Shown here: positions 1 through 64,000 of the stretch, piece by piece | How the letters are laid out: the number at the start of each line of letters is the position of its first letter | Position numbering within the stretch: position 1 is the stretch's first letter | Virus record (IMG/VR): IMGVR_UViG_3300025018_000091 | Direction: 5' to 3' (one strand) | DNA length: 64,000 nucleotides | DNA from: a virus | Taxonomy: Duplodnaviria > Caudoviricetes | Notes under the pieces: model-generated | Databases searched by the model: none | What the model was told of the DNA's origin: nothing | The model's input: only the letters and a program-made list of their open reading frames with translations | Made by a program: the position numbers and the translations under genes

Positions 1-170
1 GTTGGAGATAGCTTTTTAAAATTTGCATCATAAATAGATTGTAGATCTTGCTTATAATTTGTTTGTACAAAAGCAATTGCTCGATTAAAATAATCTATTA
101 GATTACTACTTATATTTGGCTTATAATCATTATCAATTATAAGTTCCGACTTATCTTTAAGTATTTCCAT
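1..170 (-). CDS. Hypothetical protein, partial (runs off window start)
   Basis: ATG at 170 overlapping the stop of the upstream gene; frame MEILKDKSELIIDNDYKPN... stays open to position 1. Confidence 0.55.
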   Translation of the reverse strand, partial: MEILKDKSELIIDNDYKPNISSNLIDYFNRAIAFVQTNYKQDLQSIYDANFKKLSP

Positions 171-915
171 GATATTTATTGTAGAAGAAATTATTTACGT
201 AATTAATTGATTCATGCGTTCCGGCGTCAGACCACATCCCATTCACGAACGAGCGGTCTAATTCTTCTAAATCCGCATACATTCTTATAATATCGGTGAT
301 CTCGTACTCGCCACGCGCACTAGGCTTCAGCTTTTTGAAGAAGTTAAAAAATTGGTAGTCGAAAATATAACAACCAGTAATTGCAAAATTATCATATTGT
401 TTATCAATTACTTTAGGCTTTTCAACAATTTTAATTAAATCATCGCCATCATAAGACGCAACACCAAAACGAGTAAGTTCTGGATGATTATGTAATACAA
501 TTTGTGCAGGCTTATCACTATCAGTAAAATCTATGGGATTTTCAAATATATTATCGCCTAATATAACCATAATTTTCTGATGTGCAAATAACCTATTTGT
601 AATAGGCACACTAGGAATTGATGCGCCACACATATTAATTGCTTGAGCGATTCCCATGGGTTTGTCTTGATAAACATAATTAATTTTCATACCAAGATGA
701 CTACCATCTCGTAAATGAGATACAACTTGACTAAAATGGTTTCCTCCCAATACAACTGTAAGGTTGGTTACTCCCGCGCTACGCAAAGTTTCTATTGGAT
801 AATCCACAATAAACTTATTGTAAACCGGAATCAAGTGCTTATTGAATAACGAATTTAGCGGAGCTAGCCTACTACCAGTTCCGCCAGTTAATAAAATGCC
901 CGTTGTAACTTTCAT
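157..915 (-). CDS. rmlA: Sugar-phosphate nucleotidyltransferase (glucose-1-phosphate thymidylyltransferase, RmlA-like)
   Basis: GILLTGGTGSRLAPL, KHLIPVYNK, QDKPMGIAQA, ILGDNIF, VEKP, SARGEYEITD, WSDAGT motifs; start set at MKVTT (915). Confidence 0.9.
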   Translation of the reverse strand: MKVTTGILLTGGTGSRLAPLNSLFNKHLIPVYNKFIVDYPIETLRSAGVTNLTVVLGGNHFSQVVSHLRDGSHLGMKINYVYQDKPMGIAQAINMCGASIPSVPITNRLFAHQKIMVILGDNIFENPIDFTDSDKPAQIVLHNHPELTRFGVASYDGDDLIKIVEKPKVIDKQYDNFAITGCYIFDYQFFNFFKKLKPSARGEYEITDIIRMYADLEELDRSFVNGMWSDAGTHESINYVNNFFYNKYHGNT

Positions 916-931
916 AAGAATGCATATAACA

Positions 932-1591
932 TTAAGTGGTTGTATTATTAATTTTTTTCCAATAACCACGACCTGGTTTTATAATACCATATGTTTTACA
1001 CCATTTACTAATGGCAACATCAGAAACCCCAAATTTTTTACTTAAATGTGTTAAAGGAAATTCCCACACTAATTTTTCTAATTCTTCTCTAGATGGTCTT
1101 TTTACCTTTCTAGATTTTAGATGCGGAACTCCTTTTTTACAAAATGAACTAATAACATCTTTAGATGATAAACCAAAATCTTTATAATTTTTTTTATTAG
1201 CAATATCTGTAAAATCCAAGAAATCTTCAAACCAATATATGGGTGTTGGCGATTTTGGAATATTAAAAGAAATGGTATGTCCAGCAAATTTAATTGAAGG
1301 AAATACTACAACATTTTTATCTGGTAAATACGCGCCATAATAATCAAAATCAAATTCTTTATACTCTTTTTTATTAACTGTATTTCTTGAATACCAATAT
1401 GTATTTTTATCTAAAAATCCATCACTTGCATATTTGCTTTGTATTCGATATAATTTATTATCTTTGTAAGCAATAAGATCGAAGGGCAAATGATCTCCTA
1501 TTGGCAAAAAGATATCAAAATCTTTTTCTATTAATGTTGAAATTACTTTTGATTGAGCAATAGTTGCTTTTCTATGTGAACTAAATACCAT
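932..1591 (-). CDS. PD-(D/E)XK homing-type endonuclease with C-terminal HTH
   Basis: PFDLIA...RIQSKY and DFDYY core; C-terminal PSREELEKLVWE...SKKFGVSDVAISKWCK HTH. Confidence 0.75.
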   Translation of the reverse strand: MVFSSHRKATIAQSKVISTLIEKDFDIFLPIGDHLPFDLIAYKDNKLYRIQSKYASDGFLDKNTYWYSRNTVNKKEYKEFDFDYYGAYLPDKNVVVFPSIKFAGHTISFNIPKSPTPIYWFEDFLDFTDIANKKNYKDFGLSSKDVISSFCKKGVPHLKSRKVKRPSREELEKLVWEFPLTHLSKKFGVSDVAISKWCKTYGIIKPGRGYWKKINNTTT

Positions 1592-1648
1592 TAAATTACT
1601 ACCATTGGTTCGAGTTAAATATATTCGAACTTATTGATAGGTTTGATT

Positions 1649-1724
1649 TGGTATCCCTAACAAGATTTGCACTTGTGACATCAAACTTAGGAGGTTTGCG
1701 TTCTATCTACTGAACTATAGGGAT
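1649..1724 (-). tRNA. tRNA-Arg(CCT)
   Basis: Acceptor ATCCCTA/TAGGGAT, anticodon arm CAAAC-CT CCT AA-GTTTG, T-loop TGCAAAT, encoded CCA. Confidence 0.9.
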
Positions 1725-2162
1725 ATTTTTTGTATCTATTCCATAATCTTCTAAAATAGATATATCAAGCTTCCATTTCTTTCCACTTCTTTTTGCCCAA
1801 GTCATAAACTCTTTAGCAATATATTCTTCAGCTACCTTTTTAGTAACCTTATTAACCTTCATGAAATGTTTTAAGGCAATTTCTTTTTTATTATTCAGCT
1901 GAGCTAAGCCAAAATGTTTTACCATATGACAATTAGGACACAACGCAATCAAACCAGTAAGTTTTTGGACACCAGCTCTATATTTCCATATTTCATGGCA
2001 TTCAACTGGATGTTTGGGTCCAATACCACCACATATCTCACAAGTATCCCACGCACGAGAATAAACTTGTTTTTTTAAGGAATCCCACCGTTGTTTTGTT
2101 AAAATCGCTCTAACATTAGAATACCAGCAGGAAGACGGAACCAAGTCCAATGTTAGCTTCAT
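1707..2162 (-). CDS. HNH endonuclease
   Basis: CEICG...ECHE...ALCPNCH...H pattern; stop codon lies inside the tRNA-Arg gene. Confidence 0.85.
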   Translation of the reverse strand: MKLTLDLVPSSCWYSNVRAILTKQRWDSLKKQVYSRAWDTCEICGGIGPKHPVECHEIWKYRAGVQKLTGLIALCPNCHMVKHFGLAQLNNKKEIALKHFMKVNKVTKKVAEEYIAKEFMTWAKRSGKKWKLDISILEDYGIDTKNIPIVQ

Positions 2163-2440
2163 TTAAGATCTCTAAATAAATTTCTGTATGCATGAACTAA
2201 CTTGACTACTTGAACCATTAACTCCTGTTGTTCATCGGTTAAAGATTCTTCACCATAGAACATCATAGATCTAGCAGCGTCATTCAATTCAGTCATTGAC
2301 ATATTCATTGAATATAATGATGACTTAATTTTATTCATTATATCGGTATTAAAAACTGGGTCTGTGTTCCGGACCTCTTGATCACCAATTTTTTCTTCTA
2401 TTTCATTAGCTAATGAAAATAATTTATCAAGATTGTTCAT
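2159..2440 (-). CDS. Hypothetical protein
   Basis: 93-aa ORF in co-oriented gene run with ATGA overlap. Confidence 0.6.
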   Translation of the reverse strand: MNNLDKLFSLANEIEEKIGDQEVRNTDPVFNTDIMNKIKSSLYSMNMSMTELNDAARSMMFYGEESLTDEQQELMVQVVKLVHAYRNLFRDLK

Positions 2441-2463
2441 ATTAAAGTGCTAGATTATTAGTA

Positions 2464-2868
2464 TTACCCAGAAAATTCTACTAGATAATCCATCTTTTGT
2501 TGTTTGGTATCATAAATCACATATTCATCATCAGAAAATTGTGAACCTCTAACCCCATGACAACTATCAAATCCTTTTGGAGGTCCAGCTAAACCATATG
2601 TAATTTTACGATACTCTTTTTCTTTTCCTAAAGCAACACTTGCTATAGTCATTAATTTTGTACCACGACTACCTGGATGGGCGTAATAAGAAGCAGTATT
2701 AACTGCATCTACAAAATAAATACCGTTTCCCAACCAACCTGCGTCAGTTCTTTTAACACCTAAGCTTACAACTACTTTAGGGAGTAATAACCCCCTAGAT
2801 AAGATACCAACCCAATTTTTGGTTGAAGTACCATGAAATAGCTGTCTTATATTACCAATGATAACCAA
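2464..2868 (-). CDS. PARP-type ADP-ribosyltransferase, catalytic domain only
   Basis: LFHGT, LGNGIYF, SYY and DDEYVIYD give the H-Y-E triad; no WGR or regulatory domain. Confidence 0.8.
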   Translation of the reverse strand: MVIIGNIRQLFHGTSTKNWVGILSRGLLLPKVVVSLGVKRTDAGWLGNGIYFVDAVNTASYYAHPGSRGTKLMTIASVALGKEKEYRKITYGLAGPPKGFDSCHGVRGSQFSDDEYVIYDTKQQKMDYLVEFSG

Positions 2869-2884
2869 TTTACCACTTTATATT

Positions 2885-3199
2885 TCATCCTACCCACCAA
2901 CAAAAAGTATTTTCAAGAGGTTTTGGTACATCAACTTTTGAAATAATTAAATCTCCAGAACTATAATCAGCATAATACCACCATTGTTTTGGAAACTCAA
3001 ATTTTCCTCTTGAAGGAATAACAGAGACCTCTTCAATCAATGCATAGTTATAATAAAATTCAAATATATCACCACTATTTGTTAATATTGTTTTCTCGGC
3101 ATCATTAAATCTTTTGTATAGCGCCCACAATCGAGTTGATCTAACTACATTCCGTAATTCGAAATCCAATAGCATGACACCCATAGCATATATTTTCAT
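2885..3199 (-). CDS. Hypothetical protein
   Basis: 104-aa ORF in co-oriented run. Confidence 0.55.
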   Translation of the reverse strand: MKIYAMGVMLLDFELRNVVRSTRLWALYKRFNDAEKTILTNSGDIFEFYYNYALIEEVSVIPSRGKFEFPKQWWYYADYSSGDLIISKVDVPKPLENTFCWWVG

Positions 3200-3501
3200 T
3201 ATTCAAAACATTTCTTTTTATCTTGACGATGAATTCCTAATATAATCATTTCATCAATCATCATATTAATTGCTTGTAGGTTTCTTGCTGCCTGTAAAGA
3301 TACGTCTTCATCATCAGAATTTAAATAAAAAATCATTTCGTGCCTATATCTAATCATAGCATAATATTTGCCACGCTGACAAGCATTTAATGGTTCTGCA
3401 ATTCTTTGTTCAATGGCGGTTGGTTCGGTCTCAGGCGGAACCTGAAGTTGAGTAGCGCCGCACCCAAATATAAATAGAATGAGTATGAGAAGATATCTCA
3501 T
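3199..3501 (-). CDS. Putative lipoprotein
   Basis: Start at MRYLLILILFIFGC (signal plus lipobox-like Cys); the longer track start overlaps the tmRNA. Confidence 0.6.
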   Translation of the reverse strand: MRYLLILILFIFGCGATQLQVPPETEPTAIEQRIAEPLNACQRGKYYAMIRYRHEMIFYLNSDDEDVSLQAARNLQAINMMIDEMIILGIHRQDKKKCFE

Positions 3502-3523
3502 ATCTAAATGTGAAATTATTGAT

Positions 3524-3881
3524 TGGTGGAGATGCGGGGCTCCGACTCCCCGGTCCAAAGCATTCATCATCAAATATCGTTCACAGACTTAGCCAACATT
3601 AACGTTGATTGGCGACGTTGGTAAATACTCGCTTCACCAAACCAGTTACTGTTTATTTCGCTTGCAATTCCGTAACCAAATTGTTTGCTATTCTTCGTGG
3701 GTTAAATGTCTTTTGAGTACCAAGAATATCTCTTCTCAGACATTCCAATTAAGCAGCTTGTGCAACTGGAGCAAATGCGTTATCGTTTGCATTTATACGT
3801 TGGTTGCTTTTTAACGAGATTGCAATCATTCCCGGTCTGCATTTTGATTAAATCCTACCCTGTCGAATCCAATTCATCCCC
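3524..3881 (-). ncRNA. ssrA: tmRNA; tag reading frame 3790..3749 encodes ANDNAFAPVAQAA
   Basis: 5' GGGGATGAATTGGATTCGAC, 3' CATCTCCACCA, G3:U70 pair, resume codon GCA after ATAAAT, tag ending in AA-stop. Confidence 0.97.
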
Positions 3882-3893
3882 ATGTTTAAGTAA

Positions 3894-4247
3894 CTACTTC
3901 CCAATAAATAAAACCAATGGAGGCATATAGTATATTTGTTCTTTAGAATAATCACACCATTTAGTTTCAAATGTTATTCCAATATCTCCATTAGCGTGCT
4001 GAGAGACGCATAATGTTCCATTTATATATTTTTTATTAGACAATACCTCTTTATCAAAATTTTTATCTATATCTAATATATGAACAACATTATCTTTATC
4101 TATTGATTTTTTATCATAAAGATTTTTTAAATAAATATATATATCATTAATACTATTAAACTGTTTATCAAAATTTATTGAATTAATAGAAAAAAGATAT
4201 CTATCATACATAGAACGGTAACTATCATTTTTACAAAAAATTTTCAT
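3894..4247 (-). CDS. Hypothetical protein
   Basis: 117-aa ORF between tRNA-Thr and tmRNA. Confidence 0.55.
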   Translation of the reverse strand: MKIFCKNDSYRSMYDRYLFSINSINFDKQFNSINDIYIYLKNLYDKKSIDKDNVVHILDIDKNFDKEVLSNKKYINGTLCVSQHANGDIGITFETKWCDYSKEQIYYMPPLVLFIGK

Positions 4248-4249
4248 AT

Positions 4250-4323
4250 TGGAGCCGAAAACCAGTATCGCACGGGTGTCTATTCTTTACGAGAGAATTA
4301 TTCTACTTTTGAACTATATCGGC
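4250..4323 (-). tRNA. tRNA-Thr(CGT), atypical D/T loops
   Basis: Acceptor GCCGATA/TTTCGGC (one mismatch), anticodon arm ATTCT-CT CGT AA-AGAAT, T-loop TGCGATA, CCA. Confidence 0.8.
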
Positions 4324-4798
4324 TTATTTTTATATTATCAGCGATATGATTAAAATATCTGTAAGAACTTTGTTCTGTGAATTTTATCTGTTCAGAAATA
4401 TCTATAACTATTAGTTTAATTCCTTTATCTATACATCTCTGTATTTTCTTTTGATCATTATCTATTGTTTTTAGATAATTTTTATAAATTGGTTTATAAT
4501 GAAAAATTCCATTTAACTCAAATGCCAATTTAAGATCTGGTATATAGATATCTAACTCTAAATCAATTGTTTTAATATCATTGAATTTAACTGTTAAAAT
4601 TGGAAATGTTGTTTTTATTTGACCTTCAACCCACTTTTCCAATTTTGATCTTCTTATGCCATTAGTTTTATGTGTATTATTATATGTTGCTGCGCAACTA
4701 GAAGAACAGAAACTATTAATTGTCTTTTTTATTTGATTTGGATATTTGTCAAATTTAATTCCACATTGCGCACATTGAACAGACTCTATAGTTTTCAT
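4298..4798 (-). CDS. Zn-finger plus Vsr/PD-(D/E)XK-type endonuclease
   Basis: CAQCG and FCSSSC; ELDIYIPDLKLAFELNGIFHY; stop codon inside tRNA-Thr(CGT). Confidence 0.8.
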   Translation of the reverse strand: MKTIESVQCAQCGIKFDKYPNQIKKTINSFCSSSCAATYNNTHKTNGIRRSKLEKWVEGQIKTTFPILTVKFNDIKTIDLELDIYIPDLKLAFELNGIFHYKPIYKNYLKTIDNDQKKIQRCIDKGIKLIVIDISEQIKFTEQSSYRYFNHIADNIKISRYSSKVE

Positions 4799-4991
4799 AG
4801 AAAGAAAAAGACATTTTCTAGAACAATATATAGATTGCCTATTATTTGCTTTACCAAATTTACTTTGAATATCATGTTTAGTTCTACGAAAAAAAATTAT
4901 TACAATTAGGACATTGCAATTCTACTAAATCCCTAGATTGAAATGCATTTAAATAATCAATAAATTCTATTGTGTTTTTAGCTAGCATACT

Positions 4992-5065
4992 TGGAGCTGA
5001 CACCGAGTAATGCTCTCGGTTCCCAACATTACCACTGTTGAATAATACTTTTATACTATGTCAGC
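4992..5065 (-). tRNA. tRNA-Thr(GGT), atypical D/T loops
   Basis: Acceptor GCTGACA/TGTCAGC, anticodon arm CAACA-GT GGT AA-TGTTG, T arm CCGAG-AGCATTA-CTCGG, CCA. Confidence 0.8.
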
Positions 5066-5068
5066 ATT

Positions 5069-5144
5069 TGGAGCCCGCAATCGGATTTGAACCGACAATC
5101 TTTCGCTTACAGGGCGATTGCATAGCCAATCATGCTCTACGGGC
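5069..5144 (-). tRNA. tRNA-Thr(TGT)
   Basis: Canonical cloverleaf, GG in D loop, TTCAAAT T-loop, CCA. Confidence 0.95.
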
Positions 5145-5148
5145 TTAG

Positions 5149-5244
5149 TGAAGGTTTTCGCCGATATTAAGTTCCTCTACCGGAAACACGGTCTGGAATA
5201 TCAGGGTTACTTCACGAACTACCTTCAACACCTCGTGACCCTTC
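5149..5244 (-). ncRNA. Structured leader RNA with pseudoknot (HDV-like ribozyme topology candidate)
   Basis: GGGTCAC/GTAACCC, TGAAGGT/ACCTTCA and a long GATATT..AATATC hairpin, followed by GGCGAAA. Confidence 0.45.
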
Positions 5245-5250
5245 ATACAC

Positions 5251-5278
5251 AATATAACTCAATATTAGCAGATGTCAA
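5251..5278 (-). promoter_or_regulatory. Sigma70-like promoter TTGACA-N16-TATATT upstream of the Thr tRNAs
   Basis: Intergenic; one of 8 copies with the same spacing. Confidence 0.75.
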
Positions 5279-5284
5279 GGGGGA

Positions 5285-5671
5285 TTATTTTTTAAAATTA
5301 CCGATGGTCGTATGAAATTTGTGGCGACCATCGGGCGACCTTGTTATCTCGCTTGTCTTTGTTAATTCTAATTCTAACCTAATTGCTTCTAATTTTTCTG
5401 AATATATATTTAGCCACATATAATTAGGACTTATATAAATATGATTTTCATATTCAAATTCAACTTCTTGTCCTTCATATTTTCTCCACAGATATAAATT
5501 TGGTACAACTTCTTTACGAATAACAGAAATATGTGGAGCATATCTTTGCTTATTGTAATCAACATATTTTGGTATTAGAGCCTGATAATAATTTGAAATT
5601 TCAGGATCTATCTCAATGATTAATTTAAATGGATCGTTAAAATACCTTAATGTTCCAATTGATTTGAACAT
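5285..5671 (-). CDS. 2H phosphoesterase (T4 57B/Acb1-like or cyclic phosphodiesterase)
   Basis: Two HxS/T motifs: PHISV and FHTTIG. Confidence 0.7.
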   Translation of the reverse strand: MFKSIGTLRYFNDPFKLIIEIDPEISNYYQALIPKYVDYNKQRYAPHISVIRKEVVPNLYLWRKYEGQEVEFEYENHIYISPNYMWLNIYSEKLEAIRLELELTKTSEITRSPDGRHKFHTTIGNFKK

Positions 5672-5832
5672 GACTAATTTCTAGAAGTTAAGTGCCAACC
5701 TTTGCAAGCATCACAATAATAACAATCTAATTCAACAAACCCCTCACTACGCTGAATAATTATTGCAGTTTCTGCCTCTTTCTCGGTGGAATATCTTTTT
5801 TTATTCGGAAATTCAGGACAGTGTTTCATAAC

Positions 5833-6147
5833 TCAAATACCATTAATTACGGCAAGTAAGTTGAGCTTACCATCTTGCGTCATTATAGCCTGCTTTAATA
5901 ATTTTGCTTTTTGTCTTTTAAATTCATCACCAGATATTTCTAATGATTCGCAATATTTTTTAAACGTCTTTATTTTTATAGACCAAGTTTTATTAGTATC
6001 AAGACACCTCCAACCAAATCTTAATTGAAAGGGTCTATCTTCTATACGAATTGATGGCAATCCATTATTTTTAACATGTTCTTGCATGTCTTTTATCATG
6101 GCATCAAAATCATCCCAATTGTCTTCAGTATCATCATCTCCATGCAC
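5833..6147 (-). CDS. Hypothetical protein (start uncertain)
   Basis: Frame is open further upstream without a clear ATG. Confidence 0.55.
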   Translation of the reverse strand: MHGDDDTEDNWDDFDAMIKDMQEHVKNNGLPSIRIEDRPFQLRFGWRCLDTNKTWSIKIKTFKKYCESLEISGDEFKRQKAKLLKQAIMTQDGKLNLLAVINGI

Positions 6148-6304
6148 TTTTGATATAGCAGAAATAATTTGTGCAGATTCCTCAAATGGAATAGTTTCTC
6201 CATTATTATAACTGTATAATTTTTTCTGAGCCTCTTCGTATGTTAGTTCTTTTTTTATATAGAATTATATATCACAAATTTTCGCCTCTCATTTACCAAG
6301 ATAA

Positions 6305-7084
6305 TTATTCATTACGAAATATGTCAACCCCCATTTTAAAAATGTTATTTAAAAATGACTGGTCTTTTGTAAAAATTGGTAATTCAGTATTAACAATCCA
6401 TTTATTCTTAACAATACCATCTACAACTTTTGGTACTTTATAACATGCCGCACCACGCCTAAATGATTGAGGATATTCATTAAAATCTATACCGCACTCT
6501 TGTTTTAACAAATCAATCTTTTCATCAGTACTAAGATCGTTTAACATATCTTTAATTGCATTTTTATCATGCTTTTTTAGAAACTCATAAAAACAAGCAA
6601 ATCTAATAGCAGTATGAAAATTATTCTGCTGTTTATAAATAATTGTATTAATAGCTTCTGTTATAGTTGGCACGGTAAATACTTGTGAAGTAAATAATGC
6701 ATCACCCATAAGATTTAAATCCATATTAGATGCATAGATATTAAAATGTTGAGTAGCAATTGCAGATGTAATAGAACAAATTTTTTGAAGTCTATTATCA
6801 TACCAAGGCATAGTATCTGGATTCTGATCATTGCGGGTTACTACAGTAATCTCATCATTATGTTGATAAGCAAATAATGCACCATCAATTTCCATACATA
6901 ACTTAACCGTTGTTGAAAGCATGCTTTCGGCAAACTTGTTTCCATATGGTTTATCTAGTAAGGACGTAACTTTATTAAATGAGCGCCCATTAACGTTGAT
7001 AATTATGGGCACCCTATTTAATAGACGATAATTGTTGGTATCGATATAAGTATCGACCCTATCTTTTAATTTTTGAGAGGACAT
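6305..7084 (-). CDS. Thg1-like protein (tRNA-His guanylyltransferase family), divergent active site
   Basis: IIINVNGRSF (canonical RVDGKAF), QHNDEIT, FTSQVF, FRRG motifs. Confidence 0.8.
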   Translation of the reverse strand: MSSQKLKDRVDTYIDTNNYRLLNRVPIIINVNGRSFNKVTSLLDKPYGNKFAESMLSTTVKLCMEIDGALFAYQHNDEITVVTRNDQNPDTMPWYDNRLQKICSITSAIATQHFNIYASNMDLNLMGDALFTSQVFTVPTITEAINTIIYKQQNNFHTAIRFACFYEFLKKHDKNAIKDMLNDLSTDEKIDLLKQECGIDFNEYPQSFRRGAACYKVPKVVDGIVKNKWIVNTELPIFTKDQSFLNNIFKMGVDIFRNE

Positions 7085-7091
7085 ATGGAAT

Positions 7092-7119
7092 AATATAACT
7101 CAGCGTGTTGGTTGTGCAA
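7092..7119 (-). promoter_or_regulatory. Promoter TTGCAC-N16-TATATT
   Basis: Same spacing as other copies, directly upstream of the Thg1-like gene. Confidence 0.6.
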
Positions 7120-7653
7120 CCCCACGCGGAATTGTATTTTTTATTGATTGCAAGTAAGTTAATATAGTAGTTTTTACATTACCCTGTACTTTAGTAGCTA
7201 ACTGTCCTGATGGGTTAGTGCCAGACAATGAAACTAATTGTGAGCTACTATTTAATATATTAATTCTATATTCAATTTCTTGAGCGGTTAATTGTCGTTT
7301 AAAAGGAGTTTTATTATTGAATAGATATTGAAAAACTAATTTTGCAAACTCAACCAGTTTTTTAAATCTTGGTCTATAATTCCGGAAGTTTTTATACTAG
7401 CAGTATTATTGAAAATTTTTACCATATTATATGTATCATTACTAACATAAAACAAAACAGTATTAAGATAATTAGCTAATTCATTTATTTGATTTGTTAT
7501 TGTTTGACCAAAACCAACATAAATAGATGGAAAAAGAGATTGAATTTGAAAAGATGGGGGAGAGCCGCTAACAGAAGGAACGGGTGTTTCTATAGCATTA
7601 GGGTCTGCTTCTTGTGCTAACTTTTCAAATAATCTTTTTCTAAGTTTATTCAT
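7100..7653 (-). CDS. Hypothetical protein with apparent -1 frameshift at 7357-7363
   Basis: 0-frame stops at 7336; -1 frame continues KLVEFAKLVFQYLF...QPTR to 7100. Confidence 0.6.
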
Positions 7654-8487
7654 TTATAAATACAATGCCTTTGTTTTATCTACAAATCTTAATATACTAG
7701 TTTCATCAACATAAGATGCCTCAGTAATTATTTTATAACCATTAGGAGAGCTTCTTGTTTCACCTGGACTTAATGGTTTTCCATTCTTCATTCTAATCAT
7801 AAACTCATCATAAGATTTTGTAAAATAATGATTAGTTTGGATTTTATCAACATACACGTCACCACATGAATGATCTGCTTCAGTAGTTCTATTTGAGCAG
7901 CCTTCACAATTACAAGATATACTTCCTATGATTTTTTGATTATTTTCTATTACTGCATAATGTGGTGATTTATATGCAAAACAATGAGAATCTTTAACTT
8001 TTTCAACCTTAGCTGGTTGTACTATACTTTTAACATGCCTATGCATACACCAATTTATTCTTGCAGCTTTTGTATAATTTTCTATAACTAATCCATCTGG
8101 TCTATGTATATGACCATTATTTCCAAAATATCTCCAATTACTACCTAATCCACCATACTGTTCATATTTAGATAATAATTCTGGAAGAGAATCATGTTGT
8201 TTAGGTACTAAAAATTCATCGACATCAATGAATGCCATCCATTTAGATTTATTACCAAAATTATTTAATGCATGAGTATATATCTCTATTTGTTTCTTTT
8301 TACCTGGAAACTCAGTAACAGTAACAAGACCTTGCTTTATATACTTATCTAATATTTTTTTTAATGGATTAGTGCTTTCATTATCATATATAAATATATG
8401 TTCAGCTCCAATAGCTCTATGATAATTAATCCATTCTTCTATATATAGATCTTCATTTTTAGCGGTACAAGCAACTGTTAAATACAT
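7654..8487 (-). CDS. Glycosyltransferase (GT-A fold, GT2/GT92-like)
   Basis: KNEDLYIEEWINYH, IYDNES, WMAFIDVDEF, NHYFTKS. Confidence 0.9.
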   Translation of the reverse strand: MYLTVACTAKNEDLYIEEWINYHRAIGAEHIFIYDNESTNPLKKILDKYIKQGLVTVTEFPGKKKQIEIYTHALNNFGNKSKWMAFIDVDEFLVPKQHDSLPELLSKYEQYGGLGSNWRYFGNNGHIHRPDGLVIENYTKAARINWCMHRHVKSIVQPAKVEKVKDSHCFAYKSPHYAVIENNQKIIGSISCNCEGCSNRTTEADHSCGDVYVDKIQTNHYFTKSYDEFMIRMKNGKPLSPGETRSSPNGYKIITEASYVDETSILRFVDKTKALYL

Positions 8488-9197
8488 TAATCTCTCACTT
8501 TATTATTACGGGCTAGATCTCTCATATTTTTATAATGAATTCTTATTAATTCTTCATTATCTAAATAATGAAACCCCATTCCAAATTTTTTATTATTATC
8601 ACTGAGCCTTGAAGCATACATGGAATATCGTGCAATTTGATAATCTGTATTTAAAAACTTATAATGATAAAGCGGATATATATTTTTACTATAGATAACT
8701 TTCCCTAAAGGAATTGCATTGTGACACCCAATAGTATAGTTTATTTCTTTCAATTTAGATCTATTAAACAATAGAGATTTGTTATATTGTTCCGCTTTAA
8801 CTCCATTTTTTATGGAAAGAAGATCTAAATTATCTTCCATATTAACCATATTATAGCCTTCAGATCTTATTATAGTTGTACCATTTAGATCTTCAGATTG
8901 TAACTGTTTATATGTAATGTCCAACAATTCATCAGCATCACAAACCAAAACCCAATTTGTGTCTGCAGTTTTCCAACAATTATTTTTTAATTCAAGATAC
9001 TTATAATCATCTATTTTATCATTTGTATTAAAATCTTGTATTTTACTTCCATATTTATTGGCAATCTCTCTAGTTTTATCTGTACTAAAATTATCACATA
9101 ACACTATATTACAATTAGGAAATCTTTTTCTATAATGATTTATAGTAAAATCAATCATGATCTCTTCGTTGTATGTCATAATATAAACAGTAATCAT
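8487..9197 (-). CDS. Glycosyltransferase family 2-like
   Basis: TYNEE, DNFSTD, WVLVCDADE, LYHY. Confidence 0.9.
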   Translation of the reverse strand: MITVYIMTYNEEIMIDFTINHYRKRFPNCNIVLCDNFSTDKTREIANKYGSKIQDFNTNDKIDDYKYLELKNNCWKTADTNWVLVCDADELLDITYKQLQSEDLNGTTIIRSEGYNMVNMEDNLDLLSIKNGVKAEQYNKSLLFNRSKLKEINYTIGCHNAIPLGKVIYSKNIYPLYHYKFLNTDYQIARYSMYASRLSDNNKKFGMGFHYLDNEELIRIHYKNMRDLARNNKVRD

Positions 9198-9217
9198 ATA
9201 TTTTGTGTCCTATATAG

Positions 9218-9880
9218 TTATTTATATGTAGATTGTTTAGACCCAATATGTTCGCATGCATGATTTATCAATGCTACAGTCCTATATCCTTCTTTTAAAG
9301 CATGTTTATTACAACTACACTCAGAGTGTACAATTGCTTTATTAGGAACTATATATTTGATAAATCCTTCTGGAAATAACCTTTTATAATCAGATAATCT
9401 TCTTAAACCAGGATTAAAACTAAACCCACACCAAGCTCCACAGTGAGGAACTTTTACATACCTAAATTGCACATTTGTTTTTGTTTTTAATAGCTGTTCT
9501 TCCAACCAGTCTTCACCAGGTATTAGCCACACTTGATTGATATTTTTATATTCATCTAAAATATCAACAGAATTTGACACAAAAAATGAATTATTTCGAA
9601 ATAACCAATCATCTTCGCAATGAAAAATATATTCAGTTTTCACCATATTATACATATTATCTATTGATTGTAATAGACCTAGATTCTTATTATTAAATAT
9701 GAGTTCTATTTTGTTTCCATACCTTTTTTCTATTTTGGATTTCATTTCTAAATTACCAGAATCTTCTGTTACTATAAATCTTTCTATTGGATAGGTATTA
9801 AGATTAAAGAAAGAATCCAAAGTTTTTTGTAATAAATTAAATCTATTACATGATGTAAGGCAAAAGGTAATTTTATTCAT
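9218..9880 (-). CDS. Glycosyltransferase family 2-like
   Basis: TSCNRFNLL, TEDS, FHCEDDW, FSFNPGLRR. Confidence 0.88.
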   Translation of the reverse strand: MNKITFCLTSCNRFNLLQKTLDSFFNLNTYPIERFIVTEDSGNLEMKSKIEKRYGNKIELIFNNKNLGLLQSIDNMYNMVKTEYIFHCEDDWLFRNNSFFVSNSVDILDEYKNINQVWLIPGEDWLEEQLLKTKTNVQFRYVKVPHCGAWCGFSFNPGLRRLSDYKRLFPEGFIKYIVPNKAIVHSECSCNKHALKEGYRTVALINHACEHIGSKQSTYK

Positions 9881-9888
9881 TTTTCTCC

Positions 9889-10581
9889 TTACCATTTATA
9901 TGTAGATATGTGCTGACCCATATTATGGCAAGCACCATTAGTTAATAATGCTGCTCGATATCCATTTTCTTTAGCATGTTGGTTACAGGCAAACTCTGAA
10001 CAAACACCATGTCCCTTTTGAATATGTTTTATATAACCACTTGGAAACAGTCTCTTATAATCAGATAATCTTCTTAAACCAGGATTAAAACTGAATCCGC
10101 ACCAACTTCCATTATTTTTTACCATTCTATATTTAACACCAGTTGATGTTTGTAAAGCTTCAGACTCTAATCTATTTAATATATTTTTACCATGGCTAAC
10201 AGTATAATTATTTAAGTGTCTTATCCAAATTTGATTTATATTATTATTTTCTGTAAGAATATCAATAGAATCTTGCATAAAATTTGGGTTACCATCATAT
10301 TTATAATCATCTTCACTATGAAAAATATATTCAGTTTTTACCATATTATACATATTATCTATTGATTGTAGTAAACCCAAATTTTTCTCATTGAAAATAA
10401 GTTTAACCTTATCTTTATATTCATTCTCAATCTTTTTTTTCATCTCTAGATTGGCAGAATCTTCTGTTACTATAAATTTTTCTATCGGGTAAGAATTAAG
10501 TTCAAGAAAAGAATCTACAGTTTGTTTTAAAAGATTAAAACGATTATAAGAAGTTAAACATACTGTAACCGTATTTTTCAT
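9889..10581 (-). CDS. Glycosyltransferase family 2-like (tandem paralog of 9218..9880)
   Basis: TSYNRFNLL, FHSEDDY, FSFNPGLRRLSDYKRLFP. Confidence 0.88.
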   Translation of the reverse strand: MKNTVTVCLTSYNRFNLLKQTVDSFLELNSYPIEKFIVTEDSANLEMKKKIENEYKDKVKLIFNEKNLGLLQSIDNMYNMVKTEYIFHSEDDYKYDGNPNFMQDSIDILTENNNINQIWIRHLNNYTVSHGKNILNRLESEALQTSTGVKYRMVKNNGSWCGFSFNPGLRRLSDYKRLFPSGYIKHIQKGHGVCSEFACNQHAKENGYRAALLTNGACHNMGQHISTYKW

Positions 10582-10583
10582 GA

Positions 10584-11150
10584 TTACCTTTTAAAAATCA
10601 TAAGAGTATTTTTAAACCATCCTGCAGATGAATCAATAATACTACGACCATCTTTACTTTCTTTTTCTAAATAAGTAAATCCTAATTTTTCAAACCTATC
10701 AATTGCTTCATGATTATCAAGACAATTAACGTGACCAAACCCACCTTGACCTCTAATTGCCCAAGAAGATATTAAAATATTATCACAAGCATCTGTAACA
10801 TTTTTTAATAGTTGTGTTTCATATTGTGCAGGAACATGCTCTGCAACTTCTAAGAAAATACAATTTCCTTTTTCAGGAAGTGTAAATGGTTGTGTAAGAT
10901 CTTGACAATATATATTGTTAAAATAATCTCCTTTGCGAGGAGGATCTCCTTCAAAACCTTGTAGTTTTTTAAAACCAGCATCTTGTAAGGTTTTAAGATA
11001 TTTACCCATTCCGCAACCAAAATCATATATTTGTTTATCTTTTTGATCTTTTAAAAAATCAACAATCCATTGTGCCAGTGGTGGGCAATGAACATGATGA
11101 ACATGGGCGCTATCTCCTGTCCAAAAACCTGTTTTAGATATCTCAGCCAT
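10584..11150 (-). CDS. Class I SAM-dependent methyltransferase
   Basis: IYDFGCGMG, LEVAEH, GQGGFGHVN. Confidence 0.88.
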   Translation of the reverse strand: MAEISKTGFWTGDSAHVHHVHCPPLAQWIVDFLKDQKDKQIYDFGCGMGKYLKTLQDAGFKKLQGFEGDPPRKGDYFNNIYCQDLTQPFTLPEKGNCIFLEVAEHVPAQYETQLLKNVTDACDNILISSWAIRGQGGFGHVNCLDNHEAIDRFEKLGFTYLEKESKDGRSIIDSSAGWFKNTLMIFKR

Positions 11151-11162
11151 ACAAACCTCACT

Positions 11163-11741
11163 TTACTTTGCAAATTTTACTATTTCTTCAAACGGCATTA
11201 ATCGTAGCCATTTTTGCTTATTAGCTGATAAATTATCCCAAGTTAATAAAGACTCATCAACTAAAATCTTGTCAGAATTATTTCTAACTTTAACTACACC
11301 ACAACCATTATTAAAATTACCGACAGCACAATCTAAATAAGATAAACATCTAAGTTTTACAAAAGATTTCCAAACATCTCCGGTCCAAGCCCTTATTATC
11401 ATATCTTGTTCTCGAAGTTGCTCTTTCTCTTGCGTAGGACAACAATCATGCATAACTATTGTTCCATTATTATTCAAACAATTTAAAGAGTTAATAATAT
11501 CTTTATCAACCTGCTCCCACAGATGCAATCCATCAATAAAAATAATATCAAATGTTTGTTTATTTTGTTCAAAAAACTCATCACTGGTCATTCTATGAGT
11601 TCCACCCATTTTTGGATCAACGCCTATTTTATCTTTGATATTGATTTTGTCATAATTAAAATTATTTTCACAACCAATTTCTAAATAACTTGTATATCCA
11701 AAATGATCAATAATTGCTTGTATTAATATGGTTCTATTCAT
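11163..11741 (-). CDS. Class I SAM-dependent methyltransferase
   Basis: YLEIG, GVDP, DIIFIDGLH, IVMHD, WTGDVWK. Confidence 0.88.
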   Translation of the reverse strand: MNRTILIQAIIDHFGYTSYLEIGCENNFNYDKINIKDKIGVDPKMGGTHRMTSDEFFEQNKQTFDIIFIDGLHLWEQVDKDIINSLNCLNNNGTIVMHDCCPTQEKEQLREQDMIIRAWTGDVWKSFVKLRCLSYLDCAVGNFNNGCGVVKVRNNSDKILVDESLLTWDNLSANKQKWLRLMPFEEIVKFAK

Positions 11742-11742
11742 T

Positions 11743-12447
11743 TTATCCTCTTATTTTTACAGCATTTTCTCGTAAGTTAATAAACCAATCGCTTATTTCC
11801 TTTTCAGAAAACATATAATGATATCCCCATTTGTTTTCTATATTCTCTTCACTTAATCTTTGAGCATTTCTTTTATACTTATTTACTACAAAATTTTTAT
11901 TTAAAAAATGATAATGATATGCTAAATAGCTTTTTTCACTCATCTTTACCATACCATTAGGGCTACTAACATGACAACCTATATCATAATTTATATTTGT
12001 AATTGATTTTTTATTAAACAAATATGATTTGTCATGATTAGTGCTTCTAATACCATATTTTATATGGAAAAGATCTTGGCTATCATCTAAACTTACCATA
12101 TTATAACCTTCAGATTTAATGATTGTTGATCCTAAATGATCTTCATATTCTAATTCAGATTGTGTAATATCTAATAATTCATCAATATCACAAACCAATA
12201 CCCAGTCTGTTTGAGAAGATTTCCAACAATTATTTTTAATTTCTAGATATTTATGTTCATTAATTTTATTATTAGTATCATATAGTTTAATTTCACACCC
12301 ATTATATTTTGCAATTTCTGTTGTTTTATCCGTACTATAATTGTCAAATAAAACAATTTGACAATTTGGAAACCTTTCTTTATAATGATCAATCATAAAT
12401 TGCATTAACAATTCCTCATTATAAGAAACTGTATATACAGTAATCAT
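11743..12447 (-). CDS. Glycosyltransferase family 2-like (paralog of 8487..9197)
   Basis: SYNEE, DNYSTD, WVLVCDIDE, EGYNMV. Confidence 0.88.
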   Translation of the reverse strand: MITVYTVSYNEELLMQFMIDHYKERFPNCQIVLFDNYSTDKTTEIAKYNGCEIKLYDTNNKINEHKYLEIKNNCWKSSQTDWVLVCDIDELLDITQSELEYEDHLGSTIIKSEGYNMVSLDDSQDLFHIKYGIRSTNHDKSYLFNKKSITNINYDIGCHVSSPNGMVKMSEKSYLAYHYHFLNKNFVVNKYKRNAQRLSEENIENKWGYHYMFSEKEISDWFINLRENAVKIRG

Positions 12448-12986
12448 CTCTTTATTCCATAGAAATATAAATCAAAAGCCTCATTATTTATTTCAAAATT
12501 ATATTCTCCAAATATCAAATCAATATCTAAACATTGTCTAATATCATTTTCAGTTAAGTTTTTATAATAATCAGACCATGTTCCAAAATTATTAAGCAAT
12601 GGAGCATCAACCGGATTCGATGCATTTGTTCCATGCTCAGGTCGTCCAGTTGTGGCACATGTAAATAATAATAATCCACCAGGCTTCAATAATCGCACAA
12701 TATTTTTTAATGATTTTTCATAATACATGTCATGTTCAAAACATTCTGTTGAAATAATTACATCATATGATCCATCATCTCCAATAAATTCATGCGCTTT
12801 AGATACAACATCTACGTTTTTACCCCATCCAATATCAATACCAAGCACTAAACAATCTTCAAATAAATATTGATTGTTACCATTAATATCAAGGGAACCA
12901 ACGTCTAATACTTTTTGTCTAATAAAAAAATGTGGAAACTTATCCTTAATTTTCAAACAAAAATCTTTTTGAGCTTGATGCGCCAT
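12444..12986 (-). CDS. Class I SAM-dependent methyltransferase
   Basis: VLDVGSLDING, YDVIISTECFEHD, LKPGG, GRPEHG. Confidence 0.88.
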   Translation of the reverse strand: MAHQAQKDFCLKIKDKFPHFFIRQKVLDVGSLDINGNNQYLFEDCLVLGIDIGWGKNVDVVSKAHEFIGDDGSYDVIISTECFEHDMYYEKSLKNIVRLLKPGGLLLFTCATTGRPEHGTNASNPVDAPLLNNFGTWSDYYKNLTENDIRQCLDIDLIFGEYNFEINNEAFDLYFYGIKR

Positions 12987-14077
12987 TATTTTTCTCCAGA
13001 GATTAAGTTAAATAATTCTTTTCTCACTATAGCTGGATCTAAACTAGAATCAAGTGATATTAATTTCATGATTTTAAAACGCATAAACTCTGGAGGTAAT
13101 GGAGTTTTAGTATTTCTTATTTTAGGATGCTGAGTCGTGGTGGTTGTTTCATGACTAAAAGATAATTCTTCAAAGATTTTTTCTCCAGGTCTAATACCAG
13201 AAAATTCAATCTTTATATCAACATCTGGTACAAATCCAGATAGCTTAATCATATTTTTAGCTAAATCTAATATCTTTACAGATTCCCCCATATCTAAAAC
13301 ATATATAGATCCAGTTTCAGCAAAAACACTAGCTTGTAATAAAAGTCGTGCAGCCTCTGGAATTGTCATAAAAAATCTTGTCATATCTGGATGAGTAACT
13401 TTTACTGGTCCACCATTCTCAATTTGAGATTTAAAAATAGGAACAACACTTCCAGAACTTCCTAAAACATTTCCAAACCTCACTGTAATGAAACGAGTCT
13501 TAGGATATCTCTGAGAAAAAATCTGCATATAATATTCAGCAACTCGCTTTGTCGCCCCCATTACTGATGTAGGATTTACTGCCTTATCAGTAGATACAAA
13601 TATAAAAGCTTCCGCATCAACATAAGCTGACATGAAAGCAACAACTTGCGTCCCTAAAATATTATTTTGTATAGCCTCACTAGGATTAGCTTCACTCAAC
13701 GGTACATGCTTATTAGCTGCCGCATGATAGATAATCTGCGGCTGAGTCTCATCAAATATCGCTTTAGCTCTCGCTAGGTCTGCTACCGAACCAAGGCGAG
13801 GAATAACTTTAAGATTTGGATACTTTTCTTTTATTTCCTTTTCTAAGAAAAACTGATTGTTTTCATTATGATCAAAAAATATCAAAGATTCTGGATTAAA
13901 TTGCGCAATTTGTCTAACCAATTCATTACCAATACTTCCAGCCGCTCCAGTAATCATAACTCGTTTACCAGAAATGAAATTTGATATTTCTAAAGTATCA
14001 ATTTCAACTGGCTCACGACAAAGCAATTCTTCAATAGAAAAATCTCTCAATACAAGTGGATTTGAATTATTTGACAT
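12986..14077 (-). CDS. Nucleotide-sugar 4,6-dehydratase (CapD/PglF-like catalytic domain)
   Basis: ITGAAGSIG, HAAANKHVP, STDKAVNPTSVMGATKR, RFGNVLGSSGSV, GIRPGEK. Confidence 0.92.
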   Translation of the reverse strand: MSNNSNPLVLRDFSIEELLCREPVEIDTLEISNFISGKRVMITGAAGSIGNELVRQIAQFNPESLIFFDHNENNQFFLEKEIKEKYPNLKVIPRLGSVADLARAKAIFDETQPQIIYHAAANKHVPLSEANPSEAIQNNILGTQVVAFMSAYVDAEAFIFVSTDKAVNPTSVMGATKRVAEYYMQIFSQRYPKTRFITVRFGNVLGSSGSVVPIFKSQIENGGPVKVTHPDMTRFFMTIPEAARLLLQASVFAETGSIYVLDMGESVKILDLAKNMIKLSGFVPDVDIKIEFSGIRPGEKIFEELSFSHETTTTTQHPKIRNTKTPLPPEFMRFKIMKLISLDSSLDPAIVRKELFNLISGEK

Positions 14078-14085
14078 ATATTACC

Positions 14086-14250
14086 TTAATTAGTTAATGG
14101 TCTTTTTCTAATAACTATAATTTCGGGTTCTTTAGATTCTATGTGATTTGTAAATCCACATTTTTTACATTTTATTTTTTTGATAATGGATCTATCTGAA
14201 CTTATTATATCAACCTCTCCATTACAAATAATACACTTCAATATTTTCAT
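14086..14250 (-). CDS. Small Zn-ribbon protein (54 aa, not in ORF track)
   Basis: MKILKCIICNG...KCKKCGF; fills the intergenic gap exactly. Confidence 0.7.
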   Translation of the reverse strand: MKILKCIICNGEVDIISSDRSIIKKIKCKKCGFTNHIESKEPEIIVIRKRPLTN

Positions 14251-15122
14251 TCATTACCTACTAAAATCTCTTTAAACTTATCCATATCTACATTAACAGA
14301 TATTTTTGCATTAAGATTATCAGATTTACGAGAACCCCATTCCCCCTTCTCTCTATATAGCTCCACATCTTCAAATTTACATATATCTGAATTAATAGCA
14401 CAACAAGCAGCTAAAGGATCATGAAATGCCTTGCCACTAGGATTCTTTTTCAAATATTTAGTCATACCACTATAAATTAAGGATAATCCCGGATTTCTAT
14501 CTTTAAATTGCGCCATAAAATTATGCATATCATAATCATATTTTACACCATGACATACGTTTTTAGATATGAACCAACGTTCATTAATGTCAGGAGAATC
14601 TAATACTTTGAGCGCCGATTTTACGTCTCCATTGAGGTTAAACGTCGGACAAGTAATTCTACCTTTGAATTTCTCTAAAACATTTTCGGCGGCAACAATA
14701 TTGTCCCCAGCAAAACCACCCTGAACAACAAGCTTATTTATTTTAATATTGCCGTCTAATAACGCACCAATGTTTCCTAACGAAGCGCCACAAACAATAA
14801 CTAAATTAGGATATGTAGAAACTATATCTCTAAGAATAATTGCTCCGGTACTATCAGGTTCGGCTGGAGGAATCTTGCCAAGCCACTTATAATGAAATTC
14901 TGATACACATTGTTTTGAATGATCAACATTTTTAGATCCTACTGGAATATCTTTGTTCAATAGTTTAAGTACATGTTTTACTAAACCAATTTGGTGCCTA
15001 GAGCCAGGCGTAACCGTTACAGACACTAAGTTAACTTTAGGATGATGAGCTAATAAACATAATGTAAATACATCATCTGGATCGGCAGTTTCCATATCCC
15101 AAGCAATATTAAGTCTTTTCAT
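14247..15122 (-). CDS. Nucleoside hydrolase (inosine-uridine family)
   Basis: DMETADPDD N-terminal motif, TFN, FHDPLA. Confidence 0.85.
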   Translation of the reverse strand: MKRLNIAWDMETADPDDVFTLCLLAHHPKVNLVSVTVTPGSRHQIGLVKHVLKLLNKDIPVGSKNVDHSKQCVSEFHYKWLGKIPPAEPDSTGAIILRDIVSTYPNLVIVCGASLGNIGALLDGNIKINKLVVQGGFAGDNIVAAENVLEKFKGRITCPTFNLNGDVKSALKVLDSPDINERWFISKNVCHGVKYDYDMHNFMAQFKDRNPGLSLIYSGMTKYLKKNPSGKAFHDPLAACCAINSDICKFEDVELYREKGEWGSRKSDNLNAKISVNVDMDKFKEILVGNE

Positions 15123-15409
15123 ATTACACACCCATCTTGTAAGTTACCATTACTATAACCTCGATGTAACAACGTGATACCTTTTATTTTTCCATAACTA
15201 TATGATACATCATAGACAAAATGATTGCATCCGTATTTTTTCTCATATTCTTGGCTTTGATACTGGCAAGTTAATTTATGAGTACAATCACTGCCACATT
15301 TACAAGAAAAAGGGAGTTTAAATTTAGAATCTAATAAATAAAGGATTTCAGCTATCGCTGTTTGGTTGCCAGAAATTTTCATACTAAACCTCGTGCGCAA
15401 ATGATACAA
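15119..15409 (-). CDS. Hypothetical protein
   Basis: Co-oriented ORF. Confidence 0.5.
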   Translation of the reverse strand: MYHLRTRFSMKISGNQTAIAEILYLLDSKFKLPFSCKCGSDCTHKLTCQYQSQEYEKKYGCNHFVYDVSYSYGKIKGITLLHRGYSNGNLQDGCVI

Positions 15410-15432
15410 TCACGAATCTATTATCTAATATA

Positions 15433-15783
15433 TCATAAACCAAAATCTTTTAATGTATCTGTCGCCAAATCTCTTACATCACCGGAAGGATCGTTTTTAG
15501 ATAAAATTCTTAATCTATCTTCTATTTCTTGCGGAAGTTTCTTTTCTGCATAAAAAGAAAGAGCGCATAATATTGCGCTCTCTCTAAGTAAAACATGTAC
15601 ATGTTTTAAGAGTTTTATCACTATTGGAAGAACTATAGCTTCATCTTCTACTTCTTCTCCCAAAATCTCAACAGCCAATGCCATTGTCTTAATGTCTGTT
15701 TTATAGTGATTATTAATGATTTTTATTAATTCTTGAGGGTCTGTTTGTGCGAGTTCTTGTAACTTTTGATTCGAATATCCCAT
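15433..15783 (-). CDS. HEAT-repeat-like protein
   Basis: LLRESAILCAL and DPSGDVRDLA helical repeats. Confidence 0.6.
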   Translation of the reverse strand: MGYSNQKLQELAQTDPQELIKIINNHYKTDIKTMALAVEILGEEVEDEAIVLPIVIKLLKHVHVLLRESAILCALSFYAEKKLPQEIEDRLRILSKNDPSGDVRDLATDTLKDFGL

Positions 15784-15820
15784 ACTTAATAGACCCTTTC
15801 AAATTGTGAGAATTAATTTA

Positions 15821-16105
15821 TCAATTTGCATTATTCATTTCATCTTTCGTAAGATCCTCAGCCGGTTCCTCTGGATCTTCAAATACAATTTTAGTCATGC
15901 CAGCATGACCATGAATGTATTCTACATCCTCTAAACAATTATATAGATTGGTGCTTGAGCGCGAGCCAAACCATTCTAGTGCTACCTTTCCATTTGAAAA
16001 TATAACACCCTCTGCTACTTTGCCAACACCACTTACACCTGACGCGTCTTTCTCTCTTATGAAATGAAATCTACGCATTTTCGTTTCCTTGGTTACTATT
16101 GACAT
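15821..16105 (-). CDS. Hypothetical protein
   Basis: RRFHFIREKDASGVSGVGKVAEGVIF; co-oriented ORF. Confidence 0.65.
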   Translation of the reverse strand: MSIVTKETKMRRFHFIREKDASGVSGVGKVAEGVIFSNGKVALEWFGSRSSTNLYNCLEDVEYIHGHAGMTKIVFEDPEEPAEDLTKDEMNNAN

Positions 16106-16110
16106 GGCAT

Positions 16111-16911
16111 TTATTCACTTAATATATCTACACCTAATGTAAGCATATTTGGTAAAATTGGTCTATCATGCCAATGACTTCCTTGATTTAAGATACTATT
16201 AGTAAATGAGTCTCTTACAAATTTATATCTACCAATAGTTTCTTCGTCTGTTTCAACTTTAATATACACCCCTTCATCTAATTCTGACATATCTGTTTGG
16301 GCTTCTATTAATGCGAAATCTTGACCAGTATTTTTAGCTTGTTTTCTTAAATTTTCTTTCCAATTGCTTGTTTTATAAAATGAAGGCTGTATAAATGATT
16401 TGAGATGTTCAAGCGTTGTTGCTATACCCATATATGCTATAGGTACAGCACTATAGCTTAATCCTTCTAATAACTTTTGTCTAGCCTTCGTGGAAAGAAA
16501 TAACTGTCTCTCTTTATCATACACATCAAATTCAAATATATAATGAGGTAAGTTATCATAGAATACCGTATGTTTGGCATATAAATTCTCTGCATAGAAA
16601 ATATATCTATTTCCCAGCACATCAAATAAATCATGTTGAAATCTATTTGCCCAGATTCTAAATTGAACAAATTCCCTTTCTCTAGGTCCACCACGCAATT
16701 CATGCCCGCGACTTTGAAGAATCATGCAGCCATCTTCAAAAGATACACCACAGTTAGATCCATCAATTTTATATTCATAAACAACATTTTTACCCTGTAA
16801 AGCAGTTTCAAATGATTGGTCTGTCAATTCAAAGTCATCGCCCGACTTGCGGGAGCCCGCAATATGAGTGGTTCTTGGATAGCGCATAATATTAATCATT
16901 AGATCCTCCAA
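16111..16911 (-). CDS. RNA ligase-family nucleotidyltransferase (Rnl2-like)
   Basis: YPRTTH, KIDG (motif I), EFD, EGVYIK, KFV. Confidence 0.85.
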   Translation of the reverse strand: MEDLMINIMRYPRTTHIAGSRKSGDDFELTDQSFETALQGKNVVYEYKIDGSNCGVSFEDGCMILQSRGHELRGGPREREFVQFRIWANRFQHDLFDVLGNRYIFYAENLYAKHTVFYDNLPHYIFEFDVYDKERQLFLSTKARQKLLEGLSYSAVPIAYMGIATTLEHLKSFIQPSFYKTSNWKENLRKQAKNTGQDFALIEAQTDMSELDEGVYIKVETDEETIGRYKFVRDSFTNSILNQGSHWHDRPILPNMLTLGVDILSE

Positions 16912-16954
16912 TATGTAGTGTACTAATATATACCATTATTTTGGTATATTATGT

Positions 16955-17800
16955 ATGATATCTCTTAATTATAATAACCCAAAACAATGTAAAGAATGCA
17001 AACAAACGTTTTTTGCAAGGAAAGACCGACAAAATCAGCTTTTTTGTAAAATTTCATGCAAACGGATTTTTGAATATAAAGCACGATTACGATCATGTGC
17101 TCATTGTAATAAAAATTTTCTACTAAAAAATACGGCATATGAAAAACGTGGTGGCGGAAAATATTGTTCAATAGATTGTGCTAAATATGCCACAAAAAAA
17201 TATTCAAATGATGAACAATTTTTTGATAAAATTGATAGCGAAGAAAAGGCATATTGGTTAGGATTTATTGTCGCTGATGGATTTAACAGCAATGATGAGT
17301 TAATTATACAATTAAGTGAAAAAGATGTAAGTCATTTACAAAAATTTAAAAAAACAATTAATGCTAATAATCCAATAAGTTATGTAAAACGAAAAACTAA
17401 TACTTGTGTATTACGAATTGGTAGTAGATATTTATGCAAACAATTGACCAAATTGGGATGTATAAAAAAGAAAAGTTTATGCGTTTATATACCTAATATA
17501 GATAATAATTTAATACGACATTTTATTAGAGGATATTTTGATGGAGATGGATGCTGTTATAATAATGGTAAATATAGAGTGTGGTCAATTCATTCTGGAT
17601 CAACGCAATTAATCCAACAAATAAAAAATGAAATAGAGTCAAGTTTGAATATAAAATCACTACGATTATATTCGAAAAATACAAATAATAACTCATTATA
17701 CACTGGGAAAAAGGAAGTTATTGATAATATCAAACATTATTTATATGATGATGCAACAATTTACCTTGAAAGAAAATATAATAAATTTTCACATAACTAA
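16955..17800 (+). CDS. LAGLIDADG homing endonuclease with N-terminal Zn fingers
   Basis: AYWLGFIVADG and FIRGYFDGDG helices; CxxC repeats. Confidence 0.9.
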   Translation: MISLNYNNPKQCKECKQTFFARKDRQNQLFCKISCKRIFEYKARLRSCAHCNKNFLLKNTAYEKRGGGKYCSIDCAKYATKKYSNDEQFFDKIDSEEKAYWLGFIVADGFNSNDELIIQLSEKDVSHLQKFKKTINANNPISYVKRKTNTCVLRIGSRYLCKQLTKLGCIKKKSLCVYIPNIDNNLIRHFIRGYFDGDGCCYNNGKYRVWSIHSGSTQLIQQIKNEIESSLNIKSLRLYSKNTNNNSLYTGKKEVIDNIKHYLYDDATIYLERKYNKFSHN

Positions 17801-18511
17801 GAAGAATCGCTTCATCTTAGATCGCTTTACGCTTTTTGCAAATCTTTTTATCTCTTCTACATTATTAATATCTAATAATGCTTGCTCGATTTTATCTACA
17901 TCAGATCTTTTAATCTTTTCAGCGAGTAATCTCATATATGTAAATGATCCTGATTCAATAATTAAATCTTCTACTAAATCAAAATCCTTTTTAGTTTTCA
18001 AATGTTTAGCTAATTCGAATAAATATCTTGGTTTTTTAGAGGCAATAATTATACTTTTAAACTTATTTACATCTACAGATTTAATATGTTTTATATACAT
18101 ATGCGCATATTTAACGTTTTTAGATTTAAGAATTAAAGATTCTAATGGTTTAAGATCAGCGCCCCGCACAAAACAAGCGAATTTACAAATATATTTAGTT
18201 TTGTTAGAATCTACAACAATCTTTTGAAGAGCCTTAATATCTGCATCCCTTATGTTCTGAGCAAACAAATAAGAGTATTTTGGATCTCTATTATTTATAA
18301 TTACTTGTTGCATCCTATATGGCTTATAATCATATTCACAAGTAAAGAAATAAGCCAGCGCAGAATCATTTGCAGTAATGATTTCATTTTGAAGATCTTC
18401 TAATGTTTTTTCATTATTAAAATTAGATTGATTCTTTTCTTCAACTCTTTTTATCCATCTTAATGAGTCTGCACTATAATCATTTTCAAACAGATACTTG
18501 TTCATACTCAT
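17789..18511 (-). CDS. Helical-repeat hypothetical protein
   Basis: Recurring YxxxFA/LA...D...LE..I units. Confidence 0.65.
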   Translation of the reverse strand: MSMNKYLFENDYSADSLRWIKRVEEKNQSNFNNEKTLEDLQNEIITANDSALAYFFTCEYDYKPYRMQQVIINNRDPKYSYLFAQNIRDADIKALQKIVVDSNKTKYICKFACFVRGADLKPLESLILKSKNVKYAHMYIKHIKSVDVNKFKSIIIASKKPRYLFELAKHLKTKKDFDLVEDLIIESGSFTYMRLLAEKIKRSDVDKIEQALLDINNVEEIKRFAKSVKRSKMKRFFLVM

Positions 18512-18596
18512 TTATATATCTGTATATTGGAGATTTAAATAATAAACCCCAGAACTATAAAAATTCCAGGGTTTATTGTATTAATACGGGTACATT

Positions 18597-18998
18597 TTAC
18601 GTAGTTTTTATTGGTATTTTCTTAGGCTCTTTAGCTTGTGGTAGCTGCTTTGCCTCAAGATTAATTGTTAATACGCCATCCTTTAACTCTGCTTTAAGCG
18701 TATCTATATCAGAATCTTCCGGTAACGTAAAACTCTTATTCATCATATAAGAGGAAGTTGGCGTTTTTCTCTCCCCCTTAATAGTAACAACATTGTCTTC
18801 TAATGATAAACTAATGTCTTCTTCTTTAATGCCAGGAATGTCTACGGACATTGAATACGTCCCGTCTTCATTCTTGGTTTGATGAACCCCTAGTGATGTA
18901 AAGAAGTTTTCGAAGAAGTTATCATTAAAAAAACTATCAAACACACTTCTTTGCTCCGAATTCTTAACCGGAACAAATGGATTCCAACGAACTATCAT
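18597..18998 (-). CDS. Small heat-shock protein (Hsp20)
   Basis: DIPGIKEEDI, TIKGER, FTLPE, AELKDGVLTI; SD GGAG before start at 18998. Confidence 0.93.
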   Translation of the reverse strand: MIVRWNPFVPVKNSEQRSVFDSFFNDNFFENFFTSLGVHQTKNEDGTYSMSVDIPGIKEEDISLSLEDNVVTIKGERKTPTSSYMMNKSFTLPEDSDIDTLKAELKDGVLTINLEAKQLPQAKEPKKIPIKTT

Positions 18999-19083
18999 AT
19001 TGATTCTCCTTATGTTTAGGTTATAGACCAAAACTATCTTGGTCCGAATTATATATATCAATTATTTTGAAACAGAATGTAGC

Positions 19084-20278
19084 TTAATAATTTTTTGAAA
19101 TTGAAAGTATCTTATCCAAGAAACTATCTCCCCACGTTCCTTCTTTGCGATTTACTGTAATAAAGTCTTTCATGTTTGAACACTTCCCATCAAACATAGC
19201 AAACATTGGCGAAGACCAAACATCTTTAAATCCATTCACCATTATAGCAAATGTCTTCTTATCTCCCGTATTAATTTGATCTGAAGCATATTTGAACGTT
19301 TTGTACGCTCTATCATAATCTTTAAGCATTGCAGCTACACCATGCTTAATGGTTACGATACGATCTACAATCTCGGGAGGTAATTCAGGTATAACGTCGT
19401 CTTCTTTGCCTGCTAGGACTAACTCTACACAGTTGCGTTCGGAAGTTCCTAGTATGTCTCTGGCTCGATTAAATGCCATGTATGATGCGTTCTTCATCTT
19501 CAGTCTTCTGAACTTAGAGTCACGAACAACTACACCTTCATGCTCCAATGGATTTTGGGTTGACACCCAATCCAATAGTTGGCTCACAGACGTGAACGTG
19601 TGTGCCTGTACGTGTGGCACTCCATACGTTTCAACATCATCAAGTTCTAACTCAAGAACACCAGGCATAAACATAGAACGAGCCGCGATCAAGGTAATTT
19701 TTGATTCATGATAATCAACTACAATTCTATTATAAGGAGAAGTAAGCTCAAAACAATACGTTACTCCCCTTCTAAGCTTTTCAGTAAATTCACTAAAATA
19801 CATACCATTAGTGTCTTTCAATGCCTTTTCAAACAAAGTTCTAAAGGTATAGAATCCACTATCAAGTGTAATGTCTGCTTCTGGTACAGAGCGAGTAGCA
19901 ACACACCATTCTTCAGTAAACTTATCATAATAAACAATTGTTAGTGTTCCATCTAATTTTTCAAGAATAGCCAGATTAGGATCAGACCAATCAACATCTG
20001 CGACTGCTCCTTGACCATAGTTAAAGAAACGATTCATTGGGTATGCAAGAACCATGGTTGGACCTGGTACAACGGAATCGTAAATATGACGTTCCATCCA
20101 AAGCAGACAAGATAAGCCCACGACACTCTTGTGCTAATGGATCAGACTCCTTTGCTTCAATCTGATCATAGTTCAGTGAGAACTTGTGACCAGATTTAGA
20201 AAATGAAGCGTAAACACCATGCTCTGCCGCAAGATTAGCAAATGAATGTGTCTCTAGATATTTTTGAACTAATAACAT
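19084..20278 (-). CDS. RNA ligase (T4 Rnl1-like), split by a frameshift near 20075-20090
   Basis: N part LNY...ECRGLIL; C part RFFNYG, EKLDG, FELTSPYNRIV, EGVV, KMKN. Confidence 0.88.
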
Positions 20279-20281
20279 TGT

Positions 20282-20533
20282 TTATTCTTTTGTACTTAAT
20301 ATTTCTTTTATTTCATCTATGTGTAATGATAAATCCTGTACTCCATATAACTCTTGAGCTAATCGGTCTAGTTGATAGATATCATGCTCTTTACACATCT
20401 CTTTCAACTCTTCAGCAGACACGTCATCAATTGTGTGAAGTTGCTGAGACAATTTACTAATTTGCTTTGACGTCTCGTCAACGTTAAGCGCTTGCGACAC
20501 ATCGCTTCTCTTTTTCAATACAACTAATTTCAT
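20282..20533 (-). CDS. Hypothetical protein
   Basis: First gene after promoter 20543-20570. Confidence 0.6.
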   Translation of the reverse strand: MKLVVLKKRSDVSQALNVDETSKQISKLSQQLHTIDDVSAEELKEMCKEHDIYQLDRLAQELYGVQDLSLHIDEIKEILSTKE

Positions 20534-20542
20534 CCTATATAC

Positions 20543-20570
20543 AATGTAAATTTTAGAAATAGGCGCGCAA
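20543..20570 (-). promoter_or_regulatory. Promoter TTGCGC-N16-TACATT
   Basis: Intergenic, conserved spacing. Confidence 0.7.
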
Positions 20571-20589
20571 GTTTAATAAATATGTGTAA

Positions 20590-21108
20590 TTATTTTGATT
20601 TCTTGAGTTCTCTGATCTGTTTCTCAAGTTGCTTAACTTGCTGTTCATTAAGCCATTCATTATAAACGGCTAATTCTTTTTCGTATTCTACCATTGCTTT
20701 ATCATACTCAATCATATCTTTTTGATATTTCTTTAGAGAATCTTGATAACTAGCTTCCTCAGCTTCTAAATCTCTTTCATATTTAGAAAAAGTAACATCG
20801 ATATACGGCATGGATTCCGATACATCAATGCTCAATATAATATCACATAACCTAGTTCCCGCAGGAGCAAGATCCAATATGTCTTGTAATGATAATCTTT
20901 GCCAATATCTTATATCTGGTTCAGAAGGCATCACCTCTTCTTGATCTTCAAAATATTCTTCTATTCGTTCTAAACCATAATCATCATCACCAAGCACAGA
21001 TATGTCTCGATAAATAACGCCAGCCGGTTTAGACTTATATAGTCTAGACATTAATCTTGTAGGTTCAGTTGGTTTATATGGTTTTCTTGGCGAGTATAAT
21101 CTATCCAT
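20590..21108 (-). CDS. Hypothetical protein with C-terminal coiled coil
   Basis: Heptad-like Y-rich repeat YQDSLKKYQKDMIEYDKAMVEYEKEL. Confidence 0.6.
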   Translation of the reverse strand: MDRLYSPRKPYKPTEPTRLMSRLYKSKPAGVIYRDISVLGDDDYGLERIEEYFEDQEEVMPSEPDIRYWQRLSLQDILDLAPAGTRLCDIILSIDVSESMPYIDVTFSKYERDLEAEEASYQDSLKKYQKDMIEYDKAMVEYEKELAVYNEWLNEQQVKQLEKQIRELKKSK

Positions 21109-21111
21109 AAC

Positions 21112-21405
21112 TTACTCCACAACTATCCATCTAATATCATCTGGCTCGATAACAGTTTCCATACCATCATACTCATCTATTCTATACTTGTTACCTTCAA
21201 TTGTTGTAACTTTTAAATTAGCATACATTGATGACGCCTCTTTACCAAGTTCTTCAACAACTTGAACAAAGCGAGGATCATGTCTTGGTATATTCCATAC
21301 AGAATATGAGTCTTTATAATCCACGCCCAAATCCTTTAGTTTTTGAAATGCTTTTTCGGAAACTCCGAATCCGCCATAGCAATCATTATATACTACTTTT
21401 ATCAT
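21112..21405 (-). CDS. Hypothetical phage protein
   Basis: KVVYNDCYGGFG...RHDP...IDEYDG. Confidence 0.7.
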   Translation of the reverse strand: MIKVVYNDCYGGFGVSEKAFQKLKDLGVDYKDSYSVWNIPRHDPRFVQVVEELGKEASSMYANLKVTTIEGNKYRIDEYDGMETVIEPDDIRWIVVE

Positions 21406-21574
21406 TTTAAAACTTACTTTCTTAGAGCCAACATAGGTCTATTAACTTTATGTTATTTCCCGTCAGGAATATCTATTCCGCGCCCATGAACAGCTCTACT
21501 TCTCATAGTTATTCTCCAGTATTTTGGAAATGAAGTATTCCAAATGCACAAACCACATTTTTTAAATAATAGCA

Positions 21575-22549
21575 TCAAAAATCTCCCCAATTAACTTGCC
21601 AACAATTAAACCCTAATTTATCTCTCCATAGCTGACAAACTTGTGTTCTATCATCAAGCACTAAAAAGACATTATACTTTCCAGCCACATGAGTTTGATA
21701 TAATTCTTCCTTGACAATAGCATCCTTCCTAGAATCACCAGTCTTCCTCATAATTAATGAGAATGGGAAACTGATATGCTTATTTAAGAAGGCTAGAGTT
21801 TGTGGTCTATATTGTTCATCTCTGCCAGAGCAAAAGATAATCTGATATCCATCGCTAGACAATCTTTCTAAGACCTCAGCGACAGGCTCGTTGAGCATAT
21901 CATTATCAGCCTTAAAAGCATCGTAAGGACTTCTCGCAGGAGCGCCCTTGTGACGAATCTCAACTGAACCATTCTTACGAATAGGATTGAATAACGAGAT
22001 GGTCCCATCTAAATCGCATAGAACTGCGAATTCTTTAGATAGATCTAGAGTAGTTTCTTCAGCAAAGTTAGCTTCATTAGTGCCAGCAACTCCGCACATT
22101 TGAATTCTACATTTGTAAAATTTGTGTTGAGTTCCACCAGATTGCTTCCACATCTTGCGAATAACAGCTTCAGGAATCAACGCAAACCCTTCGCGCTTTG
22201 CATTACGAGCAATTGATTCATCAAGCTCAATGTAGAATGCCTTTTCCATTACCATACACTCAACGCCAAGAGAATTGACAAGAGCACACACATCATCGAA
22301 ATTGCGACGGTTTAAGTTCGTATCATCAATGATGACATTTCTACCACTCTTTAGAGCAGTAGAGATGATATGATTTCTGGTTGCAATAATTATCTTTTCA
22401 TTATCTGGAGACCAAACATAATTAGACATCATCACACGAAGATCATCTCTATTGACCCTAACCGTGTTAGGATCTCTCTTGACTTCTTCTTTTGCCCACG
22501 TAGACTTACCAGAAGCGATAATACCTACCGTCATTATAACTTTTAACAT
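21575..22549 (-). CDS. pseT: Polynucleotide 5'-kinase/3'-phosphatase (T4 PseT-like)
   Basis: GIIASGKST P-loop, NRDDLR, DDTN; HAD DLDGT, SGR, LDDR, QVNWGDF. Confidence 0.92.
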   Translation of the reverse strand: MLKVIMTVGIIASGKSTWAKEEVKRDPNTVRVNRDDLRVMMSNYVWSPDNEKIIIATRNHIISTALKSGRNVIIDDTNLNRRNFDDVCALVNSLGVECMVMEKAFYIELDESIARNAKREGFALIPEAVIRKMWKQSGGTQHKFYKCRIQMCGVAGTNEANFAEETTLDLSKEFAVLCDLDGTISLFNPIRKNGSVEIRHKGAPARSPYDAFKADNDMLNEPVAEVLERLSSDGYQIIFCSGRDEQYRPQTLAFLNKHISFPFSLIMRKTGDSRKDAIVKEELYQTHVAGKYNVFLVLDDRTQVCQLWRDKLGFNCWQVNWGDF

Positions 22550-22559
22550 TTTTAATTAC

Positions 22560-23498
22560 TCACTTAAAAAAATCAGCTTGGTCTACGTATTGAATACCAG
22601 AACGAGTCGCAAATGTCTTATCACTAGTCATATCTCCAACAAAGATACAATCCTTGCGAGATAGCTTGTATTTAAGCATAAAATCAATAAACATACCTTG
22701 CATTGGCTTGCGACAATAACAAGAGAGTGGAGCTGACCTATGAGGACAGAACTTATATTCAATATCCAATCCTAATAGTTTATTTGTATGTTCAAACAAT
22801 TCAACAGCAGTTTCATGAGACAAATCACCTTTAGCTATACCACTTTGATTGGAAGCTCCAAGTAAGAGATATCCCTTATCCTTATAGGATTGTAGCACAG
22901 CTTGACGACCAAACATTAGTTTAATCTGATCTTTTGCAGTAGGATACTTTCCATTTCCTCCAACGCATTCACGAAGAGTTCCATCATAATCTACAATGAC
23001 AGCCTTATTCGTGAACTCTGGGTTATCCTTACGAACAAATGGTACAGTTTCAATTTTACTGAAGCCTTCAGCTAAGGTTGGCTTCTGAAATTCTTTTCTA
23101 TACTTGAATAATACCAGAGGAGGGAAAACATTCGTATGTTTTGCTTCTTTTATTGCTTCAGGGGTCGGGAACTTGCCAATAAGCCCGAAAGCTCGTTGAA
23201 TGACATTAAATGTTGCATCTTCAATAGAGGTGCCCATTAACATACAATTAATGGGCGCTCCATACTTCTTTGCCATTTCTAGAAATGGTTTTCTGCCCTC
23301 AACGGTAGGAAATAAATTATCCAGTACAACATCTTTATTATCTCTTAATAGGGCTTCCAATTTAGGAAGTAATGATGCTATCGTACCGCCTTCCGTATCT
23401 CTGTTCAAAGAAACAAATCCTTGTTGCTTAACAATAGAATTCGTGATGGTGCTTTTTCCTGATGCGGGCGCGCCGCATACTAATATAATTTTACTCAT
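22560..23498 (-). CDS. Second kinase plus HAD phosphatase (PNKP-like, class IIIA HAD)
   Basis: GAPASGKST; DYDGT, SNQSG, CRKP, VGDMTSD. Confidence 0.88.
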   Translation of the reverse strand: MSKIILVCGAPASGKSTITNSIVKQQGFVSLNRDTEGGTIASLLPKLEALLRDNKDVVLDNLFPTVEGRKPFLEMAKKYGAPINCMLMGTSIEDATFNVIQRAFGLIGKFPTPEAIKEAKHTNVFPPLVLFKYRKEFQKPTLAEGFSKIETVPFVRKDNPEFTNKAVIVDYDGTLRECVGGNGKYPTAKDQIKLMFGRQAVLQSYKDKGYLLLGASNQSGIAKGDLSHETAVELFEHTNKLLGLDIEYKFCPHRSAPLSCYCRKPMQGMFIDFMLKYKLSRKDCIFVGDMTSDKTFATRSGIQYVDQADFFK

Positions 23499-24300
23499 TT
23501 AAATATCTTTTTCTAAACTTTTTATCATATTTTGGTAGAAATTTTATTTTATTTTCAAAATATAACTTTAATATCTGATCATAAGTCAATACTTCTGGAT
23601 CTACAATTTCATAACTAAATGACTTATCTCTACAAAATCTCTTAGCAGCATTGCTTTTTGCAATAACTTTTGGTGAATTGTGTAACTTAGTTGGTTTTAT
23701 TTCTATAATTTTATTACCATTTATTATAAAATCTGGAATATAAGTTCTTTTCTTTCCCGCATGATCTAAATATGATATTCTGAATGTTTTATTTGGAATT
23801 GCCCAGCTTAAATTATTCTTCTCTATTATCAATATCATATAAGATAGTTCTCGAATAGATCTAAAAAACCACCCATTATACCATCCCGACCAACCATTTC
23901 CACTACCTTGTGGTGATGGTTTACCAAACATTGGATTACCTTCACCAGAATTTCTTTTTGACAGTTTAGATTTAAAATCATTTAACTTTTGGTCCGCAAT
24001 ATTCTTTCCATATTTTTCTAACCAAATATCATATAATGGGCGATTATTTGTGACCTTTAGTAATTGTTGTTTTGCTTGCTCTTTTTGTTCATTAGTAAAT
24101 TGTCTCTCTGTAGATTGAAATTTACTCATTTTTTGTTTTGATTCAACTGTGTGTTTCTTATTAAAAAAGTGATTATTCTTACCACTTTGCATACAAGATC
24201 TACAAACAGAATTCTTTTTTAATGCAACAGCAAAACTACACTTATGCTTATAAAGAATTTCTTTATCACATTTAGGGCAATTCCTTCTATACTCACTCAT
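23491..24300 (-). CDS. NUMOD3/TnsA-like PD-(D/E)XK homing endonuclease
   Basis: KKHTVESKQKMS, NPMFGK, FRSIRE, YIPDF, IEIKP. Confidence 0.85.
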   Translation of the reverse strand: MSEYRRNCPKCDKEILYKHKCSFAVALKKNSVCRSCMQSGKNNHFFNKKHTVESKQKMSKFQSTERQFTNEQKEQAKQQLLKVTNNRPLYDIWLEKYGKNIADQKLNDFKSKLSKRNSGEGNPMFGKPSPQGSGNGWSGWYNGWFFRSIRELSYMILIIEKNNLSWAIPNKTFRISYLDHAGKKRTYIPDFIINGNKIIEIKPTKLHNSPKVIAKSNAAKRFCRDKSFSYEIVDPEVLTYDQILKLYFENKIKFLPKYDKKFRKRYLNE

Positions 24301-24373
24301 ACTAATATGAAAGAATATTAATAGACAGAGGCAGGATACCCCATTACCATTGTGATCTTACTCATGTTTTGAC

Positions 24374-24703
24374 TTAATCCTTAATTACTAACTGCAATAA
24401 TGTTTCAAGCATTGCAACCGAATGCATGCCTACTTTTGTTTGTACATCCTTGCCACCCTTAAAAAACATCAATGTTGGTACACTACGAATACCATATCTC
24501 GATGCTATCTCAGGGGACTCATCAACATCAACCTTACATACTTTTACTCTATCAGCATTTCCACTTACGAAATTTTCAAGGATAGGAGTTTGTCGTTGGC
24601 ATGGTCCACACCAAACAGCACTAAAGTCAACTAAAACTGGCTTATCAGAATCTAAAACCTCAGCAGAAAAATTGCTGCTGTCAATGTGTAAAATTGCGCT
24701 CAT
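24374..24703 (-). CDS. trxA: Thioredoxin
   Basis: WCGPC, VRSVPTL-type cis-Pro motif. Confidence 0.95.
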   Translation of the reverse strand: MSAILHIDSSNFSAEVLDSDKPVLVDFSAVWCGPCQRQTPILENFVSGNADRVKVCKVDVDESPEIASRYGIRSVPTLMFFKGGKDVQTKVGMHSVAMLETLLQLVIKD

Positions 24704-24721
24704 ATAGCTACCTCACTAAAC

Positions 24722-24749
24722 AATATATATTTTTTAAAATTAAAGTCAA
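24722..24749 (-). promoter_or_regulatory. Promoter TTGACT-N16-TATATT
   Basis: Intergenic, upstream of thioredoxin. Confidence 0.7.
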
Positions 24750-24758
24750 GGGTGGTGC

Positions 24759-25868
24759 TTATTTTTTTATAGTAATGTTCTCATTTAGTTTTGAAAACAA
24801 ATTGAAGAATGGTTTACATTCATACAGTTTATTATGAGTAATCATTTCAAAATCAAAAGAGTTATAAAGTCCCATTACTTGAACTTCATGATCGACATTA
24901 TTTTGGATTAGAAAGTTACATAAATTTTCTAAAGCATAAAATTTCTTTTTTGATTTTGTATCGTCTAAAACCTTTTGTTTTGCAAAATAACAAGCTGTTA
25001 CTACAAACACCACCTTTTCTGTTGGAGTCAGTTCGTGGTAGTTTAGATTCATTTCTCCAGATTCGATTAAAGAATAAACATACGGCTCGAATTTTCTATA
25101 GTGTTCATACCAAATTTTGAATCTTAATCCGGCTTCGCCACCCACAAATCCAGAAATAATTTGAGTAACGGAGTCAATATCTACAATTTTTAATTCTTTT
25201 GCTTGATTCAATGCATCTGAGGCAAGTGTCCATCCACGAGGAGATGGGCTTGCATAAACTAAATCTTCTATTTTGCCACAAGCAAATTCTGGATTACTAC
25301 GAAGAAATCCTAAAATTAAATCGTGAACGTCATGTATCTTCGCCCAATCTATCCACTTCTCAAAATTAAAAGAAAGAATATATTTAGCACCACGATCTAA
25401 TAATGCAGAGCTAACTAAATTAGAATTAGCTCCTTCATTAATAAGATTGCCCGTAAGAATACTAGAGATGACATTGATTCGTTTACCATTAATCTTACCA
25501 AACTGTAATATTTCTAATAATGGAGCAGTAACTTCACAAGGTGCTTTGTCTACTTCATCAAATAATATTATACTATCAGCTTCTTCACCATCATTTAATT
25601 TAGGTAAGAAAAATGGCGACTTAAAAGTCACCATGTCGCCTGGAGCATTAATATCTGGATATCCCGCTAAGTCTGGTCTCTCAATGACACTTAGGTTAAT
25701 ATAATTAACTTTAATATTACATTCCTTGGCTGCCTGAATAATAATCTCAGTTTTACCAACACCACGTCTACCAAAAAGAAATAAGTTCTTCTTGGATTTT
25801 ATAAAAAATTTCCCTAAGTTAAGTGCTTGTTCTTGATCAATCTCTGGTAAATTAAGTAAGTTATTCAT
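24759..25868 (-). CDS. MoxR-like AAA+ ATPase
   Basis: GRRGVGKT, LFDEVDK, TGN, ALLDR, SPRGW. Confidence 0.9.
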   Translation of the reverse strand: MNNLLNLPEIDQEQALNLGKFFIKSKKNLFLFGRRGVGKTEIIIQAAKECNIKVNYINLSVIERPDLAGYPDINAPGDMVTFKSPFFLPKLNDGEEADSIILFDEVDKAPCEVTAPLLEILQFGKINGKRINVISSILTGNLINEGANSNLVSSALLDRGAKYILSFNFEKWIDWAKIHDVHDLILGFLRSNPEFACGKIEDLVYASPSPRGWTLASDALNQAKELKIVDIDSVTQIISGFVGGEAGLRFKIWYEHYRKFEPYVYSLIESGEMNLNYHELTPTEKVVFVVTACYFAKQKVLDDTKSKKKFYALENLCNFLIQNNVDHEVQVMGLYNSFDFEMITHNKLYECKPFFNLFSKLNENITIKK

Positions 25869-25910
25869 GATTCCCTTTAAATATCACTTATCTATATAAC
25901 ATAAGTTATG

Positions 25911-26843
25911 TCACATAAAGGGAGCAAAACTCTTCATATCTTCATATTTCTTGTTCTTGATTATAAATTTGTCAATTAAATCTCTATTTCCACTCATACG
26001 AGCGCTTGAAACCAAGGCTTTTAATATGCTTTTTCTATTGAAAACCTCTCCCATCTCTACTAATAGAAATGTGTTATCTTCTTGAACCGCCCGGTCAAAT
26101 ATATATTTAATTGTTTTAGGTATCTTTTTATGTTTTCTAAAAATGCATTCTCTTAATGCTGGATAATTCAAAAATGTAATTGAAAGCGGAGAATGTTGAA
26201 TAGCTTCACAAAGACCACTTTCATCATTGAGATGTTCATGAATATATTTATAGACTCTCTCATTAGATACTTTCTCCATTACATTATTATATATTGGAGA
26301 TCCAACTAATAGAATATTTACTAATAAATCATTAATTATAGCAGGTTTAAGTTCATTTAAGAACATCATAGATCTTATTTGACCCTGTGTCAAATCACCG
26401 AAACTTTCAAAAACAAACCTGCATAATTCTGGCACACTGTACTTTGTATTATCGGCTATATCCTCTATATAATAAAGAGCATCACTAATAATTAAATCTG
26501 ATAAATAATTCGCTAAATCATATCTCAAGGGTCTAATTGATCTTGGATCATTATTTAAAATGAAATAAAGATATTTACGATTAAAGTTTTTATGATATAA
26601 CCAAATAATAACTTCATTAAGTTTAGCACTAATCGTGAGGTGTTTAATATTATTTTCACCAATATTTTTGAGAAAAGTAATTAATCTATCTGGTTTAACA
26701 TGTTCTTTTTTTAATCTCTTGACAAAATAAGAAGTAACTTCAGAACCATCTAAATCTTCTCGATAAAAGAAGAATTCTTTTATTTTATCATTAGAGACGC
26801 CGGATTCTTCTAATTGTCTTAATAAATTAAGCAATACAGACAT
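25911..26843 (-). CDS. Hypothetical protein
   Basis: 310-aa co-oriented ORF. Confidence 0.65.
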   Translation of the reverse strand: MSVLLNLLRQLEESGVSNDKIKEFFFYREDLDGSEVTSYFVKRLKKEHVKPDRLITFLKNIGENNIKHLTISAKLNEVIIWLYHKNFNRKYLYFILNNDPRSIRPLRYDLANYLSDLIISDALYYIEDIADNTKYSVPELCRFVFESFGDLTQGQIRSMMFLNELKPAIINDLLVNILLVGSPIYNNVMEKVSNERVYKYIHEHLNDESGLCEAIQHSPLSITFLNYPALRECIFRKHKKIPKTIKYIFDRAVQEDNTFLLVEMGEVFNRKSILKALVSSARMSGNRDLIDKFIIKNKKYEDMKSFAPFM

Positions 26844-27393
26844 TAAGGTGTTCTGAATTTTTTGAGAGTATGAATAAGAATCTTTGCAATATTATTCGCA
26901 TCATCACCACCACGATGATGTGTTCCCTCTAATGGAATATTTAACATCTTCAACGCCTTGTCCATCCCAGGCTCGCGGTCAAGACCATGTAAGACGGTGA
27001 AAGTATTTTTTAAATTCATATGACGCTTGCCAAAGGGGTATTGACAACGATACTCCGAACAACATCGATGAAACATAGAATAATCATAATCGCCCCAGCT
27101 TACCATTGTCTTATTAAAAGATTTATAATTATCCACTAATCTTTTACATGCCTGTTGATAAGTCATAGCAGTTGTTAACATATCTGGCGAGATAGATGTT
27201 AAATTAATACAAAAATCACTCTGAACAGAACGCTGAGGCTTTATTAAAATAGATTCGTTAGATAAGATTGTAGCTTATTAATATCAACAAGGCTAACACC
27301 AATCTCAATTATCTCAGATATTTCATTAGCAGGTTTAGAATCCTGCGGCTCCCAACAAGTTGATTCAACGTCAACGACTAATACTTGACTCAC
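26843..27393 (-). CDS. DEDDh 3'-5' exonuclease (ERI1/KapD-like), frameshifted at 27268-27269
   Basis: GTG start; VVDVESTCW, IIEIG upstream; SWGDYD, HHRGGDDA downstream; adding one A joins the frames. Confidence 0.85.
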
Positions 27394-27742
27394 TCTTTAT
27401 CTCCCTTTCTATTAAAACTTCTTCTTCTATAGCAGATTCAAATCTATATTTAGATTCATCTGTTTTAATAAACTGATCTGCTTTTAAGTATTCAATTCTA
27501 GATAATAGTTTTTCAAACATATCATCTTCTATGTTCTTGGCGTTCTTCGCTATAAATGAAAGTATTTCCTTTGAAGAATCTGATGTATATTTAATTCTAG
27601 CCAGCATTGCAATTTCTTTTTTTAATTGGCGAGTTCTTCTCCAATTCCTAATAGGAAAATATAAAAATAGCCAAAAGAACAACGCAATTATTACAAATAT
27701 AGCAATAGCTTCAAGAATTACTGTAAATAATATCGCAAACAT
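27371..27742 (-). CDS. Membrane-anchored hypothetical protein
   Basis: Hydrophobic N-terminal segment. Confidence 0.6.
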   Translation of the reverse strand: MFAILFTVILEAIAIFVIIALFFWLFLYFPIRNWRRTRQLKKEIAMLARIKYTSDSSKEILSFIAKNAKNIEDDMFEKLLSRIEYLKADQFIKTDESKYRFESAIEEEVLIEREIKSESSISR

Positions 27743-27745
27743 AAT

Positions 27746-28909
27746 TTATTCAAACATCTTTACAAGAAATTTTTGAACATTATACCAAGAATATTTCGAC
27801 AGAGATCGCTCTACCAATTTGATACATAAAGCATCTAACTTTTTCTTATCTGGCTGTTTAGGCAGCGCATCAGTTGTCTTATATAGCTTATTCAACTCTT
27901 TATCTTCTCTTTCGGCAAATTCAATCAGCTGATCATAAGTCCAAGCCCCACGCCTAATATCTAACAATTCTTCCATATCTGGACGTTTTACAATGACTTT
28001 ACCAGTCGTTAAAGTCTCTCGACACATACGAATCAGCCTTACTAGATGATAAGCATGCTTTGTATCATATCCAAACTTTTCTTCAAGAGCAGCACGAGCA
28101 GGGTTACGAGTCTTCTTCCAATTTTGATATTGGTCCCACTCTTTCTTCTTTGTAGAATATTCTCGTTCTTTCTGCATTACTTGAATTAAATTATCAGTTA
28201 ACCCAATCTTACGAGCCGCTGCCGCCCAATGTTGGTCAGATGTGATTTTTAATTCAGCAAGCATCGTCGTCATAGTAGATCTGATTTCAATCTTTGCAGA
28301 CTCATCTAATCCTTCCAAAAAGTCCATCTGGAACCTATCAAGTTCCTTTTGAACCTCAGCATATGCTGCCATCAATTGGTCTTGAGGGATAAGAGTATGT
28401 TCAGGTAAACCAAGCTCTGCCCTTGTTGGGGGTTTGCCTGGAGGATTCATTATCCATTTCTTATGGGTTTTGATCCTTTTCAGCTGAGAAATAGAATAAC
28501 CCATAAAGGTATGCTTAATTCTTTTAGAAAGAAAGTCATCCTTATGAGCTAAGATAGTTTCACCAATTGGATCTACGATACAATGATCAGATGGGTCTGT
28601 ATGAAGAACTTCAATGATGTTGGGGTTACAATCTGCTGCAAGTGTGAAGAACTTTCTTAGATCATAAATGACTGCATCTGGTTCATGAAGCTCTGCTTGT
28701 TCGAATCTATGCTGTGACCCAAGAAAATATTCTTTAGGAGGAATTGCAATTCCCTTAAAATCTTCATCACTCTCAGGAGTGCTAGTTCCATAGGCATGAG
28801 AACCATGACGAACTAATAATACAGTTCTGTCACTAATCCATTTTAAATGTGGACTATTGTTTATAATTTTTGGAATTACAACATCTTTCATTTCAAATAA
28901 TTTTACCAT
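27746..28909 (-). CDS. Pol-beta superfamily nucleotidyltransferase (RlaP-like)
   Basis: HGSHAYGTSTPESDEDFKG, NPNIIE, YDTKHAYHLVRL. Confidence 0.88.
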   Translation of the reverse strand: MVKLFEMKDVVIPKIINNSPHLKWISDRTVLLVRHGSHAYGTSTPESDEDFKGIAIPPKEYFLGSQHRFEQAELHEPDAVIYDLRKFFTLAADCNPNIIEVLHTDPSDHCIVDPIGETILAHKDDFLSKRIKHTFMGYSISQLKRIKTHKKWIMNPPGKPPTRAELGLPEHTLIPQDQLMAAYAEVQKELDRFQMDFLEGLDESAKIEIRSTMTTMLAELKITSDQHWAAAARKIGLTDNLIQVMQKEREYSTKKKEWDQYQNWKKTRNPARAALEEKFGYDTKHAYHLVRLIRMCRETLTTGKVIVKRPDMEELLDIRRGAWTYDQLIEFAEREDKELNKLYKTTDALPKQPDKKKLDALCIKLVERSLSKYSWYNVQKFLVKMFE

Positions 28910-28927
28910 TGATTACCTTACCTTACA

Positions 28928-29188
28928 TTACCAGCTTGGATATTCATCATCATCGGGATAATCATACTCATGAGTATCAGGATATTCATCATCAATAGAT
29001 TCATAGCGAAGCAGTGGTTTAGGTTCCGACTCAACACACCAGCCATAGAGGTCTTGTATTGTTTCAATGATTCCTAAAATAATAAATCCAAAAACACTTA
29101 GTATAAGTAACGGAACAATCCATAATGGAAATGTTATTACAGTTAATACTCGTAGCCACTTAATCTTTTTAATCTTTTTATTCTTCAT
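28928..29188 (-). CDS. Small membrane protein
   Basis: Basic N-terminus, one long hydrophobic span, acidic tail. Confidence 0.6.
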   Translation of the reverse strand: MKNKKIKKIKWLRVLTVITFPLWIVPLLILSVFGFIILGIIETIQDLYGWCVESEPKPLLRYESIDDEYPDTHEYDYPDDDEYPSW

Positions 29189-29387
29189 AACATTCCTGAG
29201 CCTGCACAGCATCTGGTGCATCTATAACTGGACATGGAAAGTTACTCCACATTCTTAATTCAAAAAAAGCTGCTTTCAGTGCAGTCTTTGCATCTGCATC
29301 TTTTTCTTCATCCATTAAATTTAGGATTTTTAATAAAACATTGCTCTGAGTTTCAAACTCTAATTCATTCCATGATTTCATAATCAT
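29178..29387 (-). CDS. Hypothetical protein
   Basis: Co-oriented short ORF. Confidence 0.5.
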   Translation of the reverse strand: MIMKSWNELEFETQSNVLLKILNLMDEEKDADAKTALKAAFFELRMWSNFPCPVIDAPDAVQAQECYEE

Positions 29388-29389
29388 CC

Positions 29390-30433
29390 TTATACGAAAA
29401 CAGCTAGTTTTCTTAAATTTGGAAATGCTGCAATTATATGCTTAATGTCAACCATCTTATTATTAGATGATAAATAAGCTAATATTTTTTTAGGAGATAT
29501 CTCTGGAAAAGTGTTTAATAATCTAATTATACGATCTACATTAGCTCTTTTATGAGCAGTTTTTCTTGCGTATAGCTTGTTAGCATAAATAACTGCTATG
29601 TCATCAGCAATAGTTGGGTCTAAAGATATAAGATTTTTTATATTTCTTAAGTGATATTCTTCTAAAATTGAATAATCACAGTTGTTTAATAGGTCTAGTA
29701 GATTTGATCTGTGTGCTTCTGTATATTCTTTTTTTAAAGCACCCAATATAGAAGAGTCATTTATCATAGAGAAGAGAGCTAAGATATTCTTAGTGCTACG
29801 TGCTCTTTCAGAAATAATTTCAATAGCCAACTGTATTAGTGGTGATTTATCAAATTTAACGTTTTGTTTCTCTAAAGCAACTAATATATCAAAATTTCTT
29901 GCAGAATGAGTTATCTTGTGCGATATAGTCGCAGCATACTCATCCATACTAACAAAAACCGTTGGTATAAATGAATTTACAATTTTTATTAGTTTATCTG
30001 TCCGAACGTGAGATGGCATCTCTGTCAAATAATTTTTGACAGATAATAAACTTTCTTTACGCTCATACTTAATATTACATAAACATACAAACTGTATATA
30101 CTCTAAATCATATTTAATATGAATATCACGCTTATTTCTTACAAGCGAAAACATTCTTTGTTCAAGATATCTTTCAATTCCTTTTGAAATTGGTTTATCA
30201 TTCAAAGATAATAAGAACGTTAAACGACTATGCCAGAATGATTGATTGTCTTCCCAATAAATATCGCAGGCTTTTCTAAAACGATCTTGTAAGTAACTTG
30301 AGTGTAGAGTATAATCTAAATATAAATAATCCTCAAAATTATCTAAATCTAAATCCATTTTGTCAGAAAACATCAACAGATCAACTAAGTGTCTGAATTT
30401 GGTATGTATTTTATCTAACTGAACAGATGTCAT
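29390..30433 (-). CDS. Hypothetical protein
   Basis: 347-aa co-oriented ORF. Confidence 0.65.
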   Translation of the reverse strand: MTSVQLDKIHTKFRHLVDLLMFSDKMDLDLDNFEDYLYLDYTLHSSYLQDRFRKACDIYWEDNQSFWHSRLTFLLSLNDKPISKGIERYLEQRMFSLVRNKRDIHIKYDLEYIQFVCLCNIKYERKESLLSVKNYLTEMPSHVRTDKLIKIVNSFIPTVFVSMDEYAATISHKITHSARNFDILVALEKQNVKFDKSPLIQLAIEIISERARSTKNILALFSMINDSSILGALKKEYTEAHRSNLLDLLNNCDYSILEEYHLRNIKNLISLDPTIADDIAVIYANKLYARKTAHKRANVDRIIRLLNTFPEISPKKILAYLSSNNKMVDIKHIIAAFPNLRKLAVFV

Positions 30434-30450
30434 AATGATATATCAAGATA

Positions 30451-31602
30451 TCACCACCCAAGAATATCCTCATCATCTACACCTGTAGAAATATATGTAA
30501 CGGGACATCCAGAAAAATTACTAATATAATCTAAGAATGGAGCGGTTTCATCAGGATTCTTAGAGTTCTTCCAACCTGGCAACTTAATTAATTGAGTTTT
30601 CGCATCAAAAAAGTCTGCTGGACATACAGGCATTTTATCATAAGCAGTACAAAGTGTTACATGATCTAAACCATCTAAAATATCTAATTTAGTTATAATT
30701 AGGTTATCAATGCCACCTTTGTTACAAGCATACTTAATTGCAGGCAAATCAAACCAACCTATACGGCGAGGTCTTCCAGTCGTCGCACCATACTCATTAC
30801 CAATCTTTCTAAGATTTTCAGCCCCTTCTCCATGCAATTCAGTGGGGAATGGTCCTTCTCCAACCTTAGTTAGATAACACTTGGCAACTCCATATACCAC
30901 ATCTAATTTCACAAAATTAAAACCACTTGCTCCAATGCCGGAGACAGTTGAGTCTCCACAACTTACAAAAGGGTATGTCCCATGATTAAGATCAAGCATT
31001 ACTCCTTGTGCGCCTTCAAACAATAAATTACTATTATTGAACTCTCTTTTAAGTTCTAAGACATGTTTAAATTGAACGCCAATCTCTTGAAGCTTAACTG
31101 CCCATTTATCTTTTGCTTTTAATAAATCTTTTATTCGAGTGCCACTACGAGCAACCTTGTCTTTATAAGCTGGACCAATACCACGTTTAGTAGACCCAAT
31201 GTGACCATTGGTAGCGGCATCTTCTTTTTTGTGTTTTGGTAAAACGGCAAAAGCATCGGGGTCTACATAAACTCTACAAGCAATTTCTCCAAGAGAAGAA
31301 CCCCAAGTAAGAGCACGACTCTCTTCAACACTCATTACTTCTGTAAATAACTGCTCTAGATCAATAACCATCCCTTGTCCTAAGAAACATTTTTTATTAG
31401 GATCTCTCCAATCGAAGGATGGTAATAGATTATGAACGTATTTTGTTCTAAATCCCTTAACAGTTGAACGATAAATGGTGTGCCCAGCATTGGCGCCGCC
31501 GCCAAATCGAATAACCCAATCATAATATTTAGAAAATGAATGGGTAATATGCCCTTTACCCTCATCCCCAAACGCTGCCCCCAGTATGGCTATATTACCC
31601 AT
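30451..31602 (-). CDS. purA: Adenylosuccinate synthetase
   Basis: GDEGKG, GGANAGHT, IGSTKRGIGPAY, FEGAQG, GATTGRPRR, TKLD. Confidence 0.96.
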   Translation of the reverse strand: MGNIAILGAAFGDEGKGHITHSFSKYYDWVIRFGGGANAGHTIYRSTVKGFRTKYVHNLLPSFDWRDPNKKCFLGQGMVIDLEQLFTEVMSVEESRALTWGSSLGEIACRVYVDPDAFAVLPKHKKEDAATNGHIGSTKRGIGPAYKDKVARSGTRIKDLLKAKDKWAVKLQEIGVQFKHVLELKREFNNSNLLFEGAQGVMLDLNHGTYPFVSCGDSTVSGIGASGFNFVKLDVVYGVAKCYLTKVGEGPFPTELHGEGAENLRKIGNEYGATTGRPRRIGWFDLPAIKYACNKGGIDNLIITKLDILDGLDHVTLCTAYDKMPVCPADFFDAKTQLIKLPGWKNSKNPDETAPFLDYISNFSGCPVTYISTGVDDEDILGW

Positions 31603-31646
31603 TTCATATAACTCCTATTAATAACATGATATCGTGACAATGAATA

Positions 31647-32609
31647 TTATTTTAATTCATCTGCATAAGGGTACTCATCTTCCTCAAGTTCTTCTTCCAT
31701 ACATTCTTGATTACAATCGAAATCATCACAGTATGGGCAGCGATCATCTTCATCATAACACTGATCACAGTCACAGTCACAAGTGTCACAATCACAGTCG
31801 CAGTCGTCACAATCACAATCGCAAGGTTCAAACACACGATAATCATCAACTGTACTGCGTGTATGAGTTACGCGAAGGGGAGAGTCAGAGTTTTCTTGGT
31901 CAACAACGCCCAAGACAACATACTTACAAACCCTCATTTTGGCTTGATTATAGTCAACAGGAACTGCAACTACATCAGCAGGATTGACTTCAACTTCCAA
32001 CATCTTGGAATTTTCTCCAGCCGAATAGTGGTTATGAGCATAATCCCAGTTAGCTACATGCAAACCATAACTGCATGTTTGGGTAGGATCTTCATTGACT
32101 TTATTACGAGGCATTTCAACAGTCTTGCCAACGGAATTGTCAATTGTTCCTGTGTATTGGTCCAAAAAATCACCACGAACCTTCTTATAAGCGATAAAAC
32201 AACCATTATCAGTGATAGGATGATCGTTCTTCTCCAAGAATTCAAACAATTCATTGACTGCACGGAACGAAGGGTTCTTCTGAAGATTCTCAGCAAACTT
32301 CACCAAAGGTTCATAGGGCAAGCCTTCATTGGAGAATCGTACAATCTTATCACCAAGAACCTTGGGAGCTAAAACTTCTTTGACAAAGATTTGACCGTTA
32401 TCAACAACAAAGTTCCCCTTACCAAAAGCCTCAATTCTCTTGGCGGCTGAAACTAGATTTGGAATCTCTTCCAAATTCTTTTCCTTTACAGCCTTAATAA
32501 GATGGTCTGCAAGCGCATCTGTTCTGGAAACAATATGCGTTTGTCCATCATAATTTACGGTAATATTCTGATCTGTAATCAACCAACTAACTCTTGTGCT
32601 CATGTTCAT
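31647..32609 (-). CDS. rIIB: rIIB-like protein with Cys/Asp-rich C-terminal tail
   Basis: AYKKVR, DNSVG, VEMPR, CSYGLHV, VVAVP, RVCKY; directly downstream of rIIA-like gene. Confidence 0.9.
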   Translation of the reverse strand: MNMSTRVSWLITDQNITVNYDGQTHIVSRTDALADHLIKAVKEKNLEEIPNLVSAAKRIEAFGKGNFVVDNGQIFVKEVLAPKVLGDKIVRFSNEGLPYEPLVKFAENLQKNPSFRAVNELFEFLEKNDHPITDNGCFIAYKKVRGDFLDQYTGTIDNSVGKTVEMPRNKVNEDPTQTCSYGLHVANWDYAHNHYSAGENSKMLEVEVNPADVVAVPVDYNQAKMRVCKYVVLGVVDQENSDSPLRVTHTRSTVDDYRVFEPCDCDCDDCDCDCDTCDCDCDQCYDEDDRCPYCDDFDCNQECMEEELEEDEYPYADELK

Positions 32610-32617
32610 TCTCCTGT

Positions 32618-34717
32618 TTAGTCTGCATCTACGTAATTAATATACTTTGACAAATCACCAACCAAATCATTATATTGGTAGGTATTTAAATGTTTAATTA
32701 GGGGATATTTATTGTTATATTTAACATCCATAGCTCCTATATCATACTCTGGATTATTCTTAACCAGATCTTCAAGATCCTTACTTGTAATATCTCCATT
32801 AATTGACTCAAAAATATCTAGCAAACCATAATCTGTTTGAGCTAGTTTTTTGATCTTTTCATGCAAATCCAATCTTTTAAGAAACAAACTATCAGGATCT
32901 GAGATTAATTTCTTAAATTTGTTAGCGTTCCTTAATTGTCGGTTATCAACTATATATTGATTGTTTCTCGCGAAGTGAATCTCGACAAAATTAATTGTAG
33001 TGTTTGCAATAACTTTTGTCTTAAGAAAATCTTCAAGGTTTACAAAGTTTGCAAAATCCGCATCAATCCTATCTTGAGGCGCAGAAGCATCCAATCCATA
33101 AAAAGAAACGCCTGGAAATGTTTTCATAAGAGTTTTAAATGCGGAACCATTAAGACTCTTACCATTCTTAAGAATTGCCCACCTATTACCCGCATAAGAA
33201 TATGACTCCTTCGATATCTGACAAAGAACCTTTATATTCTGATCATCATCGATAGACGAAAAACTAACTTGCCTAAAATTATAGTTACTAGGCTCTACCT
33301 TGAAAACAAGCAATCTTGATGTTGATGCTGTATATTTTCGTGACGAAGCCTTTGTAATCTCCGACAAAAGCCTAGGCTTCATTGAGGCTAAATTATGCTT
33401 TACATTTAGTATATCCTCAGTTACTTTATCATTCGGACAAATTACTTGAACGTTCTTTAAGTTAGGATTGTCTTCGAAAGCCTTTTTTACATGGCGACCA
33501 GTAGGCTCCTTAATAGTTAGATCATTAATGAAAAGCTCAGAATTCTCTTCAAAATGAAGAGATTTATTACTTCCCTGCCTACTAATCTTATTAGGGTCTG
33601 TTCCATACTTTCTAGAATACTTGCCCTTAGTAAAATAGAATACCGGGCAATCAATTGTTAATACCGAGTGATCTACTAATGGAATTCCGCGCCAATACAG
33701 TTTACCCAAGAACCCAATGTTCGAAAAAGCACTAGTTAATTCTTGGCGATAATATACATTAGCTAGCCACAAATTATCAAAAGATTCAATTTTAGAAACA
33801 ACTCTAGACTTAACTTCTGCTGCCATACTATCAAGTCTATCTTTGATCTTATCTTGTGTCTTTTTGTCTAGATACACCTGTTCGCGACTCGCTGACAAAC
33901 TAAGTTCACCAACATCGAAATATAAATAAACATTTCCTCGTGCAGAATCAATCATCTTGCTATCAGCATATGTTCTTAAAGCTGAAAGCTCAAGTGGATA
34001 TTCAATACCATCAATGATTAATTTGATCTCTCTATGCCAACTATTAGATACGGTACCAATAGACCATTTATCGCCTTCAATCACTGTAGTGGTCTCAACA
34101 TAATTAATGTTACCACCCTTAATAATTGGCTTCACGTCCCAATAACGAGTTGATTGTTCTGTCCACTGAATAAAATGTTTTGTGTCTACGAGTTTAACAG
34201 GAATGATAATTTCCGTTCCATTAGGTGCTGTAGTGGTCGAAGAAGAGAATAATGCTAACTTTCCAACCTTAGTTTCATCAATGAAACATGCATAATTATA
34301 TTGCATACCATTAACATTAGTGACGATTGTAAATGTGTCAGAATAGGAGAAAGGAGTCTTTGCTCCCAATCCAAACCCACCTGTTTGTAAATTGTCTTCT
34401 CTTTTTGTACTGGCGGTGTATTGAATAAAAATGTTAGACATACGGTCAGGACTGATGCCTGGACCAAAATCTTTAATCTTATAGAATGGTTCTAGTGAAT
34501 TTGGAAGATGAATCTCAATTGGAACTTCGGGTGTTCCAACTTCACGATGAGCATCTCTTGCATTACATGAAATCTCCCTGCAAATAGCAAGAATTGGATT
34601 TGAATACATTTTGTTACGCAAGATATCAAAGATCATACCTTGGTCTTTGATCGAGAAAAACTGTTCTTCAAGCTCGCCAGATGTCTCAATAGTCGGTCTA
34701 TCTTCATTCAATCGCAT
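32618..34717 (-). CDS. rIIA: rIIA-like protein (GHKL/Hsp90-like ATPase N-terminus)
   Basis: MYSN..LAICREISCNARDAH, DFGPGI, STKR, GGFGLGAK. Confidence 0.9.
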   Translation of the reverse strand: MRLNEDRPTIETSGELEEQFFSIKDQGMIFDILRNKMYSNPILAICREISCNARDAHREVGTPEVPIEIHLPNSLEPFYKIKDFGPGISPDRMSNIFIQYTASTKREDNLQTGGFGLGAKTPFSYSDTFTIVTNVNGMQYNYACFIDETKVGKLALFSSSTTTAPNGTEIIIPVKLVDTKHFIQWTEQSTRYWDVKPIIKGGNINYVETTTVIEGDKWSIGTVSNSWHREIKLIIDGIEYPLELSALRTYADSKMIDSARGNVYLYFDVGELSLSASREQVYLDKKTQDKIKDRLDSMAAEVKSRVVSKIESFDNLWLANVYYRQELTSAFSNIGFLGKLYWRGIPLVDHSVLTIDCPVFYFTKGKYSRKYGTDPNKISRQGSNKSLHFEENSELFINDLTIKEPTGRHVKKAFEDNPNLKNVQVICPNDKVTEDILNVKHNLASMKPRLLSEITKASSRKYTASTSRLLVFKVEPSNYNFRQVSFSSIDDDQNIKVLCQISKESYSYAGNRWAILKNGKSLNGSAFKTLMKTFPGVSFYGLDASAPQDRIDADFANFVNLEDFLKTKVIANTTINFVEIHFARNNQYIVDNRQLRNANKFKKLISDPDSLFLKRLDLHEKIKKLAQTDYGLLDIFESINGDITSKDLEDLVKNNPEYDIGAMDVKYNNKYPLIKHLNTYQYNDLVGDLSKYINYVDAD

Positions 34718-34783
34718 GTCTATCTCCTAGACTAAATTGTTCCAATAATTATGGACGACTCACTGCCGCCCGCTTTCTCTGAC

Positions 34784-34811
34784 AATATGCTTCCTTAAAA
34801 ATTAGAGTCAA
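34784..34811 (-). promoter_or_regulatory. Promoter TTGACT-N16-CATATT upstream of rIIA
   Basis: Intergenic, conserved spacing. Confidence 0.65.
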
Positions 34812-34841
34812 CTCGCGCTCATTTTTTAAAATTGAAACCGA

Positions 34842-35324
34842 TTAATTTATCGCCATCCAAACCAAGGGAATCAAAAAGATTATATGAATGATTTGATCGA
34901 CGGTAATCATGATGATTTTGCCTAATGGAGTCTTAGAAAATTCAAAAAAACCTTCTTTATCATCCCTTGGGTATCCAATTATATTTCCTTCAGAAAGTAC
35001 TTGATATTTATAAAGTTCAAACATTTCTGGCGGCTTGCGAACATACTTAGCCCAAAGATAGACTGGAATATATGTATCCTCAATGAAATGAGAAAAGAAT
35101 AAAATTAGCAATCCTGCATAAAATTCAAAAAAATTAAGCTGCATTAGCAACATAATTGGAATAAATCCGGCAGTATAAATTAAACAATGCCTTGCTCTTA
35201 TTAATGGAGAATTGTTCTTCTCCATTGCTTCTTTATGAGTTTGAAATAACCAATCTACAACAAAATGTACAAATGTTAATAGAAAAAGAAGCCCGCCTGC
35301 ATTAGCTAATGTTTGAATTATCAT
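34842..35324 (-). CDS. Membrane protein (DUF3307-like)
   Basis: HFVVDWLFQ, HCLIY, HFIED, DQIIH. Confidence 0.75.
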   Translation of the reverse strand: MIIQTLANAGGLLFLLTFVHFVVDWLFQTHKEAMEKNNSPLIRARHCLIYTAGFIPIMLLMQLNFFEFYAGLLILFFSHFIEDTYIPVYLWAKYVRKPPEMFELYKYQVLSEGNIIGYPRDDKEGFFEFSKTPLGKIIMITVDQIIHIIFLIPLVWMAIN

Positions 35325-35617
35325 TTCTTATTCTTTTCGAAATAAAGCTTTTCTGCCTGCTCATAAGTAAGATTTAGATGTTCTAACAAAAAATTAAGTA
35401 GAGCATATTGAGAACAATGTTCTACTCTGCAAATACAACAGCTTATACATTGTTCATACTGAAAATCTGGGTCATCACCCTCGGGAATCCACGTAAATTC
35501 GGGATCAGCACATGTTTTACTACAAAATTGAGCACCGCACTCACAATAGATAGTATAATCACTATCATCTCTAAAACCAGTGCGGCACTTATGACATTGA
35601 TAATAATCAACACCCAT
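35321..35617 (-). CDS. Cys-rich hypothetical protein
   Basis: Several CxxC pairs. Confidence 0.6.
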   Translation of the reverse strand: MGVDYYQCHKCRTGFRDDSDYTIYCECGAQFCSKTCADPEFTWIPEGDDPDFQYEQCISCCICRVEHCSQYALLNFLLEHLNLTYEQAEKLYFEKNKK

Positions 35618-35619
35618 AA

Positions 35620-37227
35620 TTATGCCCTTAAGTCAAACACTCTACCGAATGGCGGTGTAAATGCACTTCCACTTGTAATCAGCCAGATAACATCTTTACC
35701 AGGATTTTTCATCTCTACGATATCAGAATCCAATAAAAATCCATCTGTAATTACAATTAGAAAGTCACAATGACCAAGATTTTGTTCATAATTTTCAAAG
35801 AAATCGGCAAATTTGGTTCCACCTCTGCCATATACTTTTACTTTCATAAGTTCTTCTTGATCAGCCTTTTTGATCTTAACAGCCTTGTCCCAATAGATTT
35901 CTGCATCGGCTGGAACGATTGTTCCTTCCGCACGCTCATCTAAAGCGCATAGCTGAGATAAACCGAATGCCATATCGTCCTTACCCATAGAACCACTAGT
36001 ATCAAGTAAACAACCAAAATGAGCATAATAGTTCCTTCTTTTAGGAACAAGCAACCCTACAAACATAGGACGAGTTCTAAATCTAGTCCAATCATTACGA
36101 CCATTTCCTGCTCTAGCTTTTATTAAACGAGTACGAATAATATCTTGCCAAGTAACTTTAGGTGCAGTCAATTTGCCTAACTCATCTTCTAGCGCAGCAG
36201 GAACATGCCCTGCCATTTTCTTTGCAGCTTCCATAGCATCAGAGATTCTCTTAGCTAATTTCTCTTCAGATTCTTCTGTATCCATGTGGTCATCTAAAGT
36301 TCCACCGAATCCAAAGATATCAAAACCACCGCCACATTCTGGGCAACTCCCTCCTCCACAGCTTGGACATTGGTCATCATCACCTTGATCGTCACCATTA
36401 CTGGGATTATTTCCCTTTCCCTTTTCCTTACCTTTCCCATCACCTTTGCCTTTATCTTTACCTTTTTGACCAGATTTAGGGAACTTATACATACCAACAC
36501 TGCCGCATTTAGGACACTTAGGTAGTAAGTTATATAGCATATCGTAAATCTTTTCGGGGCGTTTCATTTCCTCTTCTAGATCCGGATCAGCATAATAAAA
36601 CTTAACTGACTTCTCCCTGCGTTCTAATTCTTTTTGTTCTTGAGGAGTTAGTTCTCTATCTTCATTCGGCTTAGGAAGGCTAATATGTGGGTCTTGGTCA
36701 AATCCTGGGTGTAAATCTTCAAATCCTTTTGGTGGATGGAATGGATCTTTAAGCAACTTGGCATATGCTTTTAGCGGCATATATCTTCCCACTTCCTTAG
36801 TGAAGACGTCATGGGGATTATGTTTTCTTGCTTTTAAGTCTTCCATACAAGTACCGTTAACAATATAGTCGACGGCGATGTTCCATAGCTTAGGTATACG
36901 AGAACCTCTGCGTTGAGGGTGCATATAAATTGCGTGCCATGCTTCATGGCTACAGATAATACGCAATCCCTTTCGACTTGTTTTTAAAACGAATTTTGGA
37001 TTCCAATAATACCTTTTGCCATCAGTTGCGGCGGTAGGCATATTAAGAGTACAGATGTGATCTATTGGATACATTAAACCAAAAATCAGCGGGTCTCCAC
37101 CTAAACCTGTACCAACGTGTTCGTTGTTATATCTTGTACCTAATTCTAAAAAGACCTGTGATAATTTTTCTTCAGCTTTGGCGACTAACTTATCATCAAC
37201 CTTACCAATGATTCTAGAAAATTTCAT
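35620..37227 (-). CDS. HEXXH metallopeptidase-like plus VWA domain protein
   Basis: TAATDG, HEAWH, WNIAVD; LDTSGSM, GRGGT, VITDG. Confidence 0.9.
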   Translation of the reverse strand: MKFSRIIGKVDDKLVAKAEEKLSQVFLELGTRYNNEHVGTGLGGDPLIFGLMYPIDHICTLNMPTAATDGKRYYWNPKFVLKTSRKGLRIICSHEAWHAIYMHPQRRGSRIPKLWNIAVDYIVNGTCMEDLKARKHNPHDVFTKEVGRYMPLKAYAKLLKDPFHPPKGFEDLHPGFDQDPHISLPKPNEDRELTPQEQKELERREKSVKFYYADPDLEEEMKRPEKIYDMLYNLLPKCPKCGSVGMYKFPKSGQKGKDKGKGDGKGKEKGKGNNPSNGDDQGDDDQCPSCGGGSCPECGGGFDIFGFGGTLDDHMDTEESEEKLAKRISDAMEAAKKMAGHVPAALEDELGKLTAPKVTWQDIIRTRLIKARAGNGRNDWTRFRTRPMFVGLLVPKRRNYYAHFGCLLDTSGSMGKDDMAFGLSQLCALDERAEGTIVPADAEIYWDKAVKIKKADQEELMKVKVYGRGGTKFADFFENYEQNLGHCDFLIVITDGFLLDSDIVEMKNPGKDVIWLITSGSAFTPPFGRVFDLRA

Positions 37228-37263
37228 ATGAACTCCAATTCATTATATATCTTAAGGTTGCTA

Positions 37264-38391
37264 TCAGTCATCTACTTGCTTCTTGATCTTATTAAGAACC
37301 TCTTCCCAATCAGGATGTTCATCTAGATTAAATTGAACTAAACGATCAATTTGAATTTGGCTACGAACAGCGACCAAAACATTTTCATACGAAACCCTTT
37401 GGAGGAACTTACCTACATGTTTAATGGATGGAGGAGGTTCATTTTCATTAGATTGATCTAATTGAGTTGCTAAGCGAGCACAAGTAATCATACAGGCTAC
37501 CAACTTCTTAGTAGGAGCCATAGGATTATATCTACTAGATACATCTTTGCCTTCATAGATATCTTCAATCATTGGCAACAGTTCTTGATAATGCTCGTAA
37601 TAGCTAGAATATTTAAGCCCTGCGTCTTTACCAACACACCCAGATACCTTAGTATTAAGGAGTGTAGTGTTCCATCCATGAGCTTCACCTTTATATAGCA
37701 GTTGTGAAGCTCTATCCCAACCTCTAGGAGAAGGGTCAGCATATCGATCATCTGGGTCTACATTACCAAAAAGATCCCTTGGATGGTCAGTAATATATGC
37801 AGTAACAGATGGATGAATGTGACCTCTCTTACCTGCCCATTCAAGCCAGGACGTGGCATCAGCTTCAACCAAATACTTTTCAGACCTATCTAAAAGAGGT
37901 AGGCTTGGTCTTGCGCCACCTTCAGAAATCAAGTTACCAGTCATAATAATTGACTTTAATTGTGGCAATGGACGACCATTAATTGATCTAAACTGAGTAA
38001 ACTCTAATAAAGGAGCCCAAAGGGAAGTATCTGCTTTATCTACTTCATCTAATAGTGCAACAACGCCTTCACTGCCATCAACCATGGGTTCATAGAATTG
38101 AGGTAGTAGGAAATCTACGAATTTTCGTTGTAGATTTGCTGCCATAATATTTGGATAACCGCCCATATCTACTCTTTCAAGCACAGAAAGATTAAGATAA
38201 ACTTCATGCATTCCAGCCTTTTTGATTTGATATTTGGCGATTTCGGTCTTACCGGTTCCTCTTCGACCAAACACTGCAATGTTACTATCCACTTGAATAG
38301 CAGCAGCTATATGTTCTGACAAATCTTTTGTGCTTAGTTTCTGCAGATTGAAATCAGAAGTGGTCATTACCTGTTGTTGCGTTTGAGCCAT
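37264..38391 (-). CDS. MoxR-like AAA+ ATPase (partner of VWA gene)
   Basis: GRRGTGKT, LLDEVDK, TGN, LLDR, SPRGW. Confidence 0.9.
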   Translation of the reverse strand: MAQTQQQVMTTSDFNLQKLSTKDLSEHIAAAIQVDSNIAVFGRRGTGKTEIAKYQIKKAGMHEVYLNLSVLERVDMGGYPNIMAANLQRKFVDFLLPQFYEPMVDGSEGVVALLDEVDKADTSLWAPLLEFTQFRSINGRPLPQLKSIIMTGNLISEGGARPSLPLLDRSEKYLVEADATSWLEWAGKRGHIHPSVTAYITDHPRDLFGNVDPDDRYADPSPRGWDRASQLLYKGEAHGWNTTLLNTKVSGCVGKDAGLKYSSYYEHYQELLPMIEDIYEGKDVSSRYNPMAPTKKLVACMITCARLATQLDQSNENEPPPSIKHVGKFLQRVSYENVLVAVRSQIQIDRLVQFNLDEHPDWEEVLNKIKKQVDD

Positions 38392-38417
38392 CTTATTCTC
38401 CGTGTAAATCCATAAAT

Positions 38418-38446
38418 ACAATAATCATCGGCAATTTGAATGTCAA
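38418..38446 (-). promoter_or_regulatory. Promoter variant TTGACA-N17-TATTGT
   Basis: Upstream of the AAA-VWA pair; one base shorter than the other copies. Confidence 0.6.
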
Positions 38447-38462
38447 TGCCGTGTAAAATAAT

Positions 38463-38768
38463 TCAATTCAAATTTTTAGAATCGCTTGCAATGTTTAGTT
38501 TATTATTTTTGTAATCATCTAAAAATTGCCGATGTACTTGCCAGACATCTTTTCCAAATGACATTTTTCCTGCTGTGAACTGGATCCGGACAATTAATGA
38601 ATCTGGACAAGAAAGTTTTTCTAATTCTTCACAAAGCCACAATCCGGCATAACATACTTCTCTAATAACTGGGGATTCAATTAAACCCTTTGGCAATCTA
38701 TCATCATTATCAATTTCTTTGGACCAACGACTGATATCATCAGTCGAGATAAAGCTCGGTCTAGACAT
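38463..38768 (-). CDS. Hypothetical protein
   Basis: Start set at MSRPSF; the longer track start overlaps a tRNA. Confidence 0.6.
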   Translation of the reverse strand: MSRPSFISTDDISRWSKEIDNDDRLPKGLIESPVIREVCYAGLWLCEELEKLSCPDSLIVRIQFTAGKMSFGKDVWQVHRQFLDDYKNNKLNIASDSKNLN

Positions 38769-38787
38769 ATATAAATCCTTAATAAAC

Positions 38788-38813
38788 AAAAAAGGCTCCA
38801 ATATGGAACCTTT
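38788..38813 (-). terminator. Rho-independent terminator after tRNA-Arg(ACG)
   Basis: AAAGGTTCCA-TAT-TGGAGCCTTT followed by a T run. Confidence 0.7.
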
Positions 38814-38889
38814 GGTATCCCCGGCAGGACTCGAACCTGCAATCTTCGCGTTCGTAGCGCGCTGCATTAATCCATTGTGCTACGGGGAC
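38813..38889 (-). tRNA. tRNA-Arg(ACG)
   Basis: Cloverleaf, CT ACG AA loop, TTCGAGT, CCA. Confidence 0.95.
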
Positions 38890-38895
38890 ATAAAC

Positions 38896-39189
38896 TTACC
38901 AATTAATATATACAAAGTCTTCAGAATCATAATCAGTATTGGAATACCAATTAGTAATTTCACTATCTATCTTACAAGCATAACCTTCTTTTGATAAAAT
39001 CGTCATTGCTTTGCGAAGAATATCTATTGTGAAGGGAAGTTTGGATACTTCGGTTCTCATTCCAAAGTTTCCTAGCTTTGCACTAGAAATAGATAGATTT
39101 CGCAGATATTCGGCTGCTGACTTAGCTTTATCTTGAGACTGGGCGTTGCTTACTTTCTCAGCCATCTTACGTAATTCATGCGCTAACAT
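38896..39189 (-). CDS. Hypothetical protein
   Basis: ORF between tRNAs with SD GAGG. Confidence 0.6.
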   Translation of the reverse strand: MLAHELRKMAEKVSNAQSQDKAKSAAEYLRNLSISSAKLGNFGMRTEVSKLPFTIDILRKAMTILSKEGYACKIDSEITNWYSNTDYDSEDFVYINW

Positions 39190-39207
39190 AGTAACTTACC
39201 TCGTTGT

Positions 39208-39280
39208 TGGCACCCCTGCTAGGATTCGAACCTAGACAAAGAGCTTCGTAGACTCTTGCGTAATCCATTACGACAGGGGT
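39208..39280 (-). tRNA. tRNA-Arg(ACG), second copy
   Basis: ACCCCTG/CAGGGGT, AGAGT-CT ACG AA-GCTCT, TTCGAAT, CCA. Confidence 0.92.
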
Positions 39281-39286
39281 ATAAGT

Positions 39287-39358
39287 TGGCACCCCATAGA
39301 GGAGTTGAACCTCTTGGCTGAGTTTAGAAGACTCTGCTGCAGTTCCGCTGCATGGGGC
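39287..39358 (-). tRNA. tRNA-Arg(TCT), short D arm
   Basis: GCCCCAT/ATGGGGT, GAGT-CT TCT AA-ACTC, TTCAACT, CCA. Confidence 0.8.
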
Positions 39359-39373
39359 ATATATTATCAAACG

Positions 39374-39448
39374 TGGTGGATATGATAGGAATTACACCTA
39401 CTGCTCCCGATTCTCGTTTCTACTAAATGGTTAATCGGTCCCATACCC
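39374..39448 (-). ncRNA. tRNA-sized alanine-acceptor-like RNA lacking D and anticodon arms
   Basis: GGGTATG/CATATCC-A-CCA with G3:U70; T arm GTAGG-TGTAATT-CCTAT; single inner helix CCGATT/AATCGG. Confidence 0.65.
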
Positions 39449-39452
39449 ATTA

Positions 39453-39528
39453 TGGTGATCCCAACGGGATTCGAACCCGTATTATCAACGTGAGAGGCTG
39501 GTGTCCTGAGCCATTAGACGATGGGACC
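39453..39528 (-). tRNA. tRNA-Glu(CTC)
   Basis: GGTCCCA/TGGGATC, CT CTC AC loop, TTCGAAT, CCA. Confidence 0.95.
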
Positions 39529-39532
39529 ATTT

Positions 39533-39607
39533 TGGTGTGATCAATGGAATTTGAATCCATTCTAACTGAGTCACAATCAGTCGTGCAACCAATACACTAT
39601 GATCACC
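39533..39607 (-). tRNA. tRNA-His(GTG) with genomic G-1
   Basis: G-GTGATCA/TGATCAC-A-CCA, ACTGA-TT GTG AC-TCAGT, TTCAAAT. Confidence 0.95.
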
Positions 39608-39615
39608 ATAATTAT

Positions 39616-40077
39616 TTACTTAATTTTCCTGCCCCAATTACTGGTTTGAGAGTGACAATTTGGACATAAAAATCTAAGATTTTCCAACCTATTATTTAAC
39701 GGGTTTCCATCTTTATGATCAATTTGTAAAACTAACGGCTTATCATTCCAATAAGAAATTATACCACAAATGTCACATTTTTCTTTTACATTCGATTCCA
39801 ATAAAGCTCTTCGTAATTTATATGCTGTTTCGCGCAATCCATTTCTTCTATTGTAAGTTAATATTACATCTTTATTTAATTTGCCAGTATAATATTTCCC
39901 TCCTTTATTTGCGGCACATCCCAAAAAATGTGATGTATCAATTCCATATTCTACTATTATTTTTTTTTATATGAGACCATGAAGATCCATTTTTATGATG
40001 GAATCCTAATTTTTTCATTACTTCTAAAATAGAAAAAGATTCTTTTACAATTGGCTCAAGAATTTCTTTTGTAAAAC
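39616..40077 (-). pseudogene. HNH endonuclease lacking a start codon and frameshifted at A9 (39960-39968)
   Basis: CDICG, LQIDHKDG, NLRFLCPNCHSQT; upstream frame FTKEILEPIVKES joins if one A is removed. Confidence 0.75.
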
Positions 40078-40121
40078 CAAGTGTCTGAGACTTGTATGTA
40101 TGCCAGTTCCATCACCTAAGC
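40078..40121 (-). pseudogene. 5' half of tRNA-Leu(CAG)
   Basis: GCTTAGG, Leu-type D arm, CAAGT-CT CAG AC-ACTTG, then HNH coding sequence; no T arm or 3' acceptor found. Confidence 0.75.
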
Positions 40122-40123
40122 AT

Positions 40124-40211
40124 TGGTGCCGATGGTGGGACTCGAACCCACACGAGAATTAACCCCGGAAGTTTTTGAGACTTCTGCGTCTGCCAATTCC
40201 GCCACACCGGC
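40124..40211 (-). tRNA. tRNA-Leu(CAA)
   Basis: Type II tRNA, GAAGT-CT CAA AA-ACTTC, long variable arm, TTCGAGT, CCA. Confidence 0.96.
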
Positions 40212-40268
40212 ATATCTTATATGTTCTGTTAGTAATATATCGTAAGATTTATTTCCTCTCCTGAACAC

Positions 40269-40296
40269 AATGTAAATCTTTATTTTTGCCTGTCAA
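40269..40296 (-). promoter_or_regulatory. Promoter TTGACA-N16-TACATT driving tRNA cluster 2
   Basis: Intergenic, conserved spacing. Confidence 0.75.
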
Positions 40297-40324
40297 GCCC
40301 TCGCATTTTTTTTATTTTGCATGC

Positions 40325-40792
40325 TTATTTATTTGGATTTATTATTAAAATTTCTTTTCCAACCGTTTTTGCATAAGCAATACAATTAGCTGTTCCCCCA
40401 GAAGTACCATCATGGATTCCAATTAGAAGATCACATTGATCTACCATCCACATATTCCTAATCTGCATTTTATGTGAACTATATCCTGATTCACTTGTAT
40501 ATACAATATCATGTGCTTTAGATAAAAGCTTTTGATAAATTATCTGCGAAGAATCTGGCCATTTCTTTTCCTGACCTTCAAAGGGCACCGCCGCAATAAA
40601 TGGAATCTTTAATTTTATAGCTATATTTGCTGCCCACTGGTCAACGCCTAATGCCATTCCAGAAATAATCTTTTCAGGTTTAAATTCTCGTAAATGCTTA
40701 TCAATTTGTTGACAAACATGAATGTAAGTTGGGTTTGGAAGATTATATCCGCCAAGTTTATTAGGTCTATGACCAGTAAATGCAATAATCAT
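40325..40792 (-). CDS. SLOG family protein (YspA/DUF1273-like)
   Basis: AFTGHRP, SGMALGVD, RNMWMVD, GGTANC. Confidence 0.88.
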   Translation of the reverse strand: MIIAFTGHRPNKLGGYNLPNPTYIHVCQQIDKHLREFKPEKIISGMALGVDQWAANIAIKLKIPFIAAVPFEGQEKKWPDSSQIIYQKLLSKAHDIVYTSESGYSSHKMQIRNMWMVDQCDLLIGIHDGTSGGTANCIAYAKTVGKEILIINPNK

Positions 40793-41196
40793 TTATACAA
40801 TCTCCATTTATACAATCTCTCTTGGTCTTTTTTCCAAGCATAATAAGATTTACGCCACTTTTCCTTACGAAGACATCCACAAGACTTAATTCCTTTATTA
40901 AAATCGTTAACTTGATAATACTTTATATTACCACATTCGCATTTACATTTGAGCTTATATTTAAATTGTTTAGATGGTAATTGAACAACTTCGATTACTT
41001 CTAACCGACCATAAATATTGCCAACCAATTTAAGTGTGCTTTCTTTCTGAAGAAAAAGAATTTCTCCATTATCTAACTTAATAGCAGCAATACCATTGTC
41101 TCCATAAATTACTTTAGTAATAGTTCTTCCAATCAGAACTTCATTCCAAAAAAGGTTTATTGAGACTATTCTTTTCCCATTTTTTCTTATATTCAA
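40789..41196 (-). CDS. Hypothetical protein with endonuclease-associated Zn motif
   Basis: YGRLEVI...CKCECGN...KSCGCL. Confidence 0.6.
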   Translation of the reverse strand: MNIRKNGKRIVSINLFWNEVLIGRTITKVIYGDNGIAAIKLDNGEILFLQKESTLKLVGNIYGRLEVIEVVQLPSKQFKYKLKCKCECGNIKYYQVNDFNKGIKSCGCLRKEKWRKSYYAWKKDQERLYKWRLYK

Positions 41197-41459
41197 GAGT
41201 CATCGTATTCCATTTCTGCTCTATTTATCATATCCATAAATTCTTCACGCAATTCATTATATTCAATATTTCTTTGAAGATATATAATGTGCATAAATTG
41301 CCCGGCAAGATCTCCAAGATAATCATACTTAATTTTTACTTTGCCATGAACAATGGTATTGATATGAGATGTAAACTCAGCAGCACCATCAGCACTATCA
41401 AAGCCTAATACTATTGGCAAATTTACTCTAATATCTTTTGGTTTAATATTAATATTCAT
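41193..41459 (-). CDS. Hypothetical protein
   Basis: ATGA-coupled ORF. Confidence 0.55.
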   Translation of the reverse strand: MNINIKPKDIRVNLPIVLGFDSADGAAEFTSHINTIVHGKVKIKYDYLGDLAGQFMHIIYLQRNIEYNELREEFMDMINRAEMEYDDS

Positions 41460-42184
41460 TTTATTTCTATCGTATGATACGTCGTTGCAGCATTAGAAAC
41501 CAACATATTTCCTCTAATGGCAAGTCCATTAGCTTCATGACAATGCCCATGCAATAAATATGTTGGCAATCTTTTATCATTCACTTTATAGTCTAAAGCG
41601 TTAGTTATAACAGAACTGCCTATAGTATCATTGCCGTGAGTTAAATCAAGCATTTGATACAATGGGGCATGTGTCACCAACACATCTACAAAAGATTCAT
41701 TTAAAGCCTTGACCATTTTCTCGACTTCTAATTCCATTTCTGGAACTTCTCTTTCATAATTAAACATTCCATTTATCGCTGGAACATACGGAAATCCATA
41801 AAAAGTAACGTCTTTATGCAACACAACCTGTTCTGTAAGATTAATGGCTTTTATACCTTCAGATGCAAGAGTTTGAGCCATTAGTTGTGGATGTAAGAAA
41901 TCATGATTGCCAAGAATAAAAAGAAGCGGTCTTCCTTGAAGCCATACCTTAATATTTCTTATATTCTGACTTAACCAATCCAGCTGAAAAGCCATCTCTT
42001 GTGTTAGGTTTTTATTCATAAATGCAGTAGAATTAGGAAAAAAATCACCAGAATGAACTACTGCGTCAAATTTACCACGTAATGTAGGAAATCCACCATG
42101 TGTATCAGAAATATGACAAACTCTCATTTTATATTTCCTTGCAACAACATCAGATACTCTTTTTATTCTAGATACATTAACCAT
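41456..42184 (-). CDS. Calcineurin-like metallophosphoesterase
   Basis: SDTHG, HSGD, GNHD, THAP, HGHCHE. Confidence 0.92.
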   Translation of the reverse strand: MVNVSRIKRVSDVVARKYKMRVCHISDTHGGFPTLRGKFDAVVHSGDFFPNSTAFMNKNLTQEMAFQLDWLSQNIRNIKVWLQGRPLLFILGNHDFLHPQLMAQTLASEGIKAINLTEQVVLHKDVTFYGFPYVPAINGMFNYEREVPEMELEVEKMVKALNESFVDVLVTHAPLYQMLDLTHGNDTIGSSVITNALDYKVNDKRLPTYLLHGHCHEANGLAIRGNMLVSNAATTYHTIEIK

Positions 42185-42389
42185 ATTTATCTACTTTCAA
42201 ATGAATTAGTACATTATCAATTTTTTTAGGAATAATATTACGTATCTTATAATCTAACCTTGCAATACCAGCTAATACTATGTAATCACCATCATAAGTA
42301 ACAACTTCACAATCATGATACCATGCATAATTCGATAATTTCATTTTCAATTTCAAACGGGCTTGATTTGCTTCAAAAAATGATGTCAT
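42177..42389 (-). CDS. Hypothetical protein
   Basis: Overlapping co-oriented ORF. Confidence 0.5.
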   Translation of the reverse strand: MTSFFEANQARLKLKMKLSNYAWYHDCEVVTYDGDYIVLAGIARLDYKIRNIIPKKIDNVLIHLKVDKYG

Positions 42390-42446
42390 AACCTTATATT
42401 ACTCCATAATCTCATATGTAATATACATAACCTAACTGGACTAAAC

Positions 42447-43115
42447 ATGTCTCACAAAAAAATAATATCATTAGCAAATAGGTTTTTTATTAAATTAGCA
42501 TACGAAGATGTTGCCACTAATCCTGGCGATATGCCTAATAAAGAAAAAAAGACAGTAGATACTGGTATTAATGAGCCCATAAATGATTTACTAGAACCTC
42601 CTTCAGCTTTAATAGAAATGGTTCACAATAACCCATATCAAGATGAAAGAATGTCATCACCAGGTGAAGGAGCAATTGCAGAGAGAAGAGAAATAGTAGA
42701 GAAATTATATGGTTATGCAAAAACTATTTCTAATGAAATTAACTCTGACTTTGGAGTTTTAAAAGATTATTGGTTAACTCATCAAAAAGAATATAAAGCA
42801 TTAGATAATATTAAAAAAGTATTTGATGAATTATTACCAATTATAATATATACTCCGTACGAATTTAAAACCAAATTAACTGATTTCTTAAATTCTAAAC
42901 CAGAACTAAAACTTTATAATCCAGCTAATTCAGTACAACCAATATCAGAAACACAAATGGATAATTTAAAAACTATTTATTATGATTCATATTCTGATAT
43001 GATATTCAGACATACCAATAGAGGTTTGTCAGGTGGTCAGGTGCTAAAACCAGCACATCCTAAAGGAATTAGGATGTTAATGATGTTGCCTTTCTGGATG
43101 GAAGAAAACATGTAA
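42447..43115 (+). CDS. Hypothetical protein (opposite strand)
   Basis: 222-aa ORF with no competing minus-strand gene. Confidence 0.7.
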   Translation: MSHKKIISLANRFFIKLAYEDVATNPGDMPNKEKKTVDTGINEPINDLLEPPSALIEMVHNNPYQDERMSSPGEGAIAERREIVEKLYGYAKTISNEINSDFGVLKDYWLTHQKEYKALDNIKKVFDELLPIIIYTPYEFKTKLTDFLNSKPELKLYNPANSVQPISETQMDNLKTIYYDSYSDMIFRHTNRGLSGGQVLKPAHPKGIRMLMMLPFWMEENM

Positions 43116-43682
43116 TTAATAATCATCAGAGCACATTTTATTCAAAATATCAAGCTCATTCTTTATAATCATTTCTGCAACATGAGACATTTTAGATAGT
43201 TCTCTCAAAGCATCATCTCTATTTAATATAGCCCATCCAGGTATATGAAATAAATAATTGGGGCGCTTTCTAATTCTAGCAGTCACGAGCGCAACCGCCT
43301 CTTTAGTTGTAAGGGTATCATACTCTTTAACAGAAGATGGATCCTCTAACATCTCTTCAACTGTGATTGGCTTACCATTATAGTCCCAACCAGCAGGAAG
43401 ATCTGTTTGTTTTGGATCATCTTTTGGTTCAACCGAAATCATCTGTTTATGTGTTGGCGATTCAATTTGCCTAAAAGACACAAACACTAAAGGAGCTTGA
43501 GAAAATTCCCATTCAATCGAACCATCATTCTTCTTCTGTTCTTTAGGCTCTTTAATATAAAGAGCTGGATTATAATTCTTTGCTATTTCTATAGCCTTAT
43601 CAGAAGCTGCTTGATATCCAGAATATGCACCAACTACACTGATCACATATCTTGCATGTACTACTATATACGCCGCACTCAT
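43116..43682 (-). CDS. Hypothetical protein
   Basis: 188-aa ORF. Confidence 0.6.
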   Translation of the reverse strand: MSAAYIVVHARYVISVVGAYSGYQAASDKAIEIAKNYNPALYIKEPKEQKKNDGSIEWEFSQAPLVFVSFRQIESPTHKQMISVEPKDDPKQTDLPAGWDYNGKPITVEEMLEDPSSVKEYDTLTTKEAVALVTARIRKRPNYLFHIPGWAILNRDDALRELSKMSHVAEMIIKNELDILNKMCSDDY

Positions 43683-43691
43683 AATATATCC

Positions 43692-44204
43692 TTATCGAAG
43701 TGGAAACAAAGATGGTTGAGTGCTAAACAAATTCTTCCAAGAATCTAATGCAGTAGCAACTGGAGCAGGCGCAGGCAATGTAGAAGGAACTGTCACAGCA
43801 ACTGGCTGTGAAACAATTGAGCCACTATCAGTTACACTAACACTATTATCACCAACGGTGACTGCAACTGGCGCTGCGGTCATAGGACGTGCAGCGGTCT
43901 TTGCCCTTTGCTGAACATCATATTTAGAATCCAGGTCCCAAGAGTCAGCCAAAGGATGATACAATAGGGCTTGGGCAGTCGAACCATCAGCAAGATTCAC
44001 TGTGATAGGTGAACGACCATAACCTTGAGGTTCAATAGAATTTATCCATGCAGCACGAACAACATCACGAACTTCACGATGGCGTGCATGTGGCATCTTT
44101 TCCTTTACCTTATTGCTGACGTCAAGCGCAGTAAACAATTCATCTGCACTAACAAAATCAGCAACAACCGTATCAACCAAACTCTCCAAATTAGAATTAC
44201 TCAT
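43692..44204 (-). CDS. Hypothetical protein with Pro/Ala/Val-rich linker
   Basis: SD GGAG; PVAVTV repeated twice. Confidence 0.65.
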   Translation of the reverse strand: MSNSNLESLVDTVVADFVSADELFTALDVSNKVKEKMPHARHREVRDVVRAAWINSIEPQGYGRSPITVNLADGSTAQALLYHPLADSWDLDSKYDVQQRAKTAARPMTAAPVAVTVGDNSVSVTDSGSIVSQPVAVTVPSTLPAPAPVATALDSWKNLFSTQPSLFPLR

Positions 44205-44214
44205 ATTTATTCTC

Positions 44215-44718
44215 CTATTTTAGAAATGATTCTAAATCTATTAATTTCATTTTTCCCCAACGATCTAACATAACATTTCTGGAATGTAAGTCGTGGTATT
44301 TAAATTTTAACTGTTTTATTTTAGTTAAGAACTCTTGAATATTCTTTGTACAAAAAGCGGGAACATTTCTTCTATGATAATAATATTCCCACAATATATC
44401 TTGAATCCATATTTCATCTTTATTTCTAGGTATTGGAATTAATTTTTCCATTACATGATAATAATATGGAGCTTCATTATCTATATTTACAGATCCAAAC
44501 TCATAAATTTTAACTACTGACGAATTATTAACTTCGATTAAATAACTTAATAAATCGTTAAATTTGTTTCCAAGTTTAGGATCGCTATCATCTTGAGTTA
44601 CTTTAATTATGCGATTTGGTTTATCTTTTAGATACCACATCCAACCACTACGACACCGAATGGAACGTCCCAATTTAAATTTTTTTTGTAACTCTTCCTT
44701 CAACGCCAGCATATACAC
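44215..44718 (-). CDS. Minimal protein kinase-like fold protein
   Basis: IIKV, MEKL, HDLHSRNVM catalytic loop, LIDL. Confidence 0.8.
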   Translation of the reverse strand: MYMLALKEELQKKFKLGRSIRCRSGWMWYLKDKPNRIIKVTQDDSDPKLGNKFNDLLSYLIEVNNSSVVKIYEFGSVNIDNEAPYYYHVMEKLIPIPRNKDEIWIQDILWEYYYHRRNVPAFCTKNIQEFLTKIKQLKFKYHDLHSRNVMLDRWGKMKLIDLESFLK

Positions 44719-44746
44719 AATGTATATCGTAAAAAATTGGGCGCAA
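44719..44746 (-). promoter_or_regulatory. Promoter TTGCGC-N16-TACATT upstream of kinase
   Basis: Conserved spacing. Confidence 0.65.
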
Positions 44747-44774
44747 GGGCAGGCATTTTTTAAAACTAACTATC

Positions 44775-45178
44775 TTACTCTGGATCGTCGCGCGGATTAT
44801 CTATAATCATACGAATGCCTTGTGAATTTCCTTTCTTACAAAAAACAAATTCACCTTGGATTCTATATCCATCAAGCAACATCCTATGCTTTAGGATGTC
44901 TTCAAAATCAGAAAGGAACATAGAATATCGACGACCATCTTTTAAAGATTCAAAAACAAAATGCGCTGAGTTTTTTTTGTTGAATAACATTGTATAAATG
45001 CTAAATTATCTGCAAAAATAGCATTTGGTTCATTAAAACCATCATAATTTACTCTATAAGATCGATAACCTTGTTTAGGGCTACTTGGAGTAGCTGGTTC
45101 CAAGTATCGTCTTGTAAGATTTCCATTTTTATCAAAAGACACTTCATAATTCTGAAAAACTCTAGGATTCTTATTCAT
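44775..45178 (-). CDS. Hypothetical protein, frameshifted at A8 (44971-44978)
   Basis: Track ORFs 44942..45178 and 44775..44990 join if one A is removed. Confidence 0.6.
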
Positions 45179-45602
45179 GTCGCAACTCCGCTCTAACTTC
45201 CATTAATACCTTGCCAAGCATGTTTTTTCCAGAACCATCAGCACCACATCCCCAATAGTAATCAACTGGAGAGTCTTCAATTAAAATTTCATCATTTGTG
45301 GCAAGTAATTGTTCCCTAAGATTATGATGTTGTACAAACTTAGCAAGAACAGCGTCTTTCATTACCTGATACTTATCAGAATCAAAATGATCACGAAAGG
45401 TTACTGTTTGACCAAGATCTCTTGCTATACGTGGAGTTTTTGCAGAACGAATCATTTCTTGTTCGTCTGTATAAACTGTTTTCATGGCTTGATAATAATG
45501 TTCTACAGTATTCCACCATTTTCCATTAAGAAAAATTTTTGATCTATAGAAATTACCCATATATCCATGAGGGTCTTGTGTTTTATAAAATTTAATTGTC
45601 AT
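45171..45602 (-). CDS. NADAR family protein (YbiA/DUF1768)
   Basis: IKFY, MGNFY, VEHYYQAMK, KFVQH, LIEDSPVDYYWG, GKNMLGKVLMEVR. Confidence 0.93.
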   Translation of the reverse strand: MTIKFYKTQDPHGYMGNFYRSKIFLNGKWWNTVEHYYQAMKTVYTDEQEMIRSAKTPRIARDLGQTVTFRDHFDSDKYQVMKDAVLAKFVQHHNLREQLLATNDEILIEDSPVDYYWGCGADGSGKNMLGKVLMEVRAELRHE

Positions 45603-45643
45603 TATTTTTTCCTAGAGAATAAAAAGATATATAGATATCAAAA

Positions 45644-46663
45644 ATGAAGAATACAATTATCAATATCTATGTTCATGGTACTCGTCACCAAATTGGTTAT
45701 AAAATAGGTGCTATTCATCAGAAATATATCAAATATAAGGCTGATAAAGCTTATGATGAGATGAATTCTGAACAGCGTAGGTGGGTACTTGCTTCTTGGC
45801 AAATTACCAAAAAATATTGTTCTGATTTTGTTGCCGAGTTAATTGGTATGAGTGAAGGGGCTAAAACTACTCCAATAAACGTTTTTACTAAATTTTGCGA
45901 AGAGATAGATGATTTTAGTAATGGCTGCACTGATATTATCGCAATGCCAAATACTACCAAACATCATGAGACACTTATCGGTCATAATAATGACGAGGTT
46001 CCTGATGATGCCAAACCTATGATTATTAGAAGCACAACTCCAGACGGAATAACTGCCGTAGGAATTTCCTACAATGGTTTTGGTTATGGTGTAGGGTTCA
46101 ATAATCAAGGTATTAGTATAACTGGAAATCATTTATCACAAAATGATATTAAAGAAGGTATTCCAAGATTAGTTTTACTTCAAGAGATGATGAGAGCCAA
46201 AACATTTGAAGATGTTGTAAAAATTGCATCTCATCCGTCTAGAGCTTCCAGTTATAATAATGTTATTGCGACTCCTAAACAGTTAGTATCATTAGAAGGA
46301 TCTAGTAATTATTTAACTCCAATTATTGTTAAAAGCGGTATTTTTGCTCATGCAAATCATTATCTATCTAATAAGCTTAAAGAGAAAGTAGAAAACAAAC
46401 CAAAAAAGGATATGGCAGGATCTATTGCCAGAATTAATAGAGCAGCCCAATTATTGCAAGAATCAAAAGGTCAACATACTATTGATACGTTTAAATCTAT
46501 ATTATCAGACCATGGCTCTAAGGTTAGAGATATTTGTAATCATACTGGAAAGCCTAATGATTCAGAAACAATTTTCTCTATTATAGTTAGACTGGAAGCA
46601 AGACAGCTATATTATACAAATGGAAGACCCTGTTCAACTCCTTGGATACGATTTAAGTTCTAA
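45644..46663 (+). CDS. C45-family Ntn hydrolase (acyl-CoA:6-APA acyltransferase-like)
   Basis: GCT nucleophile site, GHNND, G.NNQG, HANH, TIFS. Confidence 0.88.
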   Translation: MKNTIINIYVHGTRHQIGYKIGAIHQKYIKYKADKAYDEMNSEQRRWVLASWQITKKYCSDFVAELIGMSEGAKTTPINVFTKFCEEIDDFSNGCTDIIAMPNTTKHHETLIGHNNDEVPDDAKPMIIRSTTPDGITAVGISYNGFGYGVGFNNQGISITGNHLSQNDIKEGIPRLVLLQEMMRAKTFEDVVKIASHPSRASSYNNVIATPKQLVSLEGSSNYLTPIIVKSGIFAHANHYLSNKLKEKVENKPKKDMAGSIARINRAAQLLQESKGQHTIDTFKSILSDHGSKVRDICNHTGKPNDSETIFSIIVRLEARQLYYTNGRPCSTPWIRFKF

Positions 46664-46940
46664 CTCTACGACCTCTTAAAACATCAATTGGATTCACAGG
46701 TTCAGAATCCAATACTTCCAAAAACGCATCTGATAGTCCAGTCAATGCAGTATCAACATCAGATGCAACACATTTGCAAACTACCTTTTTACCAGATTTA
46801 AATTCACTTCCGTATCTAACAACGGAAGAATAAATACTTCCATCTTTTAGAGTGGAAACTAGCACACCAGGACAAGTTGCATCCTTACGAAATGCGTAAG
46901 AAACGGCTTTAGTTAAATCATTTAGTAGTGTATTACTCAT
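46653..46940 (-). CDS. Hypothetical protein
   Basis: Coupled to macrodomain stop. Confidence 0.6.
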   Translation of the reverse strand: MSNTLLNDLTKAVSYAFRKDATCPGVLVSTLKDGSIYSSVVRYGSEFKSGKKVVCKCVASDVDTALTGLSDAFLEVLDSEPVNPIDVLRGRRVRT

Positions 46941-47422
46941 TATTCTTCTCCTTCTAACCTATAAATTATTACCTTTGCGCCTTGTGTTTCGTCAATATAA
47001 CGGGCAAAATTAGTTATGGTGCCAAGATAATTTTCCCAATTTCCTCCAGCAGCACCACACCCAATTCTCCATGGGAATGCTACGCTATCTAAATCAGGAA
47101 TTCGAGCAACAGCCATTAAGGATTTATGAAAATACTTTTCTCTTGTCTTTGTTCCATCTAATGTTGATAGTGGATACTTTGGAGTACCTGGATAATATTG
47201 ACCAAGTAATGCAATTACATATCGCTGGTCATCTCCATTTCCTCTAACAATAATAGTTCCTGGCACATCTGGATCTTTTTTTGCAGTATACACATCGGCA
47301 TATGGATAGTGACGGAAAACTGTTTGCGCTAAGTGTGCAGAGCGATTTGTTACACAATTACACTGATGACACAAATACTTTTCTTTAGAATCAAATATAC
47401 TCCCAATAATAATATCTAACAT
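46940..47422 (-). CDS. Macrodomain (Poa1p/TARG1/DarG-like ADP-ribose hydrolase)
   Basis: GSIF, HQCNC, AFPWRIGCGAAGGNW. Confidence 0.9.
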   Translation of the reverse strand: MLDIIIGSIFDSKEKYLCHQCNCVTNRSAHLAQTVFRHYPYADVYTAKKDPDVPGTIIVRGNGDDQRYVIALLGQYYPGTPKYPLSTLDGTKTREKYFHKSLMAVARIPDLDSVAFPWRIGCGAAGGNWENYLGTITNFARYIDETQGAKVIIYRLEGEE

Positions 47423-47452
47423 TATTTCCTCAATATTTGTAATTACTCAATT

Positions 47453-47986
47453 CTATTCATTATATCTTGTTTTAAGATAAGATATCATTAATTCATTAAG
47501 CTCTTGCTCCATTAAATCTAACTTAGCAGAATTTAACCACAATGGAACAAATTGTAAATTTTTTATATCAGAATAATCTTTAGAAGGATCTATTTTATCT
47601 ACAGATGCCCAAAAGGCTTTTTTACTATGTTTGTTAACTATTGAAAAATCCATGTATGGAAAAACTTTTAAACCATGTTTAGCTAATTCTACAAGATCAT
47701 TAATGACTAACTCTTTTCTGCCCGCAAATCTATTATTTTTATCAGAACGTTGTTGCCACCTTAATATCCATTGAATTATACAAAAATCAATATCTTCACT
47801 AGACTTCTTTTCTATTATTTTTTTATGAGATATGTAGTTTTTTTTGTTTCTTCTTCTTTTTTCTTCTGTTGATAAATTATTCCACCATTCTTTATTTTTT
47901 TGGGCATGACAAGATTTACATATAGATCTGTTCTTTTGAAGATTATCTTTAGTTCCACAATGTGTACATTTTCTCATATTAATCAT
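47453..47986 (-). CDS. Zn-finger protein, possible degenerate HNH endonuclease
   Basis: CTHCG...CKSC; SVDKIDPSKDY...NLQFV...N. Confidence 0.6.
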   Translation of the reverse strand: MINMRKCTHCGTKDNLQKNRSICKSCHAQKNKEWWNNLSTEEKRRRNKKNYISHKKIIEKKSSEDIDFCIIQWILRWQQRSDKNNRFAGRKELVINDLVELAKHGLKVFPYMDFSIVNKHSKKAFWASVDKIDPSKDYSDIKNLQFVPLWLNSAKLDLMEQELNELMISYLKTRYNE

Positions 47987-47991
47987 AGTGA

Positions 47992-48516
47992 TTAATATGT
48001 ACTTATATTGATAGGATCCTGAAATTTTCTAAACCATGATGGTGGCGCAACTCCTTTATTCCATCTAGCAAAAGAAGCTTTATCTAAACAATAAGCCAAT
48101 CTATAACTAGCTACAACGTCATCTAATATATATTGAGGTTTCACACCAATATGAAATTTTGTTAATGGTCCCGATTTTGGCTTTGCGCCAAGACCTATTG
48201 CAAACTCAATGGCTTTCCTAGATTTTATGTCTTTTTTATATCTTCTGGTATATTCTTCACATAATGCTAATCCATAGATGGCTACCCATTCAAAATTTGA
48301 TAATGTTTCTCTTGCCCATTTTGTTATCGGATGATTTGCATGAGAAATTTTGTATTTATCAAAAGGTTCATAATCTCTTTTATAAGAATCTCCACCTAAC
48401 AAAATTGAATTTGTATTAAGAATTTGTGCAACTTCAGTTGGCATTTTTACTACATGAGAATCACAATGATATTTTGCTGACTGAATAGGATCTTCATCTA
48501 AAACAAATATATTCAT
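47992..48516 (-). CDS. Pyrimidine-dimer DNA glycosylase-like protein
   Basis: MNIFVLDEDP..SAKYHCDSHVVKM, HANHPITKW, EYTRRY. Confidence 0.85.
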   Translation of the reverse strand: MNIFVLDEDPIQSAKYHCDSHVVKMPTEVAQILNTNSILLGGDSYKRDYEPFDKYKISHANHPITKWARETLSNFEWVAIYGLALCEEYTRRYKKDIKSRKAIEFAIGLGAKPKSGPLTKFHIGVKPQYILDDVVASYRLAYCLDKASFARWNKGVAPPSWFRKFQDPINISTY

Positions 48517-49016
48517 TAATCTTTTACTTTCATCCTACGATCTTTGGGCATTTGTTTATTATATTCAGAAATCCACATTAAAAGCAATAAATGTTGATGA
48601 TCCTCTACATCATCTGCGCCCATTGTATTCCAATTATATTTTTCAACAACTGTTAGTTTAATTGGATCTAATGACCACACTTCACGAGTCTTGTGACAAT
48701 CTGGCACAATTCCTTTATAATGTTTAGGAATATTTTTAATTACTCTTCTTGGAATGAAGATATTAGGTATTTCTTTAACAGCATATATAGTTATGTCTGA
48801 TAAGCTATATAAATTATAATTAGACATATTATCATCATAATGACTTGCAATTAAGCATCCAAATATAGTTGGGGCTAAACATACTCTTGGAGTAATTGTA
48901 TCTTCAACTACGTGACCTTGTTCGCCGATATAACCATTTACTGGAACTCTTGGTACAAATAGTTTTTGTTGACCAACAGTATATGGATCGTTACGAAATG
49001 AAACGTGATAATACAT
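48516..49016 (-). CDS. Hypothetical protein, possible ART-like fold
   Basis: YYHVS, FVPRVP, EDTITPRVCLAPTIFGC; begins 2 nt after the PARP stop. Confidence 0.6.
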   Translation of the reverse strand: MYYHVSFRNDPYTVGQQKLFVPRVPVNGYIGEQGHVVEDTITPRVCLAPTIFGCLIASHYDDNMSNYNLYSLSDITIYAVKEIPNIFIPRRVIKNIPKHYKGIVPDCHKTREVWSLDPIKLTVVEKYNWNTMGADDVEDHQHLLLLMWISEYNKQMPKDRRMKVKD

Positions 49017-49018
49017 TC

Positions 49019-50509
49019 TTACTTAACCTGTGTTTCAAACTCAATGATATAACGAATACAATGTTGTTGACCAACGCCAGCAGGAGTATAAGTAATGATT
49101 TCATCATTAATGACACCAGACTTACCACCAACTGCAAAAACGCTATGAGCAGGCGCGATGCTCTTCTTGGAGTAGAAGTGCGCACCATTTGCATATTTAT
49201 AATTACCATAAGCAACATCTGCTAGGAATAAGTAGGCAGTCTTATTAGTTCCTTGTGCCCAATAAGATCCCTTAACATCACAATAGTTAATAGACTTAGT
49301 AGATTGAGTTGCCCAATAAATACCATCACCATACATAGAACCAGCATGAACAACGCCAGATGGACGAATCAAAAGTCCCTTGGTTGTAATACCAATCATG
49401 TTTGCTCTACGGGTTCCATGCCAACCTGGTAGGATATTTGCTTTAGCGTATAGGTCTCGTAGAGACTTGGGAACATCGGGGCGTTCTTTAATTAAAGAGG
49501 CGTATGCTTGTGAAGGATCCGACTTCCCACAAGTCTTAGCAATCTGTTCTGCTGCTGCTAACATATTTTTCTCTTCATTATGACGAGAAACTTTGAAAAT
49601 CTTATGCGTCTTTAGTTTACCAAGAAAATGATGATTATGTGCCTTGGTCTTATGTAGCATTGCATCAATCCACTTCCAAGTAGGATTTGAAGGATCAACG
49701 AACTCAATATCAGAATGAAGCGTATCATATTGAGAATCAACATTGCTCTTCTTAGAAATAACCTTTTCAACATCCTTCGCGTTAGAGAATACATCTAAAA
49801 TATCAAAAGCCTTATCAATTTTAAGGTCATCATCAAGTCGCAATACATCAGCATTAATTCGAGTATATCCAAAATTGTGAGGAATATTCGAATAATATAG
49901 ATTAGTAAGCTTATTTAGTTCGGTAACATCAATTTTAGAAGCGTGGATAATCTTTCTGGCTTCTTCAAGGATATCACGTCCTTTGATAATAGAATCGGCA
50001 GACAATTGACCCAATGGACACTTCTTTGTGTCAAGATTCATCTCAACGAACTGAGCGGTAACTCCGAACCAAGTTCTAATCAAATCACCAACTTGGGGAT
50101 GAAGTTTACTGGTTGTTGATTCTTCAGAGACTTTTACACCAATCTTCTTAAGATCCTCAACAGAAACTTGTGAAGTTTCAATTTTGGATTTAGAAACATC
50201 AGATCCAACAGCGGCTTGTACAAGTTTGACTTCTACGTAGCCCTTCTTTAATTTGGACTTAATAATCTTGGCAGCTTCTTGTTCTGCGTCAACTTGACCT
50301 GAACAAATTCGATATTCTTTTGCAGCAGTACCTCCAACGCGCCCATACTGAGTGTATAGGTAAAACTTACCATCTTTAGCTTTTTGAATCTCCAGATTGT
50401 AATACTTGTTATTGTTGTTGATAATGTCTGTAAAATTAAGGGTATATCTCTTTGTAACATCATCAACATCCACAGAAATTGCCCCTGCTTTCAAAACCGG
50501 CTTACCCAT
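49019..50509 (-). CDS. Poly(ADP-ribose) polymerase-like protein: WGR, regulatory and catalytic domains
   Basis: NNNKYY..YGRVG (WGR); PLGQLS..YYSNIPHNFG (helical domain); WHGT, MYGDGIYWA, SINY, NDEIITY (H-Y-E). Confidence 0.93.
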   Translation of the reverse strand: MGKPVLKAGAISVDVDDVTKRYTLNFTDIINNNNKYYNLEIQKAKDGKFYLYTQYGRVGGTAAKEYRICSGQVDAEQEAAKIIKSKLKKGYVEVKLVQAAVGSDVSKSKIETSQVSVEDLKKIGVKVSEESTTSKLHPQVGDLIRTWFGVTAQFVEMNLDTKKCPLGQLSADSIIKGRDILEEARKIIHASKIDVTELNKLTNLYYSNIPHNFGYTRINADVLRLDDDLKIDKAFDILDVFSNAKDVEKVISKKSNVDSQYDTLHSDIEFVDPSNPTWKWIDAMLHKTKAHNHHFLGKLKTHKIFKVSRHNEEKNMLAAAEQIAKTCGKSDPSQAYASLIKERPDVPKSLRDLYAKANILPGWHGTRRANMIGITTKGLLIRPSGVVHAGSMYGDGIYWATQSTKSINYCDVKGSYWAQGTNKTAYLFLADVAYGNYKYANGAHFYSKKSIAPAHSVFAVGGKSGVINDEIITYTPAGVGQQHCIRYIIEFETQVK

Positions 50510-50654
50510 TTTATTGTCCTCTTATCTATTCTGACGACTATATTTAGTCTGTTTGATTTTATCGAATGACACTTCTTGCGAAGTTATTGTTAAATACTTA
50601 TAATAAAACTATTTCTCGACAAACTAATTAATTCACATCTACTATGAGGTAACT

Positions 50655-50828
50655 ATGAAAAAGCTTGTAAAACTATTAAAAGATAATCGTGGAGCTAACT
50701 TAGTAGAATATATAATATTAGTTGGAGTAATTGCACTTGTAGCAATTGCTGGATTCAAAATCTTTGGCGAAAAGGTTGATAGTAAAATTCAAGAACAATC
50801 TAATAAAGTTGAGCAGATTGGAAACTAA
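50655..50828 (+). CDS. flp: Flp/Fap-type (type IVc) prepilin, 57 aa (not in ORF track)
   Basis: SD GAGG; MKKLVKLLKDNRG|ANLVEYIILVGVIALVAIAGFKIFG...; Gly cleavage site, E+5, Y+6, hydrophobic helix. Confidence 0.92.
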   Translation: MKKLVKLLKDNRGANLVEYIILVGVIALVAIAGFKIFGEKVDSKIQEQSNKVEQIGN

Positions 50829-50831
50829 TTA

Positions 50832-51137
50832 TCATTCGCCCGGCTGAGAATATAACTTCATCAGCAGTGCGTCTAATATAAGGCTGAAAATTGCGCCCGC
50901 AAGTGCGTACAAAATAAAAAAATTCCATTGCGGTTTTTCCGCTGACAGCAGATAAACGATCCACCCACAGTGGAATCCTAAACAAAAATAACAATCTAAC
51001 AGTTTGTAGAAGAATGTCCCTACATACTTATTTCTTATTAGTTTATTTCTGATCCATGCCATTATTCCCCATGGACCATCAGATTCCTTTATTAGAAAAG
51101 CTAATCCATATATTGCTAACAAATTAAATAGAATCAT
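50832..51137 (-). CDS. Small membrane protein (DUF1360-like)
   Basis: TM segments, LLDCYFCLGFHCG. Confidence 0.65.
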   Translation of the reverse strand: MILFNLLAIYGLAFLIKESDGPWGIMAWIRNKLIRNKYVGTFFYKLLDCYFCLGFHCGWIVYLLSAEKPQWNFFILYALAGAIFSLILDALLMKLYSQPGE

Positions 51138-51490
51138 GAAAACACCACTAAACTAAAATATCTCTCCATAATATCATCAATATCTTTATTAAATTTAAGT
51201 TCAGTATAATTCATAATTTTATCCATAAAAGAATATGGCATTTTACCTATAATAATTGTATCCTCATAATCATTCTGGATCGTCACACCATTATATTCGA
51301 TATAATCAGAACGCTTTAGCATTCCTTTTTTCTTCTTATAAAAAGTAACACTATTATAACCTCCCCAAAAACACAACACATATTTAGATGTTCTAATAAT
51401 AAAATTACCTACGTAATCTTGAACAATCTCCAAATTGTCCTTATTACAAATTACTGTGTCACTAGGATCGGAATCAAATACGCTACCCAT
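51134..51490 (-). CDS. Hypothetical protein
   Basis: Co-oriented; ends SLVVFS. Confidence 0.6.
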   Translation of the reverse strand: MGSVFDSDPSDTVICNKDNLEIVQDYVGNFIIRTSKYVLCFWGGYNSVTFYKKKKGMLKRSDYIEYNGVTIQNDYEDTIIIGKMPYSFMDKIMNYTELKFNKDIDDIMERYFSLVVFS

Positions 51491-51494
51491 AATA

Positions 51495-51797
51495 TTACCA
51501 TTTATTTGGATCTTTTACATCTAGATTGGAATGATTAAGATGAATATCTTCTAAATTAGATTCTAAACATTGATCATATCCTTCTTGGTCTGCTACGCAT
51601 TCTCTTATGTATTTTTGTTGACATAATTCATCACAAGCATCATCTGTGCTTTCTTGATAATATCGCACATACAGTTCTTGATATCGTTCTTTAACATCAT
51701 AAAAACAATCTCTTTCTTCCTGGGAAAGCTCTTTTAACTCTCTAGAAATTTGGTCTCTAATCTGATAATCAATCATTTCTGCTATTGTATCTGTCAT
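51495..51797 (-). CDS. Hypothetical protein
   Basis: Co-oriented acidic ORF. Confidence 0.55.
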   Translation of the reverse strand: MTDTIAEMIDYQIRDQISRELKELSQEERDCFYDVKERYQELYVRYYQESTDDACDELCQQKYIRECVADQEGYDQCLESNLEDIHLNHSNLDVKDPNKW

Positions 51798-52243
51798 AAA
51801 AATAATCTCAATGGTTCGAATCTGTGCAGTTTCTTTCTAATCTTTTCTATATTATATTCTATAATTATATCTTCTCCAAATATGATATTATCAAAATTCA
51901 AATTACGTATTTCTGGATGTAATTCTAAATCTATTGGAGATTTAATTATATCTATGAAGCTTTCTAATTTCATATCTAAGTAGAAAACCACCCAGCCTTT
52001 TGTTTTTGGCGACTTAAATCTAATAAATCCTCTACGCAGTTCTAAATAATAGTTATCTATTCTTATTAGATAATGATCTGAGTTATAGTTACTATTAAAT
52101 TCATCATAATCTTCTAGATATGTTATACTAAAATTATCTTTATATGATCCACAAAGTAATACTATACAGCCGCCTACATCATGAAAAAATGATTCTAATT
52201 CATCAAATTCTATGAATTTATCATCGTCATCATAATCTATCAT
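51794..52243 (-). CDS. Hypothetical protein
   Basis: Co-oriented; ends PLRLFL. Confidence 0.6.
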   Translation of the reverse strand: MIDYDDDDKFIEFDELESFFHDVGGCIVLLCGSYKDNFSITYLEDYDEFNSNYNSDHYLIRIDNYYLELRRGFIRFKSPKTKGWVVFYLDMKLESFIDIIKSPIDLELHPEIRNLNFDNIIFGEDIIIEYNIEKIRKKLHRFEPLRLFL

Positions 52244-52569
52244 AAAAATGCCTTTAGGTTAAAAAACTTATTTAATAAACCATCTATATCTTGTTCACAT
52301 TTTAATTCAGAAAAATTCAATAATGGTTTCATAAAATCTGGAAGATCATATGCATTTAAGAAGATAAGTTTTTTGGTAAGTCTATTATGGATTACAATTG
52401 TGCCAACATTATCACTGTATTCAAAATATAAAGTCACTCCATAATTACTAGTTTCTATTATTATATTTCCAAAATCATCCTTGACAATTTCGATACCTTC
52501 TCCAGAATATACTGGATATCTTTTGAATTGCTCCTCTTCAAATTCTTTTGGTAGTGACCAGTCTCTCAT
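52240..52569 (-). CDS. Hypothetical protein
   Basis: Co-oriented; ends NLKAFL. Confidence 0.6.
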   Translation of the reverse strand: MRDWSLPKEFEEEQFKRYPVYSGEGIEIVKDDFGNIIIETSNYGVTLYFEYSDNVGTIVIHNRLTKKLIFLNAYDLPDFMKPLLNFSELKCEQDIDGLLNKFFNLKAFL

Positions 52570-53360
52570 GGTAATATAATTAATTCGTTTTTGTTTACTC
52601 TGAGTTTAGAGCTGATACAATAACTAGCTTCTAAATCTATAATCTCATGACCATCAAACAAATCTCTAACTTCATCGCAATCATCATAAGATAATACCCA
52701 ATTTTTACGTCCATGTAATAATACAGCTAGATCAAAATGATCTCCTGGTGACATCTTCTCAATATATAATGCATTACCCTTCTTATAGTAAGGAGGGTCC
52801 AGATACATTGGCTCATCATTGTATAACTGATCATAAATGACAAAATCTTTATTTGTTACAGTAGTCCTGCCCATTAATAGATCTCTACACTTATCAATCT
52901 TGGAACGCAGCTTCTTACTATTGTACCTACAATCAATTGGATAAGCACTCTTCTGTTCCTTACCGCCTATCGGTCCACTGCTAAGTATCCCTGAAAATGT
53001 AGTACGGTTAAAAAAAATTGCCTTGTAAGCACATCGAACTTCGTCTGTCGTCTGCTCCTCACGCAACTTATAAAAATGTTCCAAGGTCGGCGGTTGGTCA
53101 ATCAGGTTGAGTAGGTCTAAGTAGGGTATTGAATATACGTCAGAAATAACCTTCCAAAAACAATATATCCAATAATCTTTATCATTAGCGTATAACTGTA
53201 TATTTGGATACTTCTGAGCCACCTCTAATAATACTGACCCGCCGCCAACAAACACGTCAGCAAAATTATCTTGCCCAATCATAATTTGATCTATATGACC
53301 CATTAAGATTGGTAGTAGTTTATTTTTTGAACCAGGATATCTAAATGGACTTTGAATCAT
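52566..53360 (-). CDS. dam: DNA adenine methyltransferase (Dam/D12 class)
   Basis: RYPGSK, DVFVGGGSV, FNRTTFSG, YLDPPY, LSYD. Confidence 0.93.
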   Translation of the reverse strand: MIQSPFRYPGSKNKLLPILMGHIDQIMIGQDNFADVFVGGGSVLLEVAQKYPNIQLYANDKDYWIYCFWKVISDVYSIPYLDLLNLIDQPPTLEHFYKLREEQTTDEVRCAYKAIFFNRTTFSGILSSGPIGGKEQKSAYPIDCRYNSKKLRSKIDKCRDLLMGRTTVTNKDFVIYDQLYNDEPMYLDPPYYKKGNALYIEKMSPGDHFDLAVLLHGRKNWVLSYDDCDEVRDLFDGHEIIDLEASYCISSKLRVNKNELIILP

Positions 53361-53983
53361 CTATGTGCCTTATTCTAGTTAAACCGTCTAATATATTTTG
53401 TTTAGAAGATAATGGTCTTAAATTATCCAAAGACCAACACTTTTTAAAAGTGTCATCATTTACAGATGAATATTGAAGTATTGATTGTGGAATAATGTGG
53501 TCTATCTGCCATGTCCAAGTTAATTGATCATTATCATTCCATTTTGAAGAGATATATGATCCATAATTATTCCAGTTCATCCAAGGTTCAAATTGATTTT
53601 CTAAATGAATCTTAAGTTCAGACATTGTAAATGGTAAAAATTTTAAACATGAATCTGTCTTTTTGCACAAAAACTTATTAAAATAGTATTTTAGATTTCT
53701 AGATATATTTTCTCTTAATTTATATGAAGGATTTTTAATCCTTTTATTATAAAGATAATTTTTACCATATTCTAGAATTAATTTTTTATTGTTATTGTAA
53801 TATTCTTTTTTGTACGTCTTTTGATATGCTTTTAAATCAGGATGTTCATTTCTGTATTTTTTTTTGAGATTTATTCCAACAAACTATACACCTTATTCTT
53901 CGAAATATCTTTCCATTAACTATAGAATGGATAGGGAAATCATCTTCTATTTTTTCTAAACCACAATCTTTACATTTCTTCAT
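53341..53983 (-). CDS. HNH-type endonuclease, frameshifted at A9 (53857-53865)
   Basis: MKKCKDCG N-terminus; HLENQF, WNNYG, IDHIIP, NLRPL C-terminus. Confidence 0.75.
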
Positions 53984-54524
53984 TTAATAAACATATATCT
54001 AATAGTTTAATGTCTTCAAAATATACAGCCGACTTACTAGTAAGCTTTGCTAAAATTGGTTTTTTAAAAAGATTCATTTTATGAAGCAATGAAATTGGCA
54101 ATATTTGTTTTATTATTCCATATTTTTGAAACAAATTTACTCCAACAAATGCAACATAATCATTTTCAGAAAATATTTTAAATACATGTTTGTCTTCATT
54201 TTGGAAAATCCAAGATTCTCCGAATTTTGAAGCCTGTAATGATTCTTGTGTTTTAACATGTAAATTGAATTTCTCATCCTTCAAATCAAAATCCCAAGAC
54301 TTTTGCTTAGCTGAATAGATTTTGAAATCAGGATAAGATATGTTTGGGTATTTATCTTTTAGAGAATAGTAAACTGTCAATTCTCCCAATTTACCGATCA
54401 TACTATCTGCAGACCTCTTAATTGCATCAAATTGATTTCTTTGAATATATAATGTTGTGTCTACTGATTCTGAAAATTGTTTACACTTAAACACATCTTC
54501 ATTTGAGAAGATTATTTTATTCAT
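53970..54524 (-). CDS. Hypothetical protein, possible PD-(D/E)XK-like
   Basis: GKLGEL, WDFDL, LHVKTQ. Confidence 0.6.
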   Translation of the reverse strand: MNKIIFSNEDVFKCKQFSESVDTTLYIQRNQFDAIKRSADSMIGKLGELTVYYSLKDKYPNISYPDFKIYSAKQKSWDFDLKDEKFNLHVKTQESLQASKFGESWIFQNEDKHVFKIFSENDYVAFVGVNLFQKYGIIKQILPISLLHKMNLFKKPILAKLTSKSAVYFEDIKLLDICLLNEEM

Positions 54525-55362
54525 CTGTATGCCTAACTCTAGCGACTCCATCTAATAGATTTTGTTTGGCGCTATATGGTCGCAAGTTTTCTAATGCCCA
54601 ACATTTATTAAATTCTTCATCTTTCATATCAGAATATGAAAAATTAGATTGAGGAATAATATGATCTAAACTCCAAGTCCACGTATTCTGATTATTATCA
54701 TCCCAGACTTTAGAATTATAATTTCCATAATTATCCCACGTCATCCATGATTCAAATTGTTTTTCAAGATGTTCTTTTAATTCTACAATTGAATATTTCA
54801 AATTATCTAAACAACTTTTATAATCTTTTGAAGACCCATTCTTTTTAAATTGTGATCGTATTGCTCGACTAATATTCATTCGTAATCTATAACAAAAATC
54901 AATTTTACGCCTATTTTTACTATAAATACACTGTCTATTCAATATTTTCTCTTTATTCTTTAAATAATATTTTCTTTTACGTTCTGCAATTTTTTCCTTG
55001 TTATCAATATCATATTGTTTTTGATATTCTAATATCAATTCTTTGTTTTCCGGATCGCTACGATATGCTTTTGTATTTGATAATAAAACGCATCTATTTT
55101 CTATATAAAATTTCTTATTATGCTCGCTAATTTTTTCTTTATTATTTGAACGATAATTTTTGTGAATTTCATTCATTTTATCTTTATTACGCTCATAATA
55201 TATTTTATTATACTTCTTCTTTTGTTTAGAGATTTTTTTGCTATTATTATTTTGATAATTTTTTACATCAGAACAAATGCAAATCTTACAAACATTTCTT
55301 CCTTTATAAAATTCATCTAAATTTTTAGAAAGATTACATTTTTTACATTTTTTGGTTGCCAT
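54517..55362 (-). CDS. HNH-type endonuclease (paralog of 53341..53983)
   Basis: CKKC, CKIC, HLEKQF, WDNYG, LDHIIP, NLRPY. Confidence 0.85.
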   Translation of the reverse strand: MATKKCKKCNLSKNLDEFYKGRNVCKICICSDVKNYQNNNSKKISKQKKKYNKIYYERNKDKMNEIHKNYRSNNKEKISEHNKKFYIENRCVLLSNTKAYRSDPENKELILEYQKQYDIDNKEKIAERKRKYYLKNKEKILNRQCIYSKNRRKIDFCYRLRMNISRAIRSQFKKNGSSKDYKSCLDNLKYSIVELKEHLEKQFESWMTWDNYGNYNSKVWDDNNQNTWTWSLDHIIPQSNFSYSDMKDEEFNKCWALENLRPYSAKQNLLDGVARVRHTDE

Positions 55363-55475
55363 ATTATAATGGCAAATTATTGCCTATTTTTGAATTTACT
55401 TTTCATACTAAACATCGCCTGTCACACTTACTATAACCGCCACAACGGGTGTTTTAATAAAGAATATGCGCCAAA

Positions 55476-55859
55476 TTAAGTATCTTCGTGCATATTCATA
55501 GATAATGAGAATCCATAGACCCTATCCCAATGAGATTTCTCCCATCGCATAAGACCTACATTTGGATTTTTAACCGATACACCAAACCAAGCATCATTAT
55601 TCTCAGTTCTAATAAAGATTGAATAAATATTAGGACCATAATAGTTAGCATACTCAGGCTTAGCGCGTAATAATAGAATTCGAACAATCGCAGCAGGATC
55701 GTCGAAAATTAATGGGGCATTGTTGATCTGACAAAACTTCTCGATAGGAATCTTCTCAGTAATTTCATCTTCTTCCTCAACAAATACAATTTCTTCATCT
55801 TGTATTATTCCTTCGGTTTTATCAGAAGTTCTTTCGCTTTCTATTTTAGAATAACGCAT
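55476..55859 (-). CDS. Hypothetical protein
   Basis: SD GGAGG before MRYSK. Confidence 0.6.
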   Translation of the reverse strand: MRYSKIESERTSDKTEGIIQDEEIVFVEEEDEITEKIPIEKFCQINNAPLIFDDPAAIVRILLLRAKPEYANYYGPNIYSIFIRTENNDAWFGVSVKNPNVGLMRWEKSHWDRVYGFSLSMNMHEDT

Positions 55860-55939
55860 GTGAACCTCCAACAAGATACAAAAAATTGCCTACATTTTAA
55901 GGGTTATTTGTGACTATTGTTTGCTACGCGTCCGACACA

Positions 55940-57814
55940 TTATTGAACCTTATCTAAGAACTCATCCTCAGAAATAAGCACTGTCCCCATTTTTCTTGCT
56001 GCAACTGCCTTAGAACTTGTACTATTAGGATCTGCAATAACAAGATAGGTTAATCCTTTACCAACAGATGATTTGATTTCGGCACCAGCATCTGCCGCCA
56101 TCTTCTCAAGAACAGGACGCTTATTCTTCATAGCACCAGTAAAACAAACGGATGAGCCGCTCATCTTACCAATAACCTTCGCTTTCAACTTAACTCCATT
56201 ATCAAGTAAGTCAAGGATTACTTTTTGATTTTGAACCAAGCCATTAGCTAGAGACGTGGCTTTGCTCGGACCAACACCAGGAACCATCTCAAACTCAGTA
56301 GCTCCAAGCTGCCCAAATTTTTCCAGTGTATCACAGCCAGCGTTCATAATCTGACGAATAGTTGTCGATCCAATCATAGGAATGCTAAGCCCTCCGATGA
56401 AAACGTCCAAACTAACTTCGCTATTCTTCCAAAGACTTTCAAAACAATTTTTCGCAGATTTCTTTCCCATTCTGTCAATAGAAGCAAGATCATCAACAGA
56501 TAAAGTATATAAATCAGCAACAGTTGAAATTTTGCCAGCTTCAACTAATTTTTCAATTAAAGTATCTCCCCACTCTAAAATGTTGAGATCACTAACCCAA
56601 TTCTTAATTCTGCCAACAACTTGTGCCGGACATTTCTCTGTATTGGTGCAGTTAAGATTCTCTCCAACCATAACCAATGTTCCACCACAAGACGGACAAC
56701 TTACTGGAGGTTCGGCAACCTTACCTGTTCCCTTAACTAACTCTTCAATTCTCGGAATAACATCGTTAGCTCTTGCAACAAGTACAGTCGCCCCAATATC
56801 TAGCCCTAAATCTTCAATATAAGACATATTATAGATACTTGCTCGTGTAACTGTAGCTCCAACAAGTGAAACTGGATCAACTACTGCCACCGGGGTTAGA
56901 CGACCACTATTACCAACTTGCCAGATAATATCTCGAATAACAGACTCACGAGTCTCATTATCAAACTTAAATGCAATAGCGCCCAACGGTCGCATGTCCT
57001 TGTCACCCAAAGACATTTGTTTAGCCATGTCATTGATATGAATTACTAATCCATCAATGTCATAGTCAAGTTTGTCACGATCAACATCTTGATAATTTCT
57101 CCAGTGCAAGTTGACCTCAGAGGCATTATTAAACACCCAGTAGTCAGGAATGATGAGTCCAAGAGACTTAAGCCACTCGAACTGTTCAACCTCTGTATTG
57201 AAGTCAACATCACCTAAAGCCTGGTAAAACATGATAGAAAGATGTTCGGAACCAACGCCATCCAATCTTTTAGAGACTCCCGATGCGGCATTACGAGGAT
57301 TGGCTTTATCAGAAAAATGTTTCTTATGCTTAGACTTCAGCATAATAATCTCGCCACGAATCGAACCATTAAAGGCTTTTGATAGCTGAGACTTAACTCC
57401 ATCCATCTTTCTGACATTGACTGTGATATCTTCGCCAATATCACCATCTCCGCGAGTAATGGCTTGAATCAATACACCATCTTCATAGATCAACTCAATG
57501 GATATCCCGTCCAATTTTTGTGTAACAAACAGAACTTCTGATAAAGCATTATCATCTGTCCACTTAGAAAACTCTGTTGGAGTATTAATCTTGTTCAAAG
57601 ATCCCATCGGAATCTGATGCTTAGCTTTTGTCCAAGCTGAATTTACTGGAGCACCAACCGCTGTTAAAGCTTTATTTGTGGGATCCAATAGGCGCAACTC
57701 ATCACACCAAGCATCATAAACTTTATCTGATACTTTAACTTGACCGTTGTAATAATCAAGGCGCGCCTGATTGATCTGAACTACTAAATCATCAATACGA
57801 TTCATTACCTTCAT
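55940..57814 (-). CDS. ligA: NAD-dependent DNA ligase
   Basis: KLDG, RGE, NPRNAASG, DIDG, AFKF, GRLTPV, Zn finger, HhH, BRCT. Confidence 0.97.
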   Translation of the reverse strand: MKVMNRIDDLVVQINQARLDYYNGQVKVSDKVYDAWCDELRLLDPTNKALTAVGAPVNSAWTKAKHQIPMGSLNKINTPTEFSKWTDDNALSEVLFVTQKLDGISIELIYEDGVLIQAITRGDGDIGEDITVNVRKMDGVKSQLSKAFNGSIRGEIIMLKSKHKKHFSDKANPRNAASGVSKRLDGVGSEHLSIMFYQALGDVDFNTEVEQFEWLKSLGLIIPDYWVFNNASEVNLHWRNYQDVDRDKLDYDIDGLVIHINDMAKQMSLGDKDMRPLGAIAFKFDNETRESVIRDIIWQVGNSGRLTPVAVVDPVSLVGATVTRASIYNMSYIEDLGLDIGATVLVARANDVIPRIEELVKGTGKVAEPPVSCPSCGGTLVMVGENLNCTNTEKCPAQVVGRIKNWVSDLNILEWGDTLIEKLVEAGKISTVADLYTLSVDDLASIDRMGKKSAKNCFESLWKNSEVSLDVFIGGLSIPMIGSTTIRQIMNAGCDTLEKFGQLGATEFEMVPGVGPSKATSLANGLVQNQKVILDLLDNGVKLKAKVIGKMSGSSVCFTGAMKNKRPVLEKMAADAGAEIKSSVGKGLTYLVIADPNSTSSKAVAARKMGTVLISEDEFLDKVQ

Positions 57815-57848
57815 CTTTCTGTAATAGTTATACACCACACCTAACTAC

Positions 57849-57876
57849 AATATAAGGCGCGGAAATAGCGTGTCAA
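57849..57876 (-). promoter_or_regulatory. Promoter TTGACA-N16-TATATT upstream of ligA
   Basis: Intergenic, conserved spacing. Confidence 0.75.
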
Positions 57877-57895
57877 GTAGCACGAATTTTTTAAA

Positions 57896-58192
57896 TTAAG
57901 CTTTTGTTAGGGCTTGAAGAAACTCAAAAGTTCTTTTAGCTGAACCTTCATCATACTGCCATTTGATCTTAGTAAGTTTTTTGCATTCATCTTTGAAATG
58001 AATTCTAAATGCTGGATTAAAAAGCATGTTATCGCTTTTTGCAACCTTAATAGATTTTCCGCAATGAATACAAACACACTCATATTTGGCAGTATCATAC
58101 TTACTTAATTGTAATCTAGATATTGCAAACAAATGACCATTATATTCATTCTTTTGAATTTCATTTGTTTCATTTGTTCTATATGGATTCAT
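57896..58192 (-). CDS. Hypothetical protein
   Basis: CVCIHCG motif. Confidence 0.55.
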   Translation of the reverse strand: MNPYRTNETNEIQKNEYNGHLFAISRLQLSKYDTAKYECVCIHCGKSIKVAKSDNMLFNPAFRIHFKDECKKLTKIKWQYDEGSAKRTFEFLQALTKA

Positions 58193-58193
58193 A

Positions 58194-58751
58194 TCAAGAC
58201 TTCTTTGGTTTTCTCTGTTTTACTAAATAAAATGGCGGCGATACAGCAGTGCTAAACTCGCTAGCCGCCTCTAACGCCATAACAATTCTTTTTTCTGCAC
58301 TTTTGCCGACAGTAGAGAACAAAGATCCTAATGCAAGGTCTGTTCCACATCCAATTGCATAATAAGGAGTAGATGGAAGTCCAACTTGGAAATCTGAATC
58401 TACTACATATAAAATACCCTTGTATCCTACTAAAAATACACCACCATCAGCATCATCTTCTTTATCAAATGCAAACCCATTCATATTAAAACATGTTCTT
58501 ACATTATCAATAAATGATGTTGTCATGTATTCTAAGTCATCTTCTACTTCTTGTAGAGGTGGAACGAATTTATAATGAAGTAATTGCCCCATACGAAAAG
58601 AGTTTGTAAAACCCATAATAAAAGGACCGTTCTGAAAAACTTTCTTATCTTCTCTGACGCAGATAGAAGTGCCTGCTGATGCCGCACTATCTCCACCAAT
58701 ATAAACAGTTCCTTTATCAACCAACCCAACAATACAGGTTAAATTTTTCAT
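58194..58751 (-). CDS. HslV/proteasome-beta-like Ntn hydrolase
   Basis: TCIVG...IGGDS, K, AIGCG..ALGSL. Confidence 0.8.
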   Translation of the reverse strand: MKNLTCIVGLVDKGTVYIGGDSAASAGTSICVREDKKVFQNGPFIMGFTNSFRMGQLLHYKFVPPLQEVEDDLEYMTTSFIDNVRTCFNMNGFAFDKEDDADGGVFLVGYKGILYVVDSDFQVGLPSTPYYAIGCGTDLALGSLFSTVGKSAEKRIVMALEAASEFSTAVSPPFYLVKQRKPKKS

Positions 58752-58762
58752 GCTACACCTAA

Positions 58763-59395
58763 CTAAGATGACTCGTTAAGTTCCGTCATCTCTATAATAG
58801 CACTATATCGTTCAACCAGTCTTCTTATCTCATCTCTAATAAAAGTAATTTGTTTTAGATATATTTCAGGGCAAATTTTTAATAAACGATCAAATAAATC
58901 AAAATAATGTTCTTTTGTATCATCTATTTGTTTCTTTTGAAATTTTTGACTAGTACCCTTAACTATTAATGATCTGAGATTATCTAACCTATCACATGCT
59001 TTAATTGTAAGAACTTTCCAGTCTGTGCATGTCATAAGCCTATCGTTATAGCCTTCTTTTGGATTTTTACTTAAAAGTTGAACCATTCTAGCAACTTCTT
59101 TTCCAAAAGAATGTTCCAGTAATTCTGGAGTTAAATCATCAGTATCTTCAACTGCATCATGTAATAGACACGTAATAATCATATCACGGTCCATTATTCT
59201 CATATCATCCATTAAAACTAATGCTGTGCGTCTGACATGTTCAAAATAGCGTAAAGGCTTTCCATCCACCTCTTCCTTTCTAAATTGAGCGCGATGACCA
59301 AACTTAGCCAATACATAGGCTAATTTGATATCAAGCTGGTCAGACGGGGAAAAATATGGACGAATTCTATTTTGAAATGTTTCTTTGTTTTCCAT
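58763..59395 (-). CDS. SpoT/Mesh1-type HD hydrolase (small alarmone hydrolase-like)
   Basis: AKFGHRAQFR, YFEH, LLHDAVEDT, IKACDRLDNLR. Confidence 0.88.
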   Translation of the reverse strand: MENKETFQNRIRPYFSPSDQLDIKLAYVLAKFGHRAQFRKEEVDGKPLRYFEHVRRTALVLMDDMRIMDRDMIITCLLHDAVEDTDDLTPELLEHSFGKEVARMVQLLSKNPKEGYNDRLMTCTDWKVLTIKACDRLDNLRSLIVKGTSQKFQKKQIDDTKEHYFDLFDRLLKICPEIYLKQITFIRDEIRRLVERYSAIIEMTELNESS

Positions 59396-59397
59396 AA

Positions 59398-59916
59398 TTA
59401 TCTTTTCTTAGGAACATATAGTCCTGATGAAATTTCCTTTAATACTTTATTCGGCGCATTAAAGTAAATTAATATCTCTTTAATGAAATCATAAAATGGA
59501 TATACTTGTCCGCGCCTAATAGTTAGTATTGAAAATGCATTAATTGGATCATACCCTTTAGATAACATATATGCATATACAATACTTGGAGACCTACTTA
59601 CCCCAGCAAAACAATGAACATACACTTTTCCTTTAGAAATATTGCTATCAATAAATGACAAAACTTCTGGAAGGATATTACAAATACAATTACTTGAACC
59701 ATCATCAATTGATATTGTTTTATGATTAATACCAATTAAATTAAGATTCGGCAATTCTATATCAGTAACATCATTAAATTCAGTCTTATCATTATCACTT
59801 AGAAAGAACTCAGAACCAACTGATAGACATGCGGAAAATCCAGAATTAACTCCATCTTTTATATCCTGGACTTCCGTAAAACTGCCTAAATATAAGTTAT
59901 CGATAATCTCTTGCAT
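59398..59916 (-). CDS. Dual-specificity protein phosphatase
   Basis: NLYLG, IDD, VHCFAGVSRS. Confidence 0.93.
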   Translation of the reverse strand: MQEIIDNLYLGSFTEVQDIKDGVNSGFSACLSVGSEFFLSDNDKTEFNDVTDIELPNLNLIGINHKTISIDDGSSNCICNILPEVLSFIDSNISKGKVYVHCFAGVSRSPSIVYAYMLSKGYDPINAFSILTIRRGQVYPFYDFIKEILIYFNAPNKVLKEISSGLYVPKKR

Positions 59917-60668
59917 TAAAAGACCAACTTTTCAATATAATTTCTATCTGAAGAGAATACTGGTATTTCATTATCAACAACCCATTCAGATCGTTCTACA
60001 ACTTCTTTTTCTCCAGTAAAATGATTAGTTGAATCTTTCATGGTCTTAGTTTTTACAATACAACGACCTCTCTTTTGAGTAGTCGGGCAATTGTTCCAGT
60101 TAAATCCCTTTTGAAAGCACATTTCTTGCAAGGCTGAATTATTTTTATTATTGCATTCCTTGTGAGAATATAGGGAACGAGCCAGCATCTGAACTGAATT
60201 TCTAGTTGCATCCTGTTGTCTCCAGATAAAGTAATTGCACACCTCTTCCTTTGGCAAAACAAATGCTCGGCTATCAAATACTGCTAGCTTATAAACTCCA
60301 AAGAGTTTATGAGACACACCAGTCATCACAGCAGATGCCATTCCAGCCGAAACACTAACCATTTTTTGAAGATTATTATCAAACCACGATTGTGTTTCAA
60401 GTGTAGTGTAATTATTCAGAAGCAATGAAATCTCATCAGATTGAACATATGCTAACTGACATCCCTGAACATTGCTACACAAATAGGTAGCTACATCATT
60501 AATACAATCAATTAGATCTTGATCGAAAGGTTTTTCACAACCTTTAGTGTAGGAATGAAATGCTTTGCCGTCAACCCTAATTATGACAGGCATTCTAATC
60601 GGCAATTTAAGACGATATGCGTCCTCATAAATCTTCATTCGGTCGCCAAGAGAATCTTTAGTGCTCAT
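59916..60668 (-). CDS. thg1: tRNA-His guanylyltransferase (Thg1-like)
   Basis: IIRVDGKAFH, QSDEIS, FDSR, WRQQDATRNS, KRG. Confidence 0.95.
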   Translation of the reverse strand: MSTKDSLGDRMKIYEDAYRLKLPIRMPVIIRVDGKAFHSYTKGCEKPFDQDLIDCINDVATYLCSNVQGCQLAYVQSDEISLLLNNYTTLETQSWFDNNLQKMVSVSAGMASAVMTGVSHKLFGVYKLAVFDSRAFVLPKEEVCNYFIWRQQDATRNSVQMLARSLYSHKECNNKNNSALQEMCFQKGFNWNNCPTTQKRGRCIVKTKTMKDSTNHFTGEKEVVERSEWVVDNEIPVFSSDRNYIEKLVF

Positions 60669-60674
60669 TGTAAT

Positions 60675-61211
60675 TCATCCATGTGAAATTTCTGAGTAAA
60701 CATTTGCTTCTTTACTAAACAAGAAAATCTTTAATTTATTTTTATCCATCAAGATATCTTCGAAAGATACTGGATCTGATTCTCTTTCTTCAATTTCTTC
60801 TGATTCATAATCTTCATAACCACATTCACCATAGTACCCATTATCTATCGGATAAGAATACTCGGGAGAAAAGAATGTGTTTGCTTTTTGACCATCTGAA
60901 TATGTAAATCTAATATTATAAACGATTTTTTTGGCGCCTGTCTGTTCTTTTAGAACGGACTCAAACCTTTCTTTTATTTCTTCGTCGCCATGAACCATTA
61001 TATGTGCAGCAACATAATTTATTTTAACAAGTGAATTATCTAAATAAATTTCAGTAGAAGCAAAATCTCCACCATTTAGTACAAGATTTCCATTATTATC
61101 TAATTTGATCGTATCAAAATCCTCTGTTTCCACAAAAGGATAATGCATTGTGACGCTATGAGAACTAGAACTATTAGTCTCAAAAACATTTTTTCTAATA
61201 TTAATTGTCAT
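60675..61211 (-). CDS. FETNSSSSH-motif protein, copy 3
   Basis: MTINIRKNVFETNSSSSHS. Confidence 0.8.
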   Translation of the reverse strand: MTINIRKNVFETNSSSSHSVTMHYPFVETEDFDTIKLDNNGNLVLNGGDFASTEIYLDNSLVKINYVAAHIMVHGDEEIKERFESVLKEQTGAKKIVYNIRFTYSDGQKANTFFSPEYSYPIDNGYYGECGYEDYESEEIEERESDPVSFEDILMDKNKLKIFLFSKEANVYSEISHG

Positions 61212-61212
61212 A

Positions 61213-61362
61213 TCAAATCCACTTAATTTCTGAATCAATGCTTGAAGAATTTAGAAATAAAAATTTCTTTAATCTATCATCATTAGAACCACTATAATTC
61301 AAAGTGATACTATGGCTGCTTGAACTGTTTGTTTCGAATACATTTCTTCTAATATTAATCAT
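61213..61362 (-). CDS. FETNSSSSH-motif mini-protein (49 aa), copy 2
   Basis: MINIRRNVFETNSSSSHS...KKFLF...; keeps only the two termini. Confidence 0.7.
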   Translation of the reverse strand: MINIRRNVFETNSSSSHSITLNYSGSNDDRLKKFLFLNSSSIDSEIKWI

Positions 61363-61375
61363 AATAATGTCTTTC

Positions 61376-61858
61376 TTAGCAGTAGATTTCCCCACCCTCA
61401 ATCTTGTTGTCCCTTCCAAAAATAAATTTGGCAAGTCTCTTTTTATTATTTAAAATATCAGTGAATGAAAGTTCATCATCATTTTCATTATACCAATAAA
61501 CACCTTCAATGTCTGGACAATAGAAAGTGTTGGCTTTTTCGCCATTAAGTTGTTTGAAAAATCTAATGTCGTAAGATATTCTCTTTGCTCCAGTATACTC
61601 TTTAAGAACAGACTCAAATCTTTCCATAAGCTTATCATCGCCATGAACACGAATGTAAGTTGCAATTAATGCTGCTTTTGATTGTGCTCCCGCAATTTCA
61701 AATTCAATTCCAGTAAAATCTTCACCAGCAATCAAAAGCATTCCGTTCTCATCAGGAAGTAATTTATCATCTAAATCACAATCTTCATTAAATGTAATTG
61801 AAATTGTATGAGAACTTGAACTATTTGTTTCGAATACGCCTCGTCTAATATTAATCAT
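61376..61858 (-). CDS. FETNSSSSH-motif protein, copy 1
   Basis: MINIRRGVFETNSSSSHT; shares ERFESVLKE.TGAK with copy 3. Confidence 0.8.
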   Translation of the reverse strand: MINIRRGVFETNSSSSHTISITFNEDCDLDDKLLPDENGMLLIAGEDFTGIEFEIAGAQSKAALIATYIRVHGDDKLMERFESVLKEYTGAKRISYDIRFFKQLNGEKANTFYCPDIEGVYWYNENDDELSFTDILNNKKRLAKFIFGRDNKIEGGEIYC

Positions 61859-62727
61859 AATCTATCTCCATATTTTTTGTAATAATCTAATAAAAATTGA
61901 CCACAACTGGAGCCAACATCACTACCAGGCGGTTCATAATATTCGTTTTCTATACCGTTATCTGTCAAAATCTTTCTAAACTCAGACACTCTATTTGATG
62001 CTTGAATTTTATAATCTTTCTCACTTAACTTTAATATTTTTACATTGAAGCCAGTACCTTTTAATAATTCTGATAACTCTTTTGCGTCTATATCTTTATC
62101 ATTAAGAAGGTCCATTAATGAATAATGGATTTCTACAGCATTATTAGTTTCTTCTTTATATGCTTTCAATAGTTCTATCGACTCTATGTGAGGCAACGCT
62201 GCAGGCATTAATTGCTTTCTTATAGCAGGATCTATTGTGTGTAGCGAATAATGGAATTTAACTAATTGTTGAAGATTGTTAGCAATAACTAAATCTTTAA
62301 ACTTTATGAAACTATGTTTAGATGGAATTAATGAAGCCACTGCGAAACGTACTAAGTTATAATCATCACAAAAGTACAAATCAGACAAAGACGCCATGGT
62401 TTTAATAACCTTTTCGGTACTTAGCAAAGGCTCTCCACATCCCATAAAAGAAATTAAAAGAATCTTATTGTCATCATGAAATGTAGTGACAGAATATTTA
62501 ATACCATCAATCATCTCATCGGGTCGCAAATTCCTTACCGGAAGGTCTAATCCAGTTAAAAAGCAAAACTTACATCCTAAATTGCATGCAGTTTGAGTTG
62601 GAACAACGACAATATCTTTCCCGTCTCCCTTGTTGATGTAAGAAAATTCTAATACATCATCTTGAGATAAGAAGACTTGTTTAACTGTTTTATCTATTCT
62701 TGAACGCAAAGTTTCAACTAATTTCAT
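61855..62727 (-). CDS. RlmN/Cfr-like radical SAM protein
   Basis: CNLGCKFC, FMGCGEPL, SLH, C-terminal GSDVGSSCGQ. Confidence 0.88.
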   Translation of the reverse strand: MKLVETLRSRIDKTVKQVFLSQDDVLEFSYINKGDGKDIVVVPTQTACNLGCKFCFLTGLDLPVRNLRPDEMIDGIKYSVTTFHDDNKILLISFMGCGEPLLSTEKVIKTMASLSDLYFCDDYNLVRFAVASLIPSKHSFIKFKDLVIANNLQQLVKFHYSLHTIDPAIRKQLMPAALPHIESIELLKAYKEETNNAVEIHYSLMDLLNDKDIDAKELSELLKGTGFNVKILKLSEKDYKIQASNRVSEFRKILTDNGIENEYYEPPGSDVGSSCGQFLLDYYKKYGDRL

Positions 62728-63002
62728 TCATCAACCTCATCTATCTCTTCTATTTCAATCTCACAATCTGGAATCCAACCTTCCCAAGCGTTAGACCAAA
62801 TGTTATCTTGAAACTTATTTATTCTGAAATAAGTCATGGGCTCGCCCGGAATAAATCCGTCGCCCTTTAATGTCTCATTGATTTTGTGATTCAAGGCTTC
62901 TATTCTAATTTCGTCGTTCTCAAATCTAAAAAATCGTTCTTTGGTTCGCTTCGAAGCGTTATCCATATCAATATATACAATAACATATTTTTTCTCAGAC
63001 AT
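62724..63002 (-). CDS. Hypothetical protein
   Basis: Co-oriented ORF. Confidence 0.55.
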   Translation of the reverse strand: MSEKKYVIVYIDMDNASKRTKERFFRFENDEIRIEALNHKINETLKGDGFIPGEPMTYFRINKFQDNIWSNAWEGWIPDCEIEIEEIDEVDE

Positions 63003-63470
63003 TTACTTTAGCACCTGAAGTCTTTTAATTACACGAGGAGCGTTGCTCTTCCTCATTGGAATCAAACCAATAACCGTTTCAGAACCGGGCTCAATCTCAG
63101 TTAACCCAGCATCTATTACAGTAACTCTATTTGATTCTACAATTTGATCTTTAATCTTCTTCCACTCTTTGTCATCCGCTTTAAGAACAACCTTGCGGAA
63201 AGATCCATCCAACCAAGCTTGGAATAAATCAGCATCTTCCTGGCTGAAAGGCATTGGGTGGTGAGCTAAGTCCATATCTATAAATAGATAATCGAAATAC
63301 TTGATTAACAGCATTTGTGCAGCATGAGCACATTGAGCCGCAGTCTTACCAATACTCATATTTAATGACTCTCTAACAATCAAATACATGATGATAGGGT
63401 CTTCTTGATTTGCTCGTGCAGCTATAGCCTCTGGCGAATTATGATCTGTCATACCAGACAACTTAACCAT
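63003..63470 (-). CDS. pth2: Peptidyl-tRNA hydrolase type 2
   Basis: MSIGKTAAQCAHA, KVVLK, DAGLTEI..GSETV. Confidence 0.93.
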   Translation of the reverse strand: MVKLSGMTDHNSPEAIAARANQEDPIIMYLIVRESLNMSIGKTAAQCAHAAQMLLIKYFDYLFIDMDLAHHPMPFSQEDADLFQAWLDGSFRKVVLKADDKEWKKIKDQIVESNRVTVIDAGLTEIEPGSETVIGLIPMRKSNAPRVIKRLQVLK

Positions 63471-63509
63471 TATACCACCTGACGTCAACCCATGGCGTAA
63501 TTTTAAAAA

Positions 63510-64000
63510 TTAGTAATCAGTTTTCCAATATGGGAAACGAAGAACTTTAAATAACTCTAGGGCATTTGTTTCGCTATCATATTGAGTTCTTGTGACATTT
63601 CCATAATCAATGACTTCTTGATTTTGAAAACTATATTTAATATCAACATTACAAGCAAAAATTATAGAGTTACCATTACCGCCATATAAAAATACACGAT
63701 CATATATAATTGCAGCTTGTGATTGGAACACTTCTCCAAGAATTTGTTGTGATAATTGTGTCCAAACTATTGGTAAACTCAAATCACATTTAAATATCTT
63801 TGTATAATATGTTTCATTTGGTGGTGTTGTTTCTGTATAATGATAATATCCATCAACTAATATATAAGATCCGACACGTTCCTTATCTATTCCAAAAAGA
63901 TATCCACTTTCGCCAATAGTTATAAACTGAGCAAATGCCATTGGATGTGGGAGCGTGTCCTCAGTTGTCCAATCACTACTCTCATTAATTAAATCGCTTA
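63510..64000 (-). CDS. Kelch-like repeat protein, partial (begins beyond window end)
   Basis: Frame open to 64000; W.T..TLP, GYLFG, VFLYGG. Confidence 0.6.
   Translation of the reverse strand, partial: SDLINESSDWTTEDTLPHPMAFAQFITIGESGYLFGIDKERVGSYILVDGYYHYTETTPPNETYYTKIFKCDLSLPIVWTQLSQQILGEVFQSQAAIIYDRVFLYGGNGNSIIFACNVDIKYSFQNQEVIDYGNVTRTQYDSETNALELFKVLRFPYWKTDY

Follow-up and report, generated by a model that had tools for sequence, protein, structure and literature searches.

Matched A18 and G55 in place of the G18-U55 elbow contact in three tRNA genes of a giant groundwater phage

Elbow contacts in tRNAs and other T-loop RNAs

In a standard tRNA, G18 of the D-loop slides between T-loop bases 57 and 58 and bonds pseudouridine 55, and the outer G19-C56 pair forms the flat face that the ribosome, RNase P and further elbow-binding factors read. 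U55, as pseudouridine 55, has been described as universally conserved in tRNA (PMC4810234). The tRNAPyl of D. hafniense is a natural active tRNA that has U54, G55, A57 and A58 and lacks G18G19 (PMC1851642). The T-loops of FMN and cobalamin riboswitches follow the UGNRA or YGNRA consensus; in 99.96% of them the base that intercalates, between positions 4 and 5, is an adenosine, which contacts the sugar edge of the position-2 G through two hydrogen bonds (10.1101/2022.12.26.521914). Literature searches on tRNAs with G55, A18 or U55G, together with a review on non-canonical tRNAs, yielded no description of the variant reported below.

We analyzed a 64,000-nt stretch of DNA from a giant groundwater phage (Caudoviricetes; IMG/VR record IMGVR_UViG_3300025018_000091), hereafter the window. 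In three tRNA genes that appear functional, namely Arg(CCT), Thr(CGT) and Thr(GGT), a matched A18 and G55 replace the partners of the G18-U55 elbow contact. These tRNAs resemble canonical bacterial and phage elongator tRNAs (RF00005, and the orthologs in the related phages L020, L021, L026 and L037) in the cloverleaf, stem lengths, U33, R37, G19-C56, R57, identity elements, CCA and operon position. They differ in the substitutions G18 to A18 and U55 to G55; the elongator hallmarks G18-G19 and U54-U55-C56 are replaced in all three by A18-G19 and G55-C56. Neither pseudouridine 55 nor Gm18 is possible in such an elbow, since G55 cannot become pseudouridine and A18 cannot be Gm18.

The nearest counterparts are the UGNRA or YGNRA modules of these riboswitches and, more broadly, the T-loop motif of rRNA, RNase P and T-box RNAs; a G matched with an adenosine is the usual arrangement in T-loops outside tRNA. 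The UGNRA consensus is matched exactly by UGCAA in Arg(CCT) and UGCGA in Thr(CGT), with A18 as the candidate intercalator, and at positions 2 to 4 only by AGCAU in Thr(GGT), where A54 and U58 replace U54 and A58 and count against the fit. Unlike in riboswitches, the module would here belong to a decoding tRNA, and its position 3 keeps a Watson-Crick pair with G19. The compact features peculiar to tRNAPyl are a 5-nt D-loop, a 6-bp anticodon stem, a 3-nt variable loop, a single linker base between the acceptor and D-stems, and A56, which excludes a G19-C56 pair. In contrast, the phage variants have D-loops of 7-8 nt, 5-bp anticodon stems, variable loops of 4-5 nt and two bases at positions 8-9. 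Mitochondrial type II tRNAs have lost the partners of both the 18-55 and the 19-56 contacts, whereas each of the three phage genes retains G19 and C56. Finally, A18/G55 is dominant in long phage and mobile tRNA arrays, whereas in the window it is a minority state (3/10 tRNAs), scattered among protein genes beside homing endonucleases, with canonical orthologs surviving in sister phages.

Three variant tRNA genes and their canonical neighbors

The variant genes and the features discussed with them are as follows.

1649..1724, minus strand, tRNA-Arg(CCT) with encoded CCA; found by ARAGORN and by Rfam (RF00005, 64.7 bits)
1707..2162, minus strand, HNH endonuclease ORF (phrog_5200, E = 4e-55)
3524..3881, minus strand, tmRNA of the same gene block (Rfam RF00023, 115 bits)
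4250..4323, minus strand, tRNA-Thr(CGT) with encoded CCA; Rfam 49.0 bits, ARAGORN at relaxed threshold only
4298..4990, minus strand, homing-endonuclease-like gene between Thr(GGT) and Thr(CGT), read from its translation
4992..5065, minus strand, tRNA-Thr(GGT) with encoded CCA; ARAGORN at relaxed threshold only
5069..5144, minus strand, tRNA-Thr(TGT), canonical comparator from the same operon; Rfam 47.8 bits, ARAGORN at relaxed threshold
38.8-40.2 kb, the other canonical tRNAs: Arg(ACG) twice, Arg(TCT), Glu, His and Leu

The combination of G55 with A18-G19, proposed for these three genes by the sequence-only reading, was confirmed on the minus strand in each. Arg(CCT) has the D-loop AGUAGAUA, with A18 at 1708, G19 at 1707 and A20 at 1706, and the T-loop UGCAAAU, with G55 at 1670 and C56 at 1669. 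Both Thr variants have the D-loop AAAAGUA, with A18 and G19 at 4307 and 4306 in Thr(CGT) and at 5049 and 5048 in Thr(GGT). Their T-loops are UGCGAUA (G55 at 4271) and AGCAUUA (A54, G55 at 5013, C56 and U58), respectively. The register A18-G19, not G18-A19, follows from two observations. The 7-nt D-loops of canonical relatives (AACGGCA, AGAGGTA, AGTGGTA) align without gaps to AAAAGTA and AGAAGTA, and in Arg(CCT) the ArgRS identity base A20 directly follows G19; canonical Arg tRNAs read GGA at this point, and the four G55 Arg tRNAs read AGA. The alternative register G18-A19 was rejected for Arg(CCT) by the A20 rule and the kept C56.

In all three genes, the acceptor stem has 7 bp and the anticodon stem and T-stem have 5 bp each; the T-loop and the anticodon loop, the latter with U33 and A37, are 7 nt long. 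Each gene has a discriminator base and encodes CCA, and the minimum-free-energy folds are cloverleaf-like. The Thr variants carry the putative identity bases G1-C72, C2-G71, G35 and U36, and Arg(CCT) carries the putative identity bases A20, C35 and A73. The acceptor stem of Thr(CGT) contains one U-U. Thr(GGT) is predicted to decode ACU and ACC; these two codons account for 53% of the Thr codons in the long ORFs of the window, and no other tRNA seen in the window can read them. The variant sequences are not assembly errors, since they are unchanged in contigs from other runs on the aquifer, one of which (X2) spans Thr(GGT) and another (X4) Arg(CCT).

Standard searches recover these genes incompletely. 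With default settings, ARAGORN called Arg(CCT) and missed the two Thr variants; Arg(CCT) and Thr(CGT) score above the RF00005 gathering threshold of 29 bits, and Thr(GGT) had no Rfam match even at E<=1. Thus ARAGORN missed two and Rfam one of the three, and phage tRNA repertoires are undercounted.

The remaining seven tRNAs of the window all combine GG with TTC, in agreement with the earlier claim that tRNAs with a normal T-loop keep GG. The probability of such an exceptionless split of 3 versus 7 by chance is 1/120, considering the ten tRNAs of the window alone. Beyond the window, the contig was followed for about 22 kb to its end, which lies shortly before the main tRNA cluster of the phage. 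The canonical neighbor Thr(TGT) has the D-loop GAUUGGCUA and the T-loop UUCAAAU. Its anticodon loop (CCUGUAA) has an unusual C33.

Relatives and homing-endonuclease neighbors

The closest relative of the phage, L019, has both Thr variants, and its Arg(CCT) at the same site is canonical. The more distant relatives L020, L021, L026 and L037 are canonical throughout, as is every ordinary tRNA found in the sister phages G001 and G002. Hence a shallow evolutionary series is available, from canonical orthologs in sister phages, through two of the three genes switched in L019, to all three in the window. A search of INPHARED phages for a DNA match to positions 1500-5300 found none.

Thr(CGT) is 97% identical to its ortholog in L019 (positions 2156-2229). 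Between the Thr(GGT) genes of the two phages, both partners of the pairs 4-69, 5-68 and 31-39 have changed in a compensatory manner, and the T-arm and A18-G19 are identical. Since L019 shares the Thr variants with compensatory changes in the stems, these are maintained rather than decaying genes. For each variant the most similar tRNA is a canonical one (identities of 79%, 72% and 71%), and identity among the variants themselves does not exceed 63%. The matched A18/G55 pair arrived at least twice.

These observations bear on the view that the genes are decaying or non-decoding relics, i.e. pseudo-tRNAs or processing handles freed from the constraints of translation. Two tRNA-shaped RNAs of G001, with UGNRA T-loops, no GG and defective anticodon loops, are indeed suggestive of such relics, and standard finders miss two of the three variant genes. 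However, the anticodon loops, identity elements and CCA of the variants are intact, compensatory changes between the window and L019 affect both acceptor and anticodon stems, Thr(GGT) is the sole tRNA seen in the window for more than half of the Thr codons, and a matched change at 18 and 55 is the opposite of random decay. We therefore consider this view highly improbable.

A homing-endonuclease-type ORF abuts each of the three G55 genes. The gene at 4298..4990 overlaps with its 3' end the 5' end of Thr(CGT) and is frameshifted near its start, at a T-run at approximately 4885-4895. Its copy in L019 (1494-2165) is an intact reading frame of 223 aa with matches to PHROG 559, 3339 and 9084, which carry HNH or homing endonuclease annotations. 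This inter-Thr endonuclease is present only in the two phages with the Thr variants; in L020 it is missing and the two Thr tRNAs are 3 nt apart. The HNH ORF at 1707..2162 overlaps with its 3' end the 5' acceptor strand of Arg(CCT). In the alignment with L019, most positions match through this ORF, and the similarity breaks down inside the body of Arg(CCT) and downstream. Thr(TGT) is also swapped between the two phages. The variant genes are probably alleles swapped in beside homing-endonuclease genes, and the window adds a link between the elbow variant and these enzymes.

This arrangement could be explained at the DNA level, if the loop changes conferred target-site immunity to the adjacent endonucleases or hitch-hiked in co-conversion tracts. 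The contact of all three G55 genes with such ORFs, the restriction of the inter-Thr endonuclease to the two variant-bearing phages, and the break of homology inside Arg(CCT) together with the swapped Thr(TGT) argue for it. Yet it leaves unexplained why positions 18 and 55, about 37 nt apart, change jointly to A and G with G19, C56 and R57 constant, and why the same rule holds in long tandem arrays. Moreover, the HNH ORF is adjacent to a canonical Arg(CCT) in relatives. We regard a purely DNA-level cause as very unlikely, and the homing-endonuclease adjacency better explains how the alleles arrived than why positions 18 and 55 are matched.

Covariation of positions 18 and 55 and a probable rebuilt elbow

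The covariation was assessed in a set of 326 tRNAs chosen without regard to the T-loop. Among tRNAs with G55, 35 of 39 have an AG in the D-loop and no GG, and among those with U55, 275 of 287 have GG. The association is strong (odds ratio 200, Fisher p = 2.7e-32), and the p-value overstates the number of independent events because many of the surveyed tRNAs are mutually related. As in UGNRA T-loops, adenosine thus covaries with the G at position 2, and ortholog alignments place the change at position 18. Any bias in detection would weaken the association, since the tRNA finder penalizes the double variant most. The covariation of 18 and 55 predicted from the window therefore holds in a larger tRNA set.

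In total, the survey yielded 61 unique G55 tRNAs from 26 loci with 18 ARAGORN type labels, and position 57 is a purine in all of them. In mixed arrays, the 18/55 rule holds gene by gene. The rule is strong and has exceptions: a few G55 tRNAs keep GG (for example, Met of L229), and GG is missing from a few tRNAs with U55. The pair 19-56 covaries as well in these sets, G-C having become A-U in the Thr(AGT) genes of L021 and L037 and C-G in L286, which shows that the elbow pairs are read by selection.

The A18/G55 variant with G19-C56 kept was found among phages, in IMG/VR contigs, and inside bacterial genomes, in tRNA arrays of Prosthecobacter and Chloroflexales. It is widespread: many tRNA sets of phages and mobile elements contain it and show this covariation. 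A pattern for Met tRNAs with TGCRA gave matches mostly expected by chance, and we used only about 23 structurally filtered Met tRNAs from 80 viral loci among the matches listed. The D-arm pattern of Thr(CGT) retrieved, besides chance matches, two additional tRNA sequences, located on three contigs, that combine the D-loop AAAAGUA with the T-loop AGCRUUA. The anticodon-arm pattern of Arg(CCT) in IMG/VR matched only the L002 contig and, by chance, coding sequences, and the exact T-arm pattern of Thr(GGT) gave chance matches only.

Most likely, the elbow of these tRNAs has switched to a UGNRA-type lock with the exposed G19-C56 face kept. The T-loop would become a general UGNRA-type T-loop (N-G55-C56-R57-N58), in which A18 could act as the intercalating adenosine and bond the sugar edge of G55, the A18-G55 geometry being proposed from the riboswitch contact. 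The outer pair G19-C56 would be retained and the exposed face unchanged. The tRNAs are presumably charged and presumably decode, and the alleles may have entered the phage lineage as whole cassettes by recombination beside homing-endonuclease genes. The anatomy of the genes, the compensatory changes, the separate origins, the covariation of 18/55 and of 19-56, and the structural precedent support this explanation. Two features of Thr(CGT) were counted against it, a C52-U62 mismatch in the T-stem, where L019 has a proper A-U pair, and an alternative fold of the T-arm into a 7-bp stem with a triloop. On balance, the variants are, in our opinion with good probability, functional elongator tRNAs in which another inner tertiary contact locks the elbow. 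The sequence-only reading ascribed the paired swap to selection rather than decay, and this interpretation is upheld by the compensatory changes relative to L019, the separate origins of these genes and the 18/55 association among the 326 tRNAs.

As for the cause, two options seem about equally likely: a modification-independent, self-sufficient elbow is an advantage, or the state is merely tolerated in accessory tRNAs. In a more specific adaptive scenario, A18/G55 would free phage tRNAs from the enzymes acting on G18 and U55 (TruB, TrmH and perhaps TrmA), hide them from a nuclease or defense system that reads or cuts the T-loop, or mark them for phage RNA machinery. A T-loop nuclease is known, the Burkholderia toxin CdiA-CT E479, which cuts between T54 and pseudouridine 55. 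The variant occurs in phage contigs and bacterial tRNA arrays and has arisen or been acquired more than once, and genes for RNA repair or tRNA care, encoding RlaP, a 2H phosphoesterase-like protein, Thg1, PTH2 and RNA ligase, lie in and just beyond the window. Pseudouridylation of G55 is chemically impossible, and this also fits the scenario; by itself, it does not show a selective cause. The TruB independence or defense evasion suggested earlier may be the selective reason. On the other hand, canonical elbows in seven of the ten window tRNAs and in all ordinary tRNAs found in G001 and G002 indicate no general pressure on the clade, the candidate defense or reader is only hypothetical, and mixed arrays hold both elbow types side by side. 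We consider the adaptive scenario possible and somewhat unlikely.

A bolder proposal, which we regard as unlikely, is that A18-G55 forms a second, modification-independent class of elbow purposely used by phages and mobile elements. Such tRNAs would fold without TruB and TrmH, would escape or be told apart by readers and cutters of the T-psi-C loop (host defense nucleases, or phage RNase P, Ro60 and RNA repair), and would spread as cassettes by homing endonucleases.

The variant elbow is of broader interest, as both U55 (pseudouridine 55) and G18 are taught as invariant and a natural covarying replacement of them recurs. If the inner elbow lock can be rebuilt with a general T-loop solution, tRNA architecture is linked to the T-loops of riboswitches and rRNA. 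The variants form a natural test set for the roles of the 18-55 contact, pseudouridine 55 and Gm18 in folding, processing and translocation, and could point to the tRNA elbow as a site of phage-host conflict or of independence from modification.

The T-loop of the tmRNA in the same gene block is also non-canonical, with 8 nt (AGUCGGAG) instead of UUCGAUU. The same loop is present in L019, where the stem has a compensatory change, and in L020, and the canonical loop is found in L021 and L037.

The A18/G55 tRNA genes of the window

The window is AT-rich (~33% G+C), comes from a very large uncultured phage and carries nearly all of its genes on the minus strand. At default settings, ARAGORN calls seven tRNAs, tRNA-Arg(CCT) at 1649-1724 included; the Rfam search contributes the tRNAs at 4253-4323 and 5072-5144 and a tmRNA at 3524-3881, and tRNA-Thr(GGT) is called by ARAGORN once the threshold is relaxed. 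Three tRNA genes have an unusual elbow:

1649-1724, minus strand: tRNA-Arg(CCT), D-loop AGUAGAUA, T-loop UGCAAAU
4250-4323, minus strand: tRNA-Thr(CGT), D-loop AAAAGUA, T-loop UGCGAUA
4992-5065, minus strand: tRNA-Thr(GGT), D-loop AAAAGUA, T-loop AGCAUUA

All three have G55, C56 and a purine at position 57, together with A-G at the usual GG site of the D-loop; their anticodon loops are normal, discriminator bases are present and CCA is encoded. Both GG and TTC are present in the remaining seven window tRNAs, among them Thr(TGT), which lies three bases upstream of Thr(GGT). The sequence-only reading had reported G55 with an A-G D-loop in the three genes and the retention of GG wherever the loop is TTC. 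The latter holds in 7/7 cases, and the former is real, since the coordinates of A18, G19, G55 and C56 were verified exactly and Thr(GGT) and Arg(CCT) show zero differences in contigs of two other aquifer runs.

ACU and ACC together account for 53% of the Thr codons counted over the long ORFs of the window. If functional, Thr(GGT) would read the commonest Thr codon, and it is probably not superfluous. The neighbouring Thr(TGT) (5069-5144, minus strand) has C33 in its anticodon loop CCUGUAA, a position where U33 is near-universal in tRNA. C33 is also found in the otherwise different Thr(TGT) of the relative L019 (L019:1338-1412), and U33 in two further relatives, L021 and L037.

The Thr D-loops consist of seven bases and align without gaps to those of canonical relatives: AACGGCA (Thr(TGT) of L021), AGAGGTA (Thr(TGT) of L019) and AGTGGTA (relative L020) versus the variant AAAAGTA and AGAAGTA. 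G18 has thus become A, and G19 is retained. The Arg(CCT) D-loop has eight bases, and alignment alone leaves its register ambiguous. A20 is an identity base for ArgRS; nearly all canonical Arg tRNAs of the sample have G18-G19-A20, and A-G-A is present in all four G55 Arg tRNAs. The register is thus A18-G19-A20, which keeps the G19-C56 pair. This A20 argument is among the new contributions of the window.

Covariation of elbow positions

About 120 tRNAs were read in three related huge phages (G001, G002 and G005), and G55 was absent from all ordinary tRNAs among them. G001 (IMGVR_UViG_3300028558_000791) has two tRNA-shaped RNAs at 42086-42160 and 42729-42802 (L056:1086-1160 and 1729-1802) with CCA ends, UGUAA or UGCAA T-loops and D-loops without GG. 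Their anticodon loops are defective and non-decoding, with G33 in one and a 6-nt loop in the other; one of the two has U56 and an all-A stretch that is a possible source of A19.

IMG/VR and a species genome set were scanned for a Met-type anticodon arm followed by TGCRA at the right distance, a pattern for which chance is expected to explain most raw matches. Among the 80 viral loci fetched from the matches listed, there were about 23 good Met tRNAs, and their D-loops, which lie outside the pattern, read AGYAGYA versus canonical AGYGGYA. Flanks of the matches supplied many wholly unselected tRNAs. Mixed arrays were found in phage contig L102, in Prosthecobacter (L226, L236, L278) and in Chloroflexales (L217, L286).

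The covariation test set comprises 326 unique tRNAs that do not match the search pattern. Of the 39 tRNAs with G55, 35 have an AG D-loop that lacks GG, and of the 287 with U55, 275 have GG (odds ratio 200; Fisher p = 2.7e-32, a value that overstates independence, as the surveyed sequences are related). The four G55 exceptions mostly have A-G-G, or GG elsewhere within a long loop. Nevertheless, chance or shared ancestry is an inadequate explanation of the link, because the elbow types alternate gene by gene within single arrays and many tRNA identities are involved. The whole sample contains 61 unique G55 tRNAs from 26 loci with 18 ARAGORN type labels, and purine 57 is present in every one (61/61). 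ARAGORN scoring puts its heaviest penalty on the double variant, hence the detection bias runs against the association. The pairing of the two changes, initially read from three genes, is upheld in this larger set.

The 19-56 pair covaries too. The Thr(AGT) tRNAs of L021 (5696-5771) and L037 (2284-2359) have A19-U56, with G18-A19 occurring together with U55-U56, and two Arg tRNAs in the Chloroflexales array of L286 have D-loop G-C-A and T-loop U-U-G, which makes a C19-G56 pair. The 54-58 pairs other than U54/A58 include A54/U58 (14 tRNAs), A54/A58 (9) and G54/G58 (7); such pairs are frequent in the phage and array tRNAs surveyed, with U55 or G55 alike. In the Thr(GGT) loop AGCAU the 1-5 pair is swapped to A-U, and this swap recurs in the sample with both U55 and G55.

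Two tRNA sequences, Trp(CCA) and Thr(TGT), were observed on three contigs: L350/L354 (242 kb, labelled as a giant-virus MAG, and 344 kb) and L356 (140 kb). They have the exact D-arm of the window Thr(CGT), GTTC AAAAGTA GAAT, and T-loops AGCATTA or AGCGTTA; the A54-G55-U58 sub-variant is therefore present in unrelated large viral contigs.

Possible structural basis and significance of the A18-G55 elbow

In the standard elbow, base 18 inserts between bases 57 and 58 of the T-loop and forms a bond with base 55, and the G19-C56 pair forms an exposed flat face that serves the ribosome, RNase P and T-boxes as well as many enzymes (PMC4810234). Outside tRNA, the five-base T-loop motif is usually UGNRA. 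In FMN and cobalamin riboswitches, 89% of T-loops are UGNRA and 11% CGNRA, adenosine intercalates in 99.96% of sequences, and in a crystal structure it contacts the position-2 G at its sugar edge through two hydrogen bonds; tRNA-like UUCRA loops form a distinct group that performs more weakly in the riboswitch context (10.1101/2022.12.26.521914). The loops of Arg(CCT) (UGCAA) and Thr(CGT) (UGCGA) match the riboswitch UGNRA exactly, and Thr(GGT) (AGCAU) agrees at positions 2 to 4. The GGCRG loops of other G55 tRNAs resemble a GGAAG T-loop of rRNA that this study also names. An explicit sequence-level match to the UGNRA-plus-adenosine module is a new contribution of the window.

The simplest reading, and the most likely working of these tRNAs, is that the inner lock would have switched from the tRNA-specific G18-pseudouridine 55 contact to a general A-G contact, leaving the recognised outer face (G19-C56) intact. 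The tRNAPyl of D. hafniense, which has been characterised and is active, carries U54-G55 and has no G18G19 (PMC1851642), so G55 as such is compatible with translation; it is like the window variants in G55 and the missing G18G19 but otherwise built very differently. A review of non-canonical tRNAs does not mention an A18-G55 elbow (PMC7609411), and we found no published description of such a covarying elbow in otherwise standard tRNAs. Each piece on its own is already known: the T-loop motif with its UGNRA form, what the 18-55 contact does, and tRNAs of atypical build such as tRNAPyl and those of mitochondria.

Our survey located the variant on phage contigs and within tRNA arrays of bacterial genomes. 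This occurrence fits either relaxed constraint combined with easy transfer or an advantage, for example rapid folding that needs no modification, or evasion of factors by which the canonical T-loop is read or cut. Pseudouridylation is impossible at G55, as is 2'-O-methylation of the G18 kind at A18, so A18/G55 tRNAs would be independent of TruB and TrmH. A strong general pressure in this clade is, however, at odds with the canonical state of most window tRNAs and all ordinary sister-phage tRNAs.

Orthologs, neighbouring endonucleases and probable gene replacement

Related huge-phage contigs were gathered from IMG/VR and JGI metagenomes via neighbouring proteins. The closest relative, L019, has the same operon and a neighbouring HNH protein with 85% identity (71% in L020). 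Both Thr(GGT) (AGAAGTA/AGCATTA, D-loop/T-loop) and Thr(CGT) (AAAAGTA/TGCGATA) are variant in L019, its Arg(CCT) is canonical (AAAGGAG/TTCGAGT), and every Thr and Arg(CCT) gene is canonical in L020, L021, L026 and L037. This shallow series of canonical and switched orthologs is a new contribution of the window. Thr(GGT) of the window and that of L019 differ at two acceptor pairs (4-69, 5-68) and one anticodon-stem pair (31-39), each time by a double compensatory change, and are identical in the T-arm and A18-G19. Compensatory stem changes beside an unchanged T-arm and A18-G19 are the signature of a maintained RNA and support the earlier proposal of selection rather than decay.

All three G55 tRNA genes are touched by endonuclease genes, Arg(CCT) by the second ORF of this list and the two Thr genes by the third:

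932-1591: PD-(D/E)XK endonuclease ORF, downstream of Arg(CCT)
1707-2162, minus strand: HNH endonuclease ORF (phrog_5200, E = 4e-55)
4298-4990, minus strand: homing-endonuclease-like gene between Thr(GGT) and Thr(CGT)

The 5' acceptor strand of Arg(CCT) overlaps the last codons of the HNH ORF, and the stop codon of the homing-endonuclease-like ORF falls within the Thr(CGT) D-arm. The latter ORF is intact in L019 (L019:1494-2165, 223 aa) and frameshifted in the window at a T-run near 4885-4895; L020 is without it, and there Thr(GGT) and Thr(CGT) are 3 nt apart.

In a comparison of window 1649-2162 (minus strand) with L019:7170-8000, the sequences agree at most positions across the HNH ORF, and the match collapses within the Arg(CCT) body and downstream, with only the two acceptor strands in common. 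The leader of the Thr operon and the ORF inserted there show 85-95% identity, against only 57% for Thr(TGT). These local breaks in similarity suggest that tRNA genes here behave as exchangeable cassettes, and provide sequence evidence for cassette replacement beside homing endonucleases, a further new contribution of the window.

Thr(TGT) of L019 shares 79% identity with Thr(CGT), Thr(TGT) of L021 72% with Thr(GGT), and Arg(CCT) of L026 71% with the window's Arg(CCT); identity between the three variants is at most 63%, and each thus lies nearer to a canonical tRNA than to another variant. We infer that matched A18/G55 alleles came in by recombination or co-conversion at least twice: the Thr pair would have arrived before the window phage and L019 diverged, and Arg(CCT) later, in the window's own line. 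Thr(CGT), whose acceptor and D stems are common to L019 Thr(TGT), could instead have arisen by point mutation in place.

The phage tmRNA (3524-3881, minus strand) has an 8-nt T-loop, AGUCGGAG, replacing UUCGAUU, and retains GG in its D-loop analogue. The same T-loop is present in L020; the L019 version is AGUCGGUG, accompanied by a compensatory T-stem change from G-C to A-U, and the loop is canonical in L021 and L037. Translation and RNA-care genes surround the tRNA genes, and the window encodes a Thg1-like protein (59916-60668, minus strand). Just past the window end, contigs L083/L085/L087 (up to ~22 kb) carry genes for PTH2, an RNA-ligase-like protein, EF-Ts, Cpn10, NAMPT and an NMNAT fused to a Nudix domain.

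Follow-up and report, generated by a model that had tools for sequence, protein, structure and literature searches.

The window analysed here spans 64,000 nucleotides of a longer contig, about 444 kb in length, that comes from an uncultured giant phage of groundwater, and the best-matching public DNA run is labelled an aquifer metagenome. Its gene content includes rIIA, an NAD-dependent DNA ligase, a Thg1-like enzyme, homing endonucleases and many tRNAs. All genes around the element described below are encoded on the minus strand, where a promoter is followed by a structured leader RNA, tRNA-Thr genes and a tmRNA (Table 1). From the position of the promoter, transcription is predicted to start near 5244; relatives with and without the leader share an equivalent promoter at the equivalent place.

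Table 1 Features of the leader and its operon, and short versions of the element in relatives. Positions are those of the window unless a locus is named.
Feature	Position	Strand	Remarks
128-aa gene	5671-5285	-	Upstream neighbour of the leader
Hairpin, then U-run	between the 128-aa gene and the promoter	-	
Sigma-70-type promoter	5278-5251	-	-35 TTGACA 5278-5273, 16-nt spacer, -10 TATATT 5256-5251; near-consensus (11/12 matches)
Structured leader RNA, ~100 nt	5244-5145	-	Predicted transcript start to the base before tRNA +1
GGGUCAC	5241-5235	-	P1a of the first-pass annotation
H1 5' strand, UCACGAG	5238-5232	-	Covariation; RNAalifold on unfitted alignment A2
Pseudoknot 5' strand, UGAAGGU	5227-5221	-	First-pass P2a; in the H1 loop; pairs with 5155-5149
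H1 3' strand, UUCGUGA	5218-5212	-	Inside the first-pass "11-nt segment" and the start of first-pass P1b
GUAACCC	5210-5204	-	First-pass P1b
Weak outer helix 3' strand, CCC	5206-5204	-	With GGG 5241-5239
H2 5' strand, CCG	5191-5189	-	Within the conserved stretch CCAGACCGU (5196-5188)
H3, variable inner hairpin	5187-5171	-	GUUUC, 7-nt loop, GGAAC; core of the first-pass "P4-like hairpin"
H2 3' strand, CGG	5163-5161	-	
GGCGAAA	5162-5156	-	C at 5160
Invariant C5160 and G/A-AAA	5160-5156	-	Linker from H2 to the pseudoknot 3' strand
Pseudoknot 3' strand, ACCUUCA	5155-5149	-	First-pass P2b; ends 4 nt before tRNA +1; followed by CUAA, then tRNA +1 at 5144
tRNA-Thr(UGU), operon gene 1	5144-5072	-	Rfam tRNA model 47.8 bits; missed by ARAGORN
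tRNA-Thr(GGU)	5065-4995	-	Cloverleaf by eye; encoded CCA to 4992; unusual T-loop AGCAUUA
HNH-type endonuclease ORF	4798-4298	-	
tRNA-Thr(CGU)	4323-4253	-	
tmRNA	3881-3524	-	Standard one-piece hit
Short version	L018 3788-3849		
Short version	L020 3104-3163		
Short version	L005/L011, about 5917-5979		
Short version	L008, about 6232-6324		
Short version	L006, before tRNA-Thr(CGU)		

The operon (3524-7084 on the minus strand of the window) is common to a phage family represented here by the window and loci L001-L025. It consists of a Thg1-like gene, zero to three small genes, a promoter, tRNA-Thr genes, usually for three or four isoacceptors (L001 has none), and a phage tmRNA with an ANDN...AA tag. 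The small genes often include the 128-aa gene, a candidate 2H phosphoesterase on the basis of faint PF22547 hits to its homologues. Some members (the window, with the ORF at 4798-4298, L014, L016 and L022) carry endonuclease ORFs between the tRNAs.

Several RNAs of the operon family have unusual features of their own. The anticodon loop of tRNA-Thr(UGU), CCUGUAA, has C at position 33 in place of the near-universal U, and the same loop is found in L014, L016 and L018. The tRNA-Thr(GGU) of the window is called by neither ARAGORN nor Rfam, while its homologues in L014, L019 and L025 are called tRNA-Thr(ggt) by ARAGORN; its anticodon-loop region GUAAUG is complementary to its own T-loop CAUUAC. 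The Rfam permuted-tmRNA model matches 3749-3958 on the minus strand with 47.8 bits against a gathering score of 47. The match overlaps the spacer upstream and, at its 5' side, the standard tmRNA hit; it is probably shared tmRNA sequence, not a second gene. Elsewhere in the family, tRNAs with a CUA anticodon, labelled 'Pyl' by ARAGORN, occur in L008 (9838-9911 and 10097-10169) and L009 (9523-9596). These are candidate amber suppressors, and stop codons may be recoded in part of the phage family.

A first-pass annotation of the single sequence had drawn the leader as a pseudoknotted RNA with the topology of an HDV-like ribozyme, made of P1 (GGGUCAC/GUAACCC), P2 (UGAAGGU/ACCUUCA), a P4-like hairpin and a GGCGAAA strand resembling J4/2. 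All of its strings are present at their places in the minus strand between 5244 and 5149. In the window sequence alone the pattern is only mildly unusual, with a nested MFE z-score of -0.65; a perfect 7-bp helix arises in 15% of shuffles, and an interleaved helix pair like the one drawn in 3.8%. The single sequence is not compelling, and the choice between proposed helices thus falls to comparative data.

Relatives were collected by several routes. A search of IMG/VR with the Thg1-like gene yielded 11 loci (L001-L011) with the equivalent operon, and the long leader was absent from all 11. In most of these loci the promoter lies 11-36 nt from the first tRNA, and one has an unrelated leader of about 70 nt; the closest relative among them is without tRNA-Thr genes. 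The 128-aa neighbour led to closer relatives that bear the leader, and a pattern scan of metagenomes added another. One IMG/VR search with the same neighbour found no relatives, and three further neighbour look-ups (L094-L098) did not find the leader. Among GenBank phages there were no close DNA relatives, the sole match being a tRNA fragment, and exact-word scans of IMG/VR with the leader/tRNA junction and with the tRNA 3' half gave 0 hits. A degenerate leader pattern had 66 hits in JGI metagenome contigs, of which three were real and two of those already known. The public sequencing runs listed as containing this phage included no RNA run, and the reads of four aquifer DNA runs yielded only tRNA fragments of other organisms and did not cover the leader. 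The element is rare, since the pattern scans, made on IMG/VR and on JGI metagenome contigs, brought up no phages outside its clade, which are uncultured giant phages of groundwater and soil. Since most relatives place the equivalent promoter 11-36 nt from the tRNA, the leader is optional: an insert, not a required gene.

Ten distinct leaders were obtained, from the window and nine uncultured relatives (L012, L014, L019, L016, L022, L020, L049, L025 and L018). A covariance model, R1, was seeded with seven of them. It scores 115 bits on the window leader and recovered the non-seed leaders L018 (E 2.5e-5) and L025 (E 1e-6); no second copy was found in the window, and nothing was found in the leaderless loci. 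Together with five short versions described below, the set is small and represents perhaps five or six lineages. Small-window searches of Rfam 15 with the leaders of the window and L018 returned no family at E<=10, and the leader thus matches no RNA family described there.

Pair counts over the ten leaders support three helices. H1 (5238-5232/5218-5212) is 94% paired, with double changes at five of its seven pairs; its first pair is U-A in nine leaders, C-G in one and G.U in none. The loop-to-tail helix, the P2 of the first-pass annotation (5227-5221/5155-5149), is 91% paired and includes a G-C to A-U double change, a count unbiased by model fitting because this helix was left out of the covariance model. 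In H2 (CCG/CGG, 3 bp, 5191-5189/5163-5161), pairing is complete (100%). U-A takes the place of C-G as its first pair in three of the ten, L012, L019 and L018, each of which stands beside a close relative with C-G (the window, L014 and L025, respectively). In the ten-sequence alignment, slid controls score far lower than H1, P2 and H2, and RNAalifold on a MAFFT alignment unfitted to any structure returned H1 and H2 and nothing else.

Between the strands of H2, all ten leaders have a hairpin of their own (H3) of 5-6 bp at the same place, unrelated in sequence, followed by an A/U-rich strand of 7-10 nt; within the close clade its fourth pair is U.G, C-G or U-A, as judged by eye from the alignment rows. 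The linker from H2 to the pseudoknot 3' strand has invariant columns C, A, A, A and A in alignment A2. The outer helix GGG/CCC is 60% paired across the ten leaders and uncertain.

These comparisons changed the earlier drawing. The pairing UGAAGGU/ACCUUCA is kept in all versions of the element and covaries. The proposed P1, in contrast, is 62% paired, its central pair is never formed, and it conflicts with the covarying H1, so that GGG/CCC is the only part of it that may hold. From the P4-like hairpin, the closing H2 and the variable H3 survive, and the pieces as drawn are 45-76% paired. What proved apt was the caveat of the first-pass annotation that the leader might be a different pseudoknotted non-coding RNA. 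On the comparative evidence, the leader is a conserved H-type pseudoknot, in which loop bases of a supported hairpin form a second, likewise supported stem with a strand that lies outside it.

Short versions of the module were found in relatives in the spacers before other tRNA-Thr genes (Table 1). They have H1 and the pseudoknot without H2 and H3: a 5-6 bp hairpin with GUU-n-GGU in its loop comes first, then an A-rich strand and a tail that complements the loop, and 2-4 nt further on the tRNA begins. Their loop/tail pairs include AUGGGU/ACCCAU, UUCGGU/ACCGAA, GAGGGU/ACCUUC and GUAGGU/ACCUUC. Across the distinct loop/tail combinations, several standard pair types occur at three of the seven positions, and the core GGU:ACC is invariant apart from one G.U wobble. 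An anchored match of 6/7 arises in 18% of shuffles, so a single instance proves little; all 15 long and short instances score at least 6/7. In all 15, the 5' strand of the drawn pseudoknot helix lies in the H1 loop, and the gap from the pseudoknot end to tRNA +1 is 2-5 nt. L018 and L025 offer an alternative register of equal score, and alternative registers, along with a U.U mismatch, misled an automated search for the longest match between loop and tail; a MAFFT alignment of three short versions was too poor for pair counts. In a scan of 206 kb, a simple descriptor matched 33 times, compared with 15 times in shuffles, and 13 of the 33 matches end 2-5 nt before a tRNA-Thr start, which illustrates specificity and is not an independent test because the descriptor was derived from these instances. 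A pattern for the short version had 80 hits in IMG/VR, of which only the two L005/L011 contigs were real. The pseudoknot element is restricted to positions before tRNA-Thr genes.

A second conserved spacer RNA, of about 115 nt, precedes tRNA-Thr in relatives without the leader (L003 2458-2572, L007 7047-7159 and L098 2172-2289) and is absent from the window. It is 86% identical across the three diverged phages, and its hairpins covary (GCUAG/CUAGC versus GUUAG/CUAAC; CCAG/CUGG versus UCGG/CCGA and GGAG/CUCC). It has no Rfam match at E<=10.

Other identities for the leader were considered and set aside. A 33-codon frame on the minus strand, from an ATG at 5246 to a TAA at 5145, fills the leader exactly, with the ATG at the predicted transcript start and the TAA ending at the tRNA. 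As a leader peptide it is not conserved: the frame is cut to 7-11 codons in L012, L014 and L019, L016 has a different, non-homologous frame running into the tRNA, and the other relatives have no ATG. The frame is thus broken, absent or replaced in every relative while the helices are kept, so the leader does not code for a peptide. Among self-cleaving ribozymes, the hammerhead, pistol, hatchet and twister classes were rejected since their core motifs are missing by eye and none has an Rfam match. A T-box or riboswitch has no model support and its core motifs are missing, and a degenerate piece of a tRNA or tmRNA gives neither a drawable cloverleaf nor a model match.

The headline of the first-pass annotation was an HDV-like ribozyme of the theta type, in which C5160, as the J4/2 cytosine, would form the HDV active site together with P1, P2 and P4, with cleavage 5' of P1. 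HDV-like folds are nested double pseudoknots with P1, P1.1, P2, P3 (3 bp plus L3) and P4, and P1, of 6-7 bp, starts with G1, usually in a G.U wobble, at the cleavage site. Theta ribozymes are a tRNA-associated subfamily from gut phages, whose cleavage sites adjoin tRNA 3' ends, 77% of them within 1 nt (PMC10879173). Like these, the leader is phage-encoded and physically linked to a tRNA gene, with interleaved strands, a 7-bp helix (H1 and P2 both have 7 bp), pairing from a loop to the 3' end, a hairpin domain and a conserved C opening the last linker. With H1 as the helix, the strand order resembles that of HDV (helix 5', P2 5', helix 3', hairpin domain, C-R-AAA, P2 3'). The invariant C5160 directly follows the hairpin domain and precedes the P2 3' strand by 4 nt, and so fits the position of the theta catalytic C (PMC10879173).

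The elements of the active site are nevertheless absent. In the ten leaders the P2 5' strand is followed after only 1-3 nt by the covarying H1 3' strand, which leaves no room for P3 and L3 and no partner for P1.1; without P3 and L3, C5160 would have no active site. Covariation is missing from the proposed P1, and the first pair of H1 is never the G.U expected of P1. About 20 nt, not 2, lie between H1 and the hairpin domain, and the short versions have neither this domain, the equivalent of P4, nor the conserved context of the C. The placement differs too, in that the leader lies 5' of the tRNA with its 3' end, not its 5' end, beside it. Cleavage would be expected about 95 nt ahead of tRNA +1, only about 6 nt into the predicted transcript, and would thus take off about 6 nt 5' of H1 and leave the element on the tRNA. 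The covariance-model search that the first-pass annotation had proposed found no Rfam 15 ribozyme family at E<=10 in small-window searches of the window and L018 leaders. A loosely defined HDV descriptor made for this analysis could be threaded in 41-151 inconsistent ways per sequence and was thus of no use. Given the missing P3, L3 and P1.1, the U-A first pair, the lack of an Rfam match and the 5' position, we conclude that the leader is almost certainly not an HDV-like or theta ribozyme, an identity that we regard as extremely improbable.

Our preferred, still tentative reading, with a probability of about 0.42, is that the leader would be a non-catalytic structured RNA module acting in cis in the phage tRNA-Thr/tmRNA operon and removed by RNase P. 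In the H-type pseudoknot, seven bases of the H1 loop pair with the last bases of the leader, and the long connecting strand carries a small closed domain of H2 and the variable H3 and ends in the invariant C and the A-rich run, which would lie along H1 and make A-minor contacts as in classical pseudoknots. Such a fold would tie up the whole leader, so that no more than 2-5 bases, rich in A/U, stay unpaired ahead of tRNA +1. RNase P of the host would then cut at +1, freeing a compact leader RNA of about 100 nt as a by-product, with its 3' end held in the pseudoknot and its 5' end beside a helix. The module may shield tRNA folding from leader or spacer sequence and fix the presentation of the precursor for 5' processing.

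This processing role is suggested by the covariation of H1, H2 and the pseudoknot in ten leaders, with H1 and H2 also recovered by RNAalifold, by the detection of non-seed leaders with the model, by the 2-5 nt spacing in 15 of 15 instances and by the complementary short versions. Other considerations weigh on the other side. The set of 10 long and 5 short versions is small. The RNase P of bacteria tends to prefer leaders that are unstructured, and a helix as close as 2-5 nt to the cut might thus impede processing instead of aiding it. In addition, several unpaired bases are conserved (CCAGA before H2, C5160 and GUU in the H1 loop), which is more than a simple insulator would need and hints at a binding partner or chemistry.

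A binding partner is the basis of the main rival, in which the leader would be a stable small RNA that is freed by RNase P, much as species 1 and 2 of the phage T4 tRNA cluster are small stable RNAs encoded with tRNAs, and that acts in trans, binding a protein or RNA through these conserved unpaired bases. Both released ends would be buried in structure, favouring stability; the conserved single-stranded CCAGACCGU, together with the H2 junction, has the appearance of a surface for recognition, and a near-consensus promoter drives the leader. The short versions, however, are without the conserved junction, and a function in trans leaves the strict link to tRNA-Thr unexplained, so that we consider this reading unlikely. 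Another reading makes the leader a sensor or regulator, either a riboswitch or an element binding tRNA-Thr or ThrRS. In its favour, the core GGU:ACC is a threonine anticodon and codon, this core is all but invariant, the element is found only before tRNA-Thr genes and its junction is compact and conserved. Against this, the pairing extends to 6-7 covarying base pairs in cis, the H1 loop of 12-23 nt is without anticodon-loop features of the U33 type, only a tRNA lies downstream in place of a terminator or ribosome-binding expression platform, and no riboswitch or T-box model matches, which together make such a sensor highly improbable.

The place of the leader directly after the promoter of a long structured-RNA operon with an inserted ORF would also suit a put-like RNA that modifies RNA polymerase for processive antitermination, giving read-through of the tRNAs, the endonuclease gene and the tmRNA. 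For such an RNA the fixed 2-5 nt spacing to tRNA +1 would be meaningless, the short versions lie between tRNAs and not beside promoters, relatives read the equivalent operon without the leader, and put RNAs are two stem-loops without a pseudoknot; we judge antitermination very improbable. Chemistry, the other possibility raised by the conserved bases, would make the leader a new class of self-cleaving ribozyme that cuts at or near the tRNA 5' end and matures it independently of RNase P. This would explain the fixed spacing in 15 instances and several unpaired invariant bases including C5160; genes for RNA end healing adjoin (the candidate 2H phosphoesterase and the Thg1-like enzyme), and tRNA-linked phage ribozymes are a precedent (PMC10879173). 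The gene neighbourhood is weak evidence, however, as leaderless relatives have the same neighbours, and the short versions reduce the core to H1, the pseudoknot and the A-rich linker, which is very small. RNase P is moreover universal in bacteria, most relatives do without the element, and Rfam reveals no known ribozyme signature, and we hold a ribozyme of this kind to be very improbable. A broader proposal, speculative to the same degree, is that the pseudoknot represents a new, very small class of catalytic or processing-directing RNA that makes or licenses the tRNA-Thr 5' end without normal RNase P recognition, possibly with the 2H phosphoesterase and Thg1-like enzymes, and with GGU:ACC tying it to tRNA-Thr.

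Among known RNAs, the leader has close structural counterparts in classical H-type pseudoknots (frameshifting, tmRNA, SAM-II, preQ1). In both, a loop pairs with a downstream strand, the stems have 6-9 bp, and an A-rich run just 5' of the 3' strand of stem 2 could enter the minor groove of stem 1. The leader differs in its third loop of 16-69 nt with an extra conserved domain, in its pre-tRNA context, in the lack of a ligand, ribosome or frameshift site, and in the absence of an Rfam match. The tRNA cluster of phage T4 encodes small stable RNAs, species 1 and 2, which are structured, are not tRNAs and are co-transcribed with the tRNAs. The leader likewise is a structured RNA co-transcribed with phage tRNAs and would be freed by tRNA processing enzymes, a likeness in context, not in sequence or structure. 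A literature search found nothing fitting on pseudoknotted pre-tRNA leaders or on ribozymes upstream of phage tRNAs.

An HDV-like ribozyme placed 5' of a tRNA would have been a first, and the comparative data speak strongly against one here. With the tempting ribozyme call removed, what is left is a well-supported structured RNA absent from Rfam. It is a module of 60-100 nt that always lies directly before tRNA-Thr genes; in their operon, a phage tmRNA is combined with tRNA-Thr genes for three or four isoacceptors.

Follow-up and report, generated by a model that had tools for sequence, protein, structure and literature searches.

A tRNA-shaped element of 75 nt (positions 39374-39448, minus strand) lies between two tRNA genes in the window, by which term the whole stretch of 64,000 nucleotides that was analysed, DNA of a giant phage from groundwater, is meant. 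The question raised by this locus is whether the element is an ordinary tRNA gene, a relic of a tRNA or of a tmRNA, or the gene for a distinct small RNA, and, if the last of these is the case, what such an RNA would do.

Structure of the element and its place in the tRNA cluster

Read in its own direction, the element begins with the acceptor 5' strand GGGUAUG (positions 1-7; 39442-39448, minus strand, with G3 at 39446), which forms 7/7 pairs with the strand at 39378-39384, at pair probabilities of 0.97-1.0. Three unpaired nucleotides, GGA (39439-39441), separate it from the 5' strand of a central helix, CCGAUU (positions 11-16; 39433-39438), and this is followed by a 20-nt loop, AACCAUUUAGUAGAAACGAG (positions 17-36; 39413-39432), in which a tandem UAG UAG is present, and by the 3' strand of the same helix, AAUCGG (positions 37-42; 39407-39412). 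A linker, GAGCA (39402-39406), leads from the central helix to the T arm, GUAGG-UGUAAUU-CCUAU (positions 48-64; 39385-39401), in whose loop U54 and A58 are kept and GU replaces the usual pseudouridine-C at positions 55-56. The last part of the element (39374-39384) contains the acceptor 3' strand CAUAUCC, with U70 at 39380, the discriminator A at 39377 and an encoded CCA at 39374-39376, so that the free CCA follows an acceptor stem built from the element's own two ends. The minimum free energy and centroid folds show the same three-helix shape, in which the D and anticodon arms are replaced by one 6-bp helix with its 20-nt loop; all 18 pairs are intact, the third acceptor pair being G:U, and the pairs have probabilities of about 1.0 in the acceptor and of about 0.8 in the central helix and the T stem. 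The parts which the initial annotation had read from this DNA (viz. the complete acceptor with G3:U70, the discriminator A, the CCA, the T arm and the single looped helix in place of the D and anticodon arms) are therefore all present, and the alanine identity which it had assigned is right in that both G3:U70 and A73 are found. No sites complementary to the 20-nt loop are present within the window.

According to a simulation of 60 windows, a unit that combines a 7/7 acceptor with a 5/5 T stem and CCA is expected 0.75 times per window, and units of the alanine type, which in addition have G3:U70 and A73, 0.083 times per window, the latter figure being that obtained before a position in the element's 90-nt slot is required. 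As the element is positioned in this slot and on the right strand, its origin by chance is negligible. The central helix is weaker evidence than the acceptor/T arm unit: a perfect 6-bp helix is seen in 3% of the shuffles of the element's middle 40 nt, and shuffled sequences fold with a stability similar to that of the whole element (z = -0.92). The absence of an anticodon, as had been claimed, was borne out by three kinds of searches. No tRNA call in register with the element was given by ARAGORN in its default, relaxed, mitochondrial or intron modes; in a search of positions 38600-40400 against Rfam at E <= 10, the element showed no match to the tRNA, tmRNA (RF00023, RF02544), Y-RNA or other families; and the best anticodon hairpin (5-bp stem, 7-nt loop) that could be enumerated in its middle has at most 3 of the 5 pairs. 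The element is a real feature, beyond chance and without an anticodon. A canonical cloverleaf or an intron-containing tRNA is ruled out by the hairpin enumeration together with the relaxed, mitochondrial and intron modes of ARAGORN. A bacterial Y RNA of the YrlA type, in which a Ro-binding stem is formed from the ends and is combined with a circularly permuted tRNA-like module, was also rejected, since the termini of the element form the acceptor stem itself and no Y-RNA match was seen in Rfam at this threshold.

The order of the cluster on the minus strand is tRNA-Leu, an HNH endonuclease gene (39616-39924), tRNA-His, tRNA-Glu, the element, two tRNA-Arg genes, an ORF of 97 codons (ORF97) and a further tRNA-Arg. 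The upstream neighbour of the element is tRNA-Glu(ctc) (39453-39528, minus strand; ARAGORN and Rfam) and its downstream neighbour is tRNA-Arg(tct), which has a reduced D arm (39287-39358, minus strand; ARAGORN). The element starts 4 nt past the CCA of the former and ends 15 nt ahead of G1 of the latter, all on the same strand, in agreement with the tRNA-like spacing described earlier. A consensus scan of the region identified a promoter-like site upstream of tRNA-Leu (40269-40296, minus strand), at which the transcription unit of the tRNAs may start, although the number of such sites is not above chance, and a terminator-like hairpin with a T run directly after the last tRNA-Arg (38791-38813, minus strand). 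A metallophosphoesterase gene (41456-42184) is located about 2 kb upstream of the element.

Comparison with reduced tmRNAs and other tRNA-like RNAs

TLD-only or CDS-less tmRNAs are already known from the literature (PMC4131195, PMC11915505, PMC3590771). The tmRNA of Mycobacterium phage DS6A is listed as 'TLD only' in the tmRNA Website (tmID 11587; Hudson, Lau and Williams 2014, PMC4131195), and tmRNA in E. coli is strongly inhibited by a DS6A-like molecule, in chargeable and non-chargeable form alike, for which titration of SmpB is a possible reason (PMC4131195, citing Mao et al. 2009). We have located the DS6A gene at L086:28478-28560 (83 nt). Its acceptor, which has G3:U70, is followed by a D-loop analogue of 14 nt, a helix of 5 bp that closes a loop of 20 nt, and a T arm of the canonical type; the gene has an ACUA end and is scored at 43.2 bits by the Rfam tmRNA model. 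The DS6A RNA and the element are alike in that both are phage-encoded, tRNA-sized (83 vs 75 nt) and without an anticodon, G3:U70 and A73 are common to their acceptors, and in place of the pseudoknots and the tag ORF each has, besides its T arm, a single helix closed by a loop of 20 nt. However, they differ in a number of respects. The D-loop analogue is 14 nt long in DS6A (with GGUCGAC for the model's UUCGAC) and only 3 nt in the element, in comparison to 10-14 nt in tmRNA and 10-11 nt in the consensus of the tmRNA model; the T loop is the canonical UUCGAUU in DS6A and UGUAAUU in the element; the DS6A gene ends in ACUA, whereas ACCA is encoded in the element; and the tmRNA model which recognizes DS6A (43 bits) shows no match to the element. 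Further, a search of the DS6A record revealed no full-length tmRNA, whereas the element's phage has one (3524-3881, minus strand; RF00023, 115 bits). The acceptor of this tmRNA, GGGGAUG/CAUCUCC, is one compensated pair apart from that of the element, the difference reported previously being confirmed at pair 4:69, and its T arm is unlike that of the element.

Of the characteristics of a TLD-only tmRNA, the element possesses the acceptor with G3:U70, A and CCA, the stacked T arm, and a helix-2-like stem without pseudoknots or a tag frame; it does not possess a D-loop analogue of comparable size (3 nt) and it is not recognized by the tmRNA covariance model. Because the D-loop analogue and the model match both fail, the element is kept outside the class of TLD-only tmRNAs. 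As judged from its sequence, it is an anticodon-less, alanine-type mimic of the DS6A TLD-only kind, but in a more reduced form. What is apparently new here is this greater reduction, its occurrence in a megaphage which has a full tmRNA too, and the loss of the SmpB-binding elbow; in the searched passages of a survey of huge phages, tmRNAs and SmpB are reported and a mini form is not mentioned (PMC7162821). SmpB grips the elbow by means of the single-stranded D-loop analogue, which is situated between the acceptor and helix 2 and contains a conserved motif of the UCGA type, and contacts between the D and T loops are needed for its binding (PMC3968760). As the element has no D-loop analogue, canonical capture by SmpB would be less likely for it than for DS6A. 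The interpretation of the element as an SmpB decoy, which was among the proposals of the initial annotation, is weakened by this reduction of the D-loop analogue to 3 nt. Charging, the binding of EF-Tu and service as a non-ribosomal donor of alanine, which it likewise proposed, are hypothetical.

Two groups of organellar RNAs are also relevant in this context, viz. the CDS-less plastid tmRNAs of about 65 bp from Mallomonadaceae (PMC11915505) and the jakobid mitochondrial tmRNAs in which an mRNA-like domain is absent (Jacob et al. 2004, cited in PMC3590771). These reduced tmRNAs are taken in the literature to free stalled ribosomes without tagging (PMC3590771, PMC11915505). Similar to the element, they consist of an alanine-type tRNA-like domain without the mRNA-like domain. 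However, in contrast to the element, they are organellar, mostly two-piece and permuted, and they co-occur with SmpB; they also demonstrably descend from tmRNA, whereas the element is likened to it by layout and sequence features.

Synthetic minihelices and microhelices of tRNA-Ala, which contain the acceptor/T-arm stack with G3:U70 and A73, were reportedly shown by Francklyn and Schimmel in 1989 to be enough for charging by AlaRS. These minihelices are laboratory constructs without an extra helix, and pair 4:69, which is G4:C69 in E. coli tRNA-Ala, is U4:A69 in the element. Species 1 and 2 of phage T4 (rnaC and rnaD) are stable non-tRNA RNAs of about 120-140 nt, which are encoded in a tRNA operon and matured by the tRNA machinery. 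We know of no function for these two RNAs and of no report of an alanine identity set in them, and they are compared with the element by description.

The sequence of the element shows similarity in two directions. A pattern representing its T loop and 3' end gave 23 matches in metagenomes, and 8 of these belong to full-length tmRNAs, whose 3' ends they form (Rfam, 94-118 bits). These tmRNAs, which end in ...GGGGUGUAAUUCCCCUCAUCUCCACCA, share the T loop UGUAAUU with the element, and the latter is identical to them in 22 of the last 25 positions. The genomes containing this type of tmRNA are from Patescibacteria (Komeilibacteria, Saccharimonadales and a 'Patescibacteria group' MAG). There is no GG in the D-loop analogue of the Patescibacteria-type tmRNAs with this T loop, which fits, we infer, with a T loop whose GU at positions 55-56 would no longer dock the D loop. 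However, the loop UGUAAUU should not be interpreted as diagnostic of tmRNA, because ordinary phage tRNAs (e.g. the tRNA-Phe of L032) carry the same loop. The likeness to tmRNA drawn in the initial annotation thus holds for the 3' end and for the DS6A layout, but the kind of RNA is one already published and the element itself obtains no score from the model.

The best pairwise matches of the element are instead with the class II tRNA-Leu genes of related phages (score of 62 vs 48 +/- 3 for shuffled sequences, about 4 sd), and its 3' 37 nt are about 80% like the tRNA-Leu(tag) of L017. These tRNA-Leu genes (L017:7469-7552, L026:6197-6283) agree with the element in their T stem, GUAGG/CCUAU, in their ACCA end and in the sequence UCGGGAG before the T arm, but unlike the element they have D and anticodon arms and a canonical T loop, and they do not have G3:U70. 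This likeness appears weak, and it probably is in part a generic tRNA signal. It may be noted that helix 2 of tmRNA mimics a long variable arm (PMC3968760). A parent tRNA with the acceptor or the T arm of the element was not found in any relative, and with regard to the tmRNA or tRNA-Ala of the phage itself or of its relatives as a source, the acceptor is one pair off that of the window's tmRNA and the T arms are unrelated. By these sequence comparisons, the element may have originated either from a tmRNA domain or from a tRNA-Leu.

Distribution and conservation among related phages

Related loci (n = 28) were identified in IMG/VR through a neighbouring AAA-type protein, which is 61-86% identical across them, on contigs of 6 to 450 kb. 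The Leu-His-Glu-Arg tRNA cluster is common to these loci. The element is present only in the closest relative, IMGVR_UViG_3300004210_000005 (loci L001 and L002, with L050 on the same contig), and 27 of the 28 loci are without it. Its homologues could have proved to be ordinary tRNAs in decay, as the initial annotation had allowed; the single homologue is identical in 74 of the 75 positions, and the remaining relatives lack the element. The sole natural variant is U49C (position 39400), which changes a U-A pair of the T stem to a C.A mismatch and is uncompensated. In L010, whose AAA-type protein shows 80% identity, a gap of 12 nt without the element separates tRNA-Glu from tRNA-Arg(tct), and in several other relatives a spacer of about 8 to 33 nt is all that lies between tRNA-Glu and tRNA-Arg. 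No copy was found anywhere in five large relatives, four of which are at least 97% complete. The covariance-model search which had been suggested for related megaphages recovered the L002 copy, but no other homologue.

Wider searches led to the same result. DNA pattern scans of IMG/VR, JGI metagenomes and GTDB genomes revealed no diverged copies, the contig of L001 and L050 carrying the sole true copy beyond the window, and a BLAST search with the element against 50,697 phage records gave chance matches only (E >= 2). Among the loci retrieved at that stage, the 20-nt loop was found solely in L001, L002 and L050. The two known alleles are present in short contigs from four further runs (freshwater sediment, landfill, groundwater and freshwater), and an aquifer run with the element is counted apart from these four, as it may be the window's own source. 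Among the runs listed for the element there is no RNA data set.

Several candidates were rejected as copies of the element. The matches of covariance model R1 to class II tRNA-Leu genes and to a real tRNA-Phe are to ordinary tRNAs; a partial match to an intergenic repeat in L030 (29 bits) is without CCA or a proper acceptor and was judged to be non-homologous; the first tRNA-Arg(tct) in L011 and L012, considered as a counterpart by position, shows no similarity to the element when aligned; and the tRNA-Arg(UCU)-like genes without a D arm, which are found in the same cluster place in L019 and L026, have a 7-nt UCU loop and a variable region of 20 nt. Since one lineage has the element and the others are without it, it was either gained recently in one shallow lineage or lost everywhere else.

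The conservation of the element could be assessed in one pairwise comparison, that of the window with L002. Flanking coding DNA shows 68-77% identity in long alignments, and the values for ORF97 and for the 350 nt downstream of the cluster are 73% and 72%, respectively. The element is 98.7% (74/75) identical, and the cluster spacers pooled show 45/53 identical positions (85%). For the tRNAs, the identity is 93% for tRNA-Glu, 100% for tRNA-Arg(tct), 97% for tRNA-Arg(acg) and 98.7% for the third tRNA-Arg, which is isolated amid diverged DNA; pooled, these four bona fide tRNAs are identical in 290 of 298 positions. The tRNA-His adjoining the HNH gene of the cluster shows no more than 61% identity with its counterpart in L002. 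By Fisher tests, the element has diverged significantly less than the spacers (p = 0.004) and than coding DNA (p = 4e-9), and its conservation is indistinguishable from that of the true tRNAs (p = 0.69). However, the adjoining 19 nt of spacer are likewise unchanged in L002, and all five differences in tRNA-Glu are in its 5' half; due to this, positions 39287-39483 could be one recently exchanged tract. The conservation of the element thus suggests constraint, but the support from it is moderate and non-decisive, as a recombination tract or hitch-hiking is possible.

Possible function and alternative explanations

We see roughly even chances that the element is a functional small-RNA gene of the phage tRNA operon, whose product would be co-transcribed with the tRNAs, released by RNase P, charged by AlaRS and serve as a non-decoding mimic. 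Its spacing and strand are consistent with co-transcription with the neighbouring tRNAs. A cut by RNase P at G1 and 3' trimming to the encoded CCA would then yield a stable RNA of 75 nt. A minimal substrate for RNase P consists of a 12-bp acceptor/T-arm stack with U at -1 and an ACCA end. Charging by the host AlaRS would occur via G3:U70, A73 and G2:C71, which suffice for this enzyme even in minihelices. The charged RNA, as it would be unable to decode, may act as a mimic, or as a competitor for the factors by which Ala-tRNA or tmRNA is handled. AlaRS, EF-Tu and enzymes or toxins acting on the acceptor end are candidate targets, and SmpB is possibly another. Genes for SmpB and AlaRS were not found in five near-complete relatives, and any partner of the element would therefore be a host protein. 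However, a general inhibitor of trans-translation would also hit the phage's own tmRNA. The argument for a function draws on the intact structure and on the single conservation comparison. A more specific proposal, which we consider unlikely, is that the element is a dedicated alanine-charged, non-decoding acceptor, serving either as a decoy for defence enzymes directed at the acceptor/CCA end or as an SmpB-independent rescue competitor that would spare the phage tmRNA. If this is true, it would represent a functional class distinct from the DS6A-type TLD-only tmRNA.

The alternative that deserves most attention, and which we regard as possible though doubtful, is that the element is a neutral relic of a tRNA, for which a class II tRNA-Leu is one candidate, or of the tRNA-like domain of a tmRNA; such a relic would have lost its middle by deletion or rearrangement and would still be excised owing to its remaining acceptor/T-arm half, but would have no function. 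Its confinement to one shallow lineage, its best matches with the tRNA-Leu genes of relatives, the uncompensated nature of its only variant, the many odd or degenerate tRNAs in related phages, and the statistics of the central helix (p ~0.03) and of the fold (z-score -0.9) can all be understood in this manner. However, if the element were decaying, then about 20 changes would be expected where 1 is seen, unless the tract was recently exchanged; all 18 pairs remain intact, the G:U is found at precisely 3:70, and neither A73 nor CCA has been lost; and the relatives have no parent tRNA from which this acceptor or T arm could have been derived. An origin in DNA mobility is very improbable. In this reading, recombination of the integration type or driven by a homing endonuclease would have deposited a copied 3' end of a tRNA or tmRNA, as a scar or as cargo, in this mosaic cluster. 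The HNH gene nearby, the diverged and probably replaced tRNA-His next to it, and the resemblance of the element's 3' 25 nt to tmRNA 3' ends, which are frequent targets of integrases, are in accordance with such an event, but a copied 3' end alone would lack the matching 5' acceptor, the tRNA-spaced G1 and the internal helix, and no integrase gene was found among the eight neighbouring ORFs scanned (35620-42184).

Two other explanations assign a different role to the element. It could be a tRNA-like cutting signal, retained solely for the correct separation of the neighbouring tRNAs by RNase P and 3' trimming, similar to the t-elements of plant mitochondria or mascRNA, and tRNA-like punctuation is known from other systems (PMC1920247). 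The element has the shape of a minimal RNase P substrate and is seated between two tRNAs. However, as these neighbours are tRNAs themselves, an extra signal is needless, L010 with its 12 nt and other relatives join tRNA-Glu to tRNA-Arg without it, and neither G3:U70 nor A73 is required in a cutting mark, all of which makes this explanation quite improbable. Least credible, and in our view scarcely to be expected at all, is that the element is a very small tmRNA, in which the tandem UAG UAG of the loop would be read as stops after alanine transfer, thereby freeing the stalled peptide. The stops are in frame, and natural tmRNA tags of as few as 2 residues exist (PMC11915505), but it is most improbable that a loop closed by a 6-bp helix on the tRNA-like domain would extend into the decoding centre, judging from the tmRNA-ribosome structures reviewed in PMC3968760; further, the element has no resume codon context or pseudoknot, the binding of SmpB is doubtful, and the observation of UAG UAG was made post hoc.

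So far, one cultured phage and a few organelles have provided tmRNA-like RNAs reduced to the alanine-accepting end, and there has been very little work on what these RNAs do. Standard tRNA and tmRNA finders miss genes of this kind, so that their number in phage genomes is probably underestimated. If the element described here is functional, it would suggest that the acceptor/T-arm half alone is a useful mimic, and that phages use several distinct tools on the axis of alanine, tmRNA and ribosome rescue.

The 113-nt tRNA-like RNA and the loop of the tRNA mimic

Two unrelated viral or metagenome contigs, L033 (518-630, + strand) and L056 (about 13208-13320, + strand), each carry in their sequence a copy of a tRNA-like RNA of 113 nt. 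The acceptor of this RNA is GGGCCAG/CUGGUCC, with G3:U70, A73 and CCA; a D arm of the tRNA-Leu type is present, and the position of the anticodon arm is taken by a 4-bp/5-nt hairpin together with a long hairpin. Its T arm (AUAGG-UGUAAUU-CCUAU) is identical in 16 of 17 positions to that of the 75-nt anticodon-less alanine-type tRNA mimic of the window (hereafter the element), and between the two copies one compensatory change (C-G to A-U) is seen. Neither ARAGORN nor Rfam called this RNA, and no match to it was found in cultured phages.

The 20-nt loop of the element (window 39413-39432, - strand) contains, as noted post hoc, two consecutive UAG triplets (AUU UAG UAG AAA), and this tandem bears on the rival reading of the element as a micro-tmRNA, in which these triplets would serve as stop codons. 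A partial match to the element model (29 bits, without CCA) also falls in an intergenic repeat region of about 490 nt in the genome of the comparison locus L008 (L030:1255-1747), in which two units, 'CACCUAGGCAAGUGU...' and 'CAAUCUAAUAGGACCG.GGAUAGU', make up the repeated motifs.

Other unusual tRNA genes

Genes resembling tRNA-Arg(UCU), but lacking the D arm, are present in the comparison loci L019 (306-384, + strand) and L026 (about 7885-7965, + strand), where they are flanked by tRNA-Glu(ctc) and tRNA-Arg(gcg). These genes, which are 79-81 nt long and were missed by ARAGORN, have a normal anticodon loop (UUUCUAC) and an unpaired variable region of 20 nt; their acceptor and anticodon stems differ in sequence between the two loci, while pairing is kept in both. 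In the window, a 74-nt tRNA-shaped gene (4992-5065, - strand) adjoins the tRNA that Rfam places at 5072-5144. The acceptor of this gene is perfect, the loop resembling an anticodon loop reads GUGGUAA (GGU, Thr), and the T loop, AGCAUUA, is odd; the gene was called neither by ARAGORN nor by Rfam at the gathering threshold. An AT-rich tRNA of 80 nt in an uncultured Clostridia MAG (L069, CANQJH010000008.1; ending at 1715, - strand) combines G3:U70 and A73 with the anticodon loop CUUUAUG (anticodon UUA), and may thus be a suppressor tRNA that inserts alanine at UAA stop codons.

The tRNA-His of the window (39533-39924 region, - strand) shows 61% identity to that of the closest relative, whereas its neighbours show 93-100%, and an HNH endonuclease gene (39616-39924, - strand) lies just upstream of it. 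The region looks like one where a tRNA gene was replaced together with a homing endonuclease.

RNAs and tmRNAs with the UGUAAUU T loop

The comparison loci L048 (6934-7030, - strand) and L052 (2238-2320, - strand) encode a pair of related RNAs, each about 80-95 nt long, which both have a UGUAAUU T loop and an ACCA end, and share the core 'GCGUAAAAGGCGAAUGUC...GGUAAGUGA'; they match no family, and an anticodon arm was not obvious on inspection. The same T loop occurs in a tmRNA subtype whose D-loop analogue is without the usual GG, viz. in three Patescibacteria genomes (L070, L072 and L073) and in the loci L042, L044, L045, L053, L054, L057 and L058. This subtype suggests that the contact between the D and T loops was lost in a co-varying way in tmRNAs of the candidate phyla radiation.

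Follow-up and report, generated by a model that had tools for sequence, protein, structure and literature searches.

The window (the whole stretch of viral DNA that was analysed, 64,000 nt) was found to encode two intact proteins and one internally deleted protein that carry a common N-terminal tag. With a probability of about one half, we read this tag as a handle for a dedicated radical SAM enzyme, and the RlmN-like radical SAM enzyme encoded next to the three genes would not be its cognate enzyme.

On the minus strand, a gene for a short RlmN/Cfr-like radical SAM protein (P0001, 290 aa; 61855..62727) is followed by three tagged genes of 160, 49 and 178 aa. These are copy A (P0002; 61376..61858), in which sequence and an AF2 model indicate an N-terminal tag and a folded alpha/beta body; the mini copy B (P0003; 61213..61362); and copy C (P0004; 60675..61211), which has orthologs in the relatives L089, L090 and L214. 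The stop and start codons of the radical SAM gene and copy A overlap as ATGA in the sequence, and 1 nt separates the stop of copy B from the start of copy C. The N-termini of the three copies (INIRRGVFETNSSSSHT, INIRRNVFETNSSSSHS and INIRKNVFETNSSSSHS) have the string INIR(R/K)xVFETNSSSSH in common, and a C-terminal element (KFIF, KFLF or IFLF) was found in all three. This arrangement of a radical SAM gene, an ATGA overlap and three FETNSSSSH-motif paralogs had been proposed from the DNA letters alone (the sequence-only reading) and was confirmed from gene calls and sequence. Over codons V8-H17 the pairwise comparisons of the copies gave 3, 5 and 8 synonymous changes and no amino-acid change, so that neither chance nor a recent gene conversion accounts for the common motif, and purifying selection on the tag is strong. 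Copies A and C could be aligned over their full length with the body of the tagged-protein family (K61, T89, F145/F147), and the main tagged cluster was matched to the window-type body with an hhalign probability of 99.9%.

The tag spans about 17-20 residues with the consensus h-x-h-R-x-x-h-F-E-T-N-S-S-S-x-H-S. Residues R5, F9, E10, T11, N12, S13, S14, S15 and H17 are present in all three window copies; R5, E10, N12, S13, S14 and H17 were invariant in an alignment of 38 sequences, and among 87 sequences R5, E10, N12 and S13 were invariant and S14 and H17 nearly so. As judged by homology searches, the tagged proteins are a large phage-restricted set: the family comprised 1314 representatives (50% clustering, E ≤ 1e-3), and its carriers include Microcystis phages as well as megaphages, Lak phages among them. 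When the tag was stripped from the sequences, a second family of 62 sequences was unrelated to the first by hhalign (probability 0.3%), and 11 further small or singleton groups were obtained. By this comparison the tag was shown to be a portable N-terminal unit that heads two or more protein families with no relation to each other. Beyond the tag, conserved polar residues are found in the main branch (GGEFGWE, TKANY, YIDHxS, GNDN); YIDHxS and GNDN are lost in the window subfamily, in which the tag is intact. No conserved Cys was found in the tagged proteins.

The main-branch proteins match PHROG 28997 over their full length, and gp130 of Microcystis phage Ma-LMM01 belongs to this group (E 5e-115). 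In the window, the similarity to PHROG 28997 is confined to the tag (residues 2-24) in copy A (E 6.5e-4) and copy B (E 1.6e-3), and copy C gave no match to it. Pfam and NCBIfam searches with the tagged proteins returned nothing. The phage GenBank collection yielded no match at the nucleotide level and none to the protein P0002, and Microcystis and Lak phages were reached only with a main-branch member as the query. Literature searches on the tag motif, and on radical SAM enzymes together with phage RNA repair, returned nothing on the tag module.

An AF2 model of copy A from a deep alignment reached a pLDDT of 93 with a confident body, and the tag was predicted as an unstructured N-terminal extension (pLDDT 64-76, residues 1-14 coil). 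A folded body was likewise predicted for the full-length clients, which are 140-300 aa long (160-178 aa in the window). For this body, the best Foldseek match to the PDB had an E of 1.1 and the best VIA-align wide match a Z of 2.3, the best match of the sequence profile to the PDB had an E of 0.45, and an Atlas search with a first, shallower model gave only viral hypothetical-protein clusters above TM 0.3 (TM 0.64-0.67). With both AF2 models, no known fold was found in the PDB (Foldseek), VIA-align wide, the AFDB clusters or the ESM Atlas; the matches were only to uncharacterised, mostly viral proteins.

By its junction sequence, mini copy B is a lineage-specific, one-off microhomology deletion. 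It consists of the tag (~29 codons) fused to the last 20 codons of a paralog of 164-174 aa, and junction analysis placed the 115 missing codons between in-frame GATGAT repeats; a slipped-strand deletion between these repeats would be its origin. The counterparts in L001, L090 and L214 are full length and an identical mini copy was found only in the same strain (contig L218), so the question raised in the sequence-only reading, whether the mini copy is conserved, is answered in the negative. Since the GAT repeats are in phase, the deletion left the reading frame open, and frame preservation is no sign that both ends are the functional unit. From that earlier proposal of two functional ends, the N-terminal motif is retained, as it heads unrelated bodies, and the mini copy is given up as its proof. 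Values of pN/pS were 0.21 for the mini copy against a full-length ortholog and 0.24 and 0.30 for the corresponding segments of copies A and C, with counts too small to separate a recent deletion from continued constraint, and the remnant may or may not still be in use.

Gene neighbourhoods in other phages showed that the tag is almost always encoded beside one dedicated radical SAM family of ~300 aa, here called canonical. Every IMG/VR locus set comprised the 80 top-scoring entries of a longer hit list and was not a random sample. Within such a set, the canonical enzyme lay within 1.5 kb of the tag at 63 of 68 non-redundant tag loci, and at 49 of those 68 it was directly downstream on the same strand. 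In the reverse test, again on the best-scoring 80 of a larger list, tag genes were found at 64 of 65 canonical-enzyme loci. The same pairing occurs in phage Ma-LMM01 (gp130, gp128). The co-occurrence of motif and radical SAM genes in other phages, which the sequence-only reading had named as a check, was thus found, and because of this two-way coupling the objection that genomic linkage is missing in other phages falls away. The canonical enzymes match PHROG 16999 ('Fe-S oxidoreductase'; E 1e-79 to 2e-32), of which the window enzyme is no member. They lack a SPASM domain, and their only conserved Cys residues are those of CxxxCxxC. A profile of the canonical family gave no match anywhere in the 64-kb window.

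In the reading that we prefer, the tag would be an exposed N-terminal handle by which the canonical radical SAM enzyme recognises its client proteins, and the enzyme probably modifies these clients covalently, with the invariant loop E-T-N-S-S-S-x-H as the likely modification site. The cognate enzyme of the window tags would probably belong to the canonical family as well. The genomic linkage itself would fit the tag as a substrate, a docking peptide or a pathway partner alike.

Three known types of radical SAM system were compared with the canonical pair. The working analogy is with anSME/AtsB, where a radical SAM enzyme also acts on full-size clients with a short invariant Ser-containing motif. 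Unlike these, the canonical enzyme lacks a SPASM domain as well as auxiliary-cluster cysteines, the tag is strictly N-terminal and does not contain the (C/S)xPxR sulfatase motif, and the clients are phage-restricted and unrelated to sulfatases. The RiPP maturases (SuiB/streptide, SkfB) resemble the tag system in having one enzyme with tandem, diverging clients upstream that have a conserved N-terminal segment in common, and the core of the canonical enzyme is weakly similar to SuiB and SkfB (E 1e-4 to 5e-3). In the tag system, however, the clients are folded proteins, no RRE, SPASM domain or exporter was seen, the sole peptidase-like match was a weak C39 match in L002, and the conserved element is itself the probable target. 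The glycyl-radical activases (NrdG, PflA) are likewise small SPASM-less radical SAM enzymes, whose target is a loop in a folded protein from a neighbouring gene, and in NCBIfam the canonical enzymes weakly matched NrdG2 (E 1.5e-7 to 3e-6), with one representative also weakly matching PflA (E 2e-3); the tag has no counterpart of the C-terminal RVxG motif and no invariant Gly, and the client folds are unrelated.

The enzyme actually encoded beside the window tags is of a different kind. P0001 was matched by the NCBIfam RlmN model TIGR00048 with E 4e-33, its 114.7 bits being far below the family cutoff of 290, and by PDB entries of RlmN (6fz6, 1e-18; 4pl1, 6e-17) and Cfr (1.5e-13). It shares with RlmN/Cfr the radical SAM core, the CxxxCxxC motif (C48/C52/C55, in the cluster motif CNLGCKFC, aligned to the RlmN cluster cysteines), the MGxGEP motif and the C-terminal methyl-carrier Cys motif, in which C275 (GSSCGQF) aligned to E. 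coli C355 (AACGQL) and was invariant in the family alignment. In contrast to RlmN, it is ~80 residues shorter N-terminally and has no RlmN N-terminal domain, the TIGR00048 alignment beginning at about model position 73. The resolving Cys118 of E. coli, seven residues before the first cluster Cys, is replaced by V41 in P0001 and by Val in its closest relatives, whereas the wider short-RlmN family has Cys. The short form is common to Patescibacteria-type proteins and phages. Since P0001 has no resolving cysteine, its chemistry may be unusual: an RNA-protein adduct could, for example, stay trapped or be resolved by another route. From its homology P0001 is most likely an RNA-directed enzyme, and it probably shares an RNA-repair context with the tag rather than being its cognate enzyme. 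The possibility that P0001 is a divergent member of the canonical family was tried and rejected, as a profile built without the sequence of this clade matched only the CxxxCxxC motif (E 0.0014). One 61-kb contig has both a short RlmN-like gene and the canonical enzyme at separate places (L133, L199). The idea that megaphages with short RlmN-like genes usually carry the canonical enzyme was also rejected, none of five large IMG/VR records giving more than weak generic radical SAM matches (≤39 bits).

The sequence-only reading had taken this adjacent radical SAM protein as the enzyme coupled to the motif, a claim that is not supported at the family level: P0001 is of another, RlmN/Cfr-type family, and among short RlmN-like loci in IMG/VR (the best-scoring 80 of a larger list) tags were found at one of 43, that one being of this clade itself, and at none of the 42 outside it. 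A narrower version, in which the RlmN-like enzyme is the working partner of the tagged proteins within this clade, either as the tag modifier or with the tagged proteins as its adaptors or resolving factors, is unlikely, although several facts argue for it. Of the seven distinct genomes sampled from the clade, five have the tags directly after the RlmN-like gene. The order of radical SAM gene and then tags recurs in the window, L001, L089, L090 and L214, with a junction that overlaps by 4 nt in L001, L089 and the same-strain contig L218 and is a 3-nt gap in L090 and L214. Elsewhere tags are almost never found apart from a radical SAM gene, and a chance landing beside a second radical SAM family is unlikely a priori, unless the shared RNA-repair context explains it. 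Furthermore, the enzyme lacks both the RNA-binding N-terminal domain of RlmN and the resolving Cys118, and the Val at that position sets the window clade apart from the wider family. However, in L087 and L088 the V-type enzyme is present and the locus is free of tag genes, and L214 has three tags beside an enzyme that retains Cys at the Cys118 position, so Val and tag do not correlate. The tagged proteins have no conserved Cys, and the invariant residues of the tag are the same as in phages that use the canonical enzyme. Across the megaphage clade, 0-3 tag genes lie between the RlmN-like gene and Thg1, and both flanking genes persist. The order at the window locus, enzyme first and then tags, is the opposite of the canonical order. 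A complex prediction of P0001 with P0002 (alignments A6, A5; score 0.16, mark 0.32) speaks neither way.

By its gene content, the window trio is part of a predicted tRNA-maintenance island composed of PTH2, the RlmN-like radical SAM enzyme, the tags, Thg1, a phosphatase, an HD protein and an NAD-ligase. Directly downstream of copy C, a Thg1-like 3'-5' tRNA nucleotidyltransferase is encoded (59916..60668, minus strand; Pfam PF04446, E 8e-28). On the same strand are a dual-specificity phosphatase-like gene (DSPc; 59398..59916), assigned by Pfam on the identical-strain contig L218 and by synteny in L001, L089, L090 and L214, an HD_4 gene for a RelA/SpoT-type HD hydrolase-like protein (58763..59395; Pfam PF13328 on L218), and a gene for the peptidyl-tRNA hydrolase PTH2, a conserved upstream member of the island (63003..63470; Pfam PF01981 on L218 and relatives). 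Among tag loci from the best-scoring 80 of a larger IMG/VR list, Thg1 was present at 10 of 69, and Thg1, a PNK-type kinase, RNA ligase, CCA-adding enzyme or RlaP lay within 6 kb at 18 of 69, compared with 1 of 34 control phage loci (Fisher p=0.003). This enrichment, the many conserved polar residues past the tag in the main branch and the RNA-modifying enzyme homologue beside the window tags would also fit a different explanation: the tagged proteins could themselves be RNA-repair factors or enzymes, with the ETNSSSxH loop in a ligand-binding, phosphate-binding or catalytic site and the radical SAM enzyme as a pathway partner on the same RNA. We consider this quite doubtful. A shared active site is hard to reconcile with one tag on bodies that have no detectable similarity, and the window subfamily has lost YIDHxS and GNDN yet keeps the tag intact. 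In addition, the tag is not packed against the predicted fold, and known enzyme folds were unmatched in the searches made.

It is very unlikely that the tag is a targeting signal for packaging or injection, of the capsid-targeting or prohead-protease type seen with T4 internal proteins. A conserved N-terminal peptide on tandem, fast-diverging small phage proteins would be expected from such a signal, V-F-E would resemble an h-x-E cleavage site, and the logic presumably would be that of the T4 capsid-targeting sequence. However, a targeting role would leave unexplained why tag genes and one radical SAM family are linked, almost obligatorily, in both directions. A targeting peptide co-evolves with its own scaffold, but the tag stays invariant between widely differing groups of phages, and the tag loci lie among RNA-repair genes and not virion genes. 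The sequence-only reading had proposed a RiPP-like leader/core peptide or a scaffold that presents the substrate of the enzyme, and a classical RiPP, with leader-core precursors matured by the neighbouring radical SAM enzyme into a released small product, can practically be set aside, for although tandem paralogs with a conserved N-terminus stand beside a radical SAM gene and the C39-like (Peptidase_C39) gene of L002 lies upstream of one, the clients are proteins of 140-300 aa with a confidently predicted body and not RiPP-size peptides, neither radical SAM enzyme shows an RRE or SPASM domain, the window contains no peptidase or exporter and not the C39-like gene, and the conserved part is the tag itself and not a variable core.

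Returning to the tag as a handle for the canonical enzyme, a wider picture can be drawn only tentatively: a phage-wide 'tag-and-modify' system, in which a dedicated, SPASM-less radical SAM enzyme would covalently modify the ETNSSSxH tag of diversified clients that act in tRNA/RNA repair or against RNA-targeting defences of the host, and of which a second client set would have moved beside an RlmN-like enzyme in the tRNA-repair island of this megaphage. If the tag is such a handle, it would belong to a post-translational modification system that is new, widespread and encoded by viruses, and the modification would fall on full-size proteins, not on peptides as in RiPP systems. The portable tag of 17-20 residues and its cognate enzyme would then possibly be a useful tool. 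To our knowledge, few components of the conflict between phages and hosts over tRNAs are known, and the placement of the tag genes among Thg1, RNA ligase, polynucleotide kinase and CCA-adding enzyme genes may tie this system to tRNA repair and to that conflict.

The radical SAM gene of the window, which encodes the 290-aa RlmN-like protein P0001 (61855-62727), is followed on the same (minus) strand by genes for tagged copy A of 160 aa (61376-61858), the 49-aa mini copy B (61213-61362) and tagged copy C of 178 aa (60675-61211). The stop codon of the P0001 gene and the start codon of copy A overlap as ATGA, and 1 nt separates the stop of the mini copy from the start of copy C. The three products begin with INIRRGVFETNSSSSHT, INIRRNVFETNSSSSHS and INIRKNVFETNSSSSHS, and all keep a C-terminal KFIF, KFLF or IFLF element. 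Coordinates, N-termini and overlap thus confirmed the sequence-only reading in its description of a radical SAM gene followed by three paralogs with a common N-terminal motif. This FETNSSSSH-type motif lies in the first ~17-20 residues, referred to here as the tag. When codons V8-H17 were compared among the three copies, 3, 5 and 8 synonymous substitutions and no amino-acid changes were counted, which argues that tag identity was maintained by protein-level selection and not by recent gene conversion.

Close relatives of copy A were found in metagenomes only. When 1.84 billion representatives were searched with a profile, 1314 clusters were retrieved at E<=1e-3, 292 of them at 1e-10. Among GenBank phages, the family is carried by Microcystis phages (Ma-LMM01 gp130), where it is annotated as 'hypothetical protein', and by Lak megaphages, whose records give no annotation. 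No family for the tagged proteins was found in Pfam or NCBIfam, and a literature search returned no publication on the tag motif. Main-branch members are matched along their whole length by PHROG 28997 (unknown function); in the window its match is limited to the tag in copies A and B, and copy C has none. An alignment of 38 sequences shows R5, E10, N12, S13, S14, H17, F145 and F147 as invariant positions and F9, T11, S15, G45, K61 and T89 as nearly invariant ones. The main branch has the additional motifs GGEFGWE, TKANY, YIDHxS, FIFN and GNDN, of which YIDHxS and GNDN were lost in the window's subfamily while the tag stayed unchanged. For analysis of modularity, 211 unique tagged ORFs were grouped after removal of the tag and the groups were compared by hhalign. 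The first group (135 sequences) has the window-type body (probability 99.9%), the second (62 sequences, ~137 aa) has a probability of 0.3% to the window's body, and the remaining sequences fall into eleven small or singleton groups. Since the same tag is found on dissimilar bodies, it is a portable N-terminal element. Members of the second family (L078:5989-6402 and 61 similar IMG/VR ORFs) share a conserved C-terminal ...GD+IVAFGxYGYDG, and their genes usually lie between a tagged gene of window type and a radical SAM gene of the canonical type described below.

Strong linkage of the motif to radical SAM genes in other phages, whose absence the sequence-only reading had named as refuting, was found in both directions. 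In 63 of 68 non-redundant tag loci (from 79 IMG/VR loci of a best-scoring list, not a random sample), a radical SAM protein of ~300 aa, always from the same family and called the canonical enzyme here, is encoded within 1.5 kb of the tag, and in 49 of the 68 its gene is the next one downstream, on the same strand. The five loci without it at this distance comprise that of the window's own clade, three clipped by a contig end close by, and one further locus. Conversely, tag genes are present at 64 of 65 non-identical canonical-enzyme loci, and at 63 they lie upstream of the enzyme gene and on its strand. Tagged paralogs often occur in tandem, with two copies in 21 loci and a maximum of 5-6. The canonical enzyme matches PHROG 16999 'Fe-S oxidoreductase' and has the consensus KITNYCDxGCxFCHESS...ELAIGGGNPL...FDNLAIEQ. 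In its alignment there is no SPASM domain, and cysteines are conserved in the cluster motif only; its similarity to MoaA, NrdG, PqqE-type enzymes, SuiB and SkfB is weak and concerns the core. One sub-branch (L016, L017, L030, L033, L034, L036, L039, L042) has C-x(7-14)-C-x-F-C-H-E-S in place of CxxxCxxC. Ma-LMM01 gp128 belongs to the canonical family. Between it and the tagged gp130 lies gp129 (L004:6547-6885), which is similar to Phage_ProQ_C (PF24203, E 7e-15), and gp131, annotated as 'histidyl tRNA synthetase', has no Pfam match and no similarity to the window's Thg1.

The motif as a radical-SAM-linked functional unit is therefore supported by comparative genomics, but the linked family differs from the RlmN-like neighbour in the window. 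A canonical-enzyme profile built with this clade's sequence left out matched P0001 at CxxxCxxC only (E 0.0014, 3.7 bits), and no match to the canonical profile was found in the whole 64-kb window. Among 43 IMG/VR loci with a short RlmN-like gene, tag genes within 5 kb were confined to the window's own clade. Judged from these profiles, the tag-linked enzyme is a different, unassigned radical SAM family and not P0001. P0001 itself matches solved structures of RlmN (E 1e-18 to 1e-16) and Cfr (1.5e-13), as well as NCBIfam RlmN TIGR00048 (E 4e-33; 115 bits, cutoff 290). Its cluster cysteines are retained, as is the methyl-carrier cysteine at the C-terminus (GSSCGQF). The N-terminal ~70-80 residues of RlmN are missing, and P0001 represents a short form (~290-300 aa) with ~50% identity to proteins labelled Patescibacteria/Parcubacteria by NCBI sources. 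At the position of the resolving Cys118 of E. coli RlmN, P0001 (residue 41) and its closest megaphage relatives have Val, and the wider short-RlmN family has Cys; the methyl-carrier Cys is common to all of them, as is a further Cys in FMGCGEPL. C118 mutants of E. coli RlmN remain crosslinked to RNA, so the chemistry of the Val-type P0001 may be unusual. By homology, P0001 is an RNA methylase relative of RlmN/Cfr type with two defining RlmN features missing. Apart from RlmN/Cfr-type matches, family searches gave weak generic ones only (E>=1e-4), and no feature of P0001 looks like that of a peptide maturase.

The gene order across the megaphage clade is Kelch, PTH2, small genes, the RlmN-like radical SAM gene, tag genes, Thg1, DSPc phosphatase, HD (not always present) and NAD-ligase. 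The tag genes that separate the RlmN-like gene from Thg1 differ in number, with three in L090 and L214, two in L001, two plus the mini copy both in the window and in strain L217/L218, which is 100% identical to it, one in L089, and none in L087 and L088. The enzyme of L214, with three tags, keeps the Cys118-type cysteine, and those of L087 and L088, with none, have the Val form, a pattern in which loss of this cysteine is not correlated with the presence of tags. In P0029, the nearest tagged relative from other clades, the tag gene precedes the canonical enzyme, as in the canonical arrangement. Several other genes in and around this island were noted. In the 442-kb relative L087, an IS605 OrfB/TnpB-type gene (8919-10130) occupies the tag-gene site between the RlmN-like gene and Thg1. 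A gene of 119-137 aa with a weak Peptidase_C39 match lies just upstream of the RlmN-like gene in two relatives (L001:4568-4927, L002:3088-3501) and is absent from the window. A conserved 185-aa gene belonging to the island (window 58194-58751) has no precomputed Pfam match in the relatives; its product begins with MKNLTCIVGLVDKGTVYIGGDSA, which by eye resembles an Ntn-hydrolase/HslV-type N-terminus. Upstream of the island, a UvrD-type helicase gene (L218:4488-7046, ~0.8-3.4 kb past the window end) contains an intein (PF14890), which is also present in L087 and not in L088, L089 or L214.

Conservation of the mini copy, also considered earlier, did not hold. All contigs in which the mini copy was seen are 100% identical to the window, and it was not found in a collection of 15 billion proteins. 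In L001 the B paralog is full-length (164 aa), and the first ~29 and the last 20 codons of the mini copy align to it; a full-length middle copy of 172-174 aa is also found in L090 and L214. Both end points in the full-length gene (...TCA GAT GAT GAT|TTA... and ...GAA GAT GAT GAC|AGA...) lie in in-frame GAT GAT GA(T/C) runs, and the mini copy reads ...AAT GAT GAT|AGA... at the junction. The mini copy is a one-off slipped-strand or microhomology deletion of 115 codons. Since a deletion between in-frame GAT runs keeps the frame automatically, the in-frame state is no evidence of selection. Its retained codons have a pN/pS of 0.21 against the ortholog (0.24 and 0.30 for the same segments of copies A and C), and 6 synonymous changes and 1 nonsynonymous change fall within the tag; these small counts fit a recent deletion and continued use alike.

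The structure of copy A was predicted by AlphaFold2 with an 87-sequence alignment. No secondary structure is predicted for residues 1-14, and pLDDT averages 64 and 76 in the first two blocks of 10 residues and exceeds 95 in the body; a shallower alignment gave the same picture. No solved relative of the body was found (Foldseek best E 1.1; VIA-align best Z 2.3; sequence profile best E 0.45), and its matches in AFDB and the ESM Atlas were uncharacterised, largely viral proteins only. With a mean pLDDT of 93, the clients are predicted to be folded proteins instead of the RiPP-type leader/core peptides proposed earlier. A handle for recognition or modification would be expected to look like this, an invariant and exposed N-terminal peptide that heads different folds and is encoded beside one enzyme. 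As the most likely mechanism, at a probability of about 0.5, we consider that the canonical enzyme recognises its client proteins by the tag and probably also modifies them there.

Among 69 loci, the other gene families found most often around the canonical tag modules were Thg1 and AAA_33/polynucleotide-kinase-like genes in 10 each, RNA ligase in 9, and CCA-adding/PolyA_pol head, RlaP and metallophosphatase in 4 each. By single-representative tblastn, at least one of Thg1, kinase, RNA ligase, CCA enzyme and RlaP lies within 6 kb in 18/69 tag loci and in 1/34 control phage loci with short RlmN-like genes (Fisher p=0.003). ProQ is an RNA-binding protein, and the ProQ-like gp129 may fit this RNA theme. 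The window's island, with PTH2 upstream and Thg1 (Pfam E 8e-28), phosphatase, HD hydrolase and NAD-ligase downstream, has the same RNA-repair theme, and this common context is sufficient reason for tag genes to adjoin an RlmN-like gene. Two papers discuss Thg1, CCA-adding enzymes and Pth2 as genes for tRNA repair in jumbo phages and mention neither the tag nor the canonical enzyme (PMC7824862, PMC2904730). Within such RNA-repair islands of phages, the canonical enzyme would recognise, and probably modify, the N-terminal tag of its client proteins.
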